A DNA stretch of 64,000 nt from Candidatus Dormiibacterota bacterium (GTDB taxonomy: Bacteria > Chloroflexota > Dormibacteria > Aeolococcales > Bog-877). Numbering within the stretch: the stretch's first letter is position 1; each line of letters opens with the position of its first letter. Where the stretch lies: assembly GCA_027313505.1 (NCBI GenBank), contig DAHVDN010000012.1, positions 1,267 to 65,266 on the forward strand. Reading direction: 5' to 3'. The notes beneath the pieces were generated by a model, which was not told where the DNA came from, did no database searches, and saw nothing but the letters and a program-made list of their open reading frames with translations. Positions 1 to 64,000 of the stretch are shown in pieces. Position numbers and translations under genes: made by a program.

Positions 1-198
1 CTTCTTCGCACACTGGACCTGCCATATCCGGGAAACAGCCTGCTTTTTGGCCACGGACATATTCTGCGGGCGGTGGCGGCCGCCTATCTCGGGGTGCCAG
101 TGACGTTCTGCCGGCACCTGATTCTCAAGGTGGCATCCATATCGGTCCTCGACGAGGAGCATGGCCAACCGGCGATCGCCAGCTGGGACCTTGTCTGA
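1..198 (+). CDS. Histidine phosphatase (phosphoglycerate mutase-like) family protein, 3' part only
   Basis: Frame 1 translates to ...SLLFGHGHILRAVAAAYLG...LKVASISVLDEEHGQPAIASWDLV*, the typical C-terminal half of this family. Runs off the window start. Confidence 0.8.
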   Translation, partial: LLRTLDLPYPGNSLLFGHGHILRAVAAAYLGVPVTFCRHLILKVASISVLDEEHGQPAIASWDLV

Positions 199-207
199 CT
201 CCCGAAC

Positions 208-1182
208 TCAGGCGAGTCGAGGCTGCCGTACGAGCCTGTCCATCAGCACCGGGTGGTTGCCAAGCTCGCCGGCTGCCCGCGCCACCGCGAACTCGTAGAC
301 CGGAGAGACTCTAATGGCCCTGGGCAGCAACGCCTTGGTCGACCGCAGCCAGAGGCGCAGGGCTTGGTGGGCGGCCTGGTGAATCGGCGTCCACCGGATC
401 CGGTAGTGCCGGCGCACCACCTCCGGAAGCAGCCCGGCGGTTATGAATCCAGTTAGCTCGGCCAGCCCTCTGGGTCCCTGGAGCCCAAGCCTCGGGACCA
501 GGATGACGTCGGCAACCCGCCGTGAGCCAGCGCCCGGCAGGGCGACGCCAGCCTCAATCTGGGAGTCTATCCACCCCCTCATTGCCGCCACGCTGGTCCA
601 ACCCGAACCTTCCGGCAGTCCCATTATCTGGACCACGGCATCCCACTCGCGGACGAATCGGTCTCGCTGCCTGTCACTGAGGCCGCCAATCATCTTGTCG
701 TGAGTGTCCAACATCGCGTCCACCAATGAGGCGTGGACCCAGAGGATCAGATCTCTATCGTTCGCCTGATACGCACTTCCCGAGCCCCACGCGGCGGTCG
801 AGTGCTCCTCCGGGAGGGTCCCCTGAACTCGCCGGTGCATGCGATTGACCTCGCGGGTGGCCGCCAGCGCCTCCTCACTAGTTCCGAAGACGACGCTGGT
901 GACCCAGGCCACGGTGCGCTGGAAGCGCCCCACGGGGTCGGAGGTGAAGTCACTGTGGTCCAGTGCCCCCTGCGCGACCAGTGGGTGTGCCACCTGCATC
1001 AGCAGTGCCCGAGACGCTCCCAACAGGAGCATCGGCTCGCGCATCACCCGCCAGGTGACACTGCTGGGGCCGAAGAGGCCTGGGTCCAGCGATGTGTCCG
1101 ATATAGGGAACGGTCCGGGAGGCGGCAGGCCGGCCGCCAGCATCCAGAGCATGTCAGAGCGTGATGGAACCTTGAACTGCAT
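208..1182 (-). CDS. Oxygenase MpaB family protein (DUF2236)
   Basis: FGPSSVTWRV, RALLMQVAHPLVAQGALDHSDF, VNRMHRRVQG and YQANDRDLILWVHASL motifs. Confidence 0.9.
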   Translation of the reverse strand: MQFKVPSRSDMLWMLAAGLPPPGPFPISDTSLDPGLFGPSSVTWRVMREPMLLLGASRALLMQVAHPLVAQGALDHSDFTSDPVGRFQRTVAWVTSVVFGTSEEALAATREVNRMHRRVQGTLPEEHSTAAWGSGSAYQANDRDLILWVHASLVDAMLDTHDKMIGGLSDRQRDRFVREWDAVVQIMGLPEGSGWTSVAAMRGWIDSQIEAGVALPGAGSRRVADVILVPRLGLQGPRGLAELTGFITAGLLPEVVRRHYRIRWTPIHQAAHQALRLWLRSTKALLPRAIRVSPVYEFAVARAAGELGNHPVLMDRLVRQPRLA

Positions 1183-1293
1183 CTTTCCAGAGTATCCCGA
1201 CGACGTGGGTTAGGACCGCCGGCGATCTCGGCGTCGACGGGTGGGATTCCCCCTTGGTTGACGGCCGCACTCTCTCCACTTATGGTCTCCCCA

Positions 1294-1788
1294 ATGCCCG
1301 ACGACGCCATATCTTCACTTCTCGACCCATTCCGCTTCCTGCTCGGGCTCTGGTCGGGCTCGGGTGTGGGCATGTGGAACCCAAAGAGTCCTTTTCGATA
1401 TCGTGAGGAGCTGCTTTTGGAGGCGGTCCCGGAGCGTGCTCTGGTTCACCTTCAGCAGCGGACCGTCGAGGCTGTGACCGGCAAGCTGAGCCACTCCGAG
1501 CAGGGGTTCTTGCGCCTCTTCCCGGCCGGTGAGGCCGAACTGGTGGTCGCCGTGCCTGCAGGATACACCGAGATCCATCAGGGCCGGGTCGAGGGAGCGC
1601 TACTGCGGCTCGACCTGATCAGCATCGCGGCTTCCCCAAGGTCGCGCCCTCTTGGGCGCACGGAGCGGCGTCTCGAGCTTCGAGCGGGCCAGCTTCACAA
1701 CTCAGTCGGGATAGCGGTGGGGGGAGGCCCGGTGGTGGCACACGTGGCTTCAGCGTTGAACCGGGTTTCAGGTTCCGGCGCTCCGTGA
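1294..1788 (+). CDS. Nitrobindin/FABP-like heme-binding beta-barrel protein (DUF1794)
   Basis: FLLGLWSGSGVG, YREEL, HSEQGFLR and a C-terminal His (VAHVASAL). ATG 1294 chosen because TATGGT lies 7 nt upstream. Confidence 0.8.
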   Translation: MPDDAISSLLDPFRFLLGLWSGSGVGMWNPKSPFRYREELLLEAVPERALVHLQQRTVEAVTGKLSHSEQGFLRLFPAGEAELVVAVPAGYTEIHQGRVEGALLRLDLISIAASPRSRPLGRTERRLELRAGQLHNSVGIAVGGGPVVAHVASALNRVSGSGAP

Positions 1789-1795
1789 CCGCCAG

Positions 1796-3091
1796 GTGAC
1801 CGACCGAGAGCGCTGGGCCGAGGGTCGTCCGAGATCCGAACCGGCGAGGGCTGAGGCGATGGCGCTGGACACGGTGGACCCGATCGCCTGGGCTCGTCCT
1901 CTCTTCCAAATCGACGACGACGCGCCGATCTACCTGGATGGGAATTCCCTAGGGATGCTGCCTCGGAGATCTTTGGAGCGGGTCACGGAGGTCGTCACCG
2001 AGGAATGGGGCAGGCGACTGGTACGGTCCTGGGGCTCATGGGTTGACCTTCCCACCGACGTCGGGGATCTGTTGGCAACCCACCTCCTGGGGGCCGCCCC
2101 GGGCCAGACGGTGGTCAGCGACGCGACCACCGTGAATCTGTACAAGCTGGCCAGCGCTGCCCTGGACGCCCGTCCTGGACGTTCGGTCGTCGTCTCTGAC
2201 CGCGCCAATTTCCCAACTGACCGCTACCTGCTGCAGGGTCTGGCCCAGGCGCGTGGGATGGAGCTTCGCTTGGTCGACTTCCCGGATTTGGGGGGCCCCG
2301 ATCCCAGCCTGTTGCGCCCACATCTGGGCACGGAAACGGCCCTGGTCAGCCTCTCCCACGTGGACTATCGATCCGGAGCGCTGGCGGACATGGGTGCCAT
2401 CAATGAGCTCATCCACGCCTCGGGGGCGCTGAGCCTCTGGGACCTGTGCCACTCAGTGGGAGCTGTTCCCATCGAGCTGGATAGGACTGAGACCGATCTG
2501 GCCGCCGGTTGCACCTACAAGTACCTCAACGGAGGCCCCGGTTCCCCCGCGTTCCTCTACGTTCGCCAGGAGCTGCAAAGGTCCCTGCGCCAGCCGATCT
2601 GGGGCTGGTTCGGGCAGGCCGATCAGTTCGCCATGGGGCAGGGATACAATCCGCTGCCCTCGATCGCGAGGTTTCAGACCGGTTCTCCATCGATCGTCGG
2701 GATAGCCCTGGTGGAGGCGGGGACCGGTTTGCTGGCCGAAATCGGGATTGAGGCGATTCGCGCCAAGAGCTTGGAGCTCACCTCCTTCCTGATCGACCTC
2801 TACGACAGTTGGCTGGCCCCGTTGGGCCTAGAGTTGGCGACCCCAAGGGATCCGGCGAGGCGGGGGTCCCAGGTCTGCCTTCGCCACCCCGATGCCTATC
2901 GAATCTGCCGGGTGTTGGTCAGTGAGGCAGCCGTCATAGCGGACTTTCGGGCACCAGACCGGCTCCGTTTCGGTTGCGCCGCGCCGACGACCAGGTTTGT
3001 GGATGTGTACGACGCGATGCTGCGCTTGCGAAAGGTAGTGCAGGGCGGCCAGTACATGAGCATCGACCCGGAACCGGAACAGGTCACCTGA
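1796..3091 (+). CDS. kynU: Kynureninase
   Basis: IYLDGNSLG, NFPTDRY, WDLCHSVGA, GCTYKYLNGGPGSP (PLP lysine), RRGSQV, DFRAPDRLRFG. Confidence 0.95.
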   Translation: MTDRERWAEGRPRSEPARAEAMALDTVDPIAWARPLFQIDDDAPIYLDGNSLGMLPRRSLERVTEVVTEEWGRRLVRSWGSWVDLPTDVGDLLATHLLGAAPGQTVVSDATTVNLYKLASAALDARPGRSVVVSDRANFPTDRYLLQGLAQARGMELRLVDFPDLGGPDPSLLRPHLGTETALVSLSHVDYRSGALADMGAINELIHASGALSLWDLCHSVGAVPIELDRTETDLAAGCTYKYLNGGPGSPAFLYVRQELQRSLRQPIWGWFGQADQFAMGQGYNPLPSIARFQTGSPSIVGIALVEAGTGLLAEIGIEAIRAKSLELTSFLIDLYDSWLAPLGLELATPRDPARRGSQVCLRHPDAYRICRVLVSEAAVIADFRAPDRLRFGCAAPTTRFVDVYDAMLRLRKVVQGGQYMSIDPEPEQVT

Positions 3092-3097
3092 GACCCC

Positions 3098-4915
3098 TCA
3101 GTCGCCTTGGTGCAGCCCCAAAACCGATGCCAGAAAAGCGATGGTTTGCTCGGTGAGCCGGACATCTTGCTTCAGCACCATCACGCTGTGCCCAGCGGGG
3201 TAGTGATGAAACACGACATTCTTACCGAGTTCTCGCAACCGCTGCACGTAGACCTCGACTTGGTGATACGGACAGCGGCTGTCGTTTTCGCCAGCCTGGA
3301 TCAGCAGGGGGGCTAGAACTCGATCCGCGTAGGTGATCGGTGACCGCTCCCGGTACAGAGCCGGTCGCTCAGACGGGTCACCTTTGAAAAGCGCTCGGTC
3401 CATCGCCTTGAGGGGCTGAGACTCCTCCTCAAATGCCAGGACGTAGTCTGCAACCGGCACCCTAGCCACCCCGGCGGCGAACAGCTCCGGGTGAAGGCCA
3501 AGGCCAAGTAAGGTTATGTAGCCACCCCAAGAAGCTCCCATCAGAACCACTCGCGCGGGGTCGGCAAGGCCGCGGGCCACCAGATCCGCCACCCCATGGG
3601 CCACATCCTCAACCTCAGGAAAGCCAGGATCGCCGATGAGCTGGTCCATCTGGAAGCTTCCGTACCCAGTGCTACCGCGGTAGTTGGGGGCGGCCACCAT
3701 GAGCCCCAGGTCCACCAGCGCCGCCATCGACGGCCTGTAGGAGTCGTCCACATGCGAATGTGGCCCGCCGTGGACCCAGATCACGGTTGGGTGCGGACCG
3801 GGGCCTGGGGGTCTGGCGATGAAGCCATGGAGCATCTGCCCATCCGTTGTCGGGAATCGCCAATTGGTCAGCGCGGTCGCCCTGGGAGGGCGAGGACCAG
3901 GAAGCTTCACCACCTCTCGCTCGGCGGGAAGCTCTAGAGCCCTGGGCACCCGGGCGGCACTTCCGCACAGTGCCCAGACGTTTCCATCGGGTCTAAGCCG
4001 GGCCGCGCTCACAGTCCCGGACGGCGATTGAACTTTGGACACCTGCCCACCCTCTAGCTCCAGCATCCAAAGCCGATGCCGGCCGTCGAGCAGCTGGCGG
4101 AGGAGCAATGCCCTCCCATCCGCTGCCCAGTCCATCGCTTCGAGCTCCCCGTGGAGGCCGGTGGCCAGCCGCTTGAACTCATCTCGCCTCGGCCACCAGA
4201 GAGCCGGCCGAAGGTGGCCCGACTGGTCCTCATTGACCGCAATGCAGGGGTCGCCCGGAGTGGGACGGAAGCCGGCGATCGATCCCAGGTGCCGTTGGCT
4301 GTTCGAGGGAAGCAGTCCAACCAGACTCCCGTCCTCCGCTCCCAGAACCCGAAGGTCGGGGTGGAGGGTGTCCCCCCGCTCTGAGCACGCCAACAGCGCG
4401 TAACGGTCGTCTCCGGAGAGCGCCAGAACGAACGCCTCTTCCTCGCGATGATAGATTCGGCGGGTTTTACGAGCTGCGCTGAGCGAGGTGGTGATGACCG
4501 TGAAACCGGCCTCATCGGCCAGCCCAACCAAGATGAGTTGTCCCCCCCAGGCGAAGCCGGAAGCCCAGCCGGGTGCCGCCTCGGGCAGTAGCTGGCTGGA
4601 CTTCCCGGTGGTGAAGGGGGCAGCCATCCACACGCCCCGCTCGTCCCCGGTTTCGTCCTCGAACCAGACGACCGTCTCGCCGTCCGGACTGATGTCGATG
4701 CTTCGGGTCCCAATCGCACCGGAGGTCACCTGCTGATGGGAGCGCCTCCCGAGCTCCACCTTCCAGCCCTGCCAGCTACCACCTCTGGAGGAGCTGTACA
4801 CCAGCCGCTGTGGTCGCTCACGAGACCAGCGGGGCAGCTCCATCTGCGGTCGAAGGAAGCGCCCCGGCCATCGCCCTCTGCCCACCGCCCGAAACTCTTC
4901 GGGAGTCGATACCAT
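3098..4915 (-). CDS. S9 family (prolyl oligopeptidase/acylaminoacyl) peptidase
   Basis: Propeller-like N-terminus, VHGGPH, NYRGSTGYG, nucleophile GASWGG, GENDSRC (Asp), AGH (His). Start moved to ATG 4915, which has GGAGG upstream. Confidence 0.9.
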   Translation of the reverse strand: MVSTPEEFRAVGRGRWPGRFLRPQMELPRWSRERPQRLVYSSSRGGSWQGWKVELGRRSHQQVTSGAIGTRSIDISPDGETVVWFEDETGDERGVWMAAPFTTGKSSQLLPEAAPGWASGFAWGGQLILVGLADEAGFTVITTSLSAARKTRRIYHREEEAFVLALSGDDRYALLACSERGDTLHPDLRVLGAEDGSLVGLLPSNSQRHLGSIAGFRPTPGDPCIAVNEDQSGHLRPALWWPRRDEFKRLATGLHGELEAMDWAADGRALLLRQLLDGRHRLWMLELEGGQVSKVQSPSGTVSAARLRPDGNVWALCGSAARVPRALELPAEREVVKLPGPRPPRATALTNWRFPTTDGQMLHGFIARPPGPGPHPTVIWVHGGPHSHVDDSYRPSMAALVDLGLMVAAPNYRGSTGYGSFQMDQLIGDPGFPEVEDVAHGVADLVARGLADPARVVLMGASWGGYITLLGLGLHPELFAAGVARVPVADYVLAFEEESQPLKAMDRALFKGDPSERPALYRERSPITYADRVLAPLLIQAGENDSRCPYHQVEVYVQRLRELGKNVVFHHYPAGHSVMVLKQDVRLTEQTIAFLASVLGLHQGD

Positions 4916-5003
4916 CAGCGAAAGTACCTCCCATGTGTGCCGACGGCGACTCCCTCCAGCGGGCGGTCCCTTCAGAGATCTTAGAGCGGCGGGCCCGGTC
5001 GGA

Positions 5004-5867
5004 TCAGGAGGAGACCGCTGCCCTGCGCGTCCGGCTGGGACGCCCCGAGAGCCAGACGAATCCACCCACGGCCGCCATTATGTAGACGATGTAGGCCACC
5101 ACTTGGAGGCCGGTGGGCCGAGCCGCGTAGCCCAAGAAGGTGTGGAGGATGTCACCGAGCGTCCCGGTTTCGCTGAGGACCAAAGAGGTGTTCCAAAGAG
5201 GATGGGTCAGCAGGGGCAGCCAGCCCAACTGCTGGAGATTCTCGATGGCATCCACCAGCAGCCCGGCCGCGAACAGCATCAGTAAGGTCCCCACAATTCG
5301 GAAGAACCGACCGAGATTCAGGCGGTGTCCCAGCCGGTAGATGGCCAAGGCGATGATCAGGGAAGCCAGCACCCCCAGCCCCGCACCTAGGGCGGCAGCC
5401 GGGACCGACGCGGCGAAGCTGGTACCGCCGGAGGAGGCGGCGAAAAAGATAGCCAGGGTGAAGACCACCGTCTCCAGCCCCTCCCGGCCCACCGCCTGAA
5501 AGGCCACCAGGCTAAGGCTCCAACGGGTCCTACTTCCCATCGCTGAGTCGGTTCTCGCCCTCAGCTCGGAAGAGAGGGATCGAGCGTGGGAGTGCATCCA
5601 GAAGGTCATGTAGGTGAGGACCCCACAAGCCAGCAGGAAGGTGGCCGTCTCGAAAATCGTCTGCACCCTCGAGCCCTCGTAGGTGTGGACGAGCAGAAAT
5701 GCCGCTGCCCCACCACCGAAGGCCAGGAGCAGAGCAGCGCCGACCCCAAGGTAGACGTCACGGAAATGGTCGCGGTGACCGCTGCGGGACAGGTAAGCCA
5801 GTAGGATCGCCACGATCATGCTTGCCTCAACACCTTCGCGCAGGAAAATGACGAAGGTGGGGAGCAA
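5004..5867 (-). CDS. FTR1/EfeU family iron permease
   Basis: Two REGxE motifs (FLREGVEA, VGREGLET), about 7 hydrophobic segments, C-terminal LHTFLGY. Confidence 0.92.
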   Translation of the reverse strand: MLPTFVIFLREGVEASMIVAILLAYLSRSGHRDHFRDVYLGVGAALLLAFGGGAAAFLLVHTYEGSRVQTIFETATFLLACGVLTYMTFWMHSHARSLSSELRARTDSAMGSRTRWSLSLVAFQAVGREGLETVVFTLAIFFAASSGGTSFAASVPAAALGAGLGVLASLIIALAIYRLGHRLNLGRFFRIVGTLLMLFAAGLLVDAIENLQQLGWLPLLTHPLWNTSLVLSETGTLGDILHTFLGYAARPTGLQVVAYIVYIMAAVGGFVWLSGRPSRTRRAAVSS

Positions 5868-5940
5868 CGTGCGATCCTCCTCGAGTGGGGTCGAGTCAAT
5901 CTCGGCGGTGGCTGTCGTTTAGCCTCGACTCAGACTGCGG

Positions 5941-5954
5941 TTAGTAGGGGCTAA
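5941..5954. promoter_or_regulatory. Candidate DtxR/MntR-family operator (TTAG-N6-CTAA)
   Basis: TTAGTAGGGGCTAA inverted repeat between the divergent permease and DtxR-family regulator genes. Confidence 0.55.
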
Positions 5955-5973
5955 GCCTATGGGAGCTAAATAA

Positions 5974-6696
5974 GTGTCGTCAAGTCGGAATACCGCTCAC
6001 GATCTCTCCCCGGTCTCCTCGCGGTATCTGGAAGCGATCTACTACATGACCCATGAGGGCGAGTCCGTGAGACCCTCCAGGCTGGCTGAGTGGTTGGGGG
6101 TGAGCGCTCCTACGGTGACCGGGGTGGTTCAGCGGTTGCGCGACGAGGGCCTCCTTCACGTCCGAACGGATCGCAGCATCGCGTTGAGCGAGACCGGGGA
6201 TGCCGAGGCTGGCGCGATAGTGCGCAGGCATCGCATCGTGGAGTGCTGGCTGGCGGATGACATCGGGCTGGACTGGGCCGCCGCCGATCTCGAGGCCGGT
6301 AGGATCGCCCACTTTTTTTCCGACGACCTGGTTCTGCGGATCTTCGCTCGATTGGGCCGGCCCGGCACCTGCCCCCACGGCAACGAGATTCCAGGGGTCC
6401 AGTCCAGGAAGCGCCGACTGGTGAGCTTGGCGGAGCTCAGCCCGAATGTCGTAGCCCCGATAGCGCGCATATCCGAGGTGGCGGAGCATGAGGCTCCGCA
6501 GCTGCTCCGCCTTCTGGATCGGGAGGGGTTGCATTTGGGAGAGCTGGTATCTGTAAAGCGGTCCCCGGGGGCGGACGCGGTGACGGTGATCAGGGGTAGC
6601 CGGCAGACGGCCTTGGGGATGGGCGCAGCACAGTCAGTGTGGGTCGACCTCAGTCACGCTCCTCGGGCGGCTCATACGGATCGTGCAGCTGTTTGA
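5974..6696 (+). CDS. DtxR/MntR/IdeR family metal-dependent repressor with FeoA-like C-terminal domain
   Basis: YLEAIY, HTH LAEWLGVSAPTVT, VRRHRIVECWL, PGTCPHGNEIP. Confidence 0.93.
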   Translation: MSSSRNTAHDLSPVSSRYLEAIYYMTHEGESVRPSRLAEWLGVSAPTVTGVVQRLRDEGLLHVRTDRSIALSETGDAEAGAIVRRHRIVECWLADDIGLDWAAADLEAGRIAHFFSDDLVLRIFARLGRPGTCPHGNEIPGVQSRKRRLVSLAELSPNVVAPIARISEVAEHEAPQLLRLLDREGLHLGELVSVKRSPGADAVTVIRGSRQTALGMGAAQSVWVDLSHAPRAAHTDRAAV

Positions 6697-6973
6697 GAAA
6701 GGCGTCGTACTCCTTTTCGGAGAGCCACTCCGCGCTCCTCAACTCACCACTGCTCAACCAGCCTAAGCTCATCGCGGCAGCCCCTCCCAAAAGCACGAAG
6801 GCGGCCAGGTTTGGGAGCGAGAAGGTTCTGGTGAGCAAGGGGACCACAACCAATGTCACCGCCACCACGCCATAGACCAGCCAGACCACCTTCTCGGTCC
6901 TGGTGAACCGCGGCACCGGTGGGATCGCAGTCGGCGGTGACTGCTCTGGCTCCCGGTCCCCCTCCATCATCAC
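6650..6973 (-). CDS. Small hypothetical membrane protein (2 TM)
   Basis: 107-aa ORF with two hydrophobic helices and an acidic tail, filling the gap between confident genes. Confidence 0.55.
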   Translation of the reverse strand: MMMEGDREPEQSPPTAIPPVPRFTRTEKVVWLVYGVVAVTLVVVPLLTRTFSLPNLAAFVLLGGAAAMSLGWLSSGELRSAEWLSEKEYDAFLKQLHDPYEPPEERD

Positions 6974-7081
6974 TGGCGCATCCTATCTGGCCAGGCCTTC
7001 TAAGCGTCGTCGGCCGACGATCCGGAGGTGCGGCCCATTCAGGCTTCAGCCCCGCCCGATTCTTGAATTGCCATGTGGAAA

Positions 7082-7110
7082 TTGACATATTGATAGTTCG
7101 ACGCTATAAA
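7082..7110 (+). promoter_or_regulatory. Sigma-70/sigma-A promoter (TTGACA-N17-TATAAA)
   Basis: Near-consensus -35 (7082-7087) and -10 (7105-7110); ATG 7117 follows 6 nt later, suggesting a leaderless transcript. Confidence 0.85.
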
Positions 7111-7116
7111 TTGTGC

Positions 7117-7893
7117 ATGATAAAGGAAGACATGATGCGCGAATTGCTCCGCCGGGTGGCCGCTGGAGAGATCAGCCCGGAGGAGGCGACAGAGCGTATA
7201 GCGGCTCTCCAGAGGACCGCGGTGGCCGACGACGAGGCTCCGGTCAGGCGGGTCAAGGTGACCGGGCTGATCCATCCCACCAAGATCGTGGGGGACGACC
7301 AGGTTCGCGATGTGACGGTGCAGGGTCCTCATCGGGCGGCACGTGAGGGCGACTCGATGGTGGTCCGGGGCATGCCACTCGGCGAAGAGGGAGGGTGGTT
7401 CTCCTTTCGCTGGCCGGAGAAGCTTCCCTTTGGGAGTGGATCCGCGGAGAATCCGCTTCGACCGGTGCTCATCCGCATGAACCCGAAACTGCCCCTGGAG
7501 GTGGAGATGGCGGCCGGCCTGCTCACCGTGGAAGGGATCAAAGGGCCGATCAAGGCTGACATCCAGGCCGGGAGTGCCAGGGTAGAGGGGTTTTCCGAAG
7601 CGATCGACCTCAACGTGACATGGGGGACTGTGTCGGTGCGGGGTCTGCTGAATCAGGGCGCGTCCAGGATTCGCTGTGAGGCAGGGACTGTCAAGGTGCG
7701 CCTGGAGCGGGGCTCGAGCGTGCGCGTGGTGGCCCGAAGTACCCTCGGCAAGATATCTCTCCCCGGAGATGGCGCGGGCCTCGCCGAAGGTTGGACCATG
7801 GGAGGCGACCTGCGCGAGGCGACGATTGGTGAAGGGGCGGGGCACTTGGAGATTGATGCGACCACCGGGGCGGTTTGGGTGGAGGAGGTTTGA
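7117..7893 (+). CDS. SHOCT-like N-terminus plus DUF4097/adhesin-like beta-repeat protein
   Basis: LLRRVAAGEISPEEA (SHOCT-like) then repeated beta units (VEMAAGLLTV, ADIQAGSARV, LNVTWGTVSV, IRCEAGTVKV). Confidence 0.75.
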   Translation: MIKEDMMRELLRRVAAGEISPEEATERIAALQRTAVADDEAPVRRVKVTGLIHPTKIVGDDQVRDVTVQGPHRAAREGDSMVVRGMPLGEEGGWFSFRWPEKLPFGSGSAENPLRPVLIRMNPKLPLEVEMAAGLLTVEGIKGPIKADIQAGSARVEGFSEAIDLNVTWGTVSVRGLLNQGASRIRCEAGTVKVRLERGSSVRVVARSTLGKISLPGDGAGLAEGWTMGGDLREATIGEGAGHLEIDATTGAVWVEEV

Positions 7894-8264
7894 GCGACCA
7901 CAGGCCACCACGCAGCTGCCCAGTATGTGGTGAGACCCTTCATCTGACCAGGCTCAGCTGCCAGGGTTGTGGCACAGAGCTCACCGGTGACTTTGAGAAC
8001 TGTGAGTTCTGTTCGCTGCGCAAGGACGAGCTGGAGGTGCTGAAGATCTTCCTCTCCTCTCGGGGGAACATGAAGGCTTTGGAACGTCAGCTGGGGGTCA
8101 GCTATCCAACTGCGCGAGCACGCTTGGATACTGTGCTGTCCCACCTCGGGATGGAAGCGACAGGAGCTCAACCGGTCGAGAACCCTCTCGAGCTACTGCG
8201 GGCGCTGGCCAGGGGCGAACTGGACCTCGGCGAAGCCGCGGAGCGCCTGACACATCTCGGATAG
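7890..8264 (+). CDS. DUF2089 family protein (zinc ribbon + HTH)
   Basis: CPVCG...CQGCG zinc ribbon, FLSSRGNMKALERQLGVSYPTARARLD. TTG start overlaps the upstream stop with GGAGGAGG upstream. Confidence 0.88.
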   Translation: MSDHRPPRSCPVCGETLHLTRLSCQGCGTELTGDFENCEFCSLRKDELEVLKIFLSSRGNMKALERQLGVSYPTARARLDTVLSHLGMEATGAQPVENPLELLRALARGELDLGEAAERLTHLG

Positions 8265-8279
8265 GCCGGTTCGTGGCAC

Positions 8280-9014
8280 TCAGCGGAAGCCGTAGAGCCC
8301 TTCGTGAAAATCGCCGGTGGTGGACCAGCGCTGGATGACCCGGTCGACGACCTCGTCGTCGACCACCTCGACTCCGAGTTGGCGGGCGTTGCCCTCGACC
8401 GCCTCCAGAACCTGTCCCTTGACGAAGTCTGGGACCTGGTCGAAGCGGCTCCTGGCCGAATCTGTCCATTCCAGCTCCGGGCCCCCGCGAGCCTGGATCC
8501 GGTGGGAGACTTCGCCCCACATCTGGTACTTGATCTCCATGATCTCCGGGGTTATGGTGGTGCCGAGATCCTTTTTGTGGGCGGTCCACTCCACCCGCCA
8601 CCGAGTCAGCTCCCGGCAGAACTCGGGGACCTCAGCCAGACGTGCCTCCGCCTCGGCGGTCCAGGTGAAGGTCGGTAGGTTCCCGCGGTCGCTGAGGGGG
8701 TGGCCATACCCGAGCTTCTTACCCAGGCTCTCTATGAACTCGCTGCGGATCTCGGGCATTCCCTTGAGGGCAGCCCGCTGCTCCGCCACCTTCTCCGCCA
8801 TCTCCCGGGCTCGCTCAGGTCCCAGGTGGCTGCGTTCGGCTCCCTGTTGGGCACGCCGCATGGCCTCCACATGAGCGTCTAGGTTCCAACTAGGAGCCGA
8901 GGGGTCGTGGGGGACGGGGCAGACTCCACTTTCCACCGAGTCCCGGTCTTGGTTGGGTGAAGGACTGGTGCCTACCCCGGGGAATGGGCACCCTGGGGCG
9001 TCTTCAATTTCCAC
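8280..9014 (-). CDS. Protein with two PCP_red-like (BchB C-terminal type) domains and N-terminal Cys-Pro motifs
   Basis: WTAEAEARLAEVPEFCR and WTDSARSRFDQVPDFVKGQVLEAVEGNA repeats; GTG 9014 preceded by AGGAG. Confidence 0.75.
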   Translation of the reverse strand: MEIEDAPGCPFPGVGTSPSPNQDRDSVESGVCPVPHDPSAPSWNLDAHVEAMRRAQQGAERSHLGPERAREMAEKVAEQRAALKGMPEIRSEFIESLGKKLGYGHPLSDRGNLPTFTWTAEAEARLAEVPEFCRELTRWRVEWTAHKKDLGTTITPEIMEIKYQMWGEVSHRIQARGGPELEWTDSARSRFDQVPDFVKGQVLEAVEGNARQLGVEVVDDEVVDRVIQRWSTTGDFHEGLYGFR

Positions 9015-9555
9015 TGAAGGTCTCCTCATCCGCGCCCGGAATTTCCATGTCACAGCTCTGGCAGCTGTTGGGTCCGACGCCTGAGTTGGCCGCGGTGATC
9101 CGCTCCAGCGCCTCGCGAAGGGTTGTCATCTGCTCGGATTCTAGGACATCTCCGAAGTGGAGCTGGACCGAGCGCAGGTGGTCACAGGCGGCAGCCGTCA
9201 ACCGCTGTCGGCCAAGCTCCGTCAGCACCGCGAAGCTGCCCCTGGCGTCACTGGGACAGACCTCGCGCCGGACCAACCCCGAGGCCTCCAGCCGCTCCAC
9301 GAGCCGGGTCAGTCCGCTCCGGCTGAGCAGCACCCGGTCTGCCAGTTGAGCCATCCGGAGGCGCCCCTCGCCCGACGAACTCAGCTGGGCCAGGACGTCG
9401 TACTCAGCCAAGGGCAGGCGTTGGGCAGCTACCAACTCTCGCTCCAAGGCCCTGGTGAGGACGGTGTGTGCCTTCAGAAAGGCCTGCCAAGCGGCCATCG
9501 TCTCCGGGCTCAGCCCATTTTCGTTCGCGGTGCGGTCTACCGGAGGTGCTTGCAC
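9004..9555 (-). CDS. MarR family transcriptional regulator (start uncertain)
   Basis: LAEYDVLAQL, LRMAQLADRVLLSRSGLTRLVERLE, DARGSFAVLTELG. Confidence 0.92.
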   Translation of the reverse strand: MQAPPVDRTANENGLSPETMAAWQAFLKAHTVLTRALERELVAAQRLPLAEYDVLAQLSSSGEGRLRMAQLADRVLLSRSGLTRLVERLEASGLVRREVCPSDARGSFAVLTELGRQRLTAAACDHLRSVQLHFGDVLESEQMTTLREALERITAANSGVGPNSCQSCDMEIPGADEETFSGN

Positions 9556-9596
9556 AAGCAAATAACCTTCCATTACGATATGATTGCGTAAGCAAT
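9550..9596. promoter_or_regulatory. Two TTGC-N4-GCAA palindromes, candidate MarR operators
   Basis: TTGCACAAGCAA (9550-9561) and ATTGCGTAAGCAAT (9583-9596) in the AT-rich marR/yceI divergent region. Confidence 0.6.
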
Positions 9597-9643
9597 TATG
9601 ACGCATTCAGGCGTCGCTAGGGATCGCTAAGGAGGAAGTTGTC

Positions 9644-10168
9644 TTGAGTTGGACACTGGACCCGTATCACACGTCGATTGAGTTCTCGGTACGGCACATG
9701 ATGGTCAGCACCGTCAGGGGTCACTTCACCGAGTTCAGCGCAGAGTTGGAGATCGAGCCGGAGGATCTGACGCGCAGCTCCGCGAAGGCCACCATCAAGG
9801 CGGCCAGCATCGACACCCGGGTCGGGCCTCGCAACGATCATCTCCGATCTGGTGACTTCTTCGAAGCTGAGAAGTATCCCGAGCTCACCTACCAGAGCCG
9901 GCGGATCGAGGCTCTCGGTGGCGACCGTTATCGGGTTGAGGGGGACCTCACCATCAAGGATGTGACCAAGCCGGTGGTGCTCGACGTCAGCTTCCTCGGG
10001 ATCACCAAGAGCCCCCAAGGAGCCACAGTGGCAGGGTTCGAAGCCACGGGCAAGCTCAATCGGTCCGACTTCGGTCTGACCTACAATGCCGCGCTTGAGG
10101 CAGGTGGGGTCGTGATTGGTGATGAGATCAAGATCACCATCGACGCCGAGGCCAACCTGGCAGCCTGA
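9644..10168 (+). CDS. YceI family protein
   Basis: WTLDPYHTSIEFSVRHMMVSTVRGHF, RNDHLRSGDFF, GDLTIKDVTKPV, NRSDFG; AAGGAGG SD. Confidence 0.95.
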   Translation: MSWTLDPYHTSIEFSVRHMMVSTVRGHFTEFSAELEIEPEDLTRSSAKATIKAASIDTRVGPRNDHLRSGDFFEAEKYPELTYQSRRIEALGGDRYRVEGDLTIKDVTKPVVLDVSFLGITKSPQGATVAGFEATGKLNRSDFGLTYNAALEAGGVVIGDEIKITIDAEANLAA

Positions 10169-10177
10169 GAGATGGCA

Positions 10178-10215
10178 GGGGTGGTCGCCGCCGTGTTGCG
10201 GCGACCACCCCCTTT
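10178..10215. terminator. 14-bp stem hairpin between convergent yceI and def, probable terminator
   Basis: GGGGTGGTCGCCGC-cgtgtt-GCGGCGACCACCCC followed by CTTT. Confidence 0.7.
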
Positions 10216-10709
10216 CAGGAGACCTCCTCCTCGTCCTCCGGAACAATTTCGAAGACAGCTCCCGGGGCCAGGCGCTCTCGGCAAAGCATCCCCTGCAGAT
10301 GGTCGGACTCGTGCTGCACGATCCGCGCCAGCCACCCTTGATAGTTCTTGACCATGCCTCGGCCCTGAGGGTTGCGGTAGCGCACGGTCACCTGTTCAAA
10401 ACGTCGCACAATCCCGGCCATTCCGGGCAGTGAGAGACAGCCTTCGGTGGCATCCACCTCGCCCTCGCCCGACAGCAGCTCCGGATTACACATGGCAAAC
10501 TTACGGTCCTCGTATACGATCACCGCGAGCTGCAGGTTGAGTCCCACCTGGGGCGCGGCGAGTCCAACGCCGCTCCATTCCTCGCAGCGGATGTACATCT
10601 CGTCGACCAGGCGGCGCAGAGCTCCGTCGAATATGCGCACGGGGCGGGCGCGCTGATGCAGGACCGAAGCGGGGTCGGTCACCAATTGCAGTGGAGGGGG
10701 TGGCTTCAC
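10215..10709 (-). CDS. def: Peptide deformylase
   Basis: GVGLAAPQVG, EGCLSLPG, QHESDHLQG. Confidence 0.96.
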   Translation of the reverse strand: MKPPPPLQLVTDPASVLHQRARPVRIFDGALRRLVDEMYIRCEEWSGVGLAAPQVGLNLQLAVIVYEDRKFAMCNPELLSGEGEVDATEGCLSLPGMAGIVRRFEQVTVRYRNPQGRGMVKNYQGWLARIVQHESDHLQGMLCRERLAPGAVFEIVPEDEEEVS

Positions 10710-10732
10710 CTTCTCATCATCTCAGGATCCGG

Positions 10733-11413
10733 CTACGTTCGGCCCGCGATCAGCATCAGGGCGGCACCCCAATCGAGGCTCGATCGACCGATCACCTCAT
10801 TGAGCCACGACAGCCTCTCCTCTCTCACCTCCAGCCCCAAGGCCCTGTGGCAGCCGTCCAGCGCCGCCAACTCACCCTCCCCCGGCCGACGGACCCCGAT
10901 TATGAGGCGCGCGAGCCCGACCTCCCTAGTCAGTTTGAAGCCGACCCCGGCCAGCTTGCGGCCTTCGACCGACAGGTCGCTGAAACCAGGGCACCACGCT
11001 CCCTCGACGCGCCCGCTCTCAACTCGCGCTCCAAATCGGGCGATTCCTCTTTGGAGCAGTCCCTGGGCCACCTTCAACATGAGGTCAAGCGGCCGCGCGC
11101 TCGGAGTTGGAAGCCGAGTCACCAGCAGCACTCCGAGCCAGCAGGGCCCGACTGGGCCAACGGTACCCCCGATGGGGCTCAACCTGACCTGCCCGACGCA
11201 GGGAACTCCGCGGATGGCGTCCTCCAAGCCGGGCTTCCGCCAGATGCTAGAGCCAAGGGTCACGCCGCGGGAGCTCGTAACCGGGATGGCCACCGTGTCC
11301 CCTTGGTGCTGCGGGGCCAGCAGCAACGCGCCCTCCTCCCCCAGGGAGGGGTCATCCTCAGATCGGGGCTCTACAAACCGCGTCCGCCCCCCGAGTTCCA
11401 CCCCCCCGGTCAA
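10733..11413 (-). CDS. Lipoate-protein ligase family protein, LipL (amidotransferase)-like
   Basis: WCPGFSDLSVEGRKLAGVG resembles the LipL-type xCPGxxDLS..G.K.AG motif. Confidence 0.7.
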   Translation of the reverse strand: MTGGVELGGRTRFVEPRSEDDPSLGEEGALLLAPQHQGDTVAIPVTSSRGVTLGSSIWRKPGLEDAIRGVPCVGQVRLSPIGGTVGPVGPCWLGVLLVTRLPTPSARPLDLMLKVAQGLLQRGIARFGARVESGRVEGAWCPGFSDLSVEGRKLAGVGFKLTREVGLARLIIGVRRPGEGELAALDGCHRALGLEVREERLSWLNEVIGRSSLDWGAALMLIAGRT

Positions 11414-11417
11414 AAGC

Positions 11418-11927
11418 TCAATCCTTCAGCGGACCGCTGGCATCAACTTCCTCGATCCTCTGCTGTGCGGCCGCCCTGCGCACTTGGGGAGCGAGCTGTT
11501 GGGCCAGAGCATGCAGTGAGCGGTGAGCCTGGACCTCCAGGATCCCGCTGACTCCGAACCTCGCGGCCAGGTAGCCCAGTGGTCCTCCCGGGAGCTGGTA
11601 GCTGAGCTGCTGAGTGACCTCGGTCGAGCTGGGTCCCACCGCTCGGCACCTGATTCGGAGCTGCGCCGAGGCCCCCATGGCGTGCCCCCAGCTGCTGACT
11701 AGGGTGGGGCGCTCGCACTCTCCGATGACCCACTCGCTGTCGGCCAGCTTGCCCCCGGCCACCAATCGAATTTGGAGCCGATCTCCCTGCTTCAGCGGAG
11801 GATTCAGCGACCCGGCGACCTCCCTGACTCCGAACATCCAGCGGGGCGCGTTCCGAACATCGGCGATGAAGTCCCAAGCATCCTCCGGGGTCACCGGAAT
11901 CAGGATCTGGTGATGGACCTCAGGCAC
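11418..11927 (-). CDS. SRPBCC (polyketide cyclase/dehydrase-like) family protein
   Basis: IPVTPEDAWDFIADVRNAPRWM and LSYQLPGGPLG patterns. Confidence 0.85.
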   Translation of the reverse strand: MPEVHHQILIPVTPEDAWDFIADVRNAPRWMFGVREVAGSLNPPLKQGDRLQIRLVAGGKLADSEWVIGECERPTLVSSWGHAMGASAQLRIRCRAVGPSSTEVTQQLSYQLPGGPLGYLAARFGVSGILEVQAHRSLHALAQQLAPQVRRAAAQQRIEEVDASGPLKD

Positions 11928-11984
11928 GGGCGGCTCCGAAGCTGTTCATGTGGCCAGTCGAGGATATCCCGTACGGTTATGTGC

Positions 11985-13457
11985 ATGCCCGCAGCCAACC
12001 TCGCTGACTTCCCCGAGCTCCAGGGGCTAGACCACTTTCTGCAGTGGGACTTGGTCACCGTGAACCCCTGGGGAGTCCCCTCGATCGCGGCTGTGGGAGC
12101 CAGGGTCAAAGTCGCTCAGAACGCCATCTGGACATCGACCACGGTGGGCTACGCCGCCAAGGTGCGCAACCTTCGACTCAACCCGCGAGTCACCATGCTG
12201 CGCTCGCTGGGCGATCTCCGGTCGATCGCACTGCGCGGCGAGGCGACGGTTGAAGAGGGCGGGGGCACCGAGAACCTGGCCCGCCTCTTTGAGCTCATGG
12301 ACGGCCCCGAGGGAGTAAGGCCCTTCTTCGCCGAGACCACCACCAACCCTGCCTGGCGACGGCTGTATCGGGAATACTGGAGGCGAATCCTGATCAGGGT
12401 CCGGATCGTGGAGGTGGAGATAACGGATGAGACGGGCATCCGTAGGACCAAGGTCGGAAGCTGGGACTCCGCCAGACGATCTGGAAGGCCAGGCAAAGAG
12501 CGCAAAGCTCCCGCTCGCCGGCTCCAGCCTGGAACGCTGGAGGCCCGCGGGCGCCAGATGCTCAAAGACGGGCTGCCCACCGTCCTAGCCGTCCGGGAAG
12601 ACCAGCGACGAGCGCCGTTGGCCGTCCCCGTCGAGGCCCAAGTGGATCGTCGAGGCAGGTTATTGGTACGAGCTCCCGCTCTGCCGGCTGGGGAGTTCGG
12701 GAGGAGCTCTGTGGCGGTGCGCATCATCGACGACTCATTCGAGTTGGCTCGCATGGTCGCCTGGGTCGGCACCCTCTCTCCCGGCAGTGGCTGGCGGGAG
12801 TTTCGGCCCCGCTCGGTCTACGGGTTCACCAAGCCGCCGGGTTGGCTGCCAGATGTCGCCGCCGGCCTGGCGGCTACGGTCATGAGCATGCGGGCTGGTT
12901 CCGCCAGGCTCGTCACTACACCCTCAATTGAGGTTGCTTCGCGAAGCTCACTGACTGTGCCTTCTAAGCCGCTGGTCCTGACCGATCACGCCTGGAAGGC
13001 GCTGAACGCGCTGTTCAGCAGCTGCAATGCGACTGCCCCCTTCTACGCGGCCATGGCCGCGGTCGCTCCCCAACCCCGGGCCCGCTCCCTCCTTTCGTAC
13101 TTGCATCATCGTGCGGAGCTGGAGCGCGACTGGGCCCATTCCCTCCTCATCCGCGGTCGCCGACGGATATCCGCACTAGAGCTGACCCGCGGAGTGGTGC
13201 GGATGCGCCCTCGAAGCCTGGATCCTCTGGGCGAGGCGCTGCGCCAGGATCTCCTCCTGGAGCGCTTCCGGGAGGTTCTGCGGACGGACCTTCCAGCACC
13301 ACTGCGGGCCGCGGTAACTCGGGAATTGCCTCGCCAGTGGTCCGCCACAGCGTCAAGAACCGCTGGAAGGTCGGGCTTGGCCGCGGTCTCGGCGATCGCC
13401 ACCTCCGCTTCGGCTGCGGCCGACCGGCTCGACGGCCCGCGTCGGTCCTCGACATGA
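11985..13457 (+). CDS. PPOX-like (split beta-barrel) protein with a long C-terminal extension
   Basis: LVTVNPWGVP, STTVGYAAKVRNLRLNPRVTML, ALRGEATV. Start placed 7 nt after TACGGT. Confidence 0.7.
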   Translation: MPAANLADFPELQGLDHFLQWDLVTVNPWGVPSIAAVGARVKVAQNAIWTSTTVGYAAKVRNLRLNPRVTMLRSLGDLRSIALRGEATVEEGGGTENLARLFELMDGPEGVRPFFAETTTNPAWRRLYREYWRRILIRVRIVEVEITDETGIRRTKVGSWDSARRSGRPGKERKAPARRLQPGTLEARGRQMLKDGLPTVLAVREDQRRAPLAVPVEAQVDRRGRLLVRAPALPAGEFGRSSVAVRIIDDSFELARMVAWVGTLSPGSGWREFRPRSVYGFTKPPGWLPDVAAGLAATVMSMRAGSARLVTTPSIEVASRSSLTVPSKPLVLTDHAWKALNALFSSCNATAPFYAAMAAVAPQPRARSLLSYLHHRAELERDWAHSLLIRGRRRISALELTRGVVRMRPRSLDPLGEALRQDLLLERFREVLRTDLPAPLRAAVTRELPRQWSATASRTAGRSGLAAVSAIATSASAAADRLDGPRRSST

Positions 13458-14101
13458 CAGTCACGCGCACCAGACCCGCCATTCTCTTCCTGGGAGTTCT
13501 GGGACAGGCTCTGGCGCTACGCGCCGGCTTCAAACGCCCCAGTCGATTCTGGCCGCTGATGACCCTTGGCCTTGTCGGGTCCTGCCTGCTGTTGGGTCCC
13601 AGGCGTGAAGAACCCTCTCGACAGGTTGGCTGGCGGTGGATTGCCGCCGGCATTGCCGCAGGGGTCGGGGCTTTCGGGCTCACCACCCAGGTCGCAAGCC
13701 TGGCGAAGAAGACCAGCTTCGGTGGCCGATGGCTCACGCGAGTTGGCGCCAGCACTGGTGCCGTCAGGCGTCCGATTGCTGCGGGTCTGATAGTGCCATG
13801 CGCGGTCGCCGAGGAGCTCTTCTGGCGCGAGGGGGTGCTCTCCCGGGCGGGCGATCCTCAATCGGGGAAGGCGCTGTGGCGGGCGACCCTGCTATATGGG
13901 GCTGTCCAGGGGGCTTCCCTAAATCCACTTCCGGTGGGCGGCGGGTTGTTGCTTGGTGCGCTGACTGGGTTCTTGCGACAGCGGTCCCGCTCCCTGGTCC
14001 CCGCGATCGCGGCCCACCTGATCTACTCGGAACTGACCCTGGCCGCCCCTGGTCTGCCATTTGGCGGATCGTCTCGGGATGACCCCCTAACACAGCCGTA
14101 A
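13454..14101 (+). CDS. CPBP (CAAX protease/Abi) family intramembrane metalloprotease
   Basis: VAEELFWREG and RSRSLVPAIAAHL; ATGA overlap with the upstream gene. Confidence 0.85.
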   Translation: MTVTRTRPAILFLGVLGQALALRAGFKRPSRFWPLMTLGLVGSCLLLGPRREEPSRQVGWRWIAAGIAAGVGAFGLTTQVASLAKKTSFGGRWLTRVGASTGAVRRPIAAGLIVPCAVAEELFWREGVLSRAGDPQSGKALWRATLLYGAVQGASLNPLPVGGGLLLGALTGFLRQRSRSLVPAIAAHLIYSELTLAAPGLPFGGSSRDDPLTQP

Positions 14102-14146
14102 CCCGATCGTCGCCGCCTGCCGTTCGAATGATGGCAAGATCGGACC

Positions 14147-16156
14147 GTGGTCAGCGCGATGCCCAATTTTGGGGAGGAGGATTCCTCAGAGCTCTTCTGG
14201 CTGCCATCCGTCAGCCAGACCCCTCACCTGCCGCCCCCGCCTGAGGAGGCGGTCGTGGGCGCCCTGGCGGCGCTCAGGGACCTCCTTGGTCCCCACGCCC
14301 TCAGAGTCACGGCCGAGCCGCTGCGCCGGCTGCGCGACCGCGCGGTTCTCGGATATCAGCTGCGCTGGCGGCTTCCCCGCCTCGACGCCCTTCCATCCCC
14401 TGACGATTTCTGGAGAGCGGCCGCAGAGGCTGACCTTCTGGAGCCGCTCGACGACGCGTTGCTCCTCGCCCAGCTGGCGGTCGCTCAGAATGTGCGGCCG
14501 GGCGCGGTGTTCATAAACCTGGTGGGTTTCAGACGCCGCCGCCCGGGGATTGCGGGCCTGCTCGCGAGAGAGGTTCGGCGGGCGGACATCCCCGCATCCC
14601 GGGTTGTTTGGCAGCTCAACGGGGGAGAGGAGATCACGGACGCACCCCCGATCGCCGACCTGGCCTTTGACCTGCGGCTGAAGGGGTTCAAGGTGGCCCT
14701 TCTGGGCATTGGCGAGAGCCGCACACGAATGTCGACGGTAGCAGCGGTGGTGCCGGAGATCCTGCACATCGACGCCAGCCTGGTCTCGGGAGTCGCTAAC
14801 AACCCCGGATTGTCCGCGACTGTCAGCGGGCTTGCCGAGTTCGCTCGTCGAGCGGGCAACCGGCTGGCGGCCGGCGGCATCGCCACCCGAGAGGAGCTCG
14901 ACTTCCTGCAGCAGCTGGGAGTCGAATACGGCATGGGGTCGCTGTTTGGGCTGCCCCAGGTAGCCGAGGGTCCTGAGGCCGTGGAACTGCTCCGTCCGCG
15001 AATCCTTCTCGACCTGGACGCGGAGGGGAGTGCCTCGCCGGGGCTGAGCATCAATGACCCCAAGACCGCTGAGGTCGGAGGGACCCATCTGCCCGTGGCG
15101 GGGCGGGGCCACGCGCCTTGGGATGTCACCGAAGAGCTGGGCCATGCCGCCAGGTCGCTTCAGGGAGAGCATGACCCCGATGTCATTCTGGAACTGGTCG
15201 CTGACCATCTGGCCCGGATGGTGCCTTACGACGGCCTCACCATCTACCAGGCCGACTGGGACGCGCTCCGGTTCCGGCCGCTGCTGGCCCGGTGCACGAC
15301 GGAGGAAAGCTACGTGGAGGGTGTGATGGGGCACACCTTCGCGATCGGGACCGGGCTGACCGGCTGGGCTTTCGACCTCGGCACTCCGCAGATGGTCAAC
15401 GACGCCGATTCTCACCCGGCCGCGGGGCATCTGCCGGGGACCGCGGTGGACGACGAGTCCATGCTTCTCATCCCGCTCGTGGCGGGCGACCACCGTCTCG
15501 GAATCATGAACCTGGCGCGGTTCCGGACCGACGCATTCACCACGTCGGAGTTGACCACGGCCACCCTGCTCGCCCACATGACCGCGGCCGCCTGGCGCAA
15601 TGCTCAGCTCTATGCGGAGCAGCTGCAACACGCCATCACCGACCCCCTGACCGGCCTTCTCAACACCAGGTGGTTGAGGGATTCCGCGCGCCGAGAGCTA
15701 GCGCTGGCCGAGCGGCAGCAGCGGGACCTGGTGCTGCTCATGATCGACTTGGACAAATTCAAGTTGGTGAACGACAGCTGCGGTCACGGAGCCGGAGACG
15801 CCGTCCTGAGGGCGGTGGGGAGTTCACTCCAGGAGGCGGTGCGTGCGGAGGACGCCGCCATCCGGTACGGAGGAGAGGAGTTCGTAGTCCTCCTCCATGA
15901 TGCCGGCCCCACTGGGGCGGTCCGAGTCTGGAGGGAGTTGCGCAGCCGTCTGGCGCAGATTCCGCTTCCCCCCGAATGCAGTCTGGCGAGGGTCACGGCA
16001 TCGGCGGGAATGGCCCGCTACCCAGACCATGGGCGGACGATAAGCCAGCTTCTGGGAGCTGCTGACGCGGCCATGTACTCCGTCAAGCGTCGCGGCGGTA
16101 ACCGGCTCGCGGCGGCCGTAACCGCGAGTCTTAGAGCGGCTGATCCAGGCAGCTGA
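14147..16156 (+). CDS. Diguanylate cyclase: degenerate EAL - GAF - GGDEF
   Basis: TDPLTGLLN, DLDKFKLVNDSCGHGAGD, RAED I-site and YGGEEF; central GAF; N-terminal EAL fold without catalytic residues. Confidence 0.9.
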   Translation: MVSAMPNFGEEDSSELFWLPSVSQTPHLPPPPEEAVVGALAALRDLLGPHALRVTAEPLRRLRDRAVLGYQLRWRLPRLDALPSPDDFWRAAAEADLLEPLDDALLLAQLAVAQNVRPGAVFINLVGFRRRRPGIAGLLAREVRRADIPASRVVWQLNGGEEITDAPPIADLAFDLRLKGFKVALLGIGESRTRMSTVAAVVPEILHIDASLVSGVANNPGLSATVSGLAEFARRAGNRLAAGGIATREELDFLQQLGVEYGMGSLFGLPQVAEGPEAVELLRPRILLDLDAEGSASPGLSINDPKTAEVGGTHLPVAGRGHAPWDVTEELGHAARSLQGEHDPDVILELVADHLARMVPYDGLTIYQADWDALRFRPLLARCTTEESYVEGVMGHTFAIGTGLTGWAFDLGTPQMVNDADSHPAAGHLPGTAVDDESMLLIPLVAGDHRLGIMNLARFRTDAFTTSELTTATLLAHMTAAAWRNAQLYAEQLQHAITDPLTGLLNTRWLRDSARRELALAERQQRDLVLLMIDLDKFKLVNDSCGHGAGDAVLRAVGSSLQEAVRAEDAAIRYGGEEFVVLLHDAGPTGAVRVWRELRSRLAQIPLPPECSLARVTASAGMARYPDHGRTISQLLGAADAAMYSVKRRGGNRLAAAVTASLRAADPGS

Positions 16157-16619
16157 TGGTGCGTTGCACGGCGCCCATCACCTGCAGCGTCGCCTGAAGC
16201 TCCGCATCGGTGAACTTGGAGAGCACCCGCTCGGCCGCATCCCTCCGAAATCCGGCCGCCTCCTCCGCATCCGCGGCTCCCTTGGGAGTGAGGACCACGT
16301 GAACCTGGCGTCGGTCCTCGCCGGCCCTCTGCCGCTCCACCAAACCGTGCTCCTCCAGTCGGTCCATCAGGGAGCTCACAGAGGGCATGCTGACCGCGAG
16401 GATCTCCGCAAGCTGACCGATCGTCACGGGCCCGAACTCACGAAGGAGCATCAGCACGTGCATCTGGCCGGCGGAGGTGTCCTTGCGGGCAAATCGCGCT
16501 GCCGGCCCCTTCCTCCAATGTTGGGCCGCCACCTGGTCCAGGGCGTCGAGTGCCAACCGCAGAAGCTGTTGGTGAGAGGCTGCTGGTTCGGTCGCGATTT
16601 GCGGCACCGAGGCGCTCAT
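16131..16619 (-). CDS. MarR family transcriptional regulator
   Basis: TIGQLAEILAVSMPSVSSLMDRLEEHGLVER, EDRRQVHVVLTPKG. Confidence 0.92.
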   Translation of the reverse strand: MSASVPQIATEPAASHQQLLRLALDALDQVAAQHWRKGPAARFARKDTSAGQMHVLMLLREFGPVTIGQLAEILAVSMPSVSSLMDRLEEHGLVERQRAGEDRRQVHVVLTPKGAADAEEAAGFRRDAAERVLSKFTDAELQATLQVMGAVQRTISCLDQPL

Positions 16620-18274
16620 GGAGCCGCCACCAGCTGCGGCTCGGCTGACTCGTCCTCAACAGCTGCGGTCTGGTCGGCAACGTTGCCCAAGGAGGTACGC
16701 AGCGGGACCTCCTTCATGTAGATGACGGCCACGATGGCCAATCCGGCGGCGACGAACCCAAGCCAGAAGCTTGCCCCGATGGCTTGGGCCAAGCTCTGGT
16801 GGATTGCATAGACGATAGTCGGGATGAAGTGCTGCAGCGGGCCCGGGAGCAGGTGGGTCAGCTGGGCTCCGAGATTTCCCACTCCGGTCAGACTCGACTC
16901 TCCGCCGCTTGCGAAGTGCGAAGTCAGCCCCTTGGGCACGCCGGCTCGCGCGAGGTTCTTGGGGAGCTGGCTGGTGAAGGTCGAGGCGAGGTAGGTCCCC
17001 GCCACCGCAAGTCCAATCGAACCGCCAACCTGGCGGAAGAAGGTGAGGTTGCTGGTGGCGACTCCGATGTAGCGCTGGGGGACCGCATTTTGGACGACGA
17101 CCGTGTACCCGGACATGGATGGCCCGATCCCTACTCCCATGACGAACATCCAGCCCCATAGCGACCAATCGCCGACGGTGGCGGTCAGCCGAGTCATCAA
17201 CAGCATGCCGAGGGTCGCGACGACCATGGACACCAGCAGCAGCATCTTGTACCTGCCGGTGCGACTGATGATCAGGCCTGCCACCACGCTGGTGCCCATC
17301 AGCCCGAGGAGAAGCGGCCAAAGCATGTAGCCAGAGGCGGTGGCGCTGATGTCACGCACCGCCTGGAAATACCTGGGCAGGAAGATCACCCCGATGAAGA
17401 AGGCGAAGGAGAGCAAGAACATCGCGACCTGGGAGGCCGCGTAGGTTCTAACCCGGAATAGGTCCAAGGGCACGATCGGCTCCGCCACGCGGCTCTCGAT
17501 GAAAACGAAGACCGCTCCCAGCACCGCGGAGAGAGCCAGCAAGCCCCCAACCCGCCAGTCGAGCCACCCAATAGTCTGTCCGGAGGTGGTGGTCAGACCC
17601 TTCTCGGTCAGGCCGATGAGGAGCGGGATCACGGCGGCGGTGAAGACCAGTGTTCCAAGGTAGTCGATCGAAGGGCGCGGACCATCCGCCCGATGGTTGG
17701 GAAGGATCCAAGAGATGACGACCAGGGCCACGATCCCAATGGGCAGGTTGACGTAGAAGACCCAGTGCCAGCTGATGTTGTCGGTGATGAAGCCCCCAAG
17801 GAACGGTCCCACCAGGAAGGCCAGTCCGAAGACCGCACCGAAAAAACCCTGGTACTTGCCCCGCTCACGAGGGGTGAACAGGTCGCCGATCACCGCCAGC
17901 GAGATCGGGAACAAAGCGCCGGCTCCGAGCCCCTGCAGCCCCCTGAAGAAGATGAGCTCCGCCATGCTCTGGGAGAGACCAGAGAGTGCCGAGCCCACCA
18001 AAAACAGGGAGATCCCAATGATCAACATCAGCTTGCGGCCGAAGATATCGGAGAGCTTGCCGTAGATCGGAATCGTCACCGTGCTGGTGAGGAGGTAGGA
18101 GGTCACCACCCATACGTAGAGGCTGTTGCCTCCCAGGTCCGTGACTATCGTTGGCAGCGCCGTGCCGACGACGGTCTGGTCGAGGGCGCTGAGGAAGAGA
18201 CCGAGCATCACCGCGCTGACGATTGCCAGCTTCGCGCGCTGGGATAGCTGAATAGATGGTTGCGCTGAGATCAT
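16616..18274 (-). CDS. DHA2 (EmrB/QacA) family 14-TM MFS efflux transporter
   Basis: LDQTVVGTALP, GKLSDIFGRK, RGLQGLGAG, WHWVFYVNLPIG, EPIVPLDLF. Confidence 0.95.
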   Translation of the reverse strand: MISAQPSIQLSQRAKLAIVSAVMLGLFLSALDQTVVGTALPTIVTDLGGNSLYVWVVTSYLLTSTVTIPIYGKLSDIFGRKLMLIIGISLFLVGSALSGLSQSMAELIFFRGLQGLGAGALFPISLAVIGDLFTPRERGKYQGFFGAVFGLAFLVGPFLGGFITDNISWHWVFYVNLPIGIVALVVISWILPNHRADGPRPSIDYLGTLVFTAAVIPLLIGLTEKGLTTTSGQTIGWLDWRVGGLLALSAVLGAVFVFIESRVAEPIVPLDLFRVRTYAASQVAMFLLSFAFFIGVIFLPRYFQAVRDISATASGYMLWPLLLGLMGTSVVAGLIISRTGRYKMLLLVSMVVATLGMLLMTRLTATVGDWSLWGWMFVMGVGIGPSMSGYTVVVQNAVPQRYIGVATSNLTFFRQVGGSIGLAVAGTYLASTFTSQLPKNLARAGVPKGLTSHFASGGESSLTGVGNLGAQLTHLLPGPLQHFIPTIVYAIHQSLAQAIGASFWLGFVAAGLAIVAVIYMKEVPLRTSLGNVADQTAAVEDESAEPQLVAAP

Positions 18275-18326
18275 CTCCGCCCGTTTCCTCCCTGATTCGT
18301 CCCTTGGGACCTTGCCCGACCCCAAA

Positions 18327-18363
18327 AGCTTAGAGCAATCGAAACTATTATGTCAAATCTAAG
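18327..18363 (-). promoter_or_regulatory. Promoter of the MFS-marR unit (TTGACA-N18-TAAGCT) with a CTTAGA/TCTAAG inverted repeat
   Basis: AT-rich stretch: -35 at 18351-18356, -10 at 18327-18332, inverted repeat bracketing the promoter (possible MarR site). Confidence 0.55.
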
Positions 18364-18376
18364 TATAAGGCGGAGC

Positions 18377-20497
18377 CTAAGCGGTTCTGCGGAAGGCGGC
18401 CGCCGGCTGGGGGTGAGCGAACAGGTATCCCTGTCCGAGGGGTACTCCGAGTTCCACCAGTCGGGCGCGTTCCGCTTCGGTCTCGACCCCCTCCGCGATC
18501 AGGGTGCAGTCGCCGCGCTCAGCGAAGTGCTGGATTCCTGCAACCATCGCCTCCCGGACGGCGTCCCCGGACATGCCCCGTACCAGGGAGATGTCCAGCT
18601 TTACGAAGTCGGGCCGGAGCTCCAGAATGTGCCGGAGACTGGCATATCCGGCTCCGGCGTCATCCACGGCCAACCGGGTGTTGGGTCCCATGTGACGGAC
18701 TGCCTGGCGCACCTGCTCGTAGTCCTCGATCAGGCGGTGCTCGGTGATCTCCACCACCACCTCGTATCGCCGTTGTCGCAGAGTGCGGGAGATCTGAGCC
18801 TGGGCGCCCACTAGAACCTGGGGCGAGAGGTTTAACGAGAGGAATTGATTGGGCTCCAAAAGCTGGCCCCCCGCTCGCAGCGAGCGCTTCAGAGTTGCCA
18901 GCTCGAGCTGCTCCAGAAGATCGTGTTCGGCGGCGATGGCGAACGCCCGGTCCGGGGTGAGGTCTCCCGAAAATCGCGTGAGTGCCTCGTAGCCGACCAC
19001 CCGCCTCGAGCGGATCTCAACAATCGGTTGGAAGACGGGGTGAAAGCTGCCCTCCTCGAGCGCTCTGAGGACCACCTCCGCCCCTCCATCGACGCTGGTT
19101 GGCGACGCCAGCAACGGTCCAAGGCTGGTGGCGGCCGCGATGGCGAAGTCAGCAAGGGACGGCAGCATCGCGATCAGGTGCTGGGAGGCGGTATCCGGAT
19201 CCGGATCTTCTGTGGCGGTTATCAGGAGTCCGAGAAGGCGGTTACCCTGCCTGATCGGCGCGTATGCGAAGGCGTGCAGACCGCAGAGTGAACAGGCCGT
19301 CCAGTAGTCTCGGATGTCGGGGTCATCGGTCCGTCGCGCAGCTTCGGCGCAGCGCTCGATCCACGGTCCTGATAGGGCACGCGCCCGCAGGGCGCGGGTT
19401 CGCTCGTCGGGCAGTCCACGATAGTTGACCCCGGGATAACCAAGGGGGGGGTGGGGGTAGCTGGCAACCGGGATCGCCGGACCCGAACCGGCCAGTGAGA
19501 CGATCTGAGCGATCGCGGTTCCGCGCAGTCGAACCAGTTCTCGACAGATGCGCTGAGCGCCCTCGTTCCCTGTTTCCCTCGGGTCCACGAAGGTCGCGAC
19601 CTCCCGGATCACCCGTCGCTCTGAGAGCTCCATCATGAGCAGTTGATGATCTCCCGAGTGTAGGCGGGCGGCCAGCGCGACCATGGTGATCAGCAGGCCC
19701 AACCCGGTCTCGAGCCACCCCAGTCGGCTGCCCAGCGAAGGCCCAGAGCCACCCACCAGGGCCAGCAATAGACCGAGGTTTGCAGCCCCAGCTCCTGAGA
19801 GAACCCAGCGCTCGATGGGTCGGAGCGCACCCCACCTGGTCCAGGTCAGGCTGATCAGCACTCCGCCGAAAATCAGCGTCACCCATCCCAGCGTGGCTCC
19901 GCCGCCCGCGAGCTTGGACAGCTGCTCCGGCGCCACTCCACTACCTGCGATCCCGCTACCGACGACCGCCCCCGCCAGAAGCATGGCGGCGAAGATGCTC
20001 ACAACTCCCGCATAGGAGAGGTGGGTCCATCGCCCCTGGCTGGAGACCCGCCTCCATACCTCCCCGGGAGTCGCCAAGGAGAGGGTGACACCCAGGGCAA
20101 AAACCACGTGCCACAGGAGTCGACCGGAGACATCGCCCGCCGTGGTCTGCAGGATCTGCAGCCGGCCCCCCTCGGCAGCCCAGATGATACCTGCCGCCAT
20201 CAACGCGAGAAAGGTTCCCGAGAGCCCCAGGAGCCTGAGGTTGGTCCCACTCAGCATCTGCTCCTCGAACAGCAGCAGGGCGATGAGGCCGCAGCCAGTG
20301 GCCGCTGCGCTGAGGTAGATGACCCGCCCCCCGGTGGCTCCCGAAGAGCTCAATCGGGCCAGGGGCAACATCGCGAGCACCAGCAGCGCCGTGGCGAGCG
20401 CCGCGCGCGCGGCGGGGTCCTTAGGTAGCCGCAATCGAGGGAGCCGACGGCTCTGACTCCATTCGACCGGCGCGGCCCGCGACGTCACGCCGGACAC
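18377..20497 (-). CDS. Membrane-anchored EAL phosphodiesterase (multi-TM sensor, GAF-like region, EAL)
   Basis: FQPIV, GYEALTRF, NLSP, EITEH, VDDAGAGY, KLD, AEGVE and QGYLF all intact; about 8 N-terminal hydrophobic helices. Confidence 0.9.
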   Translation of the reverse strand: MSGVTSRAAPVEWSQSRRLPRLRLPKDPAARAALATALLVLAMLPLARLSSSGATGGRVIYLSAAATGCGLIALLLFEEQMLSGTNLRLLGLSGTFLALMAAGIIWAAEGGRLQILQTTAGDVSGRLLWHVVFALGVTLSLATPGEVWRRVSSQGRWTHLSYAGVVSIFAAMLLAGAVVGSGIAGSGVAPEQLSKLAGGGATLGWVTLIFGGVLISLTWTRWGALRPIERWVLSGAGAANLGLLLALVGGSGPSLGSRLGWLETGLGLLITMVALAARLHSGDHQLLMMELSERRVIREVATFVDPRETGNEGAQRICRELVRLRGTAIAQIVSLAGSGPAIPVASYPHPPLGYPGVNYRGLPDERTRALRARALSGPWIERCAEAARRTDDPDIRDYWTACSLCGLHAFAYAPIRQGNRLLGLLITATEDPDPDTASQHLIAMLPSLADFAIAAATSLGPLLASPTSVDGGAEVVLRALEEGSFHPVFQPIVEIRSRRVVGYEALTRFSGDLTPDRAFAIAAEHDLLEQLELATLKRSLRAGGQLLEPNQFLSLNLSPQVLVGAQAQISRTLRQRRYEVVVEITEHRLIEDYEQVRQAVRHMGPNTRLAVDDAGAGYASLRHILELRPDFVKLDISLVRGMSGDAVREAMVAGIQHFAERGDCTLIAEGVETEAERARLVELGVPLGQGYLFAHPQPAAAFRRTA

Positions 20498-20601
20498 TTC
20501 AACCTCTCACCTCGCTTTGGAGCGTATGCTTCCGGCTCCGGGATCCTGTGACGAATCGAAGTAGCTTTGGTCACAGTAGGGGGCGATCGTCAGCCTACCG
20601 G

Positions 20602-21996
20602 TCAGCTGACCCCAGGTGAGAGCTCCATTCCAAGGACGCTGTGTGTCACCTCTCTCACAACCGACCTCACCCGCTCAGTGACTTCGACGGCCGCCTCTTC
20701 TCGGAGCCGAAGGCGGATTGATGGACCCTGCACGGCGACGAGCGCGGCGGTATCCGGCAGGCGAGCCAGGAGCTGGCCGAGGATGTGCGTCGTGAGCCGG
20801 GCTCCGGCATCGCTGAGACTCTGGTCGCGACCGCTCAAGGATGTTGGGTCGCCCCAGGGAAGTGGGTCCGGGAATCGCCGACGGTCGTTCAGCCATTCCC
20901 ACGCCGTACGGAAGCTCTTGAGTCCCCCCAGACTCTCAGGTATCGCTTCCGGTCGATCCAGGGCCGAGCCCCAGGCCGGCTCGTGATGGTCTGGCCGGGG
21001 CCTCCTGGACCCGAGTGCCCTGAGCGATATCACCGGTTCTCCAGCCCTCTTCACAGGAAGGGGCTGCCCTCCCTCTCCAACCGCCGCGAGAGCTTCCCGC
21101 AGTTCTCCATCGCCGCTCCAGTAGGCTACGAGTGCCAGGGTCGGGGGAGGCAGGGAGATGTCGATCAGCGCCTGCATCTTGCGGTCCTGAGATTCCAACC
21201 TGTTGACGGGTCTCGGCTCGGCGCACGCCAAGAGACCCGCCGGATGGGGCAGGTTCAGCTCATACCCGGCCATTGACAACTTGCCCATCAGGAGTAGGTC
21301 GGACCGATAGGGCAGTTCCCGGCGACGGGCGGGCTGGGCCGACGCCCAGTGTCCCATCGCTCTGCCCAGCTGAAGGAGCTTCCACCGGCCATCGTCATCG
21401 GGGGCGTCGCGACCGGGGTCGCGCTCCTCCGCCGGCTCGACCAGGCCAACCATGGTGGTGAGGCGATGCCGTTCCACGAAGGTCAGCCCCCTAAGGGCTT
21501 CGCGCACGTCGCGATGCGGGGGCAGGTCGCCTATGAGCAGCGGCGGGGCCGCACCATCTTCAACCATTCGTGAGTACCCGGCCAGGGAGAGGTCCCAACC
21601 CCCGCCCGGGACTGCGATGTGGAGGTCGCCCGGTCCTGCTCGAAGTAGAACCGCTGCCCTCGGCCCCCACGGCCAGGCCGGGACCCGAGTCGGCCTCGCG
21701 GGGCTTGTCGGACGCCCCTCCGGTCGCTCGTAGGTGGAACGGTCGTAAGCGGCTCGTAGCTCGGGGGTCGCCACCAACGCCCAGGCGGTCTGGAGCTGGC
21801 TGAAGAGCGCTGTGGCACGGGCCGGATCGAGTCGCTGGCTACCGCTCCGATGGACCTGGACGTCCGGATGAAGCTCTCGGGCCCGCGCCCTGTACCGCCG
21901 CCTCAGCTCCTGCCAGCTGGCGGTTCGCTCCGCTCCCAACAGCTGGTAAACATCTACCGGCCGGGACGAGGCCCTCATCGGCACGATGGGATCCAT
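20602..21996 (-). CDS. J-domain protein with a C-terminal region resembling a degenerate family-A DNA polymerase
   Basis: DVYQLLG...RRRYRARARELHPD...RAAYD J-domain; the C-terminus aligns by eye to PolA motifs (see findings). Confidence 0.75.
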   Translation of the reverse strand: MDPIVPMRASSRPVDVYQLLGAERTASWQELRRRYRARARELHPDVQVHRSGSQRLDPARATALFSQLQTAWALVATPELRAAYDRSTYERPEGRPTSPARPTRVPAWPWGPRAAVLLRAGPGDLHIAVPGGGWDLSLAGYSRMVEDGAAPPLLIGDLPPHRDVREALRGLTFVERHRLTTMVGLVEPAEERDPGRDAPDDDGRWKLLQLGRAMGHWASAQPARRRELPYRSDLLLMGKLSMAGYELNLPHPAGLLACAEPRPVNRLESQDRKMQALIDISLPPPTLALVAYWSGDGELREALAAVGEGGQPLPVKRAGEPVISLRALGSRRPRPDHHEPAWGSALDRPEAIPESLGGLKSFRTAWEWLNDRRRFPDPLPWGDPTSLSGRDQSLSDAGARLTTHILGQLLARLPDTAALVAVQGPSIRLRLREEAAVEVTERVRSVVREVTHSVLGMELSPGVS

Positions 21997-22024
21997 CTGA
22001 TCGAGCCACCCCTCGCTTGCCTGG

Positions 22025-22780
22025 TCACAGGTCGAACGGGTCCTGGAAGAAACCGGGCATGTGGGCGGAGAGCCAGTCGTTGAAGATGGTGAAGTGGTTG
22101 AAGGCAACCAGAACCCCCATCAGCAGAACCACCGCACCTCCAATGGTGGAGATCAACTGCTGATGTGCGCCCAGCGCCCTGAGCAGCGGTCGAATCCGGT
22201 CCAGCAAGAGGGCTGCCAAAAGAAACGGGAGCCCTAGCCCGATGCAGTAGGCGGTCATCAGGTAGAGCCCCTGCCCGGTGGTTCCCGAGTTCAACCCTGA
22301 GGTGAGCACCGCGCCCAGGACCGGCCCGATGCAGGGTGACCAGCCTGCCGCAAGGCCAAGGCCAAGGAGGAAGCCAGCACCGAATCCTTTGTGCCGGCGG
22401 TTCACCGGGAGCACTCTCAGCTCCCGTGAGAGCCAGCCGATATGGATGAGGCCCATAAGGTTGAGACCGAGCAGTATGACCATGACCCCCAGGACCGGCG
22501 TGACCACTGTCCTCCACGGCGAAAGGAGGCGGTCCAGCGCATAGAAGAAGGCGATGCTGAATACCGCAAGGCCGACAACGAAACCCACCGATCCGCGGAT
22601 GACCCGCCACCGCGGGCCGGCGCGCAAAGACCGTCCGCCAGGGGAATTCACCCCAGGCTGAGCTGCCTCGTGGCCCAGAAAGGCGAGGTAGGCAGGGACC
22701 AGCGGGAGGACGCAGGGGGAGAGGAAGGAAGCAGCTCCAGCCGCGGCGGCCAGGGGGAGGGTGACATCGCTCAGCTGCAC
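22025..22780 (-). CDS. ccdA: Cytochrome c biogenesis protein CcdA (DsbD transmembrane domain)
   Basis: SFLSPCVLPLVPAY and GWSPCIGPVLG redox cysteine motifs. Confidence 0.92.
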   Translation of the reverse strand: MQLSDVTLPLAAAAGAASFLSPCVLPLVPAYLAFLGHEAAQPGVNSPGGRSLRAGPRWRVIRGSVGFVVGLAVFSIAFFYALDRLLSPWRTVVTPVLGVMVILLGLNLMGLIHIGWLSRELRVLPVNRRHKGFGAGFLLGLGLAAGWSPCIGPVLGAVLTSGLNSGTTGQGLYLMTAYCIGLGLPFLLAALLLDRIRPLLRALGAHQQLISTIGGAVVLLMGVLVAFNHFTIFNDWLSAHMPGFFQDPFDL

Positions 22781-22864
22781 GGTTTCCGACCCTTCGGGCG
22801 GTCGCCATCGCGACCGCGACCTGATTCGCATTGCTTGGGCAAAGCTGGGAACCAAAGGGCGTGC

Positions 22865-24688
22865 TCAGGCGTCGCCGCCGGCAGCCCCTAGCAGTGCCAT
22901 CCTCTGCAGCTCCTGATCGGCCAGCGCCGGGTCCAACTTTCGGAAGAGGGCCCGAGGCGCGGTGAGAGGTTGGCCCGGCTCAAGCCGGGTCGGGACCCAG
23001 GATCCGACCGCCCTAGTCCAATCGGTTACCAGCACCCGATGGGGGTCGCCATCCCCCAGATCGACCTCCTCCAGCACCGGTAGGGGAGCCAGCAGCCCCT
23101 CCTGGCCGAGCATTTCGTGGAGGGCTTGGGAAGAGAAAGGGAGGAACGGGGTGAACAGCACCTTGAGGTCGGAAATGCACTGCAGTGCTATGAACAGAAC
23201 GGTTCCTGCGCGCTCACGATCCACCTTCACGAGCCGCCAGGGCTCCATCTCACCCAGGTACTGATTGACCTTGGCGGCCAGTGCCATCACTTCAGCCAGA
23301 GCGCTCTTGAAGTGGGCCGTGCCCAAAAGGTCGCCCACGTGGTCGAAACCGGACTCGACCGACTGCAGCAGCCCGGCGTCGGCAACTCCAATCTGACCAG
23401 GGGTGGGGACAGCTCTGAAGTGCCTGGCGGCGAGGGTCAGAGTGCGCTGGACCAGGTTGCCCCAGGTCGCCACCAGCTCGTCGTTGTTGCGGCGGATGAA
23501 TTCCGCCCAGGTGAAGTCGGTGTCCTGAGTCTCCGGGCCACCGGCTGTCAGGTAGTACCTGAGGGGGTCTGGGTCGTAGCGTAGGAGGAAGTCACGGACC
23601 TCGATCACCACTCCGCGGCTACTCGAGAACTTCTGCCCCTCCTGAGTCAGGAATTCGCTGCTGACCACGTTCTCCGGCAAGACCAGGTGGGGTGCGCCCT
23701 CGCCGCCCCCCAGTTCGCCCCCACCTCCGTACCCCATCAGGATGCTGGGCCAGATCACCGAGTGGAAGACGATGTTGTCCTTGCCCATGAAGTAGAAGTG
23801 GCGGGACTCGGGGTCCTGCCACCAATCTCGCCACGCCTCTGGTTGCCCACGGAGCCGAGCCCATTCGATGCTCGCGGATAGATAACCGATGACGGCGTCA
23901 AACCACACGTAGATGCGTTTGTCGTCCCGCTCTTCGAACTCGGGAACAGGTACGTGAATTCCCCAGTCTATGTCTCGGGTCACGGCCCTCGGGCGCAGCT
24001 CGCCAAGGAGGTTGGAGGAGAAGGCGAGGACATTGCTGCGCCAGTCACTCTTCTGTTCGAGCCAGTCAGACAGCGCGCTGGCAAAAGCGGGTAGGTCCAG
24101 GAAGAAGTGCTCCGACTCGCGGAAGACCGGCGGTGCTCCGTCGATCTTCGATCGGGGATCGATAAGGTCCTGGGGGTCCAGCATCCGGCCGCAGTTGTCG
24201 CACTGGTCGCCGCGGGCCGAAGTGTAGCCGCAATGTGGGCAGGTGCCCTCTATGTAGCGGTCCGGCAGGGTTCGCCCAGTCTTTTCGGAGAATGCCCCGA
24301 GCTGAGTCCTACGAATGAGGAAGCCCTTCTCATAGAGGGTGCGGAAGAGGTCCTGAACAACCAACTGGTGGTTTTTGGTGGTGGTTCTGGTGAACAGGTC
24401 GTAGCTCAGCCCGAGCCTTCGCAGGTCCTCCGTGATCACCTGGCTGTAGCGGTCGGCGATCTCGCGCGGACCGATCCCCTCGCGGTCGGCCGCCACCAGA
24501 ATCGGGGTTCCGTGCTCATCGGTCCCGCTCACCATGAGGACCTTGGCCCCACGCAGGCGCTGGAATCGTGCGAAGACGTCGGAAGGCACGCCGAAGCCCG
24601 CGACGTGTCCGATGTGGCGAGGCCCGCTGGCGTACGGCCAGGCCACGGCGACCAGGATGTGTTCGGAGGACGGTTGCTTTGAACTCAA
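22865..24688 (-). CDS. metG: Methionine--tRNA ligase (no C-terminal dimerisation domain)
   Basis: [27 protein letters not shown] knuckle, [19 protein letters not shown]. The ORF-track start overlaps the divergent gene and was trimmed. Confidence 0.97.
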
Positions 24689-24740
24689 GACCCGAACGAT
24701 GGTAGTCGGTGTGGTCACCCGAAGGTGGAACAATGCCCAG

Positions 24741-25814
24741 GTGCCTTTGAGACCGCGGGTGCTGCTGGTGATCGCGGACAGCTCGCGCACGGGTGGCCCC
24801 GAGCACGTTTTGACATTGGCCCGAGAGATCCAGAGATCCGGCTGGCAGGCTGCTGTGGTCTGCCCTGAGGGCGATCTGCGGGACCGATGCCGCGAGGCGG
24901 GGCTGGACAGCTGGCCGGTGTCCATGAGCGGCCGGTCTCTGGTCGCCGCCCCGGTCCGCCTGCGGCAGCTTATCCGTCGATACCACGCGGATGTGATCCA
25001 CAGTCACGGACTCAGGGCTGGAGGGGTCGTGCGCCGTTCGCGGATCGCTTCCCCTTGGGTGCAGACCCATCATCTGGATGGATGGTTCACGACCGGGAGA
25101 CCTCGCTTCGCGCTCCACCGCCACGAGATGAAAGCGCAGGTAGCCAGGGCCAACCTCCAGATCGCCGTCTCTCAGTCGGTGGCCGATTTTCTCAGCGGAG
25201 AGGCCGGAGTCAGGAAGGCGCTGATTCGTGTCGTCCCCAACGGGATAGAACCTCTGGAGCGACATCGCCTTTTTCGGGGTGGGACGACCGTCGTGGGGGT
25301 GCTGGCCAGTTTGGTGTCGAGCAAAGGTGTCGATCTGGCGGTCATGGCCCTGGCCACCCCTCAAGGCCGGGGCTTGAAGCTGCTGGTGGGTGGAACCGGG
25401 CCCGAGCTCGCCAACCTGGTGGACCTGGCCGAGCGTTTGGGGGTGGCTGGTCGGACCAGTTTTCTGGGCCGAGTCACCGACCGGCAGGATTTCTTCGATC
25501 GCTGCGACGTGGTCTGGGTGCCGAGCCGAGCGGAGCCCTTCGGGCTGGTCGCCTGCGAGGCTATGAGCGCCGGGGTACCAGTTGTGGCCAGCAGGGTGGG
25601 GGGTCTGCCAGAAATCCTCGATGCCCCTTCGGCTGGTGCCTTGGTCGCTCCCGCAAACCCCGCAGCTCTGGCCAGCGTTACGGTCGCCCTGTTGAGTGAT
25701 GGGGAGCGCTACTCCAGGCTATCGGCCGCCGGGGCTGAACGGGTCAGGCAGCGCTTCACGGCGGCCCGAATGGCGGCCTTGACTCGGGGGGTGTATCGAG
25801 AGTTACTCGACTGA
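24741..25814 (+). CDS. Glycosyltransferase family 4
   Basis: [48 protein letters not shown]. Confidence 0.92.
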
Positions 25815-25831
25815 CCGACACCCGGACGGCG

Positions 25832-26431
25832 CTACTTTTTGGAGGCCTGGTAGTAGGGGTTGGCACCCTGGGCGTGGTCGGTGGTGTCCACGACGTCGTG
25901 AAGCTCGGCAAACCGCTCCAGGATGGTTGTTCGAACCCCCTGTGAGAGGGTTACCTCGGCCAGTCCGCACCCCTGGCATCCGCCACCCATCTGGACATAG
26001 GCGACTCCGTCGGCGATGTCCAGGAGACCGATGTACCCACCGTGCGCTGCGACAGCGGGATTGATCTCCTGGTCCAGCAGCTCTTGAACTGCCTGAGCCA
26101 GGGGGTCGGCATCGGGGTTGTAGCTGGTCTCCAGCGACAGTGCTCCAGAGACGACATCGGCGTCGACCGTGGCGCCGATCACGTGACGGGAGATCACCTT
26201 GGGGGCCACGAATGAGATGTCCTCCGACCCGCGAACCAGGATCTCGTCATCCTTCAGGTCACCACTCTCAACAAGGGCGAAGGTGAAGCTGAGCCGCTCA
26301 CCGACCAGACCTGCCGGAGTCACCGAGATCCAACCCTCGGGATGTCCCTGACGTTGGCGGAACGCGCGTATCCTCTCCGCTCCGCGCTCGGTGAGGTTGA
26401 GCTCAGGGACCGCTGGCAGCGTGGTGTCCAT
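25832..26431 (-). CDS. nfuA: NfuA-type Fe-S carrier (degenerate A-type domain + NifU C-terminal domain)
   Basis: EINPAVAAHGG, MGGGCQGC, VVDTTDHAQGANPYY. Confidence 0.9.
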   Translation of the reverse strand: MDTTLPAVPELNLTERGAERIRAFRQRQGHPEGWISVTPAGLVGERLSFTFALVESGDLKDDEILVRGSEDISFVAPKVISRHVIGATVDADVVSGALSLETSYNPDADPLAQAVQELLDQEINPAVAAHGGYIGLLDIADGVAYVQMGGGCQGCGLAEVTLSQGVRTTILERFAELHDVVDTTDHAQGANPYYQASKK

Positions 26432-26448
26432 GAGCATAGTCTGACGGC

Positions 26449-27696
26449 ATGGCTCGTCGAGTGTTGTTCGTGCTCCCAACTGGCACCTACCGGGCAGGTG
26501 CATTCCTCAGCGCCGCCGCGAAGCTGCAGTTGGAGGTGGTGGTGGCCACCGAGGAGCCGTCGACTTTGGGCTGGAAGCACCCGGAGTCGGAGGTGGTCGT
26601 AGACCTCGATCGCCCCGACAATGTGGCCGAGGCCGTGGCTCACCTCAACCAGGGGGAGCGGCTTGAGGCGGTGGTGGCGGTGGACGAGGCCTCGGTCCTG
26701 GTGGCCGCTCACCTAGGGGAAGCACTCGGCCTCCGGGGAAACTCGGTAGCGGCAGCTCGGGCCACCCGTGACAAGGCTCTGTTGCGGTCCAGGCTGCTCC
26801 GAGCTGGGGTCCCTCAGCCGGAGTGGGCGCTATGGGAAGGGGAGACACCCCCTCCTTGGCGCACCTTCCCGGCGGTGTTGAAGCCTTTGGACCAGGCCGC
26901 TAGCCGCGGAGTCATCCGTATCGATCGACCATCTGACCTTCCCTCTGCCGCCCGGCGCATCCGAAAACTCTTGTCAAAAGATCCACGATGCCCGCCAAGC
27001 AATGGCCTCCACCAGTACCCACTTCTCCTGGAGGCCTTCGTTCCCGGTCCCGAGGTCGCCGCGGAGGCTTTGGTTCGCAACGGCGAAATAATCCCCCTGG
27101 CAATCTATGACAAGCCGGAACCGCTCGACGGGCCGTACTTCGAAGAGACCATCTACACGGTGCCGACCGCACTTGCACCCGAGGCCGCTGACCAGGTGTG
27201 GGGCACCCTTCAGGCGGCGATAACGGCGATTGGCCTGATGTGCGGTCCGGTGCACGCCGAACTGCGGCTCGGGGCCGCGATTCCGCGAGTCATAGATCTG
27301 GCATCTCGCGCCATCGGCGGCCACTGCTCGGCGGTGCTCCACTTTGCCGCCGGCCTTTCGCTTGAGGAACTCATCCTGCGCAACGCGGTTGGAGATGCAC
27401 TTCCGGACACCTCCCTGGTGAAGGGGGGGTTCGGGGTGATGATGCTCCCCGTGCCCCGAACCGGTTGGCTGAGGGGTGTTGTCGGTCGGGATGAGGTGCT
27501 GTCGCTTCCAGGAGTCGAGGGGCTGGAGATCGCCGTTCCGGTAGGCGGATGGGTCGCCTCCCCGCCGGAGGGAAACAGGTATCTCGGATTCCTGTTTGCC
27601 AAAGGGAAGGATGGTGGCGACGCCGCGGGGCTCCTGAAGCAGGCCGAGGCGAAGCTGACGTTTGTCATCGACGAGGAGGCACCGGGGGACGGCTGA
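26449..27696 (+). CDS. ATP-grasp domain protein
   Basis: TRDKALLR, PAVLKPLDQAASRGVIR, EAFVPGPE, YDKPEPLDGPYFEETIY, GPVHAELR. Confidence 0.88.
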   Translation: MARRVLFVLPTGTYRAGAFLSAAAKLQLEVVVATEEPSTLGWKHPESEVVVDLDRPDNVAEAVAHLNQGERLEAVVAVDEASVLVAAHLGEALGLRGNSVAAARATRDKALLRSRLLRAGVPQPEWALWEGETPPPWRTFPAVLKPLDQAASRGVIRIDRPSDLPSAARRIRKLLSKDPRCPPSNGLHQYPLLLEAFVPGPEVAAEALVRNGEIIPLAIYDKPEPLDGPYFEETIYTVPTALAPEAADQVWGTLQAAITAIGLMCGPVHAELRLGAAIPRVIDLASRAIGGHCSAVLHFAAGLSLEELILRNAVGDALPDTSLVKGGFGVMMLPVPRTGWLRGVVGRDEVLSLPGVEGLEIAVPVGGWVASPPEGNRYLGFLFAKGKDGGDAAGLLKQAEAKLTFVIDEEAPGDG

Positions 27697-27709
27697 GGGG
27701 CCGTCCCCC
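27684..27709. terminator. Hairpin at the convergent ATP-grasp/gltA junction
   Basis: GGGGGACGGC/GCCGTCCCCC 10-bp stem with no U-tract. Confidence 0.4.
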
Positions 27710-27715
27710 AGGGGC

Positions 27716-29020
27716 TCACTTCGCCAGGTGGCGCATCTCCGACCCCCCATACAGCTGGCGCGGGCGTCCTATCCGTTGCTCGGGGTCTAGGAGACCCTCC
27801 TCCCAGTGGGCGAGCCATCCTGGAGTGCGGCCTATGGCGAACAGGACCGGGAACATCTCAACTGGGATGCCCATGGCCAGGTAGATGATGCCTGAGTAGA
27901 AGTCTACATTCGGGTAGAGCTTATGGCTGATGAAGTAATCGTCCGCCAGAGCGATCCGCTCCACTTCCAGGGCGATGTCCAGCAAAGGGCTCCTCCCTGT
28001 CACCTCGAAGACCTGCTCTGCGACCTTCTTGATGAGCAGGGCCCTGGGGTCGAAGTTCTTGTAAACTCGATGGCCGAAGCCCATAAGCCGGAACTCGCCA
28101 GCCTTCACCCGGCGGATGTAGTCCGGGATGTTGTCCACGGTGCCGATGGCCTGGAGCATCCTTAGGACCTGCTCGTTGGCACCTCCGTGAAGGGGCCCAT
28201 AAAGGGCAGCGCAGGCGGCGGACAGCGCCGCGTAGGGGTCGGCCTCAGAGCTGCCCACCATTCGCATGGTGCTGGTTGAGCAGTTCTGCTCGTGGTCGGC
28301 GTGCAGCACCAAGAGCACGTTGAGGGCATGCTCCAGGATCGGGTTGGGTTGGTACTTGAGCTCGGTGGCCCGCCACATCATGTTGAGGAAGTTGCCGGCA
28401 TAGGAGAGGTCGTCATCCGGATATGCGTAATACAGCCCCATCGCATGTCGGTAAGCGAAGGCTGCCAGGGTGGGCATCTTGGCAATCAGTCGGACGATCT
28501 GGCGATGCCGAATCTCGGGATCCCGGATCTGCTTCGACTCGGGGTAGAAGGTGGAGAGCGCGCCAACAGCGGAGACCAGCATCCCCATCGGGTGGGCATC
28601 ATGGTGAAACCCGTCGATGAAGTGCTTGATGCTCTCGTGGATGAAGGTGTGGTTGGTGATCTCGTCGGTCCAAACCCGGAGCCGGTCGCCATCAGGGAGC
28701 TCTCCGTTCAGCAGGAGGTAGGCGATCTCAAGAAAGCTGCGGCTATCGGCCAGCTCCTCTATGGGGTAGCCCCGGTACCTCAGAATCCCCTTGTCACCAT
28801 CGATGTAGGTGATGGTGCTCCGGCAGCTGGCGGTGTTTTGGAAGGCAGGGTCATAGCCCATGAGGCCAAAGTCGTCGTCAGAGGTTTTGATCTGCCGGAG
28901 ATCCAGGGTCCGGATGGCTCCGTCGACTATCGGCAACTCATAGCTCTTTCCGGTCCGTGAGTCGGTGACCTGCAGAGTTCCCTCTGATCCATCGGCAGCC
29001 GATCCTTCCGCCATCTCCAT
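27716..29020 (-). CDS. gltA: Citrate synthase (type II)
   Basis: LRYRGYPIE, HADHEQNCST, GPLHGGANE, MGFGHRVYK, YPNVDFYSG. Confidence 0.97.
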   Translation of the reverse strand: MEMAEGSAADGSEGTLQVTDSRTGKSYELPIVDGAIRTLDLRQIKTSDDDFGLMGYDPAFQNTASCRSTITYIDGDKGILRYRGYPIEELADSRSFLEIAYLLLNGELPDGDRLRVWTDEITNHTFIHESIKHFIDGFHHDAHPMGMLVSAVGALSTFYPESKQIRDPEIRHRQIVRLIAKMPTLAAFAYRHAMGLYYAYPDDDLSYAGNFLNMMWRATELKYQPNPILEHALNVLLVLHADHEQNCSTSTMRMVGSSEADPYAALSAACAALYGPLHGGANEQVLRMLQAIGTVDNIPDYIRRVKAGEFRLMGFGHRVYKNFDPRALLIKKVAEQVFEVTGRSPLLDIALEVERIALADDYFISHKLYPNVDFYSGIIYLAMGIPVEMFPVLFAIGRTPGWLAHWEEGLLDPEQRIGRPRQLYGGSEMRHLAK

Positions 29021-29505
29021 CCTCCTACTCAGCAGGGCCGGAGCCCTGGTTCAAATCGCCTTCACTTGATCCCGAGCCAACTGCCCGGCTGTTTTCCCAG
29101 CCCCCATCTTCCCGCTTCGAGATATCTCCTTGCGACTTCGGTAGTTATGGCCGGCGCGCCGGCGAAGAATACGACCAGCCCCAAAGGTGCGCCGGATAGA
29201 GGGGGGCCCCCATCCCTGGCGATCCCTGCGCCCTCAAACCACCTCACGACCGCCTATCCGCGGAGATCCTCGGTGGGCGGAACCCAAAGGCGGCCCACTC
29301 GGAGGTTTTGGAGGCCGTGATGGGTTGGGAACTGGGGGTTTAGCCGGGTACCGGCCGCCAGTGGTCCAGGGCACAAAGTCACCTTGTCCCCTCACCGAAC
29401 TCTGCCTTGGCACCGGGCTCGGCAATGCGCCTAAAGGGGTCGATCCAGCACCGGGTGGAGCGCCTGGTCCGGCCTGGTCCGGCCCGCCCAGCGGACAGAT
29501 CCGGT

Positions 29506-30351
29506 GTGACAGGGACCAGTTCTCAGGAGGTAAGTTCGGCGAGACCGATAGACTTAGGCCGGGAGGAGATCCTGGCCCAGCTCACCGAAGGAGTTCGAGC
29601 TCTCGCCGAGTCGGATCGTTGGATGAACTGGCTGAGGATCTGCCGGCGCTTTAGGCGCTACAGCTTTCACAACCAAATCCTCATTCTCACCCAGCGGCCC
29701 ACGGCGACCAGGGTGGCCGGTTACCGAACCTGGCAGGGGCTCGGTCGGCAGGTACGCCGCGGCGAACGGGGATTGGCTATCTTGGCCCCCTGTCACCCAC
29801 CGGTTCACCTCGAGGAGGCAACCGACGAGTTGCTGCCAAGCCCTGTGACCTTTTTCCGGGTCGTCAGAGTTTTCGATCTGGAACAGACAGACGGCCCACC
29901 ACTTCCCTCTCCGGTGGCGGACCTGGACGACGGCGGGCGCCATCCCGAGCTGGACATGCTCCTCACGAGAGCCGTCGAGTTCGGATTCTCCGTGGAATTC
30001 TGGGAGCTCAAGGGCGATCTCCATGGGGACTGCAGTCACGCCCTGCGCCGGATCCGTCTTGACCGAAGAATGGCTGCAGCGCAGATGACCAAGACGCTCT
30101 GCCACGAACTGGCGCACGCGCTGCTGCATGGGGTGGCGTACGAGACCGGCCGGGCGCTCGCGGAACTGGAGGCCGAGAGTGTGGCCTACCTCGTCTGCCA
30201 CGACCTTGGGATCGACAGCGCCGCCTACAGTTTCGGGTATCTGGCCAGCTGGGCCGGTGGAGGACCAGAGGCGGAACGAGCAATCATCGCCTCGGGTGGG
30301 AGAATTTCCATGGCAGCCACCAAGATCCTGGGGGAGGTGGAACTGGCGTAG
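29506..30351 (+). CDS. ArdC-like ssDNA-binding domain + zincin (HExxH) metallopeptidase domain protein (start uncertain)
   Basis: FRRYSFHNQILI, VAGYRTWQGLGRQVRRGE, VFDLEQTDG, TLCHELAHALLH, ELEAESVAY, YSFGYLASW. Confidence 0.85.
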   Translation: MTGTSSQEVSSARPIDLGREEILAQLTEGVRALAESDRWMNWLRICRRFRRYSFHNQILILTQRPTATRVAGYRTWQGLGRQVRRGERGLAILAPCHPPVHLEEATDELLPSPVTFFRVVRVFDLEQTDGPPLPSPVADLDDGGRHPELDMLLTRAVEFGFSVEFWELKGDLHGDCSHALRRIRLDRRMAAAQMTKTLCHELAHALLHGVAYETGRALAELEAESVAYLVCHDLGIDSAAYSFGYLASWAGGGPEAERAIIASGGRISMAATKILGEVELA

Positions 30352-30420
30352 GCCGGAGCGGCAGGGTACATCCGAACCGATCGACGACGGGTCAGCGCTT
30401 TATGGTTGGCACACCAATTC

Positions 30421-32154
30421 ATGAGTGCCAGTCCAGATGAGTCAGCGGGAGCAGCGAGCAACCGGACCGCGTTGAGCGCTCACGCCCAACAGCCTGCGCT
30501 GGTCGAGGCCGGGATATTGCTGGCCTCGGAGCTGGCGCTGCCAAACGTTCTAAGGCGCTTGGTCGAGCTGGCAACGGAGTTCACGGGAGCGCGGTATGGA
30601 GCTCTGGGAGTGCTGGCCGGGGACGGGACGATCGGGGAGTTCATCACAGTCGGTCTGTCCGAGACAGAGCGGCAGGCGATCGGTGCACCGCCCCGCGGTC
30701 TCGGTGTTCTCGGCCTCCTGGTCCAGCGTCCCGAGCCGCTGCGTTTGGAGCGCATCCAGGACCACTCCAGATCGGTTGGTTTTCCTCCCCACCATCCCCT
30801 GATGTCCAGCTTCCTCGGAGCTCCGGTGCGAGCACGGGGTCGGGTCTTCGGCAACTTGTACCTGACCGAGAAGGCAGGTGGTGTGCCCTTCGACGCCGGC
30901 GACGAGCAGCTGCTCGTAACCCTCGCGGGGCAGGCGGGAGTCGCCATCGCTAACTCTGAGAGCTTTGAGGAGCTGCGTCAGCGGGAGCGGTGGCTCCAGG
31001 CCCTGCAGGCGATAACCTCCGCAATGCTCTCGGGAGGGTCCATCGACGCTTTGCACTCCGCCATAGTCAGGGTGGCTCGCGAGATGACGGACTCTGTGAT
31101 GAGCGCTGTAATACGGCCGCGAGACGAGGATCCCAGCAGGCTTTGGGTCACTGCGGTCGACGGTCGGGGGGCCCACCGGCTCGAGCACCTGGAGCTTCCG
31201 ACCAAGGGCACAGCCTCCCACGCCGTGATGCGCAGCGGCCGGCCTCGGCTGGTGGAGACCGGTAGTGCGCAGGCCGCCTGGTTCGCCCGGGCGGGGGTTG
31301 AGGTAGGGCCGATGATGGTGGTGCCACTGAGCGTTCGGCAGCGGGCGGAGGGGACGATCATCATCGCCCGGGCACCGGGGGCCAGCCCCTTCCAGCAGGA
31401 GGATCTGAGCCTCCTTGACAGTTTTGCCAGCCAGGCTGCGCTGGCGATCGACTACCTGCAGATCCAGGAGCAACTCCAGCACCTTGCGGTCCTCCAGGAG
31501 CGTCAGCGAATCGCCCGGGATATTCACGATGACCCGGTGCAGGCGGTCATCTATCTGGCACGTCGGCTGGAGTTTCTGGCGGCGGCTCCGGATTTGACCG
31601 GGCCGGCGGCCCGTCAGCTGGATCAGGTTCGAAGCCTGGCGGTGGCAGTGGCTGACGGGCTACGTCAGTTGACCGAGGGGCTGAGGTCCGAAACCCTGGA
31701 GCAGCATGGGCTGGGCCCAGCGCTGACCGAGTTGGGACAGCGCTTTCAGGAGCGCTCCGGGGTCAAGGTCGAGGTTCGCACCACCGGGGAGGTCACAAGG
31801 TGGCCGGCGGCGCTGGAACGAGGATGGCTGCGCATAGCCCAGGAGGCGATTTCGAATGTGGAGCGACACGCTGGCGCGGGCCTGGTCGTGATTCGGGTGG
31901 ATCAGCGCGGAGAGCTCCTGAGGCTGGCCATTCGAGATGATGGGGTAGGGTTTCGCGCAAAGAATAGCCGGGCTCCCAACGAGGGGCTCGGTATGCTCGG
32001 AATGCGGGAGCGGGCGCAGCTGCTTGGGGGGTCCTTCTGGGTCCGTTCACGCCCGGGCCGCGGCGCTCTGGTGTTGGTCCGGGTGGTCCGTCAAGCCAGC
32101 GGCAGCGCCGGCTCGGGGGAGCTGCAGCGTTTGTCGACGGGGGCAAACACCTAG
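30421..32154 (+). CDS. DosS/DosT-like GAF-GAF-HisKA_3-HATPase sensor kinase
   Basis: ARYGALGV, GFPPHHPLMSSFLGAPV, GNLYLTEK, ERQRIARDIHD, QEAISNVERHA, DDGVGF, GLGMLGMRERA. Confidence 0.92.
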   Translation: MSASPDESAGAASNRTALSAHAQQPALVEAGILLASELALPNVLRRLVELATEFTGARYGALGVLAGDGTIGEFITVGLSETERQAIGAPPRGLGVLGLLVQRPEPLRLERIQDHSRSVGFPPHHPLMSSFLGAPVRARGRVFGNLYLTEKAGGVPFDAGDEQLLVTLAGQAGVAIANSESFEELRQRERWLQALQAITSAMLSGGSIDALHSAIVRVAREMTDSVMSAVIRPRDEDPSRLWVTAVDGRGAHRLEHLELPTKGTASHAVMRSGRPRLVETGSAQAAWFARAGVEVGPMMVVPLSVRQRAEGTIIIARAPGASPFQQEDLSLLDSFASQAALAIDYLQIQEQLQHLAVLQERQRIARDIHDDPVQAVIYLARRLEFLAAAPDLTGPAARQLDQVRSLAVAVADGLRQLTEGLRSETLEQHGLGPALTELGQRFQERSGVKVEVRTTGEVTRWPAALERGWLRIAQEAISNVERHAGAGLVVIRVDQRGELLRLAIRDDGVGFRAKNSRAPNEGLGMLGMRERAQLLGGSFWVRSRPGRGALVLVRVVRQASGSAGSGELQRLSTGANT

Positions 32155-32217
32155 ACCGCGCCGGGGTTTCCGACCGAGTGGCGCTCTCGGTTTCCGGTTA
32201 GGGTTTGAAGGAGAGAT

Positions 32218-32874
32218 ATGTCTGATCAGATCACCATCGTCATAGCCGAGGATCACACCCTGGTTCGTGAGGGGACGCGGGAGATCCTGGCTCGGGAAGC
32301 GGATCTCCTCGTGGTAGGGGAAGCCGCCCGCGGGGACGAGGCGGTCATCTTGGTGCGGCAGCTCCTGCCCATGGTGCTGCTCATGGACATGCGCATGCCG
32401 GGACTGACAGGAATCGAGGTGACCCGACAGCTCATGGTCGACCTCCCAGATCTCAAAATACTCATCCTCAGCGCTCACGAGGACGAGGATTATGTGCGTG
32501 AGGCGCTGGCGTCAGGGGCCTCTGGTTACCTCCTCAAAACCGCTCCCGGGCGAGAACTGGTGGAGGGGGTCAGGGCCGTGGCTGCCGGCTCGACCGTCCT
32601 CTCTCCCACCCTGAGCCGCAAGCTTGCCCAGTCCCGAATGGATCCCAGCAGAGCCACTGATCGGCTCAGTTCCCGAGAGTTCGCGGTCCTGCGGCTAATC
32701 GCCCAAGGTAGGGCGAACAAGGAGATCGCGGTCGAGCTCGGCATCAGCCTGCGCACCGTGGAGGGCCATCTTCACAACATCTTTGAGAAGCTTCGCGTGA
32801 CATCCCGGACCGAGGCCGTGGTGCACGCCGTGAACCATGGCCTCCTCTCAATTGGTGAGCCGGGGGAGCGGTGA
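32218..32874 (+). CDS. NarL/LuxR family response regulator
   Basis: IAEDH, LMDMRMP, GYLLK, LSSREFAVL, NKEIAVELGISLRTVEGH. Confidence 0.95.
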   Translation: MSDQITIVIAEDHTLVREGTREILAREADLLVVGEAARGDEAVILVRQLLPMVLLMDMRMPGLTGIEVTRQLMVDLPDLKILILSAHEDEDYVREALASGASGYLLKTAPGRELVEGVRAVAAGSTVLSPTLSRKLAQSRMDPSRATDRLSSREFAVLRLIAQGRANKEIAVELGISLRTVEGHLHNIFEKLRVTSRTEAVVHAVNHGLLSIGEPGER

Positions 32875-33596
32875 TCCCCATGCCGCCGCCGGAGGCCACC
32901 GACTGTGGCAAAGGAGGGAGGCGGGATCGCTACGCGGTCCGGCTGCTCAGGGCGCAGGAGCGGGACCGGAAGTGGCTGGCGGACAGGATCCACGAGGACC
33001 CGCTCCAGATGCTCAGCCACATCACTCGCCTTCTGGATCGTGCCACCAACGCTTCTCTTACCGCCGCTGACCTCAACGACGTCGCCAGGGAGGCCGCCCG
33101 TTTGACCGCCACTGTCAGCGATCATCTGCAGGCGCTGGCGCGTGACCTCAGGCCATCGGTACTTGATGACTTCGGGCTCGCTCCTGCACTTCGCGCGCTG
33201 GCCGCGGACCTCACCCTGCGCAGCGGCGTCGCAGTCAGGTTCACGGTACATGGAGACCAGGGCCGAGCCGACTCCGACATCGAAGCCACCTGCTACCGAA
33301 TTGCCCAGGAGGCGCTGCAAAATGTGGAGCGGCACGCTGAGGCGGGCCAGGTCGACGTTCGGCTCACCGTCAGCGTCACCACGGTCAGGATGGTCGTCGC
33401 CGACGACGGAGTCGGCTTCTCCCCACGTGGAAGACATGATGTGGGTGCGGGCTTCGGCTTGGAGGACATGGAACAGCGCGCGCTGGCCCTGGGGGGCAGC
33501 GTCAGAGTTCGCAGCCTGCGCCCTTCCGGCACTGTGCTGCGCCTTTCTCTGCCGCGCCAGATCACCGTTGGGGCAATTCCTCTCTACGGGGAATGA
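32871..33596 (+). CDS. Sensor-less HisKA_3/HATPase histidine kinase
   Basis: ERDRKWLADRIHED, LRPSVLDDFGL, YRIAQEALQNVERHA, DDGVGF, GFGLEDM; only about 25 residues precede the H-box helix. Confidence 0.85.
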   Translation: MIPMPPPEATDCGKGGRRDRYAVRLLRAQERDRKWLADRIHEDPLQMLSHITRLLDRATNASLTAADLNDVAREAARLTATVSDHLQALARDLRPSVLDDFGLAPALRALAADLTLRSGVAVRFTVHGDQGRADSDIEATCYRIAQEALQNVERHAEAGQVDVRLTVSVTTVRMVVADDGVGFSPRGRHDVGAGFGLEDMEQRALALGGSVRVRSLRPSGTVLRLSLPRQITVGAIPLYGE

Positions 33597-33702
33597 GCGG
33601 CGGGCAGTACTGGCCAGTTGTGCAGGTGAAAACGCTGCTCGGAACACCGGGCTTTCCCGCTTAAGCCGGGTTCGGTTTTGGGTCAAGCTCAGAGCTGAAC
33701 TA

Positions 33703-33742
33703 GGGCCCCAAGGGCCGTCGGCAGGCGGGACCGGATTCCCGC
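33703..33742. promoter_or_regulatory. Candidate DosR-like boxes upstream of the DoxX gene
   Basis: GCGGGACCGGATTCCCGC palindrome (33725-33742), one mismatch to GGGAC-N4-GTCCC, plus a weaker copy at 33703. Confidence 0.45.
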
Positions 33743-33746
33743 AGAG

Positions 33747-34367
33747 GTGCAAGCGGTGGTCGCAAAGATCGGTGCTGAGGAGGGCAACGGCAGCGCACGG
33801 GTGACTCAGATCCCGGAACCACGGTTCGCCCGATTCTTGCTCGCAGACACAAGATTGGCGTGGTTGTGGCTGCTGGTCCGCCTGTATGTCGGTTACCAGT
33901 GGATCACGGCGGCGATGGACAAGATTGGTACTCCCGCCTGGACCGGCAACGCGGCCGGTGCGGGGCTGAAGGGATTCGCCCTCGGCGCCATCGGAGAGAC
34001 CAAGGGTGCCCACGCCCAGGTCTTGGGCTGGTACGCGAGCTTTCTCAAGGACGTGATCGTCCCCAACGCTGCGGTGTTCGGGTATGTGGTCACCATCGGG
34101 GAGATGGCCGCGGGTGTCGCCATAATCCTCGGGGTCTTCACAGGGATCGCGGCCTTCGGTGGCGCCTTCATGAACATGAACTACATGTTGGCCGGAGCGA
34201 TCACCATCAACCCCCTGATGTTCGTGCTGGAGCTGTTTCTGATCCTCGCATGGAGAGTGGCCGGCTACTGGGGGCTGGACGGGCTGCTGCTGCCGTTCCT
34301 GGGAACCCCGTGGCAGAGAGGGCGTGCCTTCCGGCCCGCAGCTCAGCGCTCAACCTCTGCCGCGTGA
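33747..34367 (+). CDS. DoxX family membrane protein (TQO small subunit-like)
   Basis: WLLVRLYVGYQWITAAMDKI, WYASFL, GEMAAG, MNMNYMLAGAITINP, AGYWGLD. Confidence 0.88.
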   Translation: MQAVVAKIGAEEGNGSARVTQIPEPRFARFLLADTRLAWLWLLVRLYVGYQWITAAMDKIGTPAWTGNAAGAGLKGFALGAIGETKGAHAQVLGWYASFLKDVIVPNAAVFGYVVTIGEMAAGVAIILGVFTGIAAFGGAFMNMNYMLAGAITINPLMFVLELFLILAWRVAGYWGLDGLLLPFLGTPWQRGRAFRPAAQRSTSAA

Positions 34368-34551
34368 GGATGGCCCCGACGGCCTCTGGCGGCGACCCGC
34401 CAGGGGTCGTCCTGTCTGGCCCACCGAAGGCCGGCCGGCGCTGGGGGGAAGCCGAAGCTGACTCTGGCGACGGGCCAAGGTCGGCTGGCGCATACGATAG
34501 TTGAAGAATTCAGCGGCAGCTGACCTAGGTCCGCATGCTGGGAGGTGCCAA

Positions 34552-35019
34552 GTGGAATCGGATTCAGAATCTCGTGAAGGTGTTGCCACAATCGTGGTTG
34601 GTGTGGATGGCTCGGATGGTGGCCTACGAGCTTTGGAGTGGGCCATCCAGGAGGCGACGTTTCGGAAGATGCGCGTGCGGGCGATCGGCATTGTGCAGAT
34701 CCACCTGGTAGCTCTGAGCGTACCCGGATATCCCTACGCCGACGAGCGTTACATCAATGACTTGGTCGAATCGGTGAGGAAGATGGTCGCCGATCAGGTG
34801 GATGCCGCCAACCCTGACCGTGCTGTGGAGGTCACCGTGGATGCCGTGATGGGAGCTCCTGCGGAGGTCTTGGTCGAGGCATCCAAGGGAGCTGAGATGC
34901 TGGTGGTTGGATCACGTGGCCGCGGCGGTTTCACCGGCCTGCTTCTGGGCTCGGTCTCCCAGCAGTGTGTCAGCCATGCCCAGGGGCCAGTGGCTGTGAT
35001 CCGGCAGCGCAAGAGCTGA
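34552..35019 (+). CDS. Universal stress protein (UspA family)
   Basis: IVVGVDGS, ALEWA, LVVGSRGRGGFTGLLLGSVS; GGAGG SD before GTG. Confidence 0.95.
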   Translation: MESDSESREGVATIVVGVDGSDGGLRALEWAIQEATFRKMRVRAIGIVQIHLVALSVPGYPYADERYINDLVESVRKMVADQVDAANPDRAVEVTVDAVMGAPAEVLVEASKGAEMLVVGSRGRGGFTGLLLGSVSQQCVSHAQGPVAVIRQRKS

Positions 35020-35256
35020 GTCCCAACAAGGAATCACGCCCAAGGGGATCCGGTCTAGACCGCGACTCTACCCTCTGAACGCCGCTGTTCCAACGGCTTT
35101 CCGGCCTCGGCGAACTACGACCCGTGAGCTGGGCGCCCGAGCGGGGGCCGCGTCCCGGTAGGATGCGATGGACCTACGGTGGATGCGGCGATGGGAAGGG
35201 CCGGCCGATCGCGATGGCCGGGTTGTTGCAGACGGCGAGAGCGGGAGGTGCGGAAC

Positions 35257-35868
35257 ATGTCGGTCGAAGCGCCTATAGGAATGGGGGTAGCCAGCGACCG
35301 CGGCGGCACGGCCGCGCCGCCAAGCATCTCAATAGTTCCCCTTCGCGGTTTGCCCATCGTGGGTGTCGCCCTGGCCCTGCTGGTGGGTGCCATCGCAGGC
35401 AACTGGCTCTGGGCTCTGGACTTCTTTCATGTCGTGGCAGGCGGCCTCTGGACCGGCATAGACCTGTTCGTTGGCTTGGTGATCGGCCCCATTCTGGGTC
35501 GACTATCGATTGCAGCCCGCATGGAGTTCTCCGCTCGCTTCATGCCCAAGATGGTCTTGATCATGCCCACGCTGGTCACACTCACCCTGGGTTCAGGGTT
35601 CCAGCTTGCCAGACATCTGGGGAATCTAAGCCCGGCCTACACCTATCACGGCTGGCTTGTGGCCTCCTTTGTGGTGGTCGGGGTGATGGCCGTGATCGCG
35701 CTCGGAGTGCTCGAGCCGGCCAACATTGCCGTCCTGTTCGAACTCAAGAGCCCTCACCCCAGGGGAGATGTGATTGGGCGCCTGATGAAGCGATTTGTCT
35801 ACACCGCGGCCATCACCGGCCTGATGCAGGTCGCAACGCTGGTGATCATGAGTCGGTTGGCCAGCTGA
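35257..35868 (+). CDS. Hypothetical multi-pass membrane protein (HV..G..W.G motif, CopD/DUF2269-like)
   Basis: GGAGGTG SD; about 5 hydrophobic helices; FFHVVAGGLWTG. Confidence 0.7.
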   Translation: MSVEAPIGMGVASDRGGTAAPPSISIVPLRGLPIVGVALALLVGAIAGNWLWALDFFHVVAGGLWTGIDLFVGLVIGPILGRLSIAARMEFSARFMPKMVLIMPTLVTLTLGSGFQLARHLGNLSPAYTYHGWLVASFVVVGVMAVIALGVLEPANIAVLFELKSPHPRGDVIGRLMKRFVYTAAITGLMQVATLVIMSRLAS

Positions 35869-36287
35869 TGGCGCAGCTCCACTTGGAAACCGGCGGTGCC
35901 GAGCGCTTGCCTCCGGTGGCGGCGCTGGCGGTGGGTTCACTGACCCTCATAGTGGTCGGTGGGATCTACCTGGCTGCCCACATCCCGGGGCCGGTGTCAC
36001 TCGCTCCCGCAATCGCCTTGCTGGTTGCGGCTTGCCTGCTCATGGCTTTCAACGGCTTCCTGCTGTCTCAGCTGCGCGACTTTGGCTGGGTCCGGTTCCG
36101 CCAGGTGGGGAAGTGGGCGCTTCTCGCCTACGGCCTCAGCGCGGGCATGCTGGAGTACGTATTCATCTACGACCGCGTGCCCGGACCGGAGCTTCTGGTG
36201 CTGACCCTGATGTTGCTGGTTTACGCCGTCGACATCCCTCTTATCCTCGCCTTTTCAGTGGCTCGCTACTACCAACCCAAGCGCTAG
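35868..36287 (+). CDS. Hypothetical membrane protein (4 TM)
   Basis: TGATG coupling to the upstream gene; hydrophobic 139-aa ORF. Confidence 0.7.
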   Translation: MAQLHLETGGAERLPPVAALAVGSLTLIVVGGIYLAAHIPGPVSLAPAIALLVAACLLMAFNGFLLSQLRDFGWVRFRQVGKWALLAYGLSAGMLEYVFIYDRVPGPELLVLTLMLLVYAVDIPLILAFSVARYYQPKR

Positions 36288-36392
36288 GTTTGGGCTCACG
36301 GCTCACCTCAGCGGCCGGCACCACCCGGCGCTGCGGAAATCCCGATGCGTAAAGGTGCTCCCTGGGGGCCGGTTGGCGCGCGGCGCCCCTTG

Positions 36393-37649
36393 ATGAGCGG
36401 GAAAGCCGGACCCGTGAAGACCGAGGGGTCCTACTCCTCGATTTCCGGTCCGACGGTGATCTTGCTGGCCGCGGCCTGCGGGTTGGCGGTTGCGAATCTG
36501 TATTACGCCCAGCCTTTACTGCACATTCTGGCGGCCGACTTCGGAAGTAGCCCAGCTGCGGTCACCACCGTGGTCACCGTCACCCAGGTGGGCTACGCGG
36601 CCGGGCTGCTGCTCCTGGTGCCGCTCGGGGATCTTCTGAACCGTCGGAGATTGGTGGGGTTGGTCCTTGTCCTGGACGGGCTCGCGCTGGCCGGCGCTGG
36701 GCTGAGCGGAAACCTCATGGCCTTCGAAGTCTGTTCGCTGGTGGTTGGATGCACATCGGTGGTGGCTCAGGTGCTGGTGCCCTTTGCTGCCGATCTCGCC
36801 TCGGATGAGCGTCGCGGGCAGGTCGTTGGGACGGTCATGACCGGGCTTTTGCTGGGCATCCTGCTGGGCCGAACGGTCTCCGGTCTGCTGGCGGCGTGGG
36901 CGGGCTGGAGGAGCGTCTACTGGGCAGCCAGTGTGACCATGGTGGTTTTGGCGGTGACGCTGGGACGCCTGCTCCCCCGGGTCCGGCCGGTGACCTCGAT
37001 GAACTATTCGCAGCTCCTGCGGTCGACCGCTCGGCTGGCCATGGACGAGCCGGTGCTCAGGCAGCGAGCCGTGTTGGGCGGCCTTGCCTTCGCAGCGTTC
37101 AGCGCTGCCTGGACCACTCTCGCCTTCCTGCTGTCAGGCCCGCCTTATCACTTCCACATCGCGGTCATAGGCCTCTTCGGCCTGGTCGGTGCGGCCGGTG
37201 CCGTCTGCGCCAGCTTCGCCGGTAGGTTGGCGGATCGGGGATGGGCTCGGCCGGCGTCGATCGGGTTCGCCCTGGTGGTCGCGCTGGCTTTTGCCCTCAT
37301 GATCCTGGGCCGGACAGCGCTCATCCCATTGCTCGCAGGGGTCGTGGCCCTGGATATCGGGGTCCAGGGGCTGGGGATAACCAACCAGAGCCTGATTTAC
37401 GGACTTCGAGACGGTGCCCGCAGCCGGCTCAACAGCGTTTACATGACCACCTATTTCGTGGGGGGATCGCTGGGGTCGGCCGGGGCTGGACTCATTTACA
37501 CCGCATCGGGCTGGGTCGGGGTGTGCGTCTTCGGACTGGCCCTTGCGTCCTCCCTGGTGGCTGTCTCCAGCCTGGATCCCAAGGGGAGGCCGCTCGACCG
37601 CGATGGATCCGTGGCCGCGGCGGGCCGGAGGCGGACACAGTCCAGCTAG
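36393..37649 (+). CDS. MFS transporter (12 TM)
   Basis: VANLYYAQPLL, LVPLGDLLNRRRL, GILLGRTVSG, GRLADRG, RSRLNSVYM. Confidence 0.92.
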   Translation: MSGKAGPVKTEGSYSSISGPTVILLAAACGLAVANLYYAQPLLHILAADFGSSPAAVTTVVTVTQVGYAAGLLLLVPLGDLLNRRRLVGLVLVLDGLALAGAGLSGNLMAFEVCSLVVGCTSVVAQVLVPFAADLASDERRGQVVGTVMTGLLLGILLGRTVSGLLAAWAGWRSVYWAASVTMVVLAVTLGRLLPRVRPVTSMNYSQLLRSTARLAMDEPVLRQRAVLGGLAFAAFSAAWTTLAFLLSGPPYHFHIAVIGLFGLVGAAGAVCASFAGRLADRGWARPASIGFALVVALAFALMILGRTALIPLLAGVVALDIGVQGLGITNQSLIYGLRDGARSRLNSVYMTTYFVGGSLGSAGAGLIYTASGWVGVCVFGLALASSLVAVSSLDPKGRPLDRDGSVAAAGRRRTQSS

Positions 37650-37653
37650 GCGT

Positions 37654-38817
37654 TCAGGCGAGACGCTCCAAAATCATCGCCATCCCCATACCTCCTCCGA
37701 CGCACATGGTCTCCAACCCCATCGTCTTGTCGGCTGTTTTGAGGCCGTTGAGGAGGGTGCAGGTGATCCTGGCTCCGGTCATGCCGAACGGGTGTCCCAG
37801 CGCTATCGACCCCCCGAACACGTTGAGCTTGTCCCCCATGGGGTCAAGCCCGATGCCTCGCGCGGAAGGGATCACCTGGGCGGCGAAGGCCTCGTTTATC
37901 TCAACCAGGTCGATGTCCTGGATCCTCATCCCGGCACGCCGGAGGACTTGCGCGGTGGCCGGGATCGGCCCGAGCCCCATGTATTCCGGCTCCAGCGCGG
38001 CCACCGCGGTCGCCACAACCCTCGCCAGCGGTTGGATTCCCAGCTCCTGGGCCCTATCCAACGACATGACCACGACCGCTGCCGCCCCGTCGTTTAGCGG
38101 GCACGCATTGCCCGCCGTCACCGTACCCCCCTCTTTGAAGACGGGCTTCAAGGTGGAGAGCACCTCAACTGTGGTGTTGGGTCTTGGTCCGTCGTCGCGG
38201 TCCATGACCGACCCACCTGACAGGGGCACTGGGATGATCTCGCGAGCGAAGAAGCCGTCATCCTGAGACCGCACTGCGAGGTTCTGGCTCCTGGCCGCAA
38301 ACGCATCCATCTCCTCCCGGGTGATGCCCTCGCGCTCGGCGACATTCTCCGCGGTGAGCCCCATGGGCAGGTAGAGGTCGGGGAATCCCTCAGTGTTGTC
38401 CGGCAAGAGGCGGGGGTTGCGGGCGTCGGGCGGGTCGGAGGTGCCGTGGCCGTAGCGACTAACCGTCTCCACCCCCATGGAGACGAAGACATCACCCTCC
38501 CCTGCCCTGATGGCGTGCGCCGCCATTCTGGTGGTCTGGAGGGATGAGCTGCAATACCGGGTGATGGTGGTGCCTGGGGCGTTCACCCCGGACAGGATGC
38601 TGATCGCTCGTCCGAGGTTGAAGCCAGACTCACCTCCCGGAAGCCCGCAGCCGCAGATGACGTCCTCAATGTCAGAGGGATCTAGCTGGGGGAGCTTGGC
38701 CAACACCTGCTTCAGCACGTGGGCACCCAGATCGTCCGGACGCCAGTCAACCAGGGACCCCTTTCCCGCCCTTCCAATCGGAGTTCTTCCGGCCGCCACT
38801 ATCACCGCTTCGGACAT
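37654..38817 (-). CDS. Acetyl-CoA acyltransferase (thiolase)
   Basis: RTPIG, RYCSSSL, NDGAAA, EINEAFA, GHPFGMTG, MCVGGGMG. Confidence 0.96.
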   Translation of the reverse strand: MSEAVIVAAGRTPIGRAGKGSLVDWRPDDLGAHVLKQVLAKLPQLDPSDIEDVICGCGLPGGESGFNLGRAISILSGVNAPGTTITRYCSSSLQTTRMAAHAIRAGEGDVFVSMGVETVSRYGHGTSDPPDARNPRLLPDNTEGFPDLYLPMGLTAENVAEREGITREEMDAFAARSQNLAVRSQDDGFFAREIIPVPLSGGSVMDRDDGPRPNTTVEVLSTLKPVFKEGGTVTAGNACPLNDGAAAVVVMSLDRAQELGIQPLARVVATAVAALEPEYMGLGPIPATAQVLRRAGMRIQDIDLVEINEAFAAQVIPSARGIGLDPMGDKLNVFGGSIALGHPFGMTGARITCTLLNGLKTADKTMGLETMCVGGGMGMAMILERLA

Positions 38818-38935
38818 CGAACCACCTCCTAGCGCACTCGACCACCAACTGTCGCCGGCGCCGTCCCTTTATCCCAGAACAACTATGGCGCATCCCGCAA
38901 CGGCCGCGCCCTGAAGAGGATTAACCTGGGCTTCC

Positions 38936-39991
38936 GTGGACATCCATGAGGATCCCGCAGGCGACCCCCCGATCCGCCTCGGGCTCTCCCTGGGCTACTG
39001 GGGGTCGGGTCCGCCGGAGGGTACAGCCGAGCTGGTCGGGGAGGCCGAGCGACTCGGCTTCGACTCTGTTTGGACCGCTGAGGCCTACGGCTCGGACAGC
39101 CTGACACCTCTTGCCTGGTGGGGTAGGGGAACCGAGAGGTTGCGCCTCGGCACCGCCGTCGCTCAGATGCACGCCCGCGCCCCGGCCGCCACTGCCATGG
39201 CGGCAGCGACCATGGACCATCTGAGCGGTGGCCGCTTCATATTGGGACTCGGCGCCTCGGGGCCCCAGGTGGTTGAGGGTTGGTATGGCACCTCGTTCGC
39301 TCCACAGCTGGGCGGGACCCGGGAATACGTAGCGATAGTGCGCCAGATCCTTCGCCGCGAAGGGCCCCTGGTCCATGCCGGGACGCGGTACCAGCTGCCC
39401 CTGCCCGGCGGTGCGGGCAAGCCCCTCCAGCTCACAGTTCACCCCAAGCGACAGCAGTTGCCGATCTGGCTTGCCGCAGAGGGCCCCCGGAACATCGCCC
39501 TGGCTGCCGAGATCGCTGATGGCTGGTTGGCCGGGTTTCATGCGCCTTCACGCAGCGATTGGCAAAGGCAGGCACTTGAGGACGGCTTCAGGAGGCGACG
39601 GGAGACTGGACGCCCCCCTTCGTTCGAGATAGCAGCCAATCTGCCCCTGGTTATCGACGACGACATTGAAGCGGCCGCCGATCGGCTCCGGCCGCTGATC
39701 GCCCTTTACGTCGGCGGAATGGGCAGCAAGCGCCACAACTTTCACTTCGACCTCTTCTGTCGAATGGGCTTTGAGGAGCAGGCACTCCACATCCAGGACC
39801 TCTACCTCGCCGGCAATCCCCGCTCAGCCGCCGGGGTGGTGCCGGTAGAGATGGTGGAGGCGGTCGCCCTGATCGGTCCCCCGGCCAAGGTGCAGGAGGA
39901 GGTCGCGCTGTGGCGTCACGGCTTGCCCACCCTTCTCCTGGTGGACGGCCCGGTCAGGCGGCTCCGGCAGGCTGCGGAGCTCTTTCTCTGA
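38936..39991 (+). CDS. LLM-class, probably F420-dependent, oxidoreductase
   Basis: FDSVWTAEAYGSD, TMDHLSGGRFILGLGASGPQVVEGWYG, AAEGPRN. Confidence 0.92.
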   Translation: MDIHEDPAGDPPIRLGLSLGYWGSGPPEGTAELVGEAERLGFDSVWTAEAYGSDSLTPLAWWGRGTERLRLGTAVAQMHARAPAATAMAAATMDHLSGGRFILGLGASGPQVVEGWYGTSFAPQLGGTREYVAIVRQILRREGPLVHAGTRYQLPLPGGAGKPLQLTVHPKRQQLPIWLAAEGPRNIALAAEIADGWLAGFHAPSRSDWQRQALEDGFRRRRETGRPPSFEIAANLPLVIDDDIEAAADRLRPLIALYVGGMGSKRHNFHFDLFCRMGFEEQALHIQDLYLAGNPRSAAGVVPVEMVEAVALIGPPAKVQEEVALWRHGLPTLLLVDGPVRRLRQAAELFL

Positions 39992-40185
39992 CCTCACCGC
40001 TCCAGTTGCACTCCCGGCGGGGGAGAGCCCACCATCCCCAGGGCTGGGGGGGGAGCACAGCCATCGTCGCCGATTGCTGTGGGACGGCACATTGCGGTCG
40101 AGCCCAAGACTGAGGAAGATTGGTGGAAGCGGGCCTGTGGGCCCGCGCCGTTCCGGGCCGCCGTCGGCTCGGCTCAAGGAGTGAA

Positions 40186-40659
40186 GTGACTGAATCACCG
40201 GATTCTCTGGAAGCTCTCCGAGCGGGCGTCGGACAGTCGCTTGGGGTCAGTCCCTGGCACCTGATTACCCAGGCGCAGGTTGACCTCTTCGCCGAGGCGA
40301 CCGGCGATCACCAATGGATACACGTCGACCCCTCAAGGGCCAGCTCCGGGCCATTCGGCGGCACCATCGCCCATGGGTATCTCACTCTTTCGATGCTGCC
40401 GATGCTGCTCCAGGAGCTGGTGAGAGTCCCGGGGGTCGCCCTGGCAGTCAACTACGGGGTGAACCGGGTCCGCTTCACCTCGCCGGTGCCCGTTGGGGCC
40501 AGGGTTCGTGCAGCGGCTCTGGTGAAGGAGGCGACAGAGATCGACGGCGGGTTACAACTGGTGCTGTCGGTGACAGTTGAGATTGAGGGTCGGGATAAGC
40601 CGGCCTGTGTGGCTGAGACGGTCACCCGTCTGTACCGTCCCAGGCCAGGTGAGGAGTAG
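40186..40659 (+). CDS. MaoC family dehydratase
   Basis: FAEATGDHQWIHVD, TIAHGYLTLS, NYGVNRVRF. Confidence 0.93.
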   Translation: MTESPDSLEALRAGVGQSLGVSPWHLITQAQVDLFAEATGDHQWIHVDPSRASSGPFGGTIAHGYLTLSMLPMLLQELVRVPGVALAVNYGVNRVRFTSPVPVGARVRAAALVKEATEIDGGLQLVLSVTVEIEGRDKPACVAETVTRLYRPRPGEE

Positions 40660-40664
40660 AGATC

Positions 40665-41417
40665 ATGAGATTTGACAACCGGGTGGCGCTGGTGACCGGT
40701 GCGGGTCGGGGCATCGGCTCGGCGACCGCGCAACGGCTGGCCAACGAAGGGGCGGCGGTCGCGGTAGCCGACATCGATCTGGAGGTGGCGGAGGAGACCG
40801 CTGACGCGATCCGCGTCAGCGGTGGTTCGGCGATCGCCATGGCCTGCGATGTGAGTCGGCGATCCGACGTTGCCGCAATGGTGGAGCGCACCGTCTCCGA
40901 GTTGGGCCGCCTGGACATCCTGGTGACCTGCGCCGGGTTGATACGCGACAACCTGGTCCACAAGATGACCGAGGACGATTGGGACCTCGTTATCGACACT
41001 CACCTCAAGGGCAGTTTCCTCTGCGCCCAATCCGCCCAGGCGGTGATGGTGGCTCAGAAGTCGGGCCGGATCATCTTGATTTCTTCCACCTCCGCCTTGG
41101 GAAACCGGGGCCAGGCGAACTACTCGGCGGCAAAAATGGGCATTCAAGGGCTGGCCAGGACGCTGGCGCTGGAGCTCGGCCGCTACCAGATAACGTGCAA
41201 CGTGGTTGCTCCCGGATTCATCGAGACCCGTATGACCGAGGCGACGGCCGCGCGGATGGGGGTCAGCTTCGAGCAGCTCGCAGAAGGGTTCGCCGCCACT
41301 AACCCCATCCCGCGCACCGGAAAGCCGGACGACGTGGCGGGGGCGATCGCATTTCTTGCCAGCGACGACGCCAGCTACGTGACCGGTCAGGTCCTCTATG
41401 TGAGGGGTGCTCCCTAG
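40665..41417 (+). CDS. SDR oxidoreductase (FabG-like)
   Basis: TGAGRGIG, GQANYSAAK, PGFIET. Confidence 0.93.
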   Translation: MRFDNRVALVTGAGRGIGSATAQRLANEGAAVAVADIDLEVAEETADAIRVSGGSAIAMACDVSRRSDVAAMVERTVSELGRLDILVTCAGLIRDNLVHKMTEDDWDLVIDTHLKGSFLCAQSAQAVMVAQKSGRIILISSTSALGNRGQANYSAAKMGIQGLARTLALELGRYQITCNVVAPGFIETRMTEATAARMGVSFEQLAEGFAATNPIPRTGKPDDVAGAIAFLASDDASYVTGQVLYVRGAP

Positions 41418-41423
41418 CCGCTG

Positions 41424-42206
41424 ATGACGCCCGCCACCGGTGTCGAGCTGAAGGACCGAGTCGCCCTGGTGACCGGTGCCACCCGGGGGATTGGCTACGA
41501 GACCGCTCGCGCCCTCATCTCCCAGGGGTGTCGGGTGGCGATCTCAGCCCGCCGGGAGGCCGAGCTGGCGGAGGCGGCAGCTTCGCTGGGCGAGCTGGGC
41601 CGGCAAGCAGTTTTGCCGGTGCGGGCCCACGCCGGGGTGCTGGAGGATTCGGTGCGGCTGGTGGGGGAGGTGATGGAGGTCTATGGGCGGCTGGACATCC
41701 TGATCAATAATGCCGCTGCCAATCCCCATTTCGGGATGACCCTGGATGTCGAGCCGGGAGCCTGGGACAAGACTTTTGAGGTCAACCTTCGCGGACCACT
41801 CTTTCTCATCCGCGAGGCGCATCGGGTCTGGATGGGGGAACACGGCGGAGCCATAGTCAACGTGTCGAGTGTTGGCGGCGCCTCTCCGACGCCGGGGCTC
41901 GGGGTGTACGACATCACCAAGGCAGCTCTGAACATGCTGACCAAGCAGCTGGCGATGGAGCTGGGTCAGGATCGGATAAGGGTGAACGCCGTCGCCCCGG
42001 GCGTGGTTCGTACAGCGTTCGCAGCACCCCTGGTCTCCAATCCTGCCATTCAACAAGCTACCGTCGAGCGCAATCCCCTTGGTAGATTCGCCGAGCCTCA
42101 CGAGGTGGCAGAGGTGATCCTCTTCCTGGTTTCCGATCGAGCTTCGTATATCAACGGCGCCGTCATAGCCGTGGACGGCGGTCTGAGCTCCGGTCCCGGG
42201 CTCTGA
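41424..42206 (+). CDS. SDR oxidoreductase
   Basis: TGATRGIG, NNAAANP, YDITK, RVNAVAPG. Confidence 0.92.
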   Translation: MTPATGVELKDRVALVTGATRGIGYETARALISQGCRVAISARREAELAEAAASLGELGRQAVLPVRAHAGVLEDSVRLVGEVMEVYGRLDILINNAAANPHFGMTLDVEPGAWDKTFEVNLRGPLFLIREAHRVWMGEHGGAIVNVSSVGGASPTPGLGVYDITKAALNMLTKQLAMELGQDRIRVNAVAPGVVRTAFAAPLVSNPAIQQATVERNPLGRFAEPHEVAEVILFLVSDRASYINGAVIAVDGGLSSGPGL

Positions 42207-42379
42207 TGCCCCTGGGTCTGGGGACTCCAGGATTGGCCACCGCACAATGAATGAGGACTGAGTTTGTGGTCGCGACCATTGCAGAATTCGCCATGGCCAT
42301 CAATAATCCGGAGCGCAAAGGAACCAGCTGGCCGAATGTTTATGCCAGCAGCCGAACAGGGGTTCACGGGAGGTGAAGG

Positions 42380-43519
42380 TTGGAGCTCAGGGACACCGCT
42401 GAGGAGTCGGCGTTTCGGGGAGCGCTGCGCGCTTGGATCGTAGCCACCCTCCCTCCGGAGCTGACCGGACTCGGAACTCGCCACGAGAGCCTGGAGCTCT
42501 TGCGCGAGTGGAGCCGCGCTCTGGCTGCGGCGGGTTATGCAGGCCTCACCTGGCCAAAGGAGTACGGCGGCGGTGGTGGGAAACACTCAGAGGAGGCGAT
42601 AGTCCTTGAAGAGTTGGCCAGAGCCGACGCCCCTCAGCACGTCGGAGCGATCGGGCTGGGGATGGCTGGCCCAACCATCATGGTGCACGGCACAGATGAG
42701 CAAAAGAGCCAACACCTGCCCCGAATACTCGATGCCCGAGAGATCTGGTGCCAGGGTTTCTCGGAGCCGGGCGCCGGCTCTGACCTGGCGTCGTTGAGGA
42801 CCCGGTCGGAGTTGCGCGGTGACACCTTCCTGGTTAACGGCCAGAAGGTGTGGTCCTCCTACGCTCACATCGCCGACTGGTGCATCCTAGTCACCCTCAG
42901 CGATCCGGATGCCCCGAGGTACCAAGGGCTGACCTACCTTCTGGTCGATATGCACTCGAAGGGGGTGGAGGTTCGGCCCCTTCGACAAATCACCGGTGAC
43001 GCCGATTTCAACGAGATCTTCTTCACCGATGTCGAGGTCCCGGCCAGCAACGTTTTGGGGGCGGTGGGGAACGGCTGGCAGGTGGCGATGACCACCCTCC
43101 TGCACGAGAGGGCCACCCTCGGCTTCGCCCTCACCGGCTTCTTGGACGGACACGTCCAGCGGCTGCTGCGGCTTGCGGCCGCCGAGCCGCAGCAGTCGGA
43201 GTCGTGGCTTGAGGAGATTGCCGCGGAGTGGGCGCAGCTTCAGGCGCTGAAGCTGACCGCATACCGCTCGCTGGGTCAGCTTGATCTGACCGGTATGCCG
43301 GGCCCGGAGGGTTCCGTAATTAAGCTGGCCTGGTCGGAGTCGAACCAGCGCGTTACCAAGCTTGCCCGTCAGCTGCTGGGACCGGAAGCGGTTCTCGACG
43401 ACGGCTTCTGGCAGTATCAGCAGCTTCGCAGCCGAGCCAACACCATCGAGGCTGGAACCTCCGAGATTCTGCGCAACATCATTGCCGAGCGGGTGTTGAA
43501 CCTGCCGAGGTCACGCTGA
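42380..43519 (+). CDS. Acyl-CoA dehydrogenase
   Basis: WCQGFSEPGAGSDLASL, NGQKVW, FNEIFF, TLLHER, TIEAGTSEI. Confidence 0.95.
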   Translation: MELRDTAEESAFRGALRAWIVATLPPELTGLGTRHESLELLREWSRALAAAGYAGLTWPKEYGGGGGKHSEEAIVLEELARADAPQHVGAIGLGMAGPTIMVHGTDEQKSQHLPRILDAREIWCQGFSEPGAGSDLASLRTRSELRGDTFLVNGQKVWSSYAHIADWCILVTLSDPDAPRYQGLTYLLVDMHSKGVEVRPLRQITGDADFNEIFFTDVEVPASNVLGAVGNGWQVAMTTLLHERATLGFALTGFLDGHVQRLLRLAAAEPQQSESWLEEIAAEWAQLQALKLTAYRSLGQLDLTGMPGPEGSVIKLAWSESNQRVTKLARQLLGPEAVLDDGFWQYQQLRSRANTIEAGTSEILRNIIAERVLNLPRSR

Positions 43520-44574
43520 TGGACTTCACCTTTACCCGGGAGCAACGGGAATTTCAGCAGCAGGCTCGCTCCTTCCTAGAGCACCGCTTTCCGCCGCAGG
43601 TGGTCGCTTCCCTGGCCGACTCCCAAGAGGGTTGGGACGTGGACTCATGGGAGGCGATTGCCAATCTCGGGTGGCTCGGAGTTTCCGTGCCGGAGAGTGA
43701 GGGTGGTGCCGGACTAACCTTCCTCGAGGAGGCGATCCTTCTCGAGGAGTTCGGGCGTTGCCTGTACCCCGGCCCATTCATGTCCTCGATTGGGCTGGCG
43801 CGTCCGGCGATTCCGGCTGATCGGCTGGGGGGGTTGGCGGCGGGGCGCTCCCGCTGGTCCGTGGCCATGGCAGCCGGTTCGGAGCTGGTCCCTGACCTCG
43901 CCGCTGTGGATGCAGTGGTGGTCGAGCGGGAGCGGGAGCTATGGGTGGTCCCGGCATCGGCAGGGTTGGAGCGGTCAATCGATTCCACCCGCCCGATGGG
44001 GAGGCTCAGCGAAGTAGAGGGTGCGGAGCGCCTCGCGAGTGGAGAAGAGGCAGCCGAGCTTTCTGCCCAGCTGCGGATTCGCAAGGATGCGGCTCTGGCC
44101 GTGGAAGCCGTGGGAGTGGCCCAGCAGGTCCTCGAATGGGGCATCGAGCACGCGCGGACCAGAGAGCAGTTCGGCAGGCCGATAGGCTCCTACCAGGCGG
44201 TCTCCCATCCCCTAGTGGACAGCTTCGTGGAGCTTGAGTTGGCGCGCTCTTTGAGCTACTGGGCGGCCTGGTGCATCAGCGCGGGGCATGGCCAGTCCGA
44301 GGCCGCGGCGCGTGCCGCCTACGCCTCTGCGGTGGAAGCGACGGTTGGCACCTGTGAGCGAGTCATCCAGGTGCATGGCGGGATGGGCTTCACCTGGGCT
44401 AGTCCATTTCACAGGTATTACAAGCGGGCTCTTTGGATCGAGTATTTTGGGGGATCCCCGGCGATGCATCGAAGGGATTTGGCCCGAACTTTGATGACTG
44501 ATGCCGGCGCTCAGAGCCCGGACCGCGGGCGGCAGGCCACCACCGCTAAAGGAGGTTCGCGTCCATGGGCATGA
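43519..44574 (+). CDS. Acyl-CoA dehydrogenase family protein (reduced partner subunit)
   Basis: REQFGRPIGSYQAVSH and QVHGGMGFTW; lacks EPGAGSD; coupled to the upstream ACAD by TGATG. Confidence 0.88.
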   Translation: MDFTFTREQREFQQQARSFLEHRFPPQVVASLADSQEGWDVDSWEAIANLGWLGVSVPESEGGAGLTFLEEAILLEEFGRCLYPGPFMSSIGLARPAIPADRLGGLAAGRSRWSVAMAAGSELVPDLAAVDAVVVERERELWVVPASAGLERSIDSTRPMGRLSEVEGAERLASGEEAAELSAQLRIRKDAALAVEAVGVAQQVLEWGIEHARTREQFGRPIGSYQAVSHPLVDSFVELELARSLSYWAAWCISAGHGQSEAAARAAYASAVEATVGTCERVIQVHGGMGFTWASPFHRYYKRALWIEYFGGSPAMHRRDLARTLMTDAGAQSPDRGRQATTAKGGSRPWA

Positions 44575-46187
44575 TGAAGGTCTCGCTCAATAGCTGGTTG
44601 ATGTTCGACCACGCCGAACGGTACTTCCCAGATACCGAGATCGTGACCCAGGTTGGTCCTGGGCTTCGCCACCGGTACACCTACCGGGAGTTCAGCCACC
44701 GAACGCAGCAGCTGATGCACGCGCTGGACTATCTGGGGCTTGATCAAGGGACTCATCTGGCGACCCTCGCCTGGAATGGCTATCGACATCTGGAGTGCTA
44801 CTTCGCGATACCGTGCACGGGCAGGGTCCTCCACACCCTCAACCCCAGGCTCCCCACACCGGACTTGGAATTCATCATCACCGAGGCCGACGACCAGGTG
44901 ATCTTTGTCGACGAGAGTCTCCTGCCGGTCCTGGAGAGGGTCGGGAATTCCCTGGCCGGGGTCAGGCAGATCGTGGTCTTCGCCGAAGGAGTCCCGGAGA
45001 GCTCGCTACCGAATTTGGTCAGCTATGAGCAGTTGCTCTCGGGCCATCCCACCAGGTATCCGCGCCGGGAGATTGAGGAGGAGACCGTCCTGGGAATCTG
45101 CTACACCTCGGGGACCACCGGCCGGCCCAAGGGGGTCGAGTACACCCACCGCTCGACCTACCTTCACGCGCTGACAACCACCTCGGGGGCAGCGACCGGG
45201 CTGGGCCCACAGGATGCCGGCCTGGCGGTCGTGCCGATGTTCCATGTGAATGCGTGGGGGGCTCCTTTCGCCTCCACCATGGTCGGCGCCAAGCAGGTGT
45301 TCACCGGACCATTCATGGACCCCTCCAGCATTGTCAGCCTGATGGTCGATGAAGAGGTCACGATAGCTTTGGGGGTACCCACGATTTGGGCTGGCGTCGC
45401 CGAGGAGCTGACTCGTCAGCAGGTCAAGCTGCCCCATCTCCGCTTCGTCATGGCGGGTGGAAGCCAGCCCCCGATGGCCCTCATAGAGCGCTATGAGAAG
45501 GAGTTCGGGATCACCCTTGTCCAGGGGTGGGGGATGACCGAGACCTCCCCGGTGGCCGCTCTGGCGTGGCCCAAGGAGAGGATGCGGGCCTGGGACGCCG
45601 ATCGGGTGAGAGCGGAGGTTCGCATCAAGGCGGGTTTGCCGCTGCCGGGGATCGACGTCAAGATCGTCGGCGAAAACGATGAGGAGCTCCCATCTGATGG
45701 AAGCTCGGTCGGCGAGCTTCTGGTCAGAGGCCCCTGGGTAATCGACTCCTACCGGGGCGGGGCGACTCCGGAGCGCTTCACCGATGACGGCTGGTTCAGG
45801 ACCGGAGATGTGGCATCGATGTCTCCCGAGGGTTACTTTGTGATCGTTGACAGGACCAAGGACCTCATCAAGTCCGGGGGGGAGTGGATCTCGTCGGTCG
45901 ACATGGAGGGCGACATCATGGCGATGTCCGGGGTGCTCGAAGCAGCCGTAGTCGCCATTCCGGATGAGAAGTGGCAGGAACGGCCGCTGGCGGCAGTAGT
46001 CCCGCGGCCCGGAGCGGAGATCTCCTTGGACCAGGTCCGCAGCCACCTTCTGGAGAGGGGCTGGGAGAAGTGGCAACTCCCGGACCGGCTGGAGCTCCTG
46101 GATTCGGTCCCCAAGACCGGTGTCGGCAAGTTTGATAAGAAGGTGCTTCGCTCGCGGTACGGAGCTTCCAGTCCGCCACCCGCCTAG
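44565..46187 (+). CDS. Fatty-acid--CoA ligase
   Basis: YTSGTTGRPKG, PMFHVNAWG, WGMTETSP, TGD, DRTKDLIKSGGEWISS, GKFDKK. Confidence 0.95.
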   Translation: MGMMKVSLNSWLMFDHAERYFPDTEIVTQVGPGLRHRYTYREFSHRTQQLMHALDYLGLDQGTHLATLAWNGYRHLECYFAIPCTGRVLHTLNPRLPTPDLEFIITEADDQVIFVDESLLPVLERVGNSLAGVRQIVVFAEGVPESSLPNLVSYEQLLSGHPTRYPRREIEEETVLGICYTSGTTGRPKGVEYTHRSTYLHALTTTSGAATGLGPQDAGLAVVPMFHVNAWGAPFASTMVGAKQVFTGPFMDPSSIVSLMVDEEVTIALGVPTIWAGVAEELTRQQVKLPHLRFVMAGGSQPPMALIERYEKEFGITLVQGWGMTETSPVAALAWPKERMRAWDADRVRAEVRIKAGLPLPGIDVKIVGENDEELPSDGSSVGELLVRGPWVIDSYRGGATPERFTDDGWFRTGDVASMSPEGYFVIVDRTKDLIKSGGEWISSVDMEGDIMAMSGVLEAAVVAIPDEKWQERPLAAVVPRPGAEISLDQVRSHLLERGWEKWQLPDRLELLDSVPKTGVGKFDKKVLRSRYGASSPPPA

Positions 46188-46321
46188 GCGTCGCCACCCT
46201 GTGGTCGTGCGGCAGCCACTCTTGGTACTTAGGATTGCGTTGGGCCGATAGGGGCCCAACCGGTGTCGGCTGGCCGCTGTGCATCCGCTCAAGCCAGAAG
46301 CCCAGTCGAAGGAGAGATGGC

Positions 46322-47545
46322 TTGGAAGTCACCGAGCCCGTGGAGGGACCGCTGCGCCGGCCAACAGCTCAGTCACTGCGTCTCCTGGCCGCCCTGGCCA
46401 CAGCCCTCTCCTACCGGATAGAGGAGATCACAGACCGCACCGTGGAGGCGATCTGCGAGCGGGAGGAGGGCTATCGGGAGGGCCGCCTGGTGCCGATGGA
46501 GGAGCTCAGGCGCTCCGTTCGTGACAGCCTGGCAGAGTACCTTGGGGTTCTTACCCGTCTCCCCGGGGGGGAGGAGCCGTCCCGAGACCAGGCATGGGCT
46601 GTCGGGCGCAGCCGGGCCGAGCTCGGAGTTCCGCTGGAAAGTGTCCTGCGGGCCTATCGTCTCGGCGGCAGCGTGATTTGGGATGAACTCTTGGATGAAG
46701 CTCGCCGGAGACCGGAACGGCCCACCGATGATCTCATGGAGGCTGCGGCCCTGGTTTGGCAGATGACCGACGAGCTTTCGGCAGCGGTGGGCGTTGCCTA
46801 CAGGCACTCCGAGGCCGGGCTCATCAGCAGGGATCGCAACCGACGCGACGGCCTCCTGCAGGGGCTGCTGAACGGTGTCGCCACTGAACGCGACCTGGTC
46901 TTCGCTGCCGAAACTCTCGGCCTGCCGGAGCTTGGCCCCTACCTGGTCGCGGTGGTCGAGCCGCCGCCAGGTGGCGACCAGGTCACCCGTCAGCTGGCGG
47001 TTTTCAACATCCCCTCGGCCTGGCTGACGCAGGGGGACCGCCAGATTGGCTTGCTTTCGTCCACCCACGGCGGAAGCGACCTGGTGCAACGTTGTCTCAG
47101 CAGGGTCGTGCCGATCAGGGCTGGAATGAGTCCGGAGGTTGGCTCTCTGGCAGACGTCGGAGGCGCCTACAGGCAAGCAGAGCTGGCCCTGCGGTCAATT
47201 CCGGCTCACCGCCATGCCGTGGTGACCCTCGACGAGCGGCTTTCGGCAGCGCTCCTGGTTTCGTCCCCAGATTTGGCACGCCGCCTGGCGGACAGAGTCC
47301 TGGGCAGGCTGCTGGAGATCGACCGCGGAGAACGCAGGACACTGTTGAGGACTCTGCGGCTGTTTCTGGCCGGCGACGGTTCGGTGGTTCAGGTGGCGCT
47401 GCAGGTGCCCTGTCATCGGAACACAGTGCTCAACCGTCTCAACCGGATCCACGAGCTTACCGGCTTCGACCCCACAACTCCGTCCGGGGTCACCGACCTG
47501 ACAATGGCGCTGGAGGCCGCCGAGCTACTCTCACTTTTCGGCTGA
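46322..47545 (+). CDS. PucR/CdaR family transcriptional regulator
   Basis: GVPLESVLRAYRLG and a C-terminal HTH (LLRTLRLFL...HRNTVLNRLNRIHELTG). Confidence 0.88.
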   Translation: MEVTEPVEGPLRRPTAQSLRLLAALATALSYRIEEITDRTVEAICEREEGYREGRLVPMEELRRSVRDSLAEYLGVLTRLPGGEEPSRDQAWAVGRSRAELGVPLESVLRAYRLGGSVIWDELLDEARRRPERPTDDLMEAAALVWQMTDELSAAVGVAYRHSEAGLISRDRNRRDGLLQGLLNGVATERDLVFAAETLGLPELGPYLVAVVEPPPGGDQVTRQLAVFNIPSAWLTQGDRQIGLLSSTHGGSDLVQRCLSRVVPIRAGMSPEVGSLADVGGAYRQAELALRSIPAHRHAVVTLDERLSAALLVSSPDLARRLADRVLGRLLEIDRGERRTLLRTLRLFLAGDGSVVQVALQVPCHRNTVLNRLNRIHELTGFDPTTPSGVTDLTMALEAAELLSLFG

Positions 47546-47605
47546 ACTGAAGCCAGGACCGAGCCGGATGGGTGGTGGTGGTTGCCCCGCCACTGAAAAG
47601 CTGGG

Positions 47606-48904
47606 CTACGGTCTGGCCGATCCCCTACCCTGAGGTCTGCCGGCAGGATGCCCCCAGGGTCGCTGGGATCGGCCCGCCGGGACGGGTCGGGCTCCTTGAT
47701 GCCGCACCGGACGGTCCGGTCTCAGCCCCTGTCGTTGCCCTCGGCTTCCATGGTCGAGAGAGCCTGCCACGAAGTGCATGTCTCCGGTGGTCAGCAGCCG
47801 CGAAGCGTCCACGAACTGGAGCTCCGGCGCTCCCGACCGGCGGAGCTTGCGCCACTTCTCACCGTCGTCCTCGCAGAGGAAGGTAAGGGCTCTGCCCTTG
47901 GCGCCGTTTCGTGCGGTTCGCCCCACTCGGTGGGTGAGCCATTGGGCGGTGTCCGGTAGCTCGTAGTTCACCACCAGGGTCACGTCTCGCACATCGATGC
48001 CCCTGGCGGCGACGTTGGTGGCCACCAGGACCTGTGACTCCCGGCGCCGGAAGGAGGCGATGGCGCGATCTCGCGCCGCCTGAGACAGGTTCCCCTGCAA
48101 CTCTGCGGTAGCGTGGCCCAGGACAGTCAGGTCGTGGGCCAGCTTCCGGGCGCCGTGCTTGGTGCGATGGAAGACGATCGTAGACGCAGACTGCTTGAGC
48201 AGCTGGCTCAGAAAGTCCACCTTCTGCGCTCTCGGAACCGATACCAGGCCGTGCTCGAGGTCAGATTCCTCATTAGGAGCCACCGCGATCCGTTCCGGGT
48301 CCACCAGGTGCTTGCGGGCCATCTTGGCGACCCACTCCGGCATGGTCGCGGATGCCAGCACCGTTTGCCGCTTGGCGCTGCTGATCCGCTGGTTGGTGCG
48401 ATCGGTAAGGCTCTCGACGTCCTTGGCGAAGCCCGCGTCCAGCATCTCGTCGGCTTCGTCGAGAACCAGGTATTCGATGGCGCCGAGCCTGGCGGCTCCC
48501 CTTTGGGCCATGTCCACCAGCCGTCCGGGACAGCCAATGATCACGTCGGCTGTCCGTAGCTGGTTGGTCTGACCACCATAGCCGACCCCGCCGTAGACCA
48601 AGGCCACTCTGAGCCTCGGATCCAGCTGGTTGAGCACCGCCCCGATCTGGGTTGCGAGTTCGCGGGTCGGGGTGATGATCAAAGCGCGCGGGGCGCCGGT
48701 ACCGTGCCCTCCCAACTTCTCCGATAGGGGAATGAGGAATGCCAGCGTCTTTCCCGAGCCGGTCGGGGATTGGATGACGCAGTCCCGGCCAGCGATCAGG
48801 ATGGGTAAGGCACCCTCCTGCACCGGGGTCGGCGTATTGAGGCGCTGTCGCGCCAGATTCTCAAGGGTGCGCGCACGCACACCCAACTCAGCAAATGTTG
48901 TCAA
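47606..48904 (-). CDS. DEAD-box RNA helicase
   Basis: Q motif TPVQ, SPTGSGKT, PTRELA, PGRL, DEAD, SAT, ARGID, HRVGRTAR; Arg/Gly-rich tail. Confidence 0.96.
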   Translation of the reverse strand: MTTFAELGVRARTLENLARQRLNTPTPVQEGALPILIAGRDCVIQSPTGSGKTLAFLIPLSEKLGGHGTGAPRALIITPTRELATQIGAVLNQLDPRLRVALVYGGVGYGGQTNQLRTADVIIGCPGRLVDMAQRGAARLGAIEYLVLDEADEMLDAGFAKDVESLTDRTNQRISSAKRQTVLASATMPEWVAKMARKHLVDPERIAVAPNEESDLEHGLVSVPRAQKVDFLSQLLKQSASTIVFHRTKHGARKLAHDLTVLGHATAELQGNLSQAARDRAIASFRRRESQVLVATNVAARGIDVRDVTLVVNYELPDTAQWLTHRVGRTARNGAKGRALTFLCEDDGEKWRKLRRSGAPELQFVDASRLLTTGDMHFVAGSLDHGSRGQRQGLRPDRPVRHQGARPVPAGRSQRPWGHPAGRPQGRGSARP

Positions 48905-49099
48905 CTTGGTGTCCCCGGGCAAACAGCCCAAAATCGCCCTCGCCGGCTTCGAAATTCATGCTTCTCGAGGACGCCGCCGAATCAGCGGGGCGAGGTATCA
49001 CCAAGAGGCTGTAGCAGCCTTATTGCAACTACGGGAACCAGAATAGCATCTAAGGGGGAAGGACGTTGCCGGGTGCGGTGGGCAGCTGCCCTCCATGGG

Positions 49100-49981
49100 T
49101 CACCATGCCCGGACCTCTGCAGAAGTAGCCCCACGCGCGACAGTGGACAGGCGCATTGCGACGGCCAGCCCGATGAGCTCCAAGCTTAGAGCGGCAGCTC
49201 CGCGTAAACCTACAGCCTCACCATGGCCTATCAGAAGGCCCGGACTGAAGAGTTCAGCCTTGGCGAAGGGGAGGCCCACTACGACGTTGTAGGCGTAAAA
49301 GAAGATCAATGCGGCATTGGTCACAATCGCGGCCTGGAGATACCCTTGACGAGGGCGAGCGATCATGAGCACAGCGAGGCTCGCTTGAATAATGCCGAAG
49401 GCCGCGGTACCTAGACCGAGAAGCAAAGTCTGGCCGAGGTGCTCTCCGATGATCGCGAAGTGAATCCAGGCCGCGCTGCCGAGACTGCCGGCCAGCGCCA
49501 GGCGAGGCCAGGTCCCCGCTGGCAGACGTGAAGCTCCAGGCTTGAGGGTTAGCATGCCAGCAGCGAGCAGCAATCCGCCGGTCGCGGCCACGAAGGATCC
49601 GGGGCCAACCTGAGGCATTGCCAGAGGCCGCAGGACCCCCGGCGCCATGGAAAAGTGCACTATGCGCCAAGCGTCGAACAGCCCCACCGTAGTGACGACG
49701 AGCGCGAGGAACAGGGCTAGGCGACGCAGAGGCGCTGGTCGTCCGGTCCTGAGGAAGAGGGCAATCAGAAGTAGTGCCGCAGTCCCGATACCTAACAGGT
49801 AGAAGCCATCGGCGCCCATGCCGTTGACGCTCGATAGCCCGTTGAACAACGTCACCCAAGGGAGTAGCACCCCGGCCACCGTGGTGATCGCGCCTAGCAC
49901 GACGGCAAAGAGTCCCAAGGCATCTCTTGGGGCTGTCGGTGACGCTGTGCATCCGTTGACGCTTGAGTTGAGTTCGACCAT
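49100..49981 (-). CDS. Hypothetical multi-pass membrane protein with a His-containing C-terminal domain
   Basis: About 8 hydrophobic helices; AAWIHFAIIGEH motif; GGAGG SD before ATG 49981. Confidence 0.7.
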   Translation of the reverse strand: MVELNSSVNGCTASPTAPRDALGLFAVVLGAITTVAGVLLPWVTLFNGLSSVNGMGADGFYLLGIGTAALLLIALFLRTGRPAPLRRLALFLALVVTTVGLFDAWRIVHFSMAPGVLRPLAMPQVGPGSFVAATGGLLLAAGMLTLKPGASRLPAGTWPRLALAGSLGSAAWIHFAIIGEHLGQTLLLGLGTAAFGIIQASLAVLMIARPRQGYLQAAIVTNAALIFFYAYNVVVGLPFAKAELFSPGLLIGHGEAVGLRGAAALSLELIGLAVAMRLSTVARGATSAEVRAW

Positions 49982-50031
49982 TCGTGAGCCCTCCATGCCA
50001 AATTTCAGCAACACACCGCACAGGAACCCGG

Positions 50032-50060
50032 TGAGGCGGCCGTTCGAGACGGCCGCCTCA
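50032..50060. terminator. 12-bp perfect hairpin between the secreted-protein and membrane-protein genes
   Basis: TGAGGCGGCCGT-tcgag-ACGGCCGCCTCA with no U-tract. Confidence 0.5.
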
Positions 50061-50077
50061 TTGGTCCCTAGCGGAAG

Positions 50078-50728
50078 TCAGTGCCCGACCACGTTGAAGA
50101 AGAGGAAGAGGTTCGACTGGATCGAAGCGGAGACGGTACCTGCCGACTGCATTGCGTGCAAGGTGACCAAGCTCGCCCCACCGGTCAGCTGAGCCCACGC
50201 CTGCTCATTGGGCACCGCGACTACTTCAATCTTCCACCATCCACCACCAGTACCGTCGAGAATGTGACTGTGGGCTGGCAGGGAAATGTCCCCGTATCCA
50301 GCCCCGAAGACGGGGGACAGGTCGAGGGTGGTCGGGTGGTTCACGCAGAAGCCCACGGTGTCGCACTGGGGCGTCGGGCTGGGGTTGCTGAACAGAGGAA
50401 CGATGACGTAGAGGACCTGCATGTTAGCTATGCTCTGCCCGTTAGGTCCCTGGGTTGCGGCGACTCCAACCTCGCAACCGCTGCTCGATGCCGCAATGTA
50501 GCTCCCGCTCTGTCCGCAGAAGAAGTCGCGCGGGTACTGTATTTGAACGGTGGTCCCATTGACATAGGCTGCCGTTGTCGCCTGGGACACCGGCACCGTT
50601 GTCGAGGGGCCACCGCCGGCGGCGAGGGCTGTACCGCCGACGAATAGAGCCGACAGTCCGAAGGTTGCGATTGCGAGCGCCGCTCCCAGCACTCTTGGTC
50701 TCTGCTGGAACGCCTGGTAGATGCGCAT
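50078..50728 (-). CDS. Hypothetical secreted protein with Cys/His motifs
   Basis: Signal peptide ending in ALA; FFCGQ..GCEVG, QCDTVGFCVNHP, LPAHSH, GWW; GGGAGG SD. Confidence 0.75.
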   Translation of the reverse strand: MRIYQAFQQRPRVLGAALAIATFGLSALFVGGTALAAGGGPSTTVPVSQATTAAYVNGTTVQIQYPRDFFCGQSGSYIAASSSGCEVGVAATQGPNGQSIANMQVLYVIVPLFSNPSPTPQCDTVGFCVNHPTTLDLSPVFGAGYGDISLPAHSHILDGTGGGWWKIEVVAVPNEQAWAQLTGGASLVTLHAMQSAGTVSASIQSNLFLFFNVVGH

Positions 50729-51009
50729 GGGCTTTTGGCCCTCCCTGGTATGTCGGTGCGGCCCCGCGCTCTGGCACCGACCTTTTGAGCTCCCATTTGG
50801 GGCGTGGTACTTGGAATACGAGCGGACTCCCTCGTCGGATCACTGGAGTCCGGGCCGTCACGTACCCGTTGGCATTTATGAGCGCCGGTCGCTGGGCCGG
50901 GTTCCGGCCCTTACCGACCCTTACCGACCTTGGGCGACGGCGATTGCCTGAGCCCCCGAGCCCGCACGGCGGGCATCCCGATCGGGGAGTACAGGCAGCC
51001 GAGGCGCCT

Positions 51010-51199
51010 TAGTCCTCTGTCCTAGACGCCCACTGAATGAGGCCGGCCTGAATGAGTTCTTGTTGCCCGGGAAACCACCAAGACCCAACTCCCGGTGGCA
51101 CCACCCCGTCTTGCAAGTCGTCGTCCGGGTGAGCTGCTTCCACTAGGGGATGCGGCCGTCCGGTCCAGCATCGCGCGCACCTCGGCCCGCCTGGAAGAG
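51010..51199 (-). ncRNA. Candidate structured non-coding element (IS110 non-coding-end-like), no transposase
   Basis: Several nested stems and no credible ORF; motif order recalled from IS110 left ends (unverified). Confidence 0.35.
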
Positions 51200-51233
51200 G
51201 GCTCCGAGTAAGTTGGGCTCGCTGCTCGGAGCC
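51200..51233 (-). terminator. Hairpin downstream of leuD, probable operon terminator
   Basis: GGCTCCGAG...CTCGGAGCC stem 3 nt after the leuD stop. Confidence 0.55.
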
Positions 51234-51236
51234 GCT

Positions 51237-51872
51237 TCAGCGAACCTCAGGTGTGGGACCAAATGAAGAGGTCACTGGGAATAGGGGAGACCGACGCTGT
51301 TCGTGGGCAGTTATATCCGCTGATCTCTTCATGGCGGTCGCGATCGGGTCTAGACCATCTAGCAGGCACTCCCGCCAGAACTCCTCGATCTCAAAACCCG
51401 CGATCCTTCCGCTTTCATCGCGCACCTCAGCAGCCTGCAGGTCGATGGTGAGTTCGTAGCCATCCCCTTGGCGGGTCCGGTCTCCGAGGCGGCTCACCAC
51501 GGACGCCGGGAGGGTGACCGGCAGGAGGCCGTTTTGGTAGGCGTTGGTGGCAAATATGTCAGCGAACGATGGAGCGATTACCGCCCTGAACCCATAGCCC
51601 AGCAGCGCCCAGGCGGCATGTTCGCGGGATGAGCCGCAGCCGAAATTCTGCCCGGTGATGAGGATGCTCGCCTCCCTGTAGGCGCTGGCGTTGAGCTCGA
51701 AGTCGCCCCGGGGCGCCCCGGCTTCGTCGTAGCGCCAGGCGAAGAAGCAGGAGTCTCCGTAGCCGTCCCGCTCGGTGCGCTTCAGGAACTGCTTGGGGAT
51801 GATCTGGTCGGTGTCGACATCGTCCCGGCTGAGCGTGGCGCAGAGGCCGTGGTGGAGTTTGAATGCTTCCAA
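51237..51872 (-). CDS. leuD: 3-isopropylmalate dehydratase small subunit
   Basis: DVDTDQIIPKQFL, NFGCGSSREHA, SFADIF. Confidence 0.97.
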   Translation of the reverse strand: MEAFKLHHGLCATLSRDDVDTDQIIPKQFLKRTERDGYGDSCFFAWRYDEAGAPRGDFELNASAYREASILITGQNFGCGSSREHAAWALLGYGFRAVIAPSFADIFATNAYQNGLLPVTLPASVVSRLGDRTRQGDGYELTIDLQAAEVRDESGRIAGFEIEEFWRECLLDGLDPIATAMKRSADITAHEQRRSPLFPVTSSFGPTPEVR

Positions 51873-51885
51873 GGGGGTCTCCGAA

Positions 51886-53340
51886 TCAGCTTGCTGTGGC
51901 GGAGGCGAGCTGCCTCACGTCGACAAAGTGGCCGTGCAGCGCAGCCGCCGCGGCCATCGCTGGACTCACCAGGTGGGTCCGCCCTCCCGCGCCTTGTCGG
52001 CCCTCGAAGTTGCGGTTGGAGGTGGATGCGCAACGCTCTCCAGGAAGGAGGATGTCCGGGTTCATGCCCAGGCACATGGAGCACCCTGCCTCCAGCCACT
52101 CGAATCCGGCGTCCCGGAACACTCGATCCAGCCCCTCAGCCTCCGCCGCCCGCTTGACGGCCCCCGACCCCGGCACCACCATCGCGCGCACCCCGGAGTG
52201 GACCCGGTTGCCGGCGGCGATGGCGGCCGCCGCCCGAAGGTCCTCCAATCTACTGTTGGTACAGGAGCCGATGAACACCCGATCGATGCTTATGTCCTCG
52301 ATCGCGGTCCCCTCTGACAGCCCCATGTAATCCAGAGCCCGCGCGGTTGCGTCCCTCGTGGGTTGATCAGGACATTCGTCGAGGTGGGGGACCCTGCCGG
52401 TGATCGCCGCTACCATGGCGGGGTTGGTTCCCCAGGTCACGAACGGTGCCAGCTCCGCTGCTTGAATAGACTCTCTACGATCGAAGGTGGCCCCGGGATC
52501 AGTGGCGAAGCCGAGCCAGCGCTCCGCGGCCCTGTCGAACTCAGGGCCCGTCGGCACCGCTGGCCGGCCCTCCAAATACCGAACCGTTGTCTCATCAGGG
52601 GAGATCATCCCTGCCCGGGCCCCTGCTTCGATCGTCATGTTGCACAAGGTCATTCGTCCTTCCATGGAGAGATTCCTGACCACGCTCCCCGTGTACTCCA
52701 CGATTGACCCTCGTCCGCCTGCCACGCCCAGCCGGCCGATCACACCCAGCGCCACATCCTTGGCAGTGACCCCCTTGGGCAGTTCTCCGTCGATGGCGAC
52801 CTCCATGGTGGGAGAGGGGGCCTGCCATAGGCACTGGGTGGCCAGAACTTGCTCCACCTCAGAGGTTCCGATACCGAAGGCCAGCGCCCCGAACGCGCCA
52901 TGGGTTGCGGTGTGAGAGTCCCCACAGACGACCGTCATCCCAGGCTGGGTCAGCCCCAGTTCCGGACCGATCACATGGACTATCCCCTGGCGGGCATGGT
53001 GGAGGTCGAAGAGCGGGACTCCGGCGGCCGCACAGTTCTCGCTGAGCTGGCGCAGCTGCTCGAGACCGATGGGATCCGGTGTCGGCCTGCTTCGTTCCCA
53101 GGTGGGTACCAGGTGGTCCATGACCGCCATGGTCAGGTCCGGCCTGCGGACCTGACGACCGGTGGCGCGCAACCCGGCGAAGGCCTGAGGCGAGGTGACC
53201 TCGTGCACCAGGTGTAGGTCCACGTACAAGAGGATTCGCTCCGATGGATTGCCGCTGACTAGGTGAGAGTTCCAGATCTTCTGATACGCGGTGCGGGGAG
53301 CCTCACCTGCCGCCGCTGATGACGTCGTTTGAAACGCGAT
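51886..53340 (-). CDS. leuC: 3-isopropylmalate dehydratase large subunit (apparent non-canonical start)
   Basis: [44 protein letters not shown]. Start placed at ATC 53340 behind AAGGAGG. Confidence 0.95.
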
Positions 53341-53357
53341 GGCCTCGTCCTCCTTGC

Positions 53358-54989
53358 TCAGGCGCTTGTGGAAAGCTGATTCGGTGCCGCGGCATGGCGG
53401 GTCGCCCACTCGTAGCTGTCGACCAGTGCCATCGCCGATGCCCGCAGGATGTTGCTGGAGCAGCCGACGGTAGTCCACGTGCGATCCCCGTCACTGGAGT
53501 CGATTCCCACCCGAACCGTGGCGGCTGTGCCTCGGTCCCCATCGATCACCCGGACCCTGTAGTCCACGAGGCTCACCTCAGAGAGAAAGGGGAAGTGCGG
53601 GACCAGGGCACGACGAATGGCGCCGTCCAGAGCCTCCACCGGGCCAGTTCCCTCGGCGGCGGTGTGCACCAGCACTCCCGTAACCCTCACCTTGACGCTG
53701 GCCTGGACCCCCGTCACCGTCTCTGGAGCGTCACCAAGCTGCTCGTGGGCGACCACCAGCGTCTCACACAGTTCGAAGGGGGGGACATCCTCAGGCAGGC
53801 TTCGAGCGACCAGGAGCTCGAACGAGGCGTCCGCGTCCTCGAACGCCCAACCGGCGACCTCCAGCCTCTTGAGCTGTTCGACCACCGCTTGCCCCGCATC
53901 TCGGTCGAGCTGGTCCAGCCCTAGGTCTTTGAGCTTGGCCGCAATGTTGCTCCGCCCACTCTGGTCGGAAACCACCGTCCGCATCCGGTTCCCAACCACC
54001 TCCGGTTCAATGTGCTGGTATGCCCTCGAGTCCCGGGAGACTCCCTGGGCGTGAAGTCCGGCCTTATGCAGGAAGGCGGCAGATCCCAGGTACGGTCGCT
54101 GGGGATCCGGTGGCCGATTCAGCAGCGAGTCGAACAGTTGAGACACGGACACCAGGTCACCAAGCTGCTCGGGAGTGAGCACGTCCATACCCATCTTGAG
54201 TTGCAGGTTCGCCGCCACTATGAGCAGATCGGCATTGCCGCATCGTTCTCCGGTGCCGTTCAGGGTTCCCTGGACCATCCGCGCGCCGGCGCGGACCGCT
54301 GCCAGTGAAGCCGCAGTGGCTGTGCCGGTGTCGTTATGGCAGTGGATTCCGACGCAATCACCCACCAACTCCCGAACCATGGCGGTGGCGCGCGCTATCT
54401 CCTCAGGCAGCCGCCCACCGTTGGTGTCACAAAGGACGATCCATTCCGCGCCGGCCCTTCGAGCGGTCTCCAACACCTTCAGCGAGTATTCCGGGTCGGC
54501 GGCGTGACCATCGAAAAAGTGCTCGGCGTCGAAGACCACCTCGCGGCCCTCTCCCGCCGAGGCCTCGATTGAGTCAGCCACCATCCGAAGATTCTCCAAA
54601 GCGGTGGTTCTGAGGACGGTCTCAACCTGCCACCTGGAGGTCTTGCCGACCAGCGTTACCACCGGAGTTCCCGCCTCCAGGGTGGCCGTCAAAACCGGGT
54701 CGTCGCGAGCGTCCGAATTAGCACGGCAGGTGGCGCCAAAGGCCGCCAGCCGCGAGTGCTTCAGGGGACGGAGCTGCAGCGCCTCGAAGACCCCGGTGTC
54801 TCGGGGGTTCGCTCCCGGCCACCCGGCCTCAATGTAAGGGATACCCAGCAGGTCGACCCGACGGGCTATGCGCAGCTTCTGCTCAATGCTGAGCTGCATA
54901 CCAAACCCCTGCATCCCGTCACGCAGGGTGGTGTCGTAGAGCACGACGCCGTCCCCGTTAGCCTTCCTGGAGGCAGGGGATGCGCTCAT
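53358..54989 (-). CDS. cimA: Citramalate synthase
   Basis: [43 protein letters not shown]; C-terminal regulatory domain present (GTGPVEALD). Confidence 0.88.
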
Positions 54990-56071
54990 GCCGTCACCAG
55001 GGTGGAGAGCTTCTCGATGACCGCTGAGGTCACCTCTCCGGTGCCGGCGGACCCTCCCATGTCGGGGGTGAGCGGTCCGTCAGCGATCACCGCCCCGACT
55101 GCTCCCTCCACCGCCGCCGCGAGATCTTCGCGGAGCAGGGTAAGGCGCAGCAACATGGCAATTGTCGAGATCGCACCCAAAGGGTTGGCAATGCCTTGGC
55201 CCGCGATGTCGGGAGCCGATCCATGCACCGGCTCATAGAGCCAGGGGCCGGCCCCGCCCCCGCTGGCGGACGGGAGCACGCCCAAAGTTCCGACCAGGGC
55301 CGCTGCCTCGTCGGTCAAAATGTCCCCCATCAGGTTCTCAGTGACGACCACATCAAACTGACGAGGTTCGAGCAGCAGCCGCAGCGCGAAGCTGTCGACC
55401 AGGCAGTGGTCAAGTTTCACATCGGTGTACTCGCGTCCCACTTCCGTCAGCACCTCTCGCCAGAGGCCGGAGGTGGCCAGGACGTTCGCCTTATCGACCG
55501 AGCTCAGGTGATGTCCCCTCTGCCGCGCCAACCTGAATGCCACATGGGCCACCCGTTGGATCTCCGCCTCTCCGTACTCGATGGTATCCACCCCTCGTCG
55601 GTTGGGCGCCATTCCACCCACCCCGCGGGGTCGACCGAAGTACGCTCCCCCGGTCAGCTCCCTGACAAATAGGATGTCGGTATCTCGGAGCCGTTCATCG
55701 CGGAGCGGACTGTGGCGCTCGCCACCACGCCAGACCTTCACCGGCCGCAGGTTGGCGAATACCCCAAGGGCGCTTCGGAGACGCAGCAGCCCAGCCTCGG
55801 GGCGCACTTCGGAAAGGTCCCAGCGCGGCCCTCCCACAGCTCCCAAGAGCACGGCGTCAGCCGTCATGGCAGCATCCAAACTCGACCGGGGCAGGGGGTC
55901 CCCCTCGATATCCAGAGCCAGACCGCCGATGGGGTGCTCGGCAACTTCCAGCCCAACCGGGGACTGTCGGAGCACCGCAGTCAGGACCAGAAGTGCTGCG
56001 GAGGTTACCTCCGGACCCACGCCATCTCCCGGCAGAGTGACCAACCTCAAGGTTTCGGTGGTAGTGGTCAA
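54986..56071 (-). CDS. leuB: 3-isopropylmalate dehydrogenase
   Basis: PGDGVGPEV, RPEAGLLRLR, RELTGGAYFG, VDKANV, GDILTDEA, EPVHGSAPDIAG. Confidence 0.97.
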   Translation of the reverse strand: MTTTTETLRLVTLPGDGVGPEVTSAALLVLTAVLRQSPVGLEVAEHPIGGLALDIEGDPLPRSSLDAAMTADAVLLGAVGGPRWDLSEVRPEAGLLRLRSALGVFANLRPVKVWRGGERHSPLRDERLRDTDILFVRELTGGAYFGRPRGVGGMAPNRRGVDTIEYGEAEIQRVAHVAFRLARQRGHHLSSVDKANVLATSGLWREVLTEVGREYTDVKLDHCLVDSFALRLLLEPRQFDVVVTENLMGDILTDEAAALVGTLGVLPSASGGGAGPWLYEPVHGSAPDIAGQGIANPLGAISTIAMLLRLTLLREDLAAAVEGAVGAVIADGPLTPDMGGSAGTGEVTSAVIEKLSTLVTA

Positions 56072-57309
56072 GTTGAGACCGAACCAAGCGGTGGCTGATG
56101 AACGGTGAGCTCACCGACTATTTGCAGGAGCGCTTCGTCCTCGACCTCCTTGGATGAGTCCGCTACCTCCAGGAACTTTTGCCACAGCGCCTGCATCTGC
56201 TCATCGGGGATCCGGATTCCGATGCGATCCAGTCGATGCACCAGGGCATGGCGCCCCGACCGCGCTGTCAGGACGATCTGCGATTCGCCGGCTCCGACAT
56301 CCTCTGCCGACATGATTTCGTAGGTGGAGCGTTCGCGGAGGACTCCGTGCTGATGCACGCCAGAGGCGTGGGCGAAGGCATTGGTGCCCACCACCGGCTT
56401 GTTCGGAGGAACCACCATCCCGGTGCGGGACGACACCAGCCGGCTGGTAGGACCGAGCTCGGTGGCGCGGAGGTTGTCCCTCAGCCTCAGGGTCGGACGG
56501 CGGACCCTGAGGGCCATCACCACCTCCTCGATGGCGGCGTTGCCGGCCCGTTCTCCGATCCCGTTTATGCAGCCCTCCACCCGCCGTGCGCCGGCGGCGA
56601 TTCCCGCCAAGGAGTTGGCGGTCGCCAGCCCCAGGTCATCGTGACAGTGGACGCTGACCAGGACCCTGTCCATTCCTGGAACCTCCCGGCGGACCGTTGC
56701 CACCAGCTCTGCCATCTCCGCGGGAAGACAGTAGCCGGTGGTGTCGGGCAGGTTGATCACGGAAGCGCCTGCCCGTACCGCCACATCGACCACGGAACAG
56801 AGGTATTCGAGGTCCGCGCGTCCGGCATCCTCAGGGGAGAACTGAACTACTGGACAGAGCTCTCTGGCGTAGGCAACCGCCTCCGCCGTACGGGCGAGCA
56901 CGGTGGCGCGGTCGAGACCCAGCTTCTTGACTATGTGGACATCGGACACCCCGATGAAGACATGGATCAGTGGTTTCTGAGCTTCGCGGACCGCTTCAAA
57001 AACTGAGTCGATATCGCCTCTGCGGGCACGTGCCAGACCGGTCACCGCCGGGCCTTCCACCTCTCTGGCTATCTGCCGAACCGCCTCGAAATCACCCGGT
57101 GACGAGGCGGGGAAACCCGCTTCGATGACGTCGACCCCGAGCCGGGCAAGCTGGTGGGCAATCTCCAACTTGTCCGAGGGATGAAGGGTGGCTCCCGGTG
57201 ACTGTTCCCCGTCCCGCAGGGTGGTGTCAAAGAACTCCACCAGCTCTGAACGGGACTCTACGACCGATTCCTGTCCGCCGGATGGGGCGCCCCCGCCGGT
57301 GGCGGTCAT
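56068..57309 (-). CDS. leuA: 2-isopropylmalate synthase, short form without the regulatory domain
   Basis: [47 protein letters not shown]; ends at 413 aa. Confidence 0.93.
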
Positions 57310-58394
57310 GACGCAACCTCGGATACCTGGCGCTCGGGATCCTGCTCGACGGTTGGCCTGGTAGAGTCCGCTCTCTCGGCCTCGGGCACGGCCGCCACCG
57401 GGCGAATCCAGGACATCTGCGCCCGCAGCCGCTGGCCCACCTCCTCGATGGGATGCGCCCTGGCGCTGGCGCGCTGCTCCAGGAATTCACCCCTGCCAGA
57501 TCGGTTCTCGTCGATCCAGTTCTCAGCAAAGCTGCCATCCTGAATGCGGCTCAGGATCCCTCTCATCTGCTCCCTGACGTGCTCGTCGACGACCACCGGC
57601 CCGCTGGTGTAGTCACCGTACTCAGCGGTGTCGCTGACGCTGTACCTCATGAGCGACAGCCCCCCTTGATAGATGAGGTCGACGATGAGCTTCAGCTCAT
57701 GGAGGCACTCGAAATAGGCAACCTCGGGCTGATAGCCGGCCTCTGTAAGCGTTTCAAAAGCCGCGGTGATCAGGGCGGTGACTCCGCCGCACAGGACCGC
57801 CTGCTCGCCGAACAGGTCGGTCTCGGTCTCCTCTCGGAAGGTCGTCTCCAGGACGCCCGCTTTGGTGCTTCCGAGTCCGCTGGCATAGGCCAGGGCCCGC
57901 TCTCGAGCGTGACCGGTGGCATCCTGATGGATCGCGAGCAGCGCTGGGCACCCAATCTCTTCCTTGAAGCAGCTGCGCACCATGTGCCCGGGGGCCTTGG
58001 GCGCAACCATTGCCACATCGCACCCCCTGGGAGGCACGACGGTGCCGAAGTGGATGGAGAAGCCGTGCGCGAAGAGCAGCAGACAACCGGGCTTGAGCGC
58101 CTCGGTGAGGCCGGAGGCGAAGAGGGCTGCCTGGTCGTGATCGGGAATGAGCACCATCACAACGTCTGCGTCCCGGACGGCGTCGAGGGGATCTAGGACC
58201 GCGAAGCCATCGGCCACCGCCTGGGCACGACTTCCGCTGCCCGGTCTCAATCCCACCTTCACCGCGTACCCGCTATCGCGGAGGTTCTGGGCGTGGGCGT
58301 GGCCCTGGCTGCCGTAGCCGAGGATGGTGACCTTGGCCCCGGCCAGCGCTGCCGGGTCCGCGTCGGAGTCGTAGTACATTTTCATTTCGGTCAT
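57306..58394 (-). CDS. ilvC: Ketol-acid reductoisomerase
   Basis: [47 protein letters not shown]. Confidence 0.97.
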
Positions 58395-58990
58395 CTCCAC
58401 TCTTGGGGGCTATTGCGGTTCTGGTCCGCGGACAAGGGGTCGCCGGACCCGAGCCCGATCGGTCGGCTGACCATCCAGTCGACCAGCGGAAGTTGACGAA
58501 GGCGCTCCAGGGCGGCCTCCACCACCTGCGGGGTTCCCGAAAGGGCTGCCAAAAGTGACCTCTCGTCGCGGCGCACCACCTCCGCCCCGCAGCTCCCGAG
58601 GAGGTCTATGGCCGACTGGCCCACCTCGTCCGCCCGGATCTCGACCAGGGCGGTCACCCACTCCAAGGGGTGTGAGCCGGTGAGATCCTCGACACTGACA
58701 ACGTCGATGAGCTTGGCCAGCTGCTTGACCACCTGATCCGCCGGTTGCGACCCGTGCTCCACCTGCAACCAGAGCGAGAGGGTACCGGGATCCGAGTTCT
58801 GGCCGACGGCGCAGCTTAGCAGGCGCAATCCTCGTCGTCCCAGGCAGTTGGTCACCCGCTGAAGCACACCGGATCGGTCCTCGACCCGGACCCTCACCAG
58901 GCGCATGAAGGGGTCGCGGAGCGCCCGCCTCAGCTCGCGGTTGTCGGAGCGATCAGAGGTCGACCCGGGATCCGGCGAAGTTGGTGTCAT
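58391..58990 (-). CDS. ilvN: Acetolactate synthase small (regulatory, ACT) subunit
   Basis: [19 protein letters not shown] and [15 protein letters not shown]; position between ilvB and ilvC. Confidence 0.85.
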
Positions 58991-60714
58991 GGGCACTCCA
59001 CGAAGTCGGCCAGACCCTTTCCGAAGGGCACAATTGGATAGATGTTGGCTTCGGGGTCGATGCGGCAGTCGACCAGTGCGGGCCCGGGATATTCGATGGC
59101 CTCTATAAGAGCCACCTCAACCTCCGCGAGCGTTCTGGCCACTCGACCGAAGCATCCGAAGGCGCGGGCCAGCAGTTCGAAATCTGGGATCACGGTGTGG
59201 TCAACCTGGGAGCGCACTCCGCCGTAGAAGTCGTCCTGAAACTGCCGCACCATCCCCAGTTGGCCGTTGTTGAGGATGACCACCTTGACCGGCAGCTCCG
59301 CCTCGATCGCGGTGGCCATCTCCTGGAAGGTCATCACAAACCCACCCTCGCCGCATATGGCGAAGATCCGCTGGTCAGGGCGGGCGGCCTGGGCGCCAAG
59401 AGCCGCAGGAAGGGCGAAGCCCATCGTTCCAGCACCCCCAGAGTTGAGGAAGAGCCCCGGGGCATCCCCGGTCCAGGAGGTGGCCGCCCACATCTGGTTC
59501 AGCCCGACGTCAGCCACGACCACGTCCTCGGGCCGGCGGTGGCGGTAGCAGGCCTCCAAGACCTCCTGAGGCTGCAGCTGACCGTTGCTCGGGTAGCGGA
59601 GCGGGTGGCGTTGCCGCCAGCCGTCGACCGCGGCGGTCCAGGGGGGTCTGGCCTTCTGTGTCACCTGCTCAAGCAGGGACTCCATCACCTCGCGTGCGTC
59701 CCCAGCGATCTGGCAGTCGGCCGCAACCGTCTTGCCGAGCTCTGCGGGATCGATGTTGACGTGCACGATGTGTTCCGCCATTGGTGCGAACAGGTCCATC
59801 CGGCATGTCACACGGTCGTCCGCCCTCATCCCCACCATGAGGAGGCAGTCGCATTCGCTGACGGCCTTGTTGCAGTAGCCAGTCCCCATGAACCCGACCA
59901 GGCCAACTGACAGGGGATGGGTGGTGGGGAACACCCCAGTCCCGAGGAGGGTGGTCCCCACTGGGGCGTCACAGGCCGTGGCCAGCTGGATCAGTGCCGT
60001 CTCAGCTCCGGCGATCGCCACGCCCCGGCCGGCGAGGATCATCGGACGCTCCGCTCGGGACAGGAAGCCCGCTGCCTGGGTCAAGAGCGCTCGGTCCGGA
60101 GATTCCGGAGCCCGGTGGGGGCGAAGGCGAGCGATCTTGGACTCCGACCCTTCAACGATCTGCTGCTGCACGTCCTTGGGGATGTCGATCAAAACGGCGC
60201 CGGGGCGGCCGGTTCGGGCGACGTGGAAGGCCTCCCGGACAACGGCTGGCAGATCCCGAGCGTCATGAACCTGGTAGCTGTGCTTGGTCACTGAGAGGGT
60301 GGAGCCGATCACGTCCGACTCCTGAAACGCATCGGTGCCGATCGTGGCCGTGGCCACCTGTCCGGTGATCGCGACAACTGGAACCGAGTCGAAGTGGGCG
60401 GTGGCAAGCCCGGTGATCAGGTTGAGGGCGCCGGGTCCGGAGGTGGCGAGACACACTCCGACCCGACCTGAGGTGCGCGCATAGCCATCCGCCATGTGAG
60501 CTGCCCCCTGTTCGTGGCGCACCAGGACGTGGCGAATTGGAGACTTCGGAAGGTGCTGGTAGATCGGCAGGTTTGCTCCCCCTGGCAGGCCAAAGATCAC
60601 CTCCACGCCTTCACGCGCCAGCGATTCGAGCAGGACCTCAGCCCCGCAAAGCTGGGCGGCTGCCGGCTGCTCCTCTTGGTCGTCGTAGGGGAGGTCGGCC
60701 AGGGATGCACTCAT
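58987..60714 (-). CDS. ilvB: Acetolactate synthase large subunit
   Basis: FGLPGGANL, RHEQGA, TSGPGA, DAFQE, TPP motif GEGG...NN, GMVRQFQ. Confidence 0.97.
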   Translation of the reverse strand: MSASLADLPYDDQEEQPAAAQLCGAEVLLESLAREGVEVIFGLPGGANLPIYQHLPKSPIRHVLVRHEQGAAHMADGYARTSGRVGVCLATSGPGALNLITGLATAHFDSVPVVAITGQVATATIGTDAFQESDVIGSTLSVTKHSYQVHDARDLPAVVREAFHVARTGRPGAVLIDIPKDVQQQIVEGSESKIARLRPHRAPESPDRALLTQAAGFLSRAERPMILAGRGVAIAGAETALIQLATACDAPVGTTLLGTGVFPTTHPLSVGLVGFMGTGYCNKAVSECDCLLMVGMRADDRVTCRMDLFAPMAEHIVHVNIDPAELGKTVAADCQIAGDAREVMESLLEQVTQKARPPWTAAVDGWRQRHPLRYPSNGQLQPQEVLEACYRHRRPEDVVVADVGLNQMWAATSWTGDAPGLFLNSGGAGTMGFALPAALGAQAARPDQRIFAICGEGGFVMTFQEMATAIEAELPVKVVILNNGQLGMVRQFQDDFYGGVRSQVDHTVIPDFELLARAFGCFGRVARTLAEVEVALIEAIEYPGPALVDCRIDPEANIYPIVPFGKGLADFVECP

Positions 60715-60724
60715 GGTCTATCCG

Positions 60725-60919
60725 TCAGTCCGCGCCGTACGCGCGGCCAATCGCTGAGGTGATGGCGGCATCTGCTGCGATCTGGCGGATCGGTCGGGGC
60801 GCAGCCGACGCCGTGTGCTGGCGCACCCAGTTCCGGGCAGCCTCATCCAGCTCGATGTCGGTCGGATAGCGTCCGGATCCACTGACTTCGATCGAGTCGG
60901 GTCTCATCGAGTCGGACAT
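60725..60919 (-). CDS. Small hypothetical protein (64 aa), first ORF after the attenuator
   Basis: AGGAG SD 7 nt upstream of ATG; stops 10 nt before ilvB. Confidence 0.55.
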   Translation of the reverse strand: MSDSMRPDSIEVSGSGRYPTDIELDEAARNWVRQHTASAAPRPIRQIAADAAITSAIGRAYGAD

Positions 60920-60984
60920 CTCAGGTCTCCTGTTGCTTCTGGCGGTTCAGATGTTGGCGGATGCGACGGTTGGGTTACGGGTAC

Positions 60985-61017
60985 AAAAAAAGCCCCCCGG
61001 GTTAACCCGGGGGGCTT
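60985..61017 (-). terminator. Intrinsic terminator of the ilv-leu attenuator
   Basis: Minus strand AAGCCCCCCGGG-TTAA-CCCGGGGGGC followed by T7. Confidence 0.92.
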
Positions 61018-61040
61018 GCAGCTTCGTCAACGCGCAGACG

Positions 61041-61124
61041 TTAGCTGACCAGCCCACCTGTAATTAGGACTACTACAACCAGTTGGCTGTCGGCGGTCAG
61101 CAGGACACGAGTCAGCAAGTTCAA
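61041..61124 (-). CDS. Leu/Val/Ile-rich leader peptide (27 aa, MNLLTRVLLTADSQLVVVVLITGGLVS)
   Basis: TTG start 11 nt after the -10; control run CTG GTT GTA GTA GTC CTA ATT; stop lies 23 nt before the terminator stem. Confidence 0.85.
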   Translation of the reverse strand: MNLLTRVLLTADSQLVVVVLITGGLVS

Positions 61125-61135
61125 GATGGGTCGTA

Positions 61136-61164
61136 TTTATACCAGCCCCGCCAAGCTCTGTCAA
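61136..61164 (-). promoter_or_regulatory. Sigma-A promoter of the ilv-leu operon (TTGACA-N17-TATAAA, extended TG)
   Basis: Minus strand TTGACA gagcttggcggggctgg TATAAA. Confidence 0.88.
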
Positions 61165-61243
61165 GTTGAGTCGCCCCTGGGTAGTGGGTCAGGCTGAGCG
61201 GGGAGAGCGGCAGGGACTCCTACCTCGACATCCAACCCAACGA

Positions 61244-61765
61244 TTAGCCCATGTTTGTCGGGTCGCTGTCGATCGGCGATCCCGTCTCCAGCAGCGTTTT
61301 AAGGCTGCTGAGGATCCAACTCCAACCGCCACCCGCGCCCTGGTCCGCCATCCCGCCTGACATCAAGACTGCCAGGGTCGGCGCATTTTCGAACTCGTGA
61401 ATGACCGTCAGCTTGGTGACGCCGCCCCTGCCTTCCGAGATCTCGTAGGTAAGACGGGTAAACCCTTCCGCTGCCATCGCTTCGTCCATCACCATCCGAA
61501 AAGTCTGGACCAGCCTCCGGGGTGGGTCGGCGTCGAGCACTGCGCCGTCAACGCCTATCTCCGGTGCTCCTGCCTGCCGCATTGCCGCGCTGGTCAGTCC
61601 TCGGTAAGCACCACCGGGATGTAGGTCGTAGTCGGCCTTGCCACCGTATCCGTATTGCTCGGTCCACTCAGGCTTGGTGATGGCATCCCAAATGGCCTCC
61701 GGTGTGGCTTTGATGTACACGCTGTAGACCTGAGTGATCGCCGACGCGCTGCTTGTCGAGTTCAT
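61244..61765 (-). CDS. SRPBCC (Aha1/AHSA1-like) domain protein
   Basis: VYSVYIKATPEAIWDAIT, DPPRRLVQT, TKLTVIHE, GWSWILSSLKTLLETG; ATGA overlap with the ArsR gene. Confidence 0.9.
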   Translation of the reverse strand: MNSTSSASAITQVYSVYIKATPEAIWDAITKPEWTEQYGYGGKADYDLHPGGAYRGLTSAAMRQAGAPEIGVDGAVLDADPPRRLVQTFRMVMDEAMAAEGFTRLTYEISEGRGGVTKLTVIHEFENAPTLAVLMSGGMADQGAGGGWSWILSSLKTLLETGSPIDSDPTNMG

Positions 61766-62082
61766 CCTGTCTCCTCTAGGTCGTGCTTGAGATTCGCTAA
61801 CGCCGATGCCTGGCGCTCTGTGTACTTGTCGATCCATCGGTCGTGGATAAGCCGGATTGGTACCGGGTTGAGGAAGTGCAAGGTCCGGCGCCCCGACCGC
61901 CGCCTGACCACGAGCCCGGCTTCCTCCAAAACACGCACGTGCTTCATGACGCCGAATCGAGTCATGGCAAGCTCGGACTCGAGCTCACGGAGACTGCGCC
62001 CGTCGCGCGCAAAAAGCTGGTCCAGCAAGCCGCGCCGGGTGGGGTCGGCAAGCGCCTTGAACACGTCATCGTCGGCAGCCAC
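61762..62082 (-). CDS. ArsR/SmtB family transcriptional regulator
   Basis: VFKALADPTRRGLL, MTRFGVMKHVRVLEEAGLV, LHFLNPVPIRLIHDRWI. Confidence 0.93.
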   Translation of the reverse strand: MAADDDVFKALADPTRRGLLDQLFARDGRSLRELESELAMTRFGVMKHVRVLEEAGLVVRRRSGRRTLHFLNPVPIRLIHDRWIDKYTERQASALANLKHDLEETG

Positions 62083-62089
62083 GGGGCAG

Positions 62090-62106
62090 ATAATAGGTGA
62101 CCTATT
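62090..62106 (-). promoter_or_regulatory. -10 element (TATTAT) and overlapping palindrome AATAGGT-G-ACCTATT, candidate ArsR operator
   Basis: Perfect 7-bp inverted repeat at 62092-62106; -10 lies 7 nt before the GTG. Confidence 0.6.
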
Positions 62107-62151
62107 GGGGTAACTGTACCCTCCGTGTATAAACTGTGATATGCTGCTCTA

Positions 62152-63129
62152 ATGCCGAAGGTAGACCGCAAGAATCCGACCAGGGCCGCATCGTCCGAGT
62201 CCCGGTACTCACTAATGGAGTTCTCCCGCGAGTTCCCCGACGATGACGCCTGCCTCAATTACCTCTGGCGCACCCGTTACTCGAAAGACGGAGAGCATGC
62301 CGAGTGCTCCAAGTGCGAGGCCGTCCGGTCCTTTAGGCGCTACGAGACTTCCCAGCGCCGCCAGTCGTGGACTTGCACCGCTTGCGGACACCACCTTCAC
62401 CCGACCGCTGGGACGATCTTCGCAGGGTCGGCGACCTCGCTCCACCTCTGGTTCTACGCGATGTTCCTGATGACAAGCACCCGCTGCGGTATCTCCGCTA
62501 AGCAGCTGGAGCGCGAGCTTGGAGTCACCTACAAGTGTGCGTGGCGCATCTTCCATCTCATTCGGAACGACCTCATGGCCCAGACGACTGAGCCTCTGAC
62601 CGGCAAGGTTGAGATGGACGAGACCTACGTCGGCGGGAAGCCCCGGCAGTCGGACGTTGCCCAGTGGGGGACCGAGGCCAACTCCACCGAGCGCCGTCAG
62701 GCGACCCAGCGGTGGTCCAATGAGACCAAGACTGTCGTGTTCGGGATGGTGGAACGCGGCGGGAGTGTCGCCGCCCACGTCGTGCCTCGCAAGCCCCAGG
62801 CCGCGATCATGAGCCACATCTCGGCGGTGGTCGATCCCAGGTCCATCGTCTACACCGACGATGCCCGGATTTACGACCGCCTGCCTCGGGCCGGGTGGGA
62901 TCACCGCACGATCAACCACTCGGCTCGGGTCTACGTCCAGGGCGATGTTCACACCCAGACCATCGAAGGGTTCTGGTCGCTGGTGAAGCGTGGCATCGGC
63001 GGGACCCACCACGCCGTGTCCACTAAGCATCTTCAGGGCTACCTGAACGAGTACGCCTGGCGCTATAACCACCGCCGCGACGGCCACGCTCAGTTCGAGT
63101 CGCTACTCCTCCGGGCGGCTGGCCGGTAG
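62152..63129 (+). CDS. IS1595 family transposase
   Basis: Zinc ribbon CSKC...CTACG, TAGTIF, GISAKQLERELGVTYKCAW, VEMDETY, YTDD, HTQTIEGFWS, YLNEYAWRYN. Confidence 0.95.
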   Translation: MPKVDRKNPTRAASSESRYSLMEFSREFPDDDACLNYLWRTRYSKDGEHAECSKCEAVRSFRRYETSQRRQSWTCTACGHHLHPTAGTIFAGSATSLHLWFYAMFLMTSTRCGISAKQLERELGVTYKCAWRIFHLIRNDLMAQTTEPLTGKVEMDETYVGGKPRQSDVAQWGTEANSTERRQATQRWSNETKTVVFGMVERGGSVAAHVVPRKPQAAIMSHISAVVDPRSIVYTDDARIYDRLPRAGWDHRTINHSARVYVQGDVHTQTIEGFWSLVKRGIGGTHHAVSTKHLQGYLNEYAWRYNHRRDGHAQFESLLLRAAGR

Positions 63130-63243
63130 GGGCTTCGGCTTCTTGGCAACCTTCTCTAGAGCCTCGTAGAATTCCCTCCGGGTCGGGATCGGGATCTCGT
63201 ACCCCTTGGGGGTCGTCTGCGTCTTCGTGGGGGTCTTGGGCAT
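63103..63243 (-). CDS. Small basic protein (46 aa) convergent with and overlapping the transposase 3' end
   Basis: MPKTPTKTQTTPKGYEIPIPTRREFYEALEKVAKKPKPLPASRPEE*; GGAG before the ATG; below the ORF-track length cutoff. Confidence 0.6.
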   Translation of the reverse strand: MPKTPTKTQTTPKGYEIPIPTRREFYEALEKVAKKPKPLPASRPEE

Positions 63244-63262
63244 GGTTCTCCAAGGTTAGCGC

Positions 63263-64000
63263 GTGGACACCTTGAGCCTGGATTCGGCGTGGTTCAAGTG
63301 GGACTGGGCGGTGCGTCACAGTCAGCTCCTCCAAGCCGACATCGCCGGCACCCTGAAGCCCGACGGAGATCCCGGGTCCGAGTCCGTCCTCAGGATTGGT
63401 CATGAATACGACCCACAACTGAATTGCTGGGTCGTCAAGGTGAAGTTCGTCGGCGACATCCCGACGCGATTGAGCTTGATCGCGGGGGACGTGATCCAGA
63501 ACTTCCGAAGTGCCCTTGACCACTTGGCTTGGTTTCTGGTTCAGCGGGTCTCTCGGGACGCACCGTTGACGAAAGACCAGGAGAGAGGGGTCTACTTCCC
63601 ATTCTGCGACAGCGAGAAACACTTTGCCCGGTCGATCTCGAGCAAACTGCCCGGAGTCCCTGATGCAGACCTTGCAATCATTCGACAGTTCCAGCCGTAC
63701 TTCACTGGGGATGAATTCAAAGCTCGCCATGCCTTCCGAATCCTGGCCGACCTTTCCGACCACGACAAGCATCGGACGCTTCAACCCGTTGGGCTTCGCC
63801 TCGCCTACGTCAGATGCCAGGCCATCAACGTCCACGACTGCGTGGTGTGGCGGATTGTCCCTTCGACCAGCACCGAGCTTATTAAGGTCAACACAAAATT
63901 GGCGACCCTCTTCACCCGTGTCACCGGCCCCAACCCTAGTTTTCAGGTGGAGATAGAGCCTGCCGCCGATGTAGCGTTCAACGAGAACGTCTGGATCAAG
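63263..64000 (+). CDS. IS passenger protein, HEPN-like (partial, runs off the window)
   Basis: Open for 246 codons from GTG 63263: LSLIAGDVIQNFRSALDHLAW, YFP, QPY, LADLSDHDKHR. Not in the ORF track because it has no stop. Confidence 0.7.
   Translation, partial: MDTLSLDSAWFKWDWAVRHSQLLQADIAGTLKPDGDPGSESVLRIGHEYDPQLNCWVVKVKFVGDIPTRLSLIAGDVIQNFRSALDHLAWFLVQRVSRDAPLTKDQERGVYFPFCDSEKHFARSISSKLPGVPDADLAIIRQFQPYFTGDEFKARHAFRILADLSDHDKHRTLQPVGLRLAYVRCQAINVHDCVVWRIVPSTSTELIKVNTKLATLFTRVTGPNPSFQVEIEPAADVAFNENVWIK

Follow-up and report, generated by a model that had tools for sequence, protein, structure and literature searches.

J-domain proteins decide where Hsp70 acts. In the class C members, as set out in the available text of PMC8215388, the J-domain is joined to a module which determines where, or on what, Hsp70 acts. 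HscB, DjlA, the DNA-binding class B protein CbpA of E. coli and Mdj1, a yeast J-protein found on the mitochondrial nucleoid (PMC3750215), combine an HPD-containing J-domain with a separate targeting module, as does the protein described here; however, in the accounts available, their targeting modules are not derived from a polymerase. The word 'polymerase' does not occur in the main text of a survey of 280,000 J-protein sequences (PMC10410713).

The large fragment of DNA polymerase I (Klenow, KlenTaq) shares with the present protein a domain order in which an exonuclease-position domain is followed by palm and fingers. In both the Y family (ImuB) and the B family, there are known cases of dead polymerases that survive as adaptors. 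ImuB, whose polymerase fold no longer carries the catalytic carboxylates, is retained in a non-catalytic adaptor role, as described in the available text of PMC12926913 and PMC6511836. The present protein may resemble it in joining a dead polymerase fold to a proposed adaptor role; in these sources, however, ImuB belongs to the Y family, lacks a J-domain, is widespread and has known partners, whereas the J-protein is family A-like and restricted to one bacterial family. Within family A, the PolA2/APEX and UDG-PolA lineages have retained one inactivated domain for structure (PMC12926913, PMC10201439); there, as far as these accounts go, inactivation is limited to the exonuclease or UDG domain and the polymerase remains active, whereas in the J-protein the polymerase site appears dead too. 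The main texts of recent family-A surveys describe no family-A member with a dead polymerase site, and those of the literature searched describe no J-domain/PolA fusion, in keeping with the first-pass annotation, which knew of none.

Genomic context and conservation of the gene

The gene lies on the reverse strand of the window, a stretch of 64,000 nucleotides from a Candidatus Dormiibacterota bacterium, and encodes a protein of 464 aa composed of a J-domain and a putative pseudo-Klenow module (Table 1). Its ATG start at 21996 is preceded by a GAGG-like stretch and stands 28 bp past the ccdA stop; a longer reading frame from a TTG at 22107 would overlap ccdA. No terminator-like or promoter-like site was found in the 28-bp gap, and ccdA and the J gene probably belong to the same operon. 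A ccdA homolog and metG lie upstream of the J gene in all 13 related loci having upstream DNA. Both the fusion and the synteny are conserved, and the proposal that the gene is chromosomal and maintained behind metG-ccdA stands. The neighbouring genes (metG, ccdA, MFS and EAL) give no hint of the function of the J gene and include no candidate client. In a divergent clade, thiol-redox (AhpC/TSA) genes adjoin ccdA, which is the only functional-neighbour result of the search; in the sister family, CcdA paralogs confuse the use of ccdA as an anchor for the syntenic slot.

Table 1. Features of the J-domain gene and its upstream neighbours (positions in the window; residues of the 464-aa protein).
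Feature	Position	Strand	Remarks
Whole gene, 464-aa J-domain/putative pseudo-Klenow protein	20602..21996	-	Stop codon included; intact ORF
ccdA/DsbD-type membrane gene, upstream, co-oriented	22025..22855	-	PF13386, E 1.5e-8
metG, upstream, co-oriented	22865..24925	-	PF09334, E 2.9e-144
J-domain, residues 14-90	21727..21957	-	9-residue family-specific insertion after HPD
HPD tripeptide, H43 P44 D45	21862..21870	-	Invariant in 33/33 aligned homologs; translation checked
Basic Pro/Arg-rich linker, residues 91-112	21661..21726	-
Small RNase H-like domain (predicted), residues 113-184	21445..21660	-	At the Pol I 3'-5' exonuclease position; ExoI DxE absent
Acidic disordered loop, residues 185-203	21388..21444	-	At the thumb position
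Predicted palm and reduced fingers, family-A polymerase-like fold, residues 204-464	20605..21387	-
MG[RK]LS..G..LNLPHPAGL block	21232..21288	-	Putative counterpart of PolA TGRLSS..PNLQNIP; hhalign pairing
Motif A-like strand and helix, residues 276-299	21100..21171	-	Ser at 281, the position paired with the catalytic Asp
Shortened fingers-like region, residues 301-378	20863..21096	-	R-A-L-x-G-[RK]-R-x-R-x-D remnant at motif B
LPWG..S..G.D..L.DA..RL block, residues 379-401	20794..20862	-	hhalign pairing with PolA GYV.T..GRRR / ER.A.N, not significant
Motif C-like beta hairpin, residues 418-431	20704..20745	-	G-P-S in place of HDE; G-x-R in the family consensus

The family comprises 64 homologs, of which 59 are full-length (433-477 aa) and carry PF00226. 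J-less forms were considered and rejected, as the four entries of 294-352 aa without PF00226 begin inside conserved strands and are thus truncated gene calls. The gene is present in 10/10 genomes of one Dormibacteria family, that of the source organism (8/8 without the unpublished G198 and G225), and in 0-1 of 110 genomes of the sister family; its distribution is confined to this one uncultured bacterial family. The lineage carrying the gene consists of soil bacteria. Genome-scan matches in Actinomycetota/Acidimicrobiia were rejected as relatives at the three loci checked (L024, L037 and L073), where a canonical DnaJ lies next to hrcA and the match covers the J-domain only.

A further possibility is a decaying or chimeric gene, in which a J-domain and a degenerating piece of polA came together by chance. 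No in-frame stop was found in 14 related loci or in 10 related genomes, the frames being intact over 440-475 aa, and the full-length homologs are of similar length, the short database entries being truncated calls. Among aligned sequences that are 38-74% identical, 63 columns are invariant, 39 of them outside the J-domain, and the mean pairwise identity is 0.69 in the J-domain, 0.65 in the exonuclease-like part and 0.58 in the palm. The regions outside the J-domain thus appear, from the alignment, to be under selection, and this conservation refutes the decay or chimera explanation, to which we attach next to no probability.

J-domain and presumed DnaK partner

The intact J-domain with its HPD tripeptide, already recognised by eye, was confirmed by a PF00226 match over residues 15-85 (E 5.6e-11; 42.8 bits against a cut-off of 27.8 bits), and PF00226 also matches all 33 aligned family members. 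It is the sole Pfam family found in the whole protein at E<=10, a threshold at which DnaJ_C and DnaJ_CXXCXGXG gave no match, and the NCBIfam DnaJ models cover only residues ~15-94 with scores far under their cut-offs. By its domain content, the protein would be a class C (type III) J-domain protein, presumably acting as a co-chaperone. A J-domain and DnaK form a textbook pair. A single Hsp70 gene (DnaK, 865 bits) is present in the genome, alongside three genes with a J-domain: two are of canonical DnaJ length (frames of 384 and 394 aa), and the third is the gene described here. DnaK is the presumed partner of the protein. The linker which follows the J-domain has a net charge of +2 to +9 across the 33 homologs, with P102 and W108 nearly invariant, and is modelled with a pLDDT of 54 for residues 91-100 and of 84 for residues 101-110.

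Predicted fold of the region beyond the J-domain

An AlphaFold2 model of the 464-aa protein, built without templates from an alignment of 33 sequences of the one family, reached a pLDDT of 87.0 and a pTM of 0.76, with pLDDT>=90 for 286/464 residues. Foldseek returned 86 PDB matches at E<=0.001, all of those listed being family-A DNA polymerases (best E 3.1e-6), and 49 BFVD matches at the same threshold, of which those named are phage PolA. With two different aligners, PolA alone came out on top, 4-5 Z units over any other fold, and the structural alignment spans ~300 residues and two domains in Pol I order. The alignments begin at model residue 98-114, which corresponds to the first exonuclease-domain strand of the Taq, Klenow, Bst and T7 polymerases, and the chain ends coincide on one element, with model residue 464 falling on Taq 822 of 832. 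The model thus has the topology of Pol I, an exonuclease-position domain and then palm and fingers, and supports a family-A polymerase-like fold for the residues beyond the J-domain. The first-pass annotation had assigned polymerase likeness to the last ~260 aa; these are included, but the likeness begins earlier, at the residues just given. As modelled, the module looks like a mini-Klenow consisting of a small, putatively vestigial RNase H-like domain, an acidic loop, a palm and shortened fingers, and the J-domain occupies the place of the 5' nuclease of Pol I.

At the sequence level, kinship with PolA was sought in several ways. Aligned without supervision by hhalign against a PolA profile drawn from 27 Chloroflexota sequences, MGKLS..NLP pairs with TGRLSS..NLQNIP, ISLPPPTLALVAYWSGD with DYSQIELRVLAHLSxD, and VQGPSIRL with QVHDELVF, the same pairings as had been proposed by eye; however, they are not significant (E 0.26-0.41): the score of the real query is equalled or surpassed by 12 of 100 column-shuffled ones and surpassed by the reversed one. 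As the score is not above chance, the motif matches alone prove nothing. Pfam DNA_pol_A (PF00476) matches 0/33 members at E<=10, and in the genome of the source organism it finds the real polA only (520.9 bits). In Pfam and NCBIfam, the J-domain alone is matched, leaving ~365 aa without a match to any family, enzyme families included; over the 33 members, Pfam gave stray single-member matches, e.g., MdcG at 0.0044. Profiles A1 and A3 searched against PDB sequences retrieved J-domains only or nothing, A3 having 0 matches at E<=10. When residues 105-464 were searched with phmmer against 1.84 billion representatives, 12 matches came back, none linking to PolA: eight are the J-protein family or its fragments, and four are long proteins matched in 6-13 stretches each, which are probably compositional. 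In the ESM Atlas, sub-threshold leads (0.77-0.78) point to phage clusters of ~400 aa, one of which has PF00476 in 11% of its members.

No sequence method thus ties the module to PolA, so the case depends on a single predicted model and on what that model matches in fold, and it has to be considered whether the likeness is a prediction artefact or convergence, residues 100-464 being a lineage-specific domain and AlphaFold2 having been drawn to a familiar fold. Such an origin would be in line with the non-significant sequence and profile similarity, the shallow and narrow alignment behind the model, the low Foldseek TM-scores (0.26-0.41, with a VIA rmsd of 4-5 Å) and the lack of specificity of the exonuclease-like part when taken alone. 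It is at odds with the high template-free confidence, the exclusive two-domain match to PolA from both aligners, the coincidence of the chain ends and an hhalign path that runs through motifs A and C in step with their predicted strands, and we regard it as unlikely. The module presumably descends from a PolA gene.

Polymerase-like motifs and the putative active site

The first block at which the hhalign path joins PolA retains L240, S241, G244, P250, H251, P252 and G254 as invariants, and column 239 is R in 26, K in 2 and Q in 5 homologs. The motif A region is modelled as a strand (276-281) and a helix (285-294). Column 281, paired with the catalytic Asp, which in Klenow stands where R, L or S is mostly found here, reads R16 L7 E3 S2 V2 W1 I1 D1 (acidic in 4/33), and D296 is invariant. 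Two residues upstream, column 279 reads D17 E13 Q2 A1 (acidic in 30/33); given an insertion of two residues in the loop, 279 could be the true motif A counterpart, with one carboxylate surviving, shifted by two. The motif C hairpin is modelled as strands 418-423 and 426-431. In place of the HDE of Klenow, the consensus of columns 423-426 is [RQ]-G-x-R, with column 424 being G in 31/33, column 425 P, A, S, T, N, W or G, and column 426 R in 20/33, and D or E occurs in these four columns in 0/33 homologs. The absence of the motif C carboxylates and the apparent loss in most members of the motif A Asp support the view that the polymerase site is dead. As the first-pass annotation held, the HDE is replaced and so, in most members, is the Asp at the paired position, but the acidic residue at 279 qualifies its claim for motif A.

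The fingers, including motif B, are shortened, as had also been noticed by eye: ~75 residues separate the motif-A helix from LPWG, and the fingers are ~50 residues shorter than in Klenow. Conservation is lowest here (mean pairwise identity 0.38; 0/78 invariant columns), and so, over residues 301-330, is the pLDDT of the module (61-76). R326, R332, R334 and D336 are nevertheless present in 32/33 homologs, and in the hhalign pairing of this short, low-confidence region the motif B remnant has no aromatic pair. The LPWG block that follows has the invariants L379, P380, W381, G389, L394, R400 and L401.

Exonuclease-position domain and thumb

The domain at the exonuclease position, together with the apparent absence of a thumb and the confinement to one family, goes beyond what the first-pass annotation had noticed. 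The ExoI D-x-E is absent from its strand 1, where columns 118-121 read L29/E3/R1, R29/Q2/H2, A/S/T/M and G/A; the acidic pair is missing in 30/33 homologs, and the other three have E at column 118. Column 157 is D in 30 and E in 3 homologs, and E175 is found in 33/33; D157 and E175 could be remnants of ExoII and ExoIII. Taq likewise has a small exonuclease-position domain without the ExoI carboxylates, which is inactive according to the available text of PMC10201439.

RNase H-like enzymes often carry catalytic carboxylates after strand 4 or at the end of strand 5, and in the model these two sites are occupied by D157 and E175, respectively. With H126 and H161 in the same domain and D/E279, E260 and D296 in the palm, all invariant or nearly so, they would be the candidate residues if the module were still an enzyme, i.e., a nucleotidyl transferase or nuclease with a rearranged active site. 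We consider this very improbable, given that the motif C carboxylate is found in no homolog and Arg predominates, that the strand 1 acidic pair is mostly missing, that the O-helix remnant lacks the K/Y/F pattern and that no enzyme family profile matches.

The thumb is the duplex-gripping element of Pol I. By hhalign length accounting, the post-thumb palm helix is preceded by only ~110 residues, compared with ~335 in PolA, and the thumb position is held by the 19-residue acidic loop, which has a net charge of -5 to -7 in 33/33 homologs and a pLDDT of 52 for residues 191-200, falling below 50 at residues 195-197. The duplex-gripping element therefore appears to be gone. The module has 365 aa against ~540 in Klenow. 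Its apparent lack of a thumb, like the acidic loop, speaks against a Pol I-like grip on duplex DNA and against the primer-template binding suggested in the first-pass annotation.

Proposed function

We favour, with a probability of roughly 0.55, a class C J-domain co-chaperone whose recognition body is a catalytically dead, thumbless mini-Klenow that aims DnaK at a specific target. The pseudo-polymerase module would dock on this target, most likely through the retained palm cleft, whose conserved blocks fall on those motifs with which Pol I contacts DNA; the likeliest target would be a nucleic-acid end, or a DNA replication or repair protein. The HPD J-domain would then trigger ATP hydrolysis in the single DnaK of the genome, and DnaK would clamp onto a protein at the target site and remodel or disassemble it. 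A more detailed scenario can be put forward only tentatively: after a duplication of polA, one copy would have acquired a J-domain, besides losing the 5' nuclease, the thumb and the active sites, the palm cleft would read a 3' end, gapped DNA or a protein that normally meets Pol I there, DnaK would act on stalled proteins of replication or repair, stripping them off or remodelling them, and the acidic loop would be a DNA mimic gating the cleft.

HscB hands IscU to Hsp70 as an adaptor, and the pseudo-polymerase module might in the same manner have been exapted purely as a protein-binding scaffold, handing one non-DNA client to DnaK. The replacement of the thumb by an acidic loop, the degenerate fingers/O-helix region and a palm whose net charge averages merely +4 (-3 to +11 among homologs) fit such a scaffold, and class C J-proteins are mostly protein adaptors in the available text of PMC8215388. 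The invariant GRLS..NLP and LPWG..G.D..RL blocks, however, pair with DNA-contacting motifs of Pol I, in hhalign alignments that are statistically unsupported, and the nearby genes offer no candidate client; we hold the scaffold reading to be less probable than the favoured one.

If the more detailed scenario is true, there would be no earlier example of a catalytically dead family-A DNA polymerase serving as a non-enzymatic module, nor of a J-protein with a polymerase as its scaffold. The protein would further illustrate the extent to which a polymerase fold can shrink under selection, here to a form with no thumb, short fingers and no carboxylates, and an ancestry that is invisible to profile methods and comes to light through structure prediction only. 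A Pol I-derived aiming device in a J-protein would newly link the chaperone system to DNA transactions.

J-domain and reading frame

The J gene lies in a single open frame on the minus strand (20602-22107), giving 501 aa counted from a TTG or the 464 aa of P0001 from the ATG at 21996 chosen in the first-pass annotation. This ATG is separated by 28 bp from the stop codon of ccdA and follows a GAGG-like stretch, and in an alignment of 33 family homologs (A1) the starts fall within a few residues of it. Neither a frameshift nor an internal stop was found, and the annotated frame is intact. The intact J-domain with its HPD was likewise borne out, PF00226 (DnaJ) matching residues 15-85 (E 5.6e-11; score 42.8 bits, cut-off 27.8) as the sole Pfam family on P0001 at E≤10. 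NCBIfam models for DnaJ, CbpA and DjlA matched the first ~90 residues only, far below their cut-offs, and all 51 PDB chains retrieved with phmmer were reached via residues 1-103, the best being Thermus DnaJ2 (1.6e-6), whose alignment reveals a 9-residue insertion after the HPD. H43-P44-D45 is invariant in 33/33 aligned homologs, as are R50, R55 and L56 of the insertion.

Predicted fold of the non-J module

Sequence searches assigned the remainder of the protein (the module, ~residues 100-464) to no named family. DNA_pol_A had no Pfam match at E≤10 in any of the 33 family members; against PDB sequences, a profile of A1 retrieved J-domain chains only, with no polymerase among the best 60 listed, and a profile built on A3, 15 sequences of the C-terminal module by itself, gave no match at E≤10. 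Using phmmer, residues 105-464 found 12 matches at E≤0.001 among 1.84 billion representatives, eight being the family itself or its fragments and the other four, long proteins hit in 6-13 stretches, being taken as compositional. In the ESM Atlas, the clusters nearest to residues 100-464 were three all-viral groups of hypothetical proteins ~400 aa long, at scores (0.77-0.78) lower than the tool's trust level; one carried PF00476 on 11% of its members, a hint that phages encode compact PolA-like proteins.

An AlphaFold2 model computed from A1 without templates (mean pLDDT 87.0, pTM 0.76; pLDDT≥90 for 286 of 464 residues) gave 86 Foldseek matches in the PDB at E≤0.001 (best 3.1e-6), and those listed were all family-A polymerases, including Taq, Bst, T7, apicoplast Pol and Aquifex Pol, at low TM-scores of 0.26-0.41. 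In a viral structure library, 49 matches were obtained at E≤0.001, the named ones being phage PolA. The structural alignments begin on strand 1 of the polymerase exonuclease domain (T7 residue 1 with model residue 114, Klenow 326 with 98, Taq 294 with 101) and finish on the last element of both model and polymerase chains. The predicted fold of the module is that of a family-A DNA polymerase, as had been proposed from the sequence by eye.

The motif pairings behind that proposal were reproduced when the module was aligned blind, using hhalign, to a PolA profile (MAFFT alignment of 27 Chloroflexota sequences drawn from 29 loci, L093 and L108 being excluded at <800 aa and L105, from an unpublished genome, earlier). 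The single 229-column local alignment contained every pairing and added W-K-L..R-A with A-K-L-K-S-T-Y and G389/R400 with L-x-G-R-R-R / E-R, at a non-significant E of 0.41 (0.26 under another column rule); 12/100 column-shuffled queries reached the real score and the reversed query scored higher. Because of these controls, the by-eye motifs are consistent with the fold without amounting to independent proof of homology.

In the same alignment, module residue ~209 falls opposite position 336 of the Klenow-equivalent (640 residues) of the organism's own PolA, leaving ~110 module residues ahead of that point versus ~335 in PolA (exonuclease plus thumb). Since the loop at this place is also disordered, the thumb appears to have been deleted. 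This loop is acidic in 33/33 homologs (net charge -5 to -7) yet has no invariant column; its composition is conserved, its sequence is not. The fingers are shortened, as the first reading had it (Table).

Table. Features of the J protein (residues of P0001) and of neighbouring genes (window coordinates unless a locus is named).
Feature	Position	Strand	Remarks
J-domain	residues 14-90		HPD at 43-45
Linker, basic Pro/Arg	residues 91-112		net charge +2 to +9
Domain at exonuclease position	residues 113-184		b-b-(b)-a-b-a-b-a; element order RNase H-like
Disordered loop	residues 185-203 (21388-21444)	-	pLDDT about 52
Palm, N-terminal half	residues 204-300		GRLS..NLPHP block; motif A-like strand and helix
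Fingers-like region, short	residues 301-378		identity 0.38, zero invariant columns; pLDDT 61-76 at start
Palm, C-terminal half	residues 379-432		LPWG..G.D..RL block; motif C-like hairpin
C-terminal helix and final strand	residues 433-464
EAL protein, 706 aa	18377-20497	-	between J gene and MFS transporter
J gene	20602-21996	-	P0001
metG, longest frame	22865-24925	-
GT4 glycosyltransferase, longest frame	24534-25814	+
NifU-like protein	25832-26503	-	PF01106, E 2.1e-18
AhpC/TSA-redoxin (thioredoxin-fold)	L015 5287-5928	+	between ccdA and J gene
AhpC/TSA-redoxin (thioredoxin-fold)	L016 5337-5984	-	between ccdA and J gene

Active-site residues

The reported loss of the catalytic carboxylates held for motif C and is less clear for motif A. 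The motif C hairpin turn has G424 in 31/33 sequences, P/A/S/T/N/W/G at 425 and R426 in 20/33, with no D or E at columns 423-426 in any of the 33. Column 281, aligned with the motif A catalytic Asp, holds R16 L7 E3 S2 V2 W1 I1 D1, its four acidic cases being the most divergent sequences (P0061-P0064, loci L015-L017), and column 279, two residues before, is mostly acidic (D17 E13 Q2 A1). Given a two-residue insertion in the P-P-P loop, column 279 could be the true counterpart of this Asp, in which case one motif A carboxylate may survive. Strand 1 at the exonuclease position (columns 118-121) has no D-x-E, and D157 (30 D, 3 E) and E175 (33/33) in this domain may be remnants of ExoII and ExoIII. 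Because Pol I chemistry requires both carboxylates of motifs A and C plus the ExoI pair, the module is very probably dead as polymerase and as exonuclease alike. Three of P0061-P0064 also have E at column 118, and these four proteins may preserve the module at an earlier stage of its decay.

Genomic neighbourhood

The co-oriented position behind metG-ccdA extends beyond the window: in 13/13 loci having upstream DNA, the J gene is preceded on its own strand by metG and a ccdA homolog, ccdA directly adjoining it in 10 and lying 0.7-2.2 kb off in three divergent loci. No promoter-like or terminator-like site was found within the metG-ccdA-J gene interval of the window, so the three genes are likely, by prediction, to share one transcript. 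The conserved block reads NifU, GT4 (opposite strand), metG, ccdA and J gene, NifU being matched in six related loci. The longest metG and GT4 frames overlap by ~390 bp (24534-24925); since Pfam matches begin only at residue ~87-90 in both proteins, the real starts probably lie deeper inside both frames, with the two genes diverging from an intergenic region that they share. On the other side, 13/14 loci have an MFS transporter after the J gene. The intervening EAL protein has a hydrophobic N-terminal half, an EAL domain (E 2.6e-45) and a weak GAF_2 match (25.6 bits, below cut-off); its gene looks like a lineage-specific insertion, as a full-length ortholog fills this slot in 1/14 related loci (L008). 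Two divergent loci, L015 and L016, carry an AhpC/TSA-type redoxin gene adjoining ccdA. Such redoxins are the usual partners of CcdA-type reductant exporters, and the gene is probably unrelated to the J protein.

Distribution and literature

A search of 5.8 billion proteins at E≤0.001 recovered 64 members of the family and, besides them, a single fungal J-protein. The fusion is kept in 59 full-length members (433-477 aa) with PF00226; the other five are shorter, and four of these, without a J-domain, are truncated gene calls, since their starts fall inside conserved strands. Database names are 'J domain-containing protein', 'DnaJ domain-containing protein', 'hypothetical protein' and 'curved DNA-binding protein CbpA'. 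A scan of 185,579 species genomes confirmed 111 stretches, of which 80 were retained, 14 of them full-length (L004-L017; eight named Dormibacteria or Dormiibacterota) and 66 matching residues ~1-131 only; three of the latter that were inspected are canonical DnaJ. Within the class, a protein query found the module in 10/10 other genomes of the organism's own family, spanning three genera (8/8 without the unpublished G198 and G225), and in 0/27, 0/36, 0/36 and 0/11 of the sampled genomes searched from four sister families; a profile query left this unchanged but for one chance-level match (E 0.006 over 82 positions). At E≤1e-20, a whole-protein profile had no match in a sample of 150 further genomes from across the phylum, the own family being represented there by the source genome alone. 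Among the genomes searched, the gene is restricted to a single uncultured family.

Full-text literature searches found no link of a J-domain to DNA polymerase I, a pseudoenzyme or an inactive family-A polymerase, and nothing relevant on DnaJ in Dormibacterota. A 2026 survey of bacterial polymerases lists PolA1, PolA1-like, PolA2/APEX and PolA3 and flags certain exonuclease domains and Y-family homologs as dead; its main-text passages mention no dead A-family polymerase domain and its main text has no occurrence of DnaJ, although its supplements may list more (PMC12926913). The main texts of a 2023 PolA reclassification (DnaJ, J-domain, chaperone; PMC10201439) and of a survey of 280,000 J-protein sequences ('polymerase'; PMC10410713) likewise have no occurrence of these terms, and their supplements may differ.

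Proposed function

The source assembly (92% complete) encodes one Hsp70, DnaK (865 bits), three J-domain genes, namely the J gene and two whose open frames (384 and 394 aa) have canonical DnaJ length, and a normal polA (DNA_pol_A, 520.9 bits). The J gene product is a class C J-domain protein. Its non-J body is folded and conserved and is best read as a non-catalytic form descended from the large fragment of Pol I; the protein is filed as joining two known kinds, dead-polymerase adaptors and class C J-proteins. It is highly probable that the module is a pseudo-enzyme of PolA type; its target is a more tentative matter. The invariant palm blocks are those that hhalign pairs, not significantly, with Pol I segments that touch primer and template, and the palm part has a mildly positive charge (+4 on average); both points favour as target the end of a nucleic acid or a protein of replication or repair. 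A pure protein adaptor is a serious rival, since the apparent lack of a thumb and the acidity of the loop speak against duplex binding of the Pol I type; the pseudo-polymerase first proposed is supported in its fold by AlphaFold2 and Foldseek and made less likely in its primer-template binding. Nucleic acid or the replication and repair machinery is a possible target, somewhat short of an even chance, and for the combined reading, a PolA-like pseudo-enzyme J-protein directed there, we put the probability at about 0.55. In class C J-proteins the non-J body sets the target on which the J-domain fires Hsp70, according to a review (PMC8215388). In this family, the pseudo-polymerase body would set the target, candidates being nucleic-acid ends and proteins of replication or repair, and the J-domain would fire Hsp70 there.
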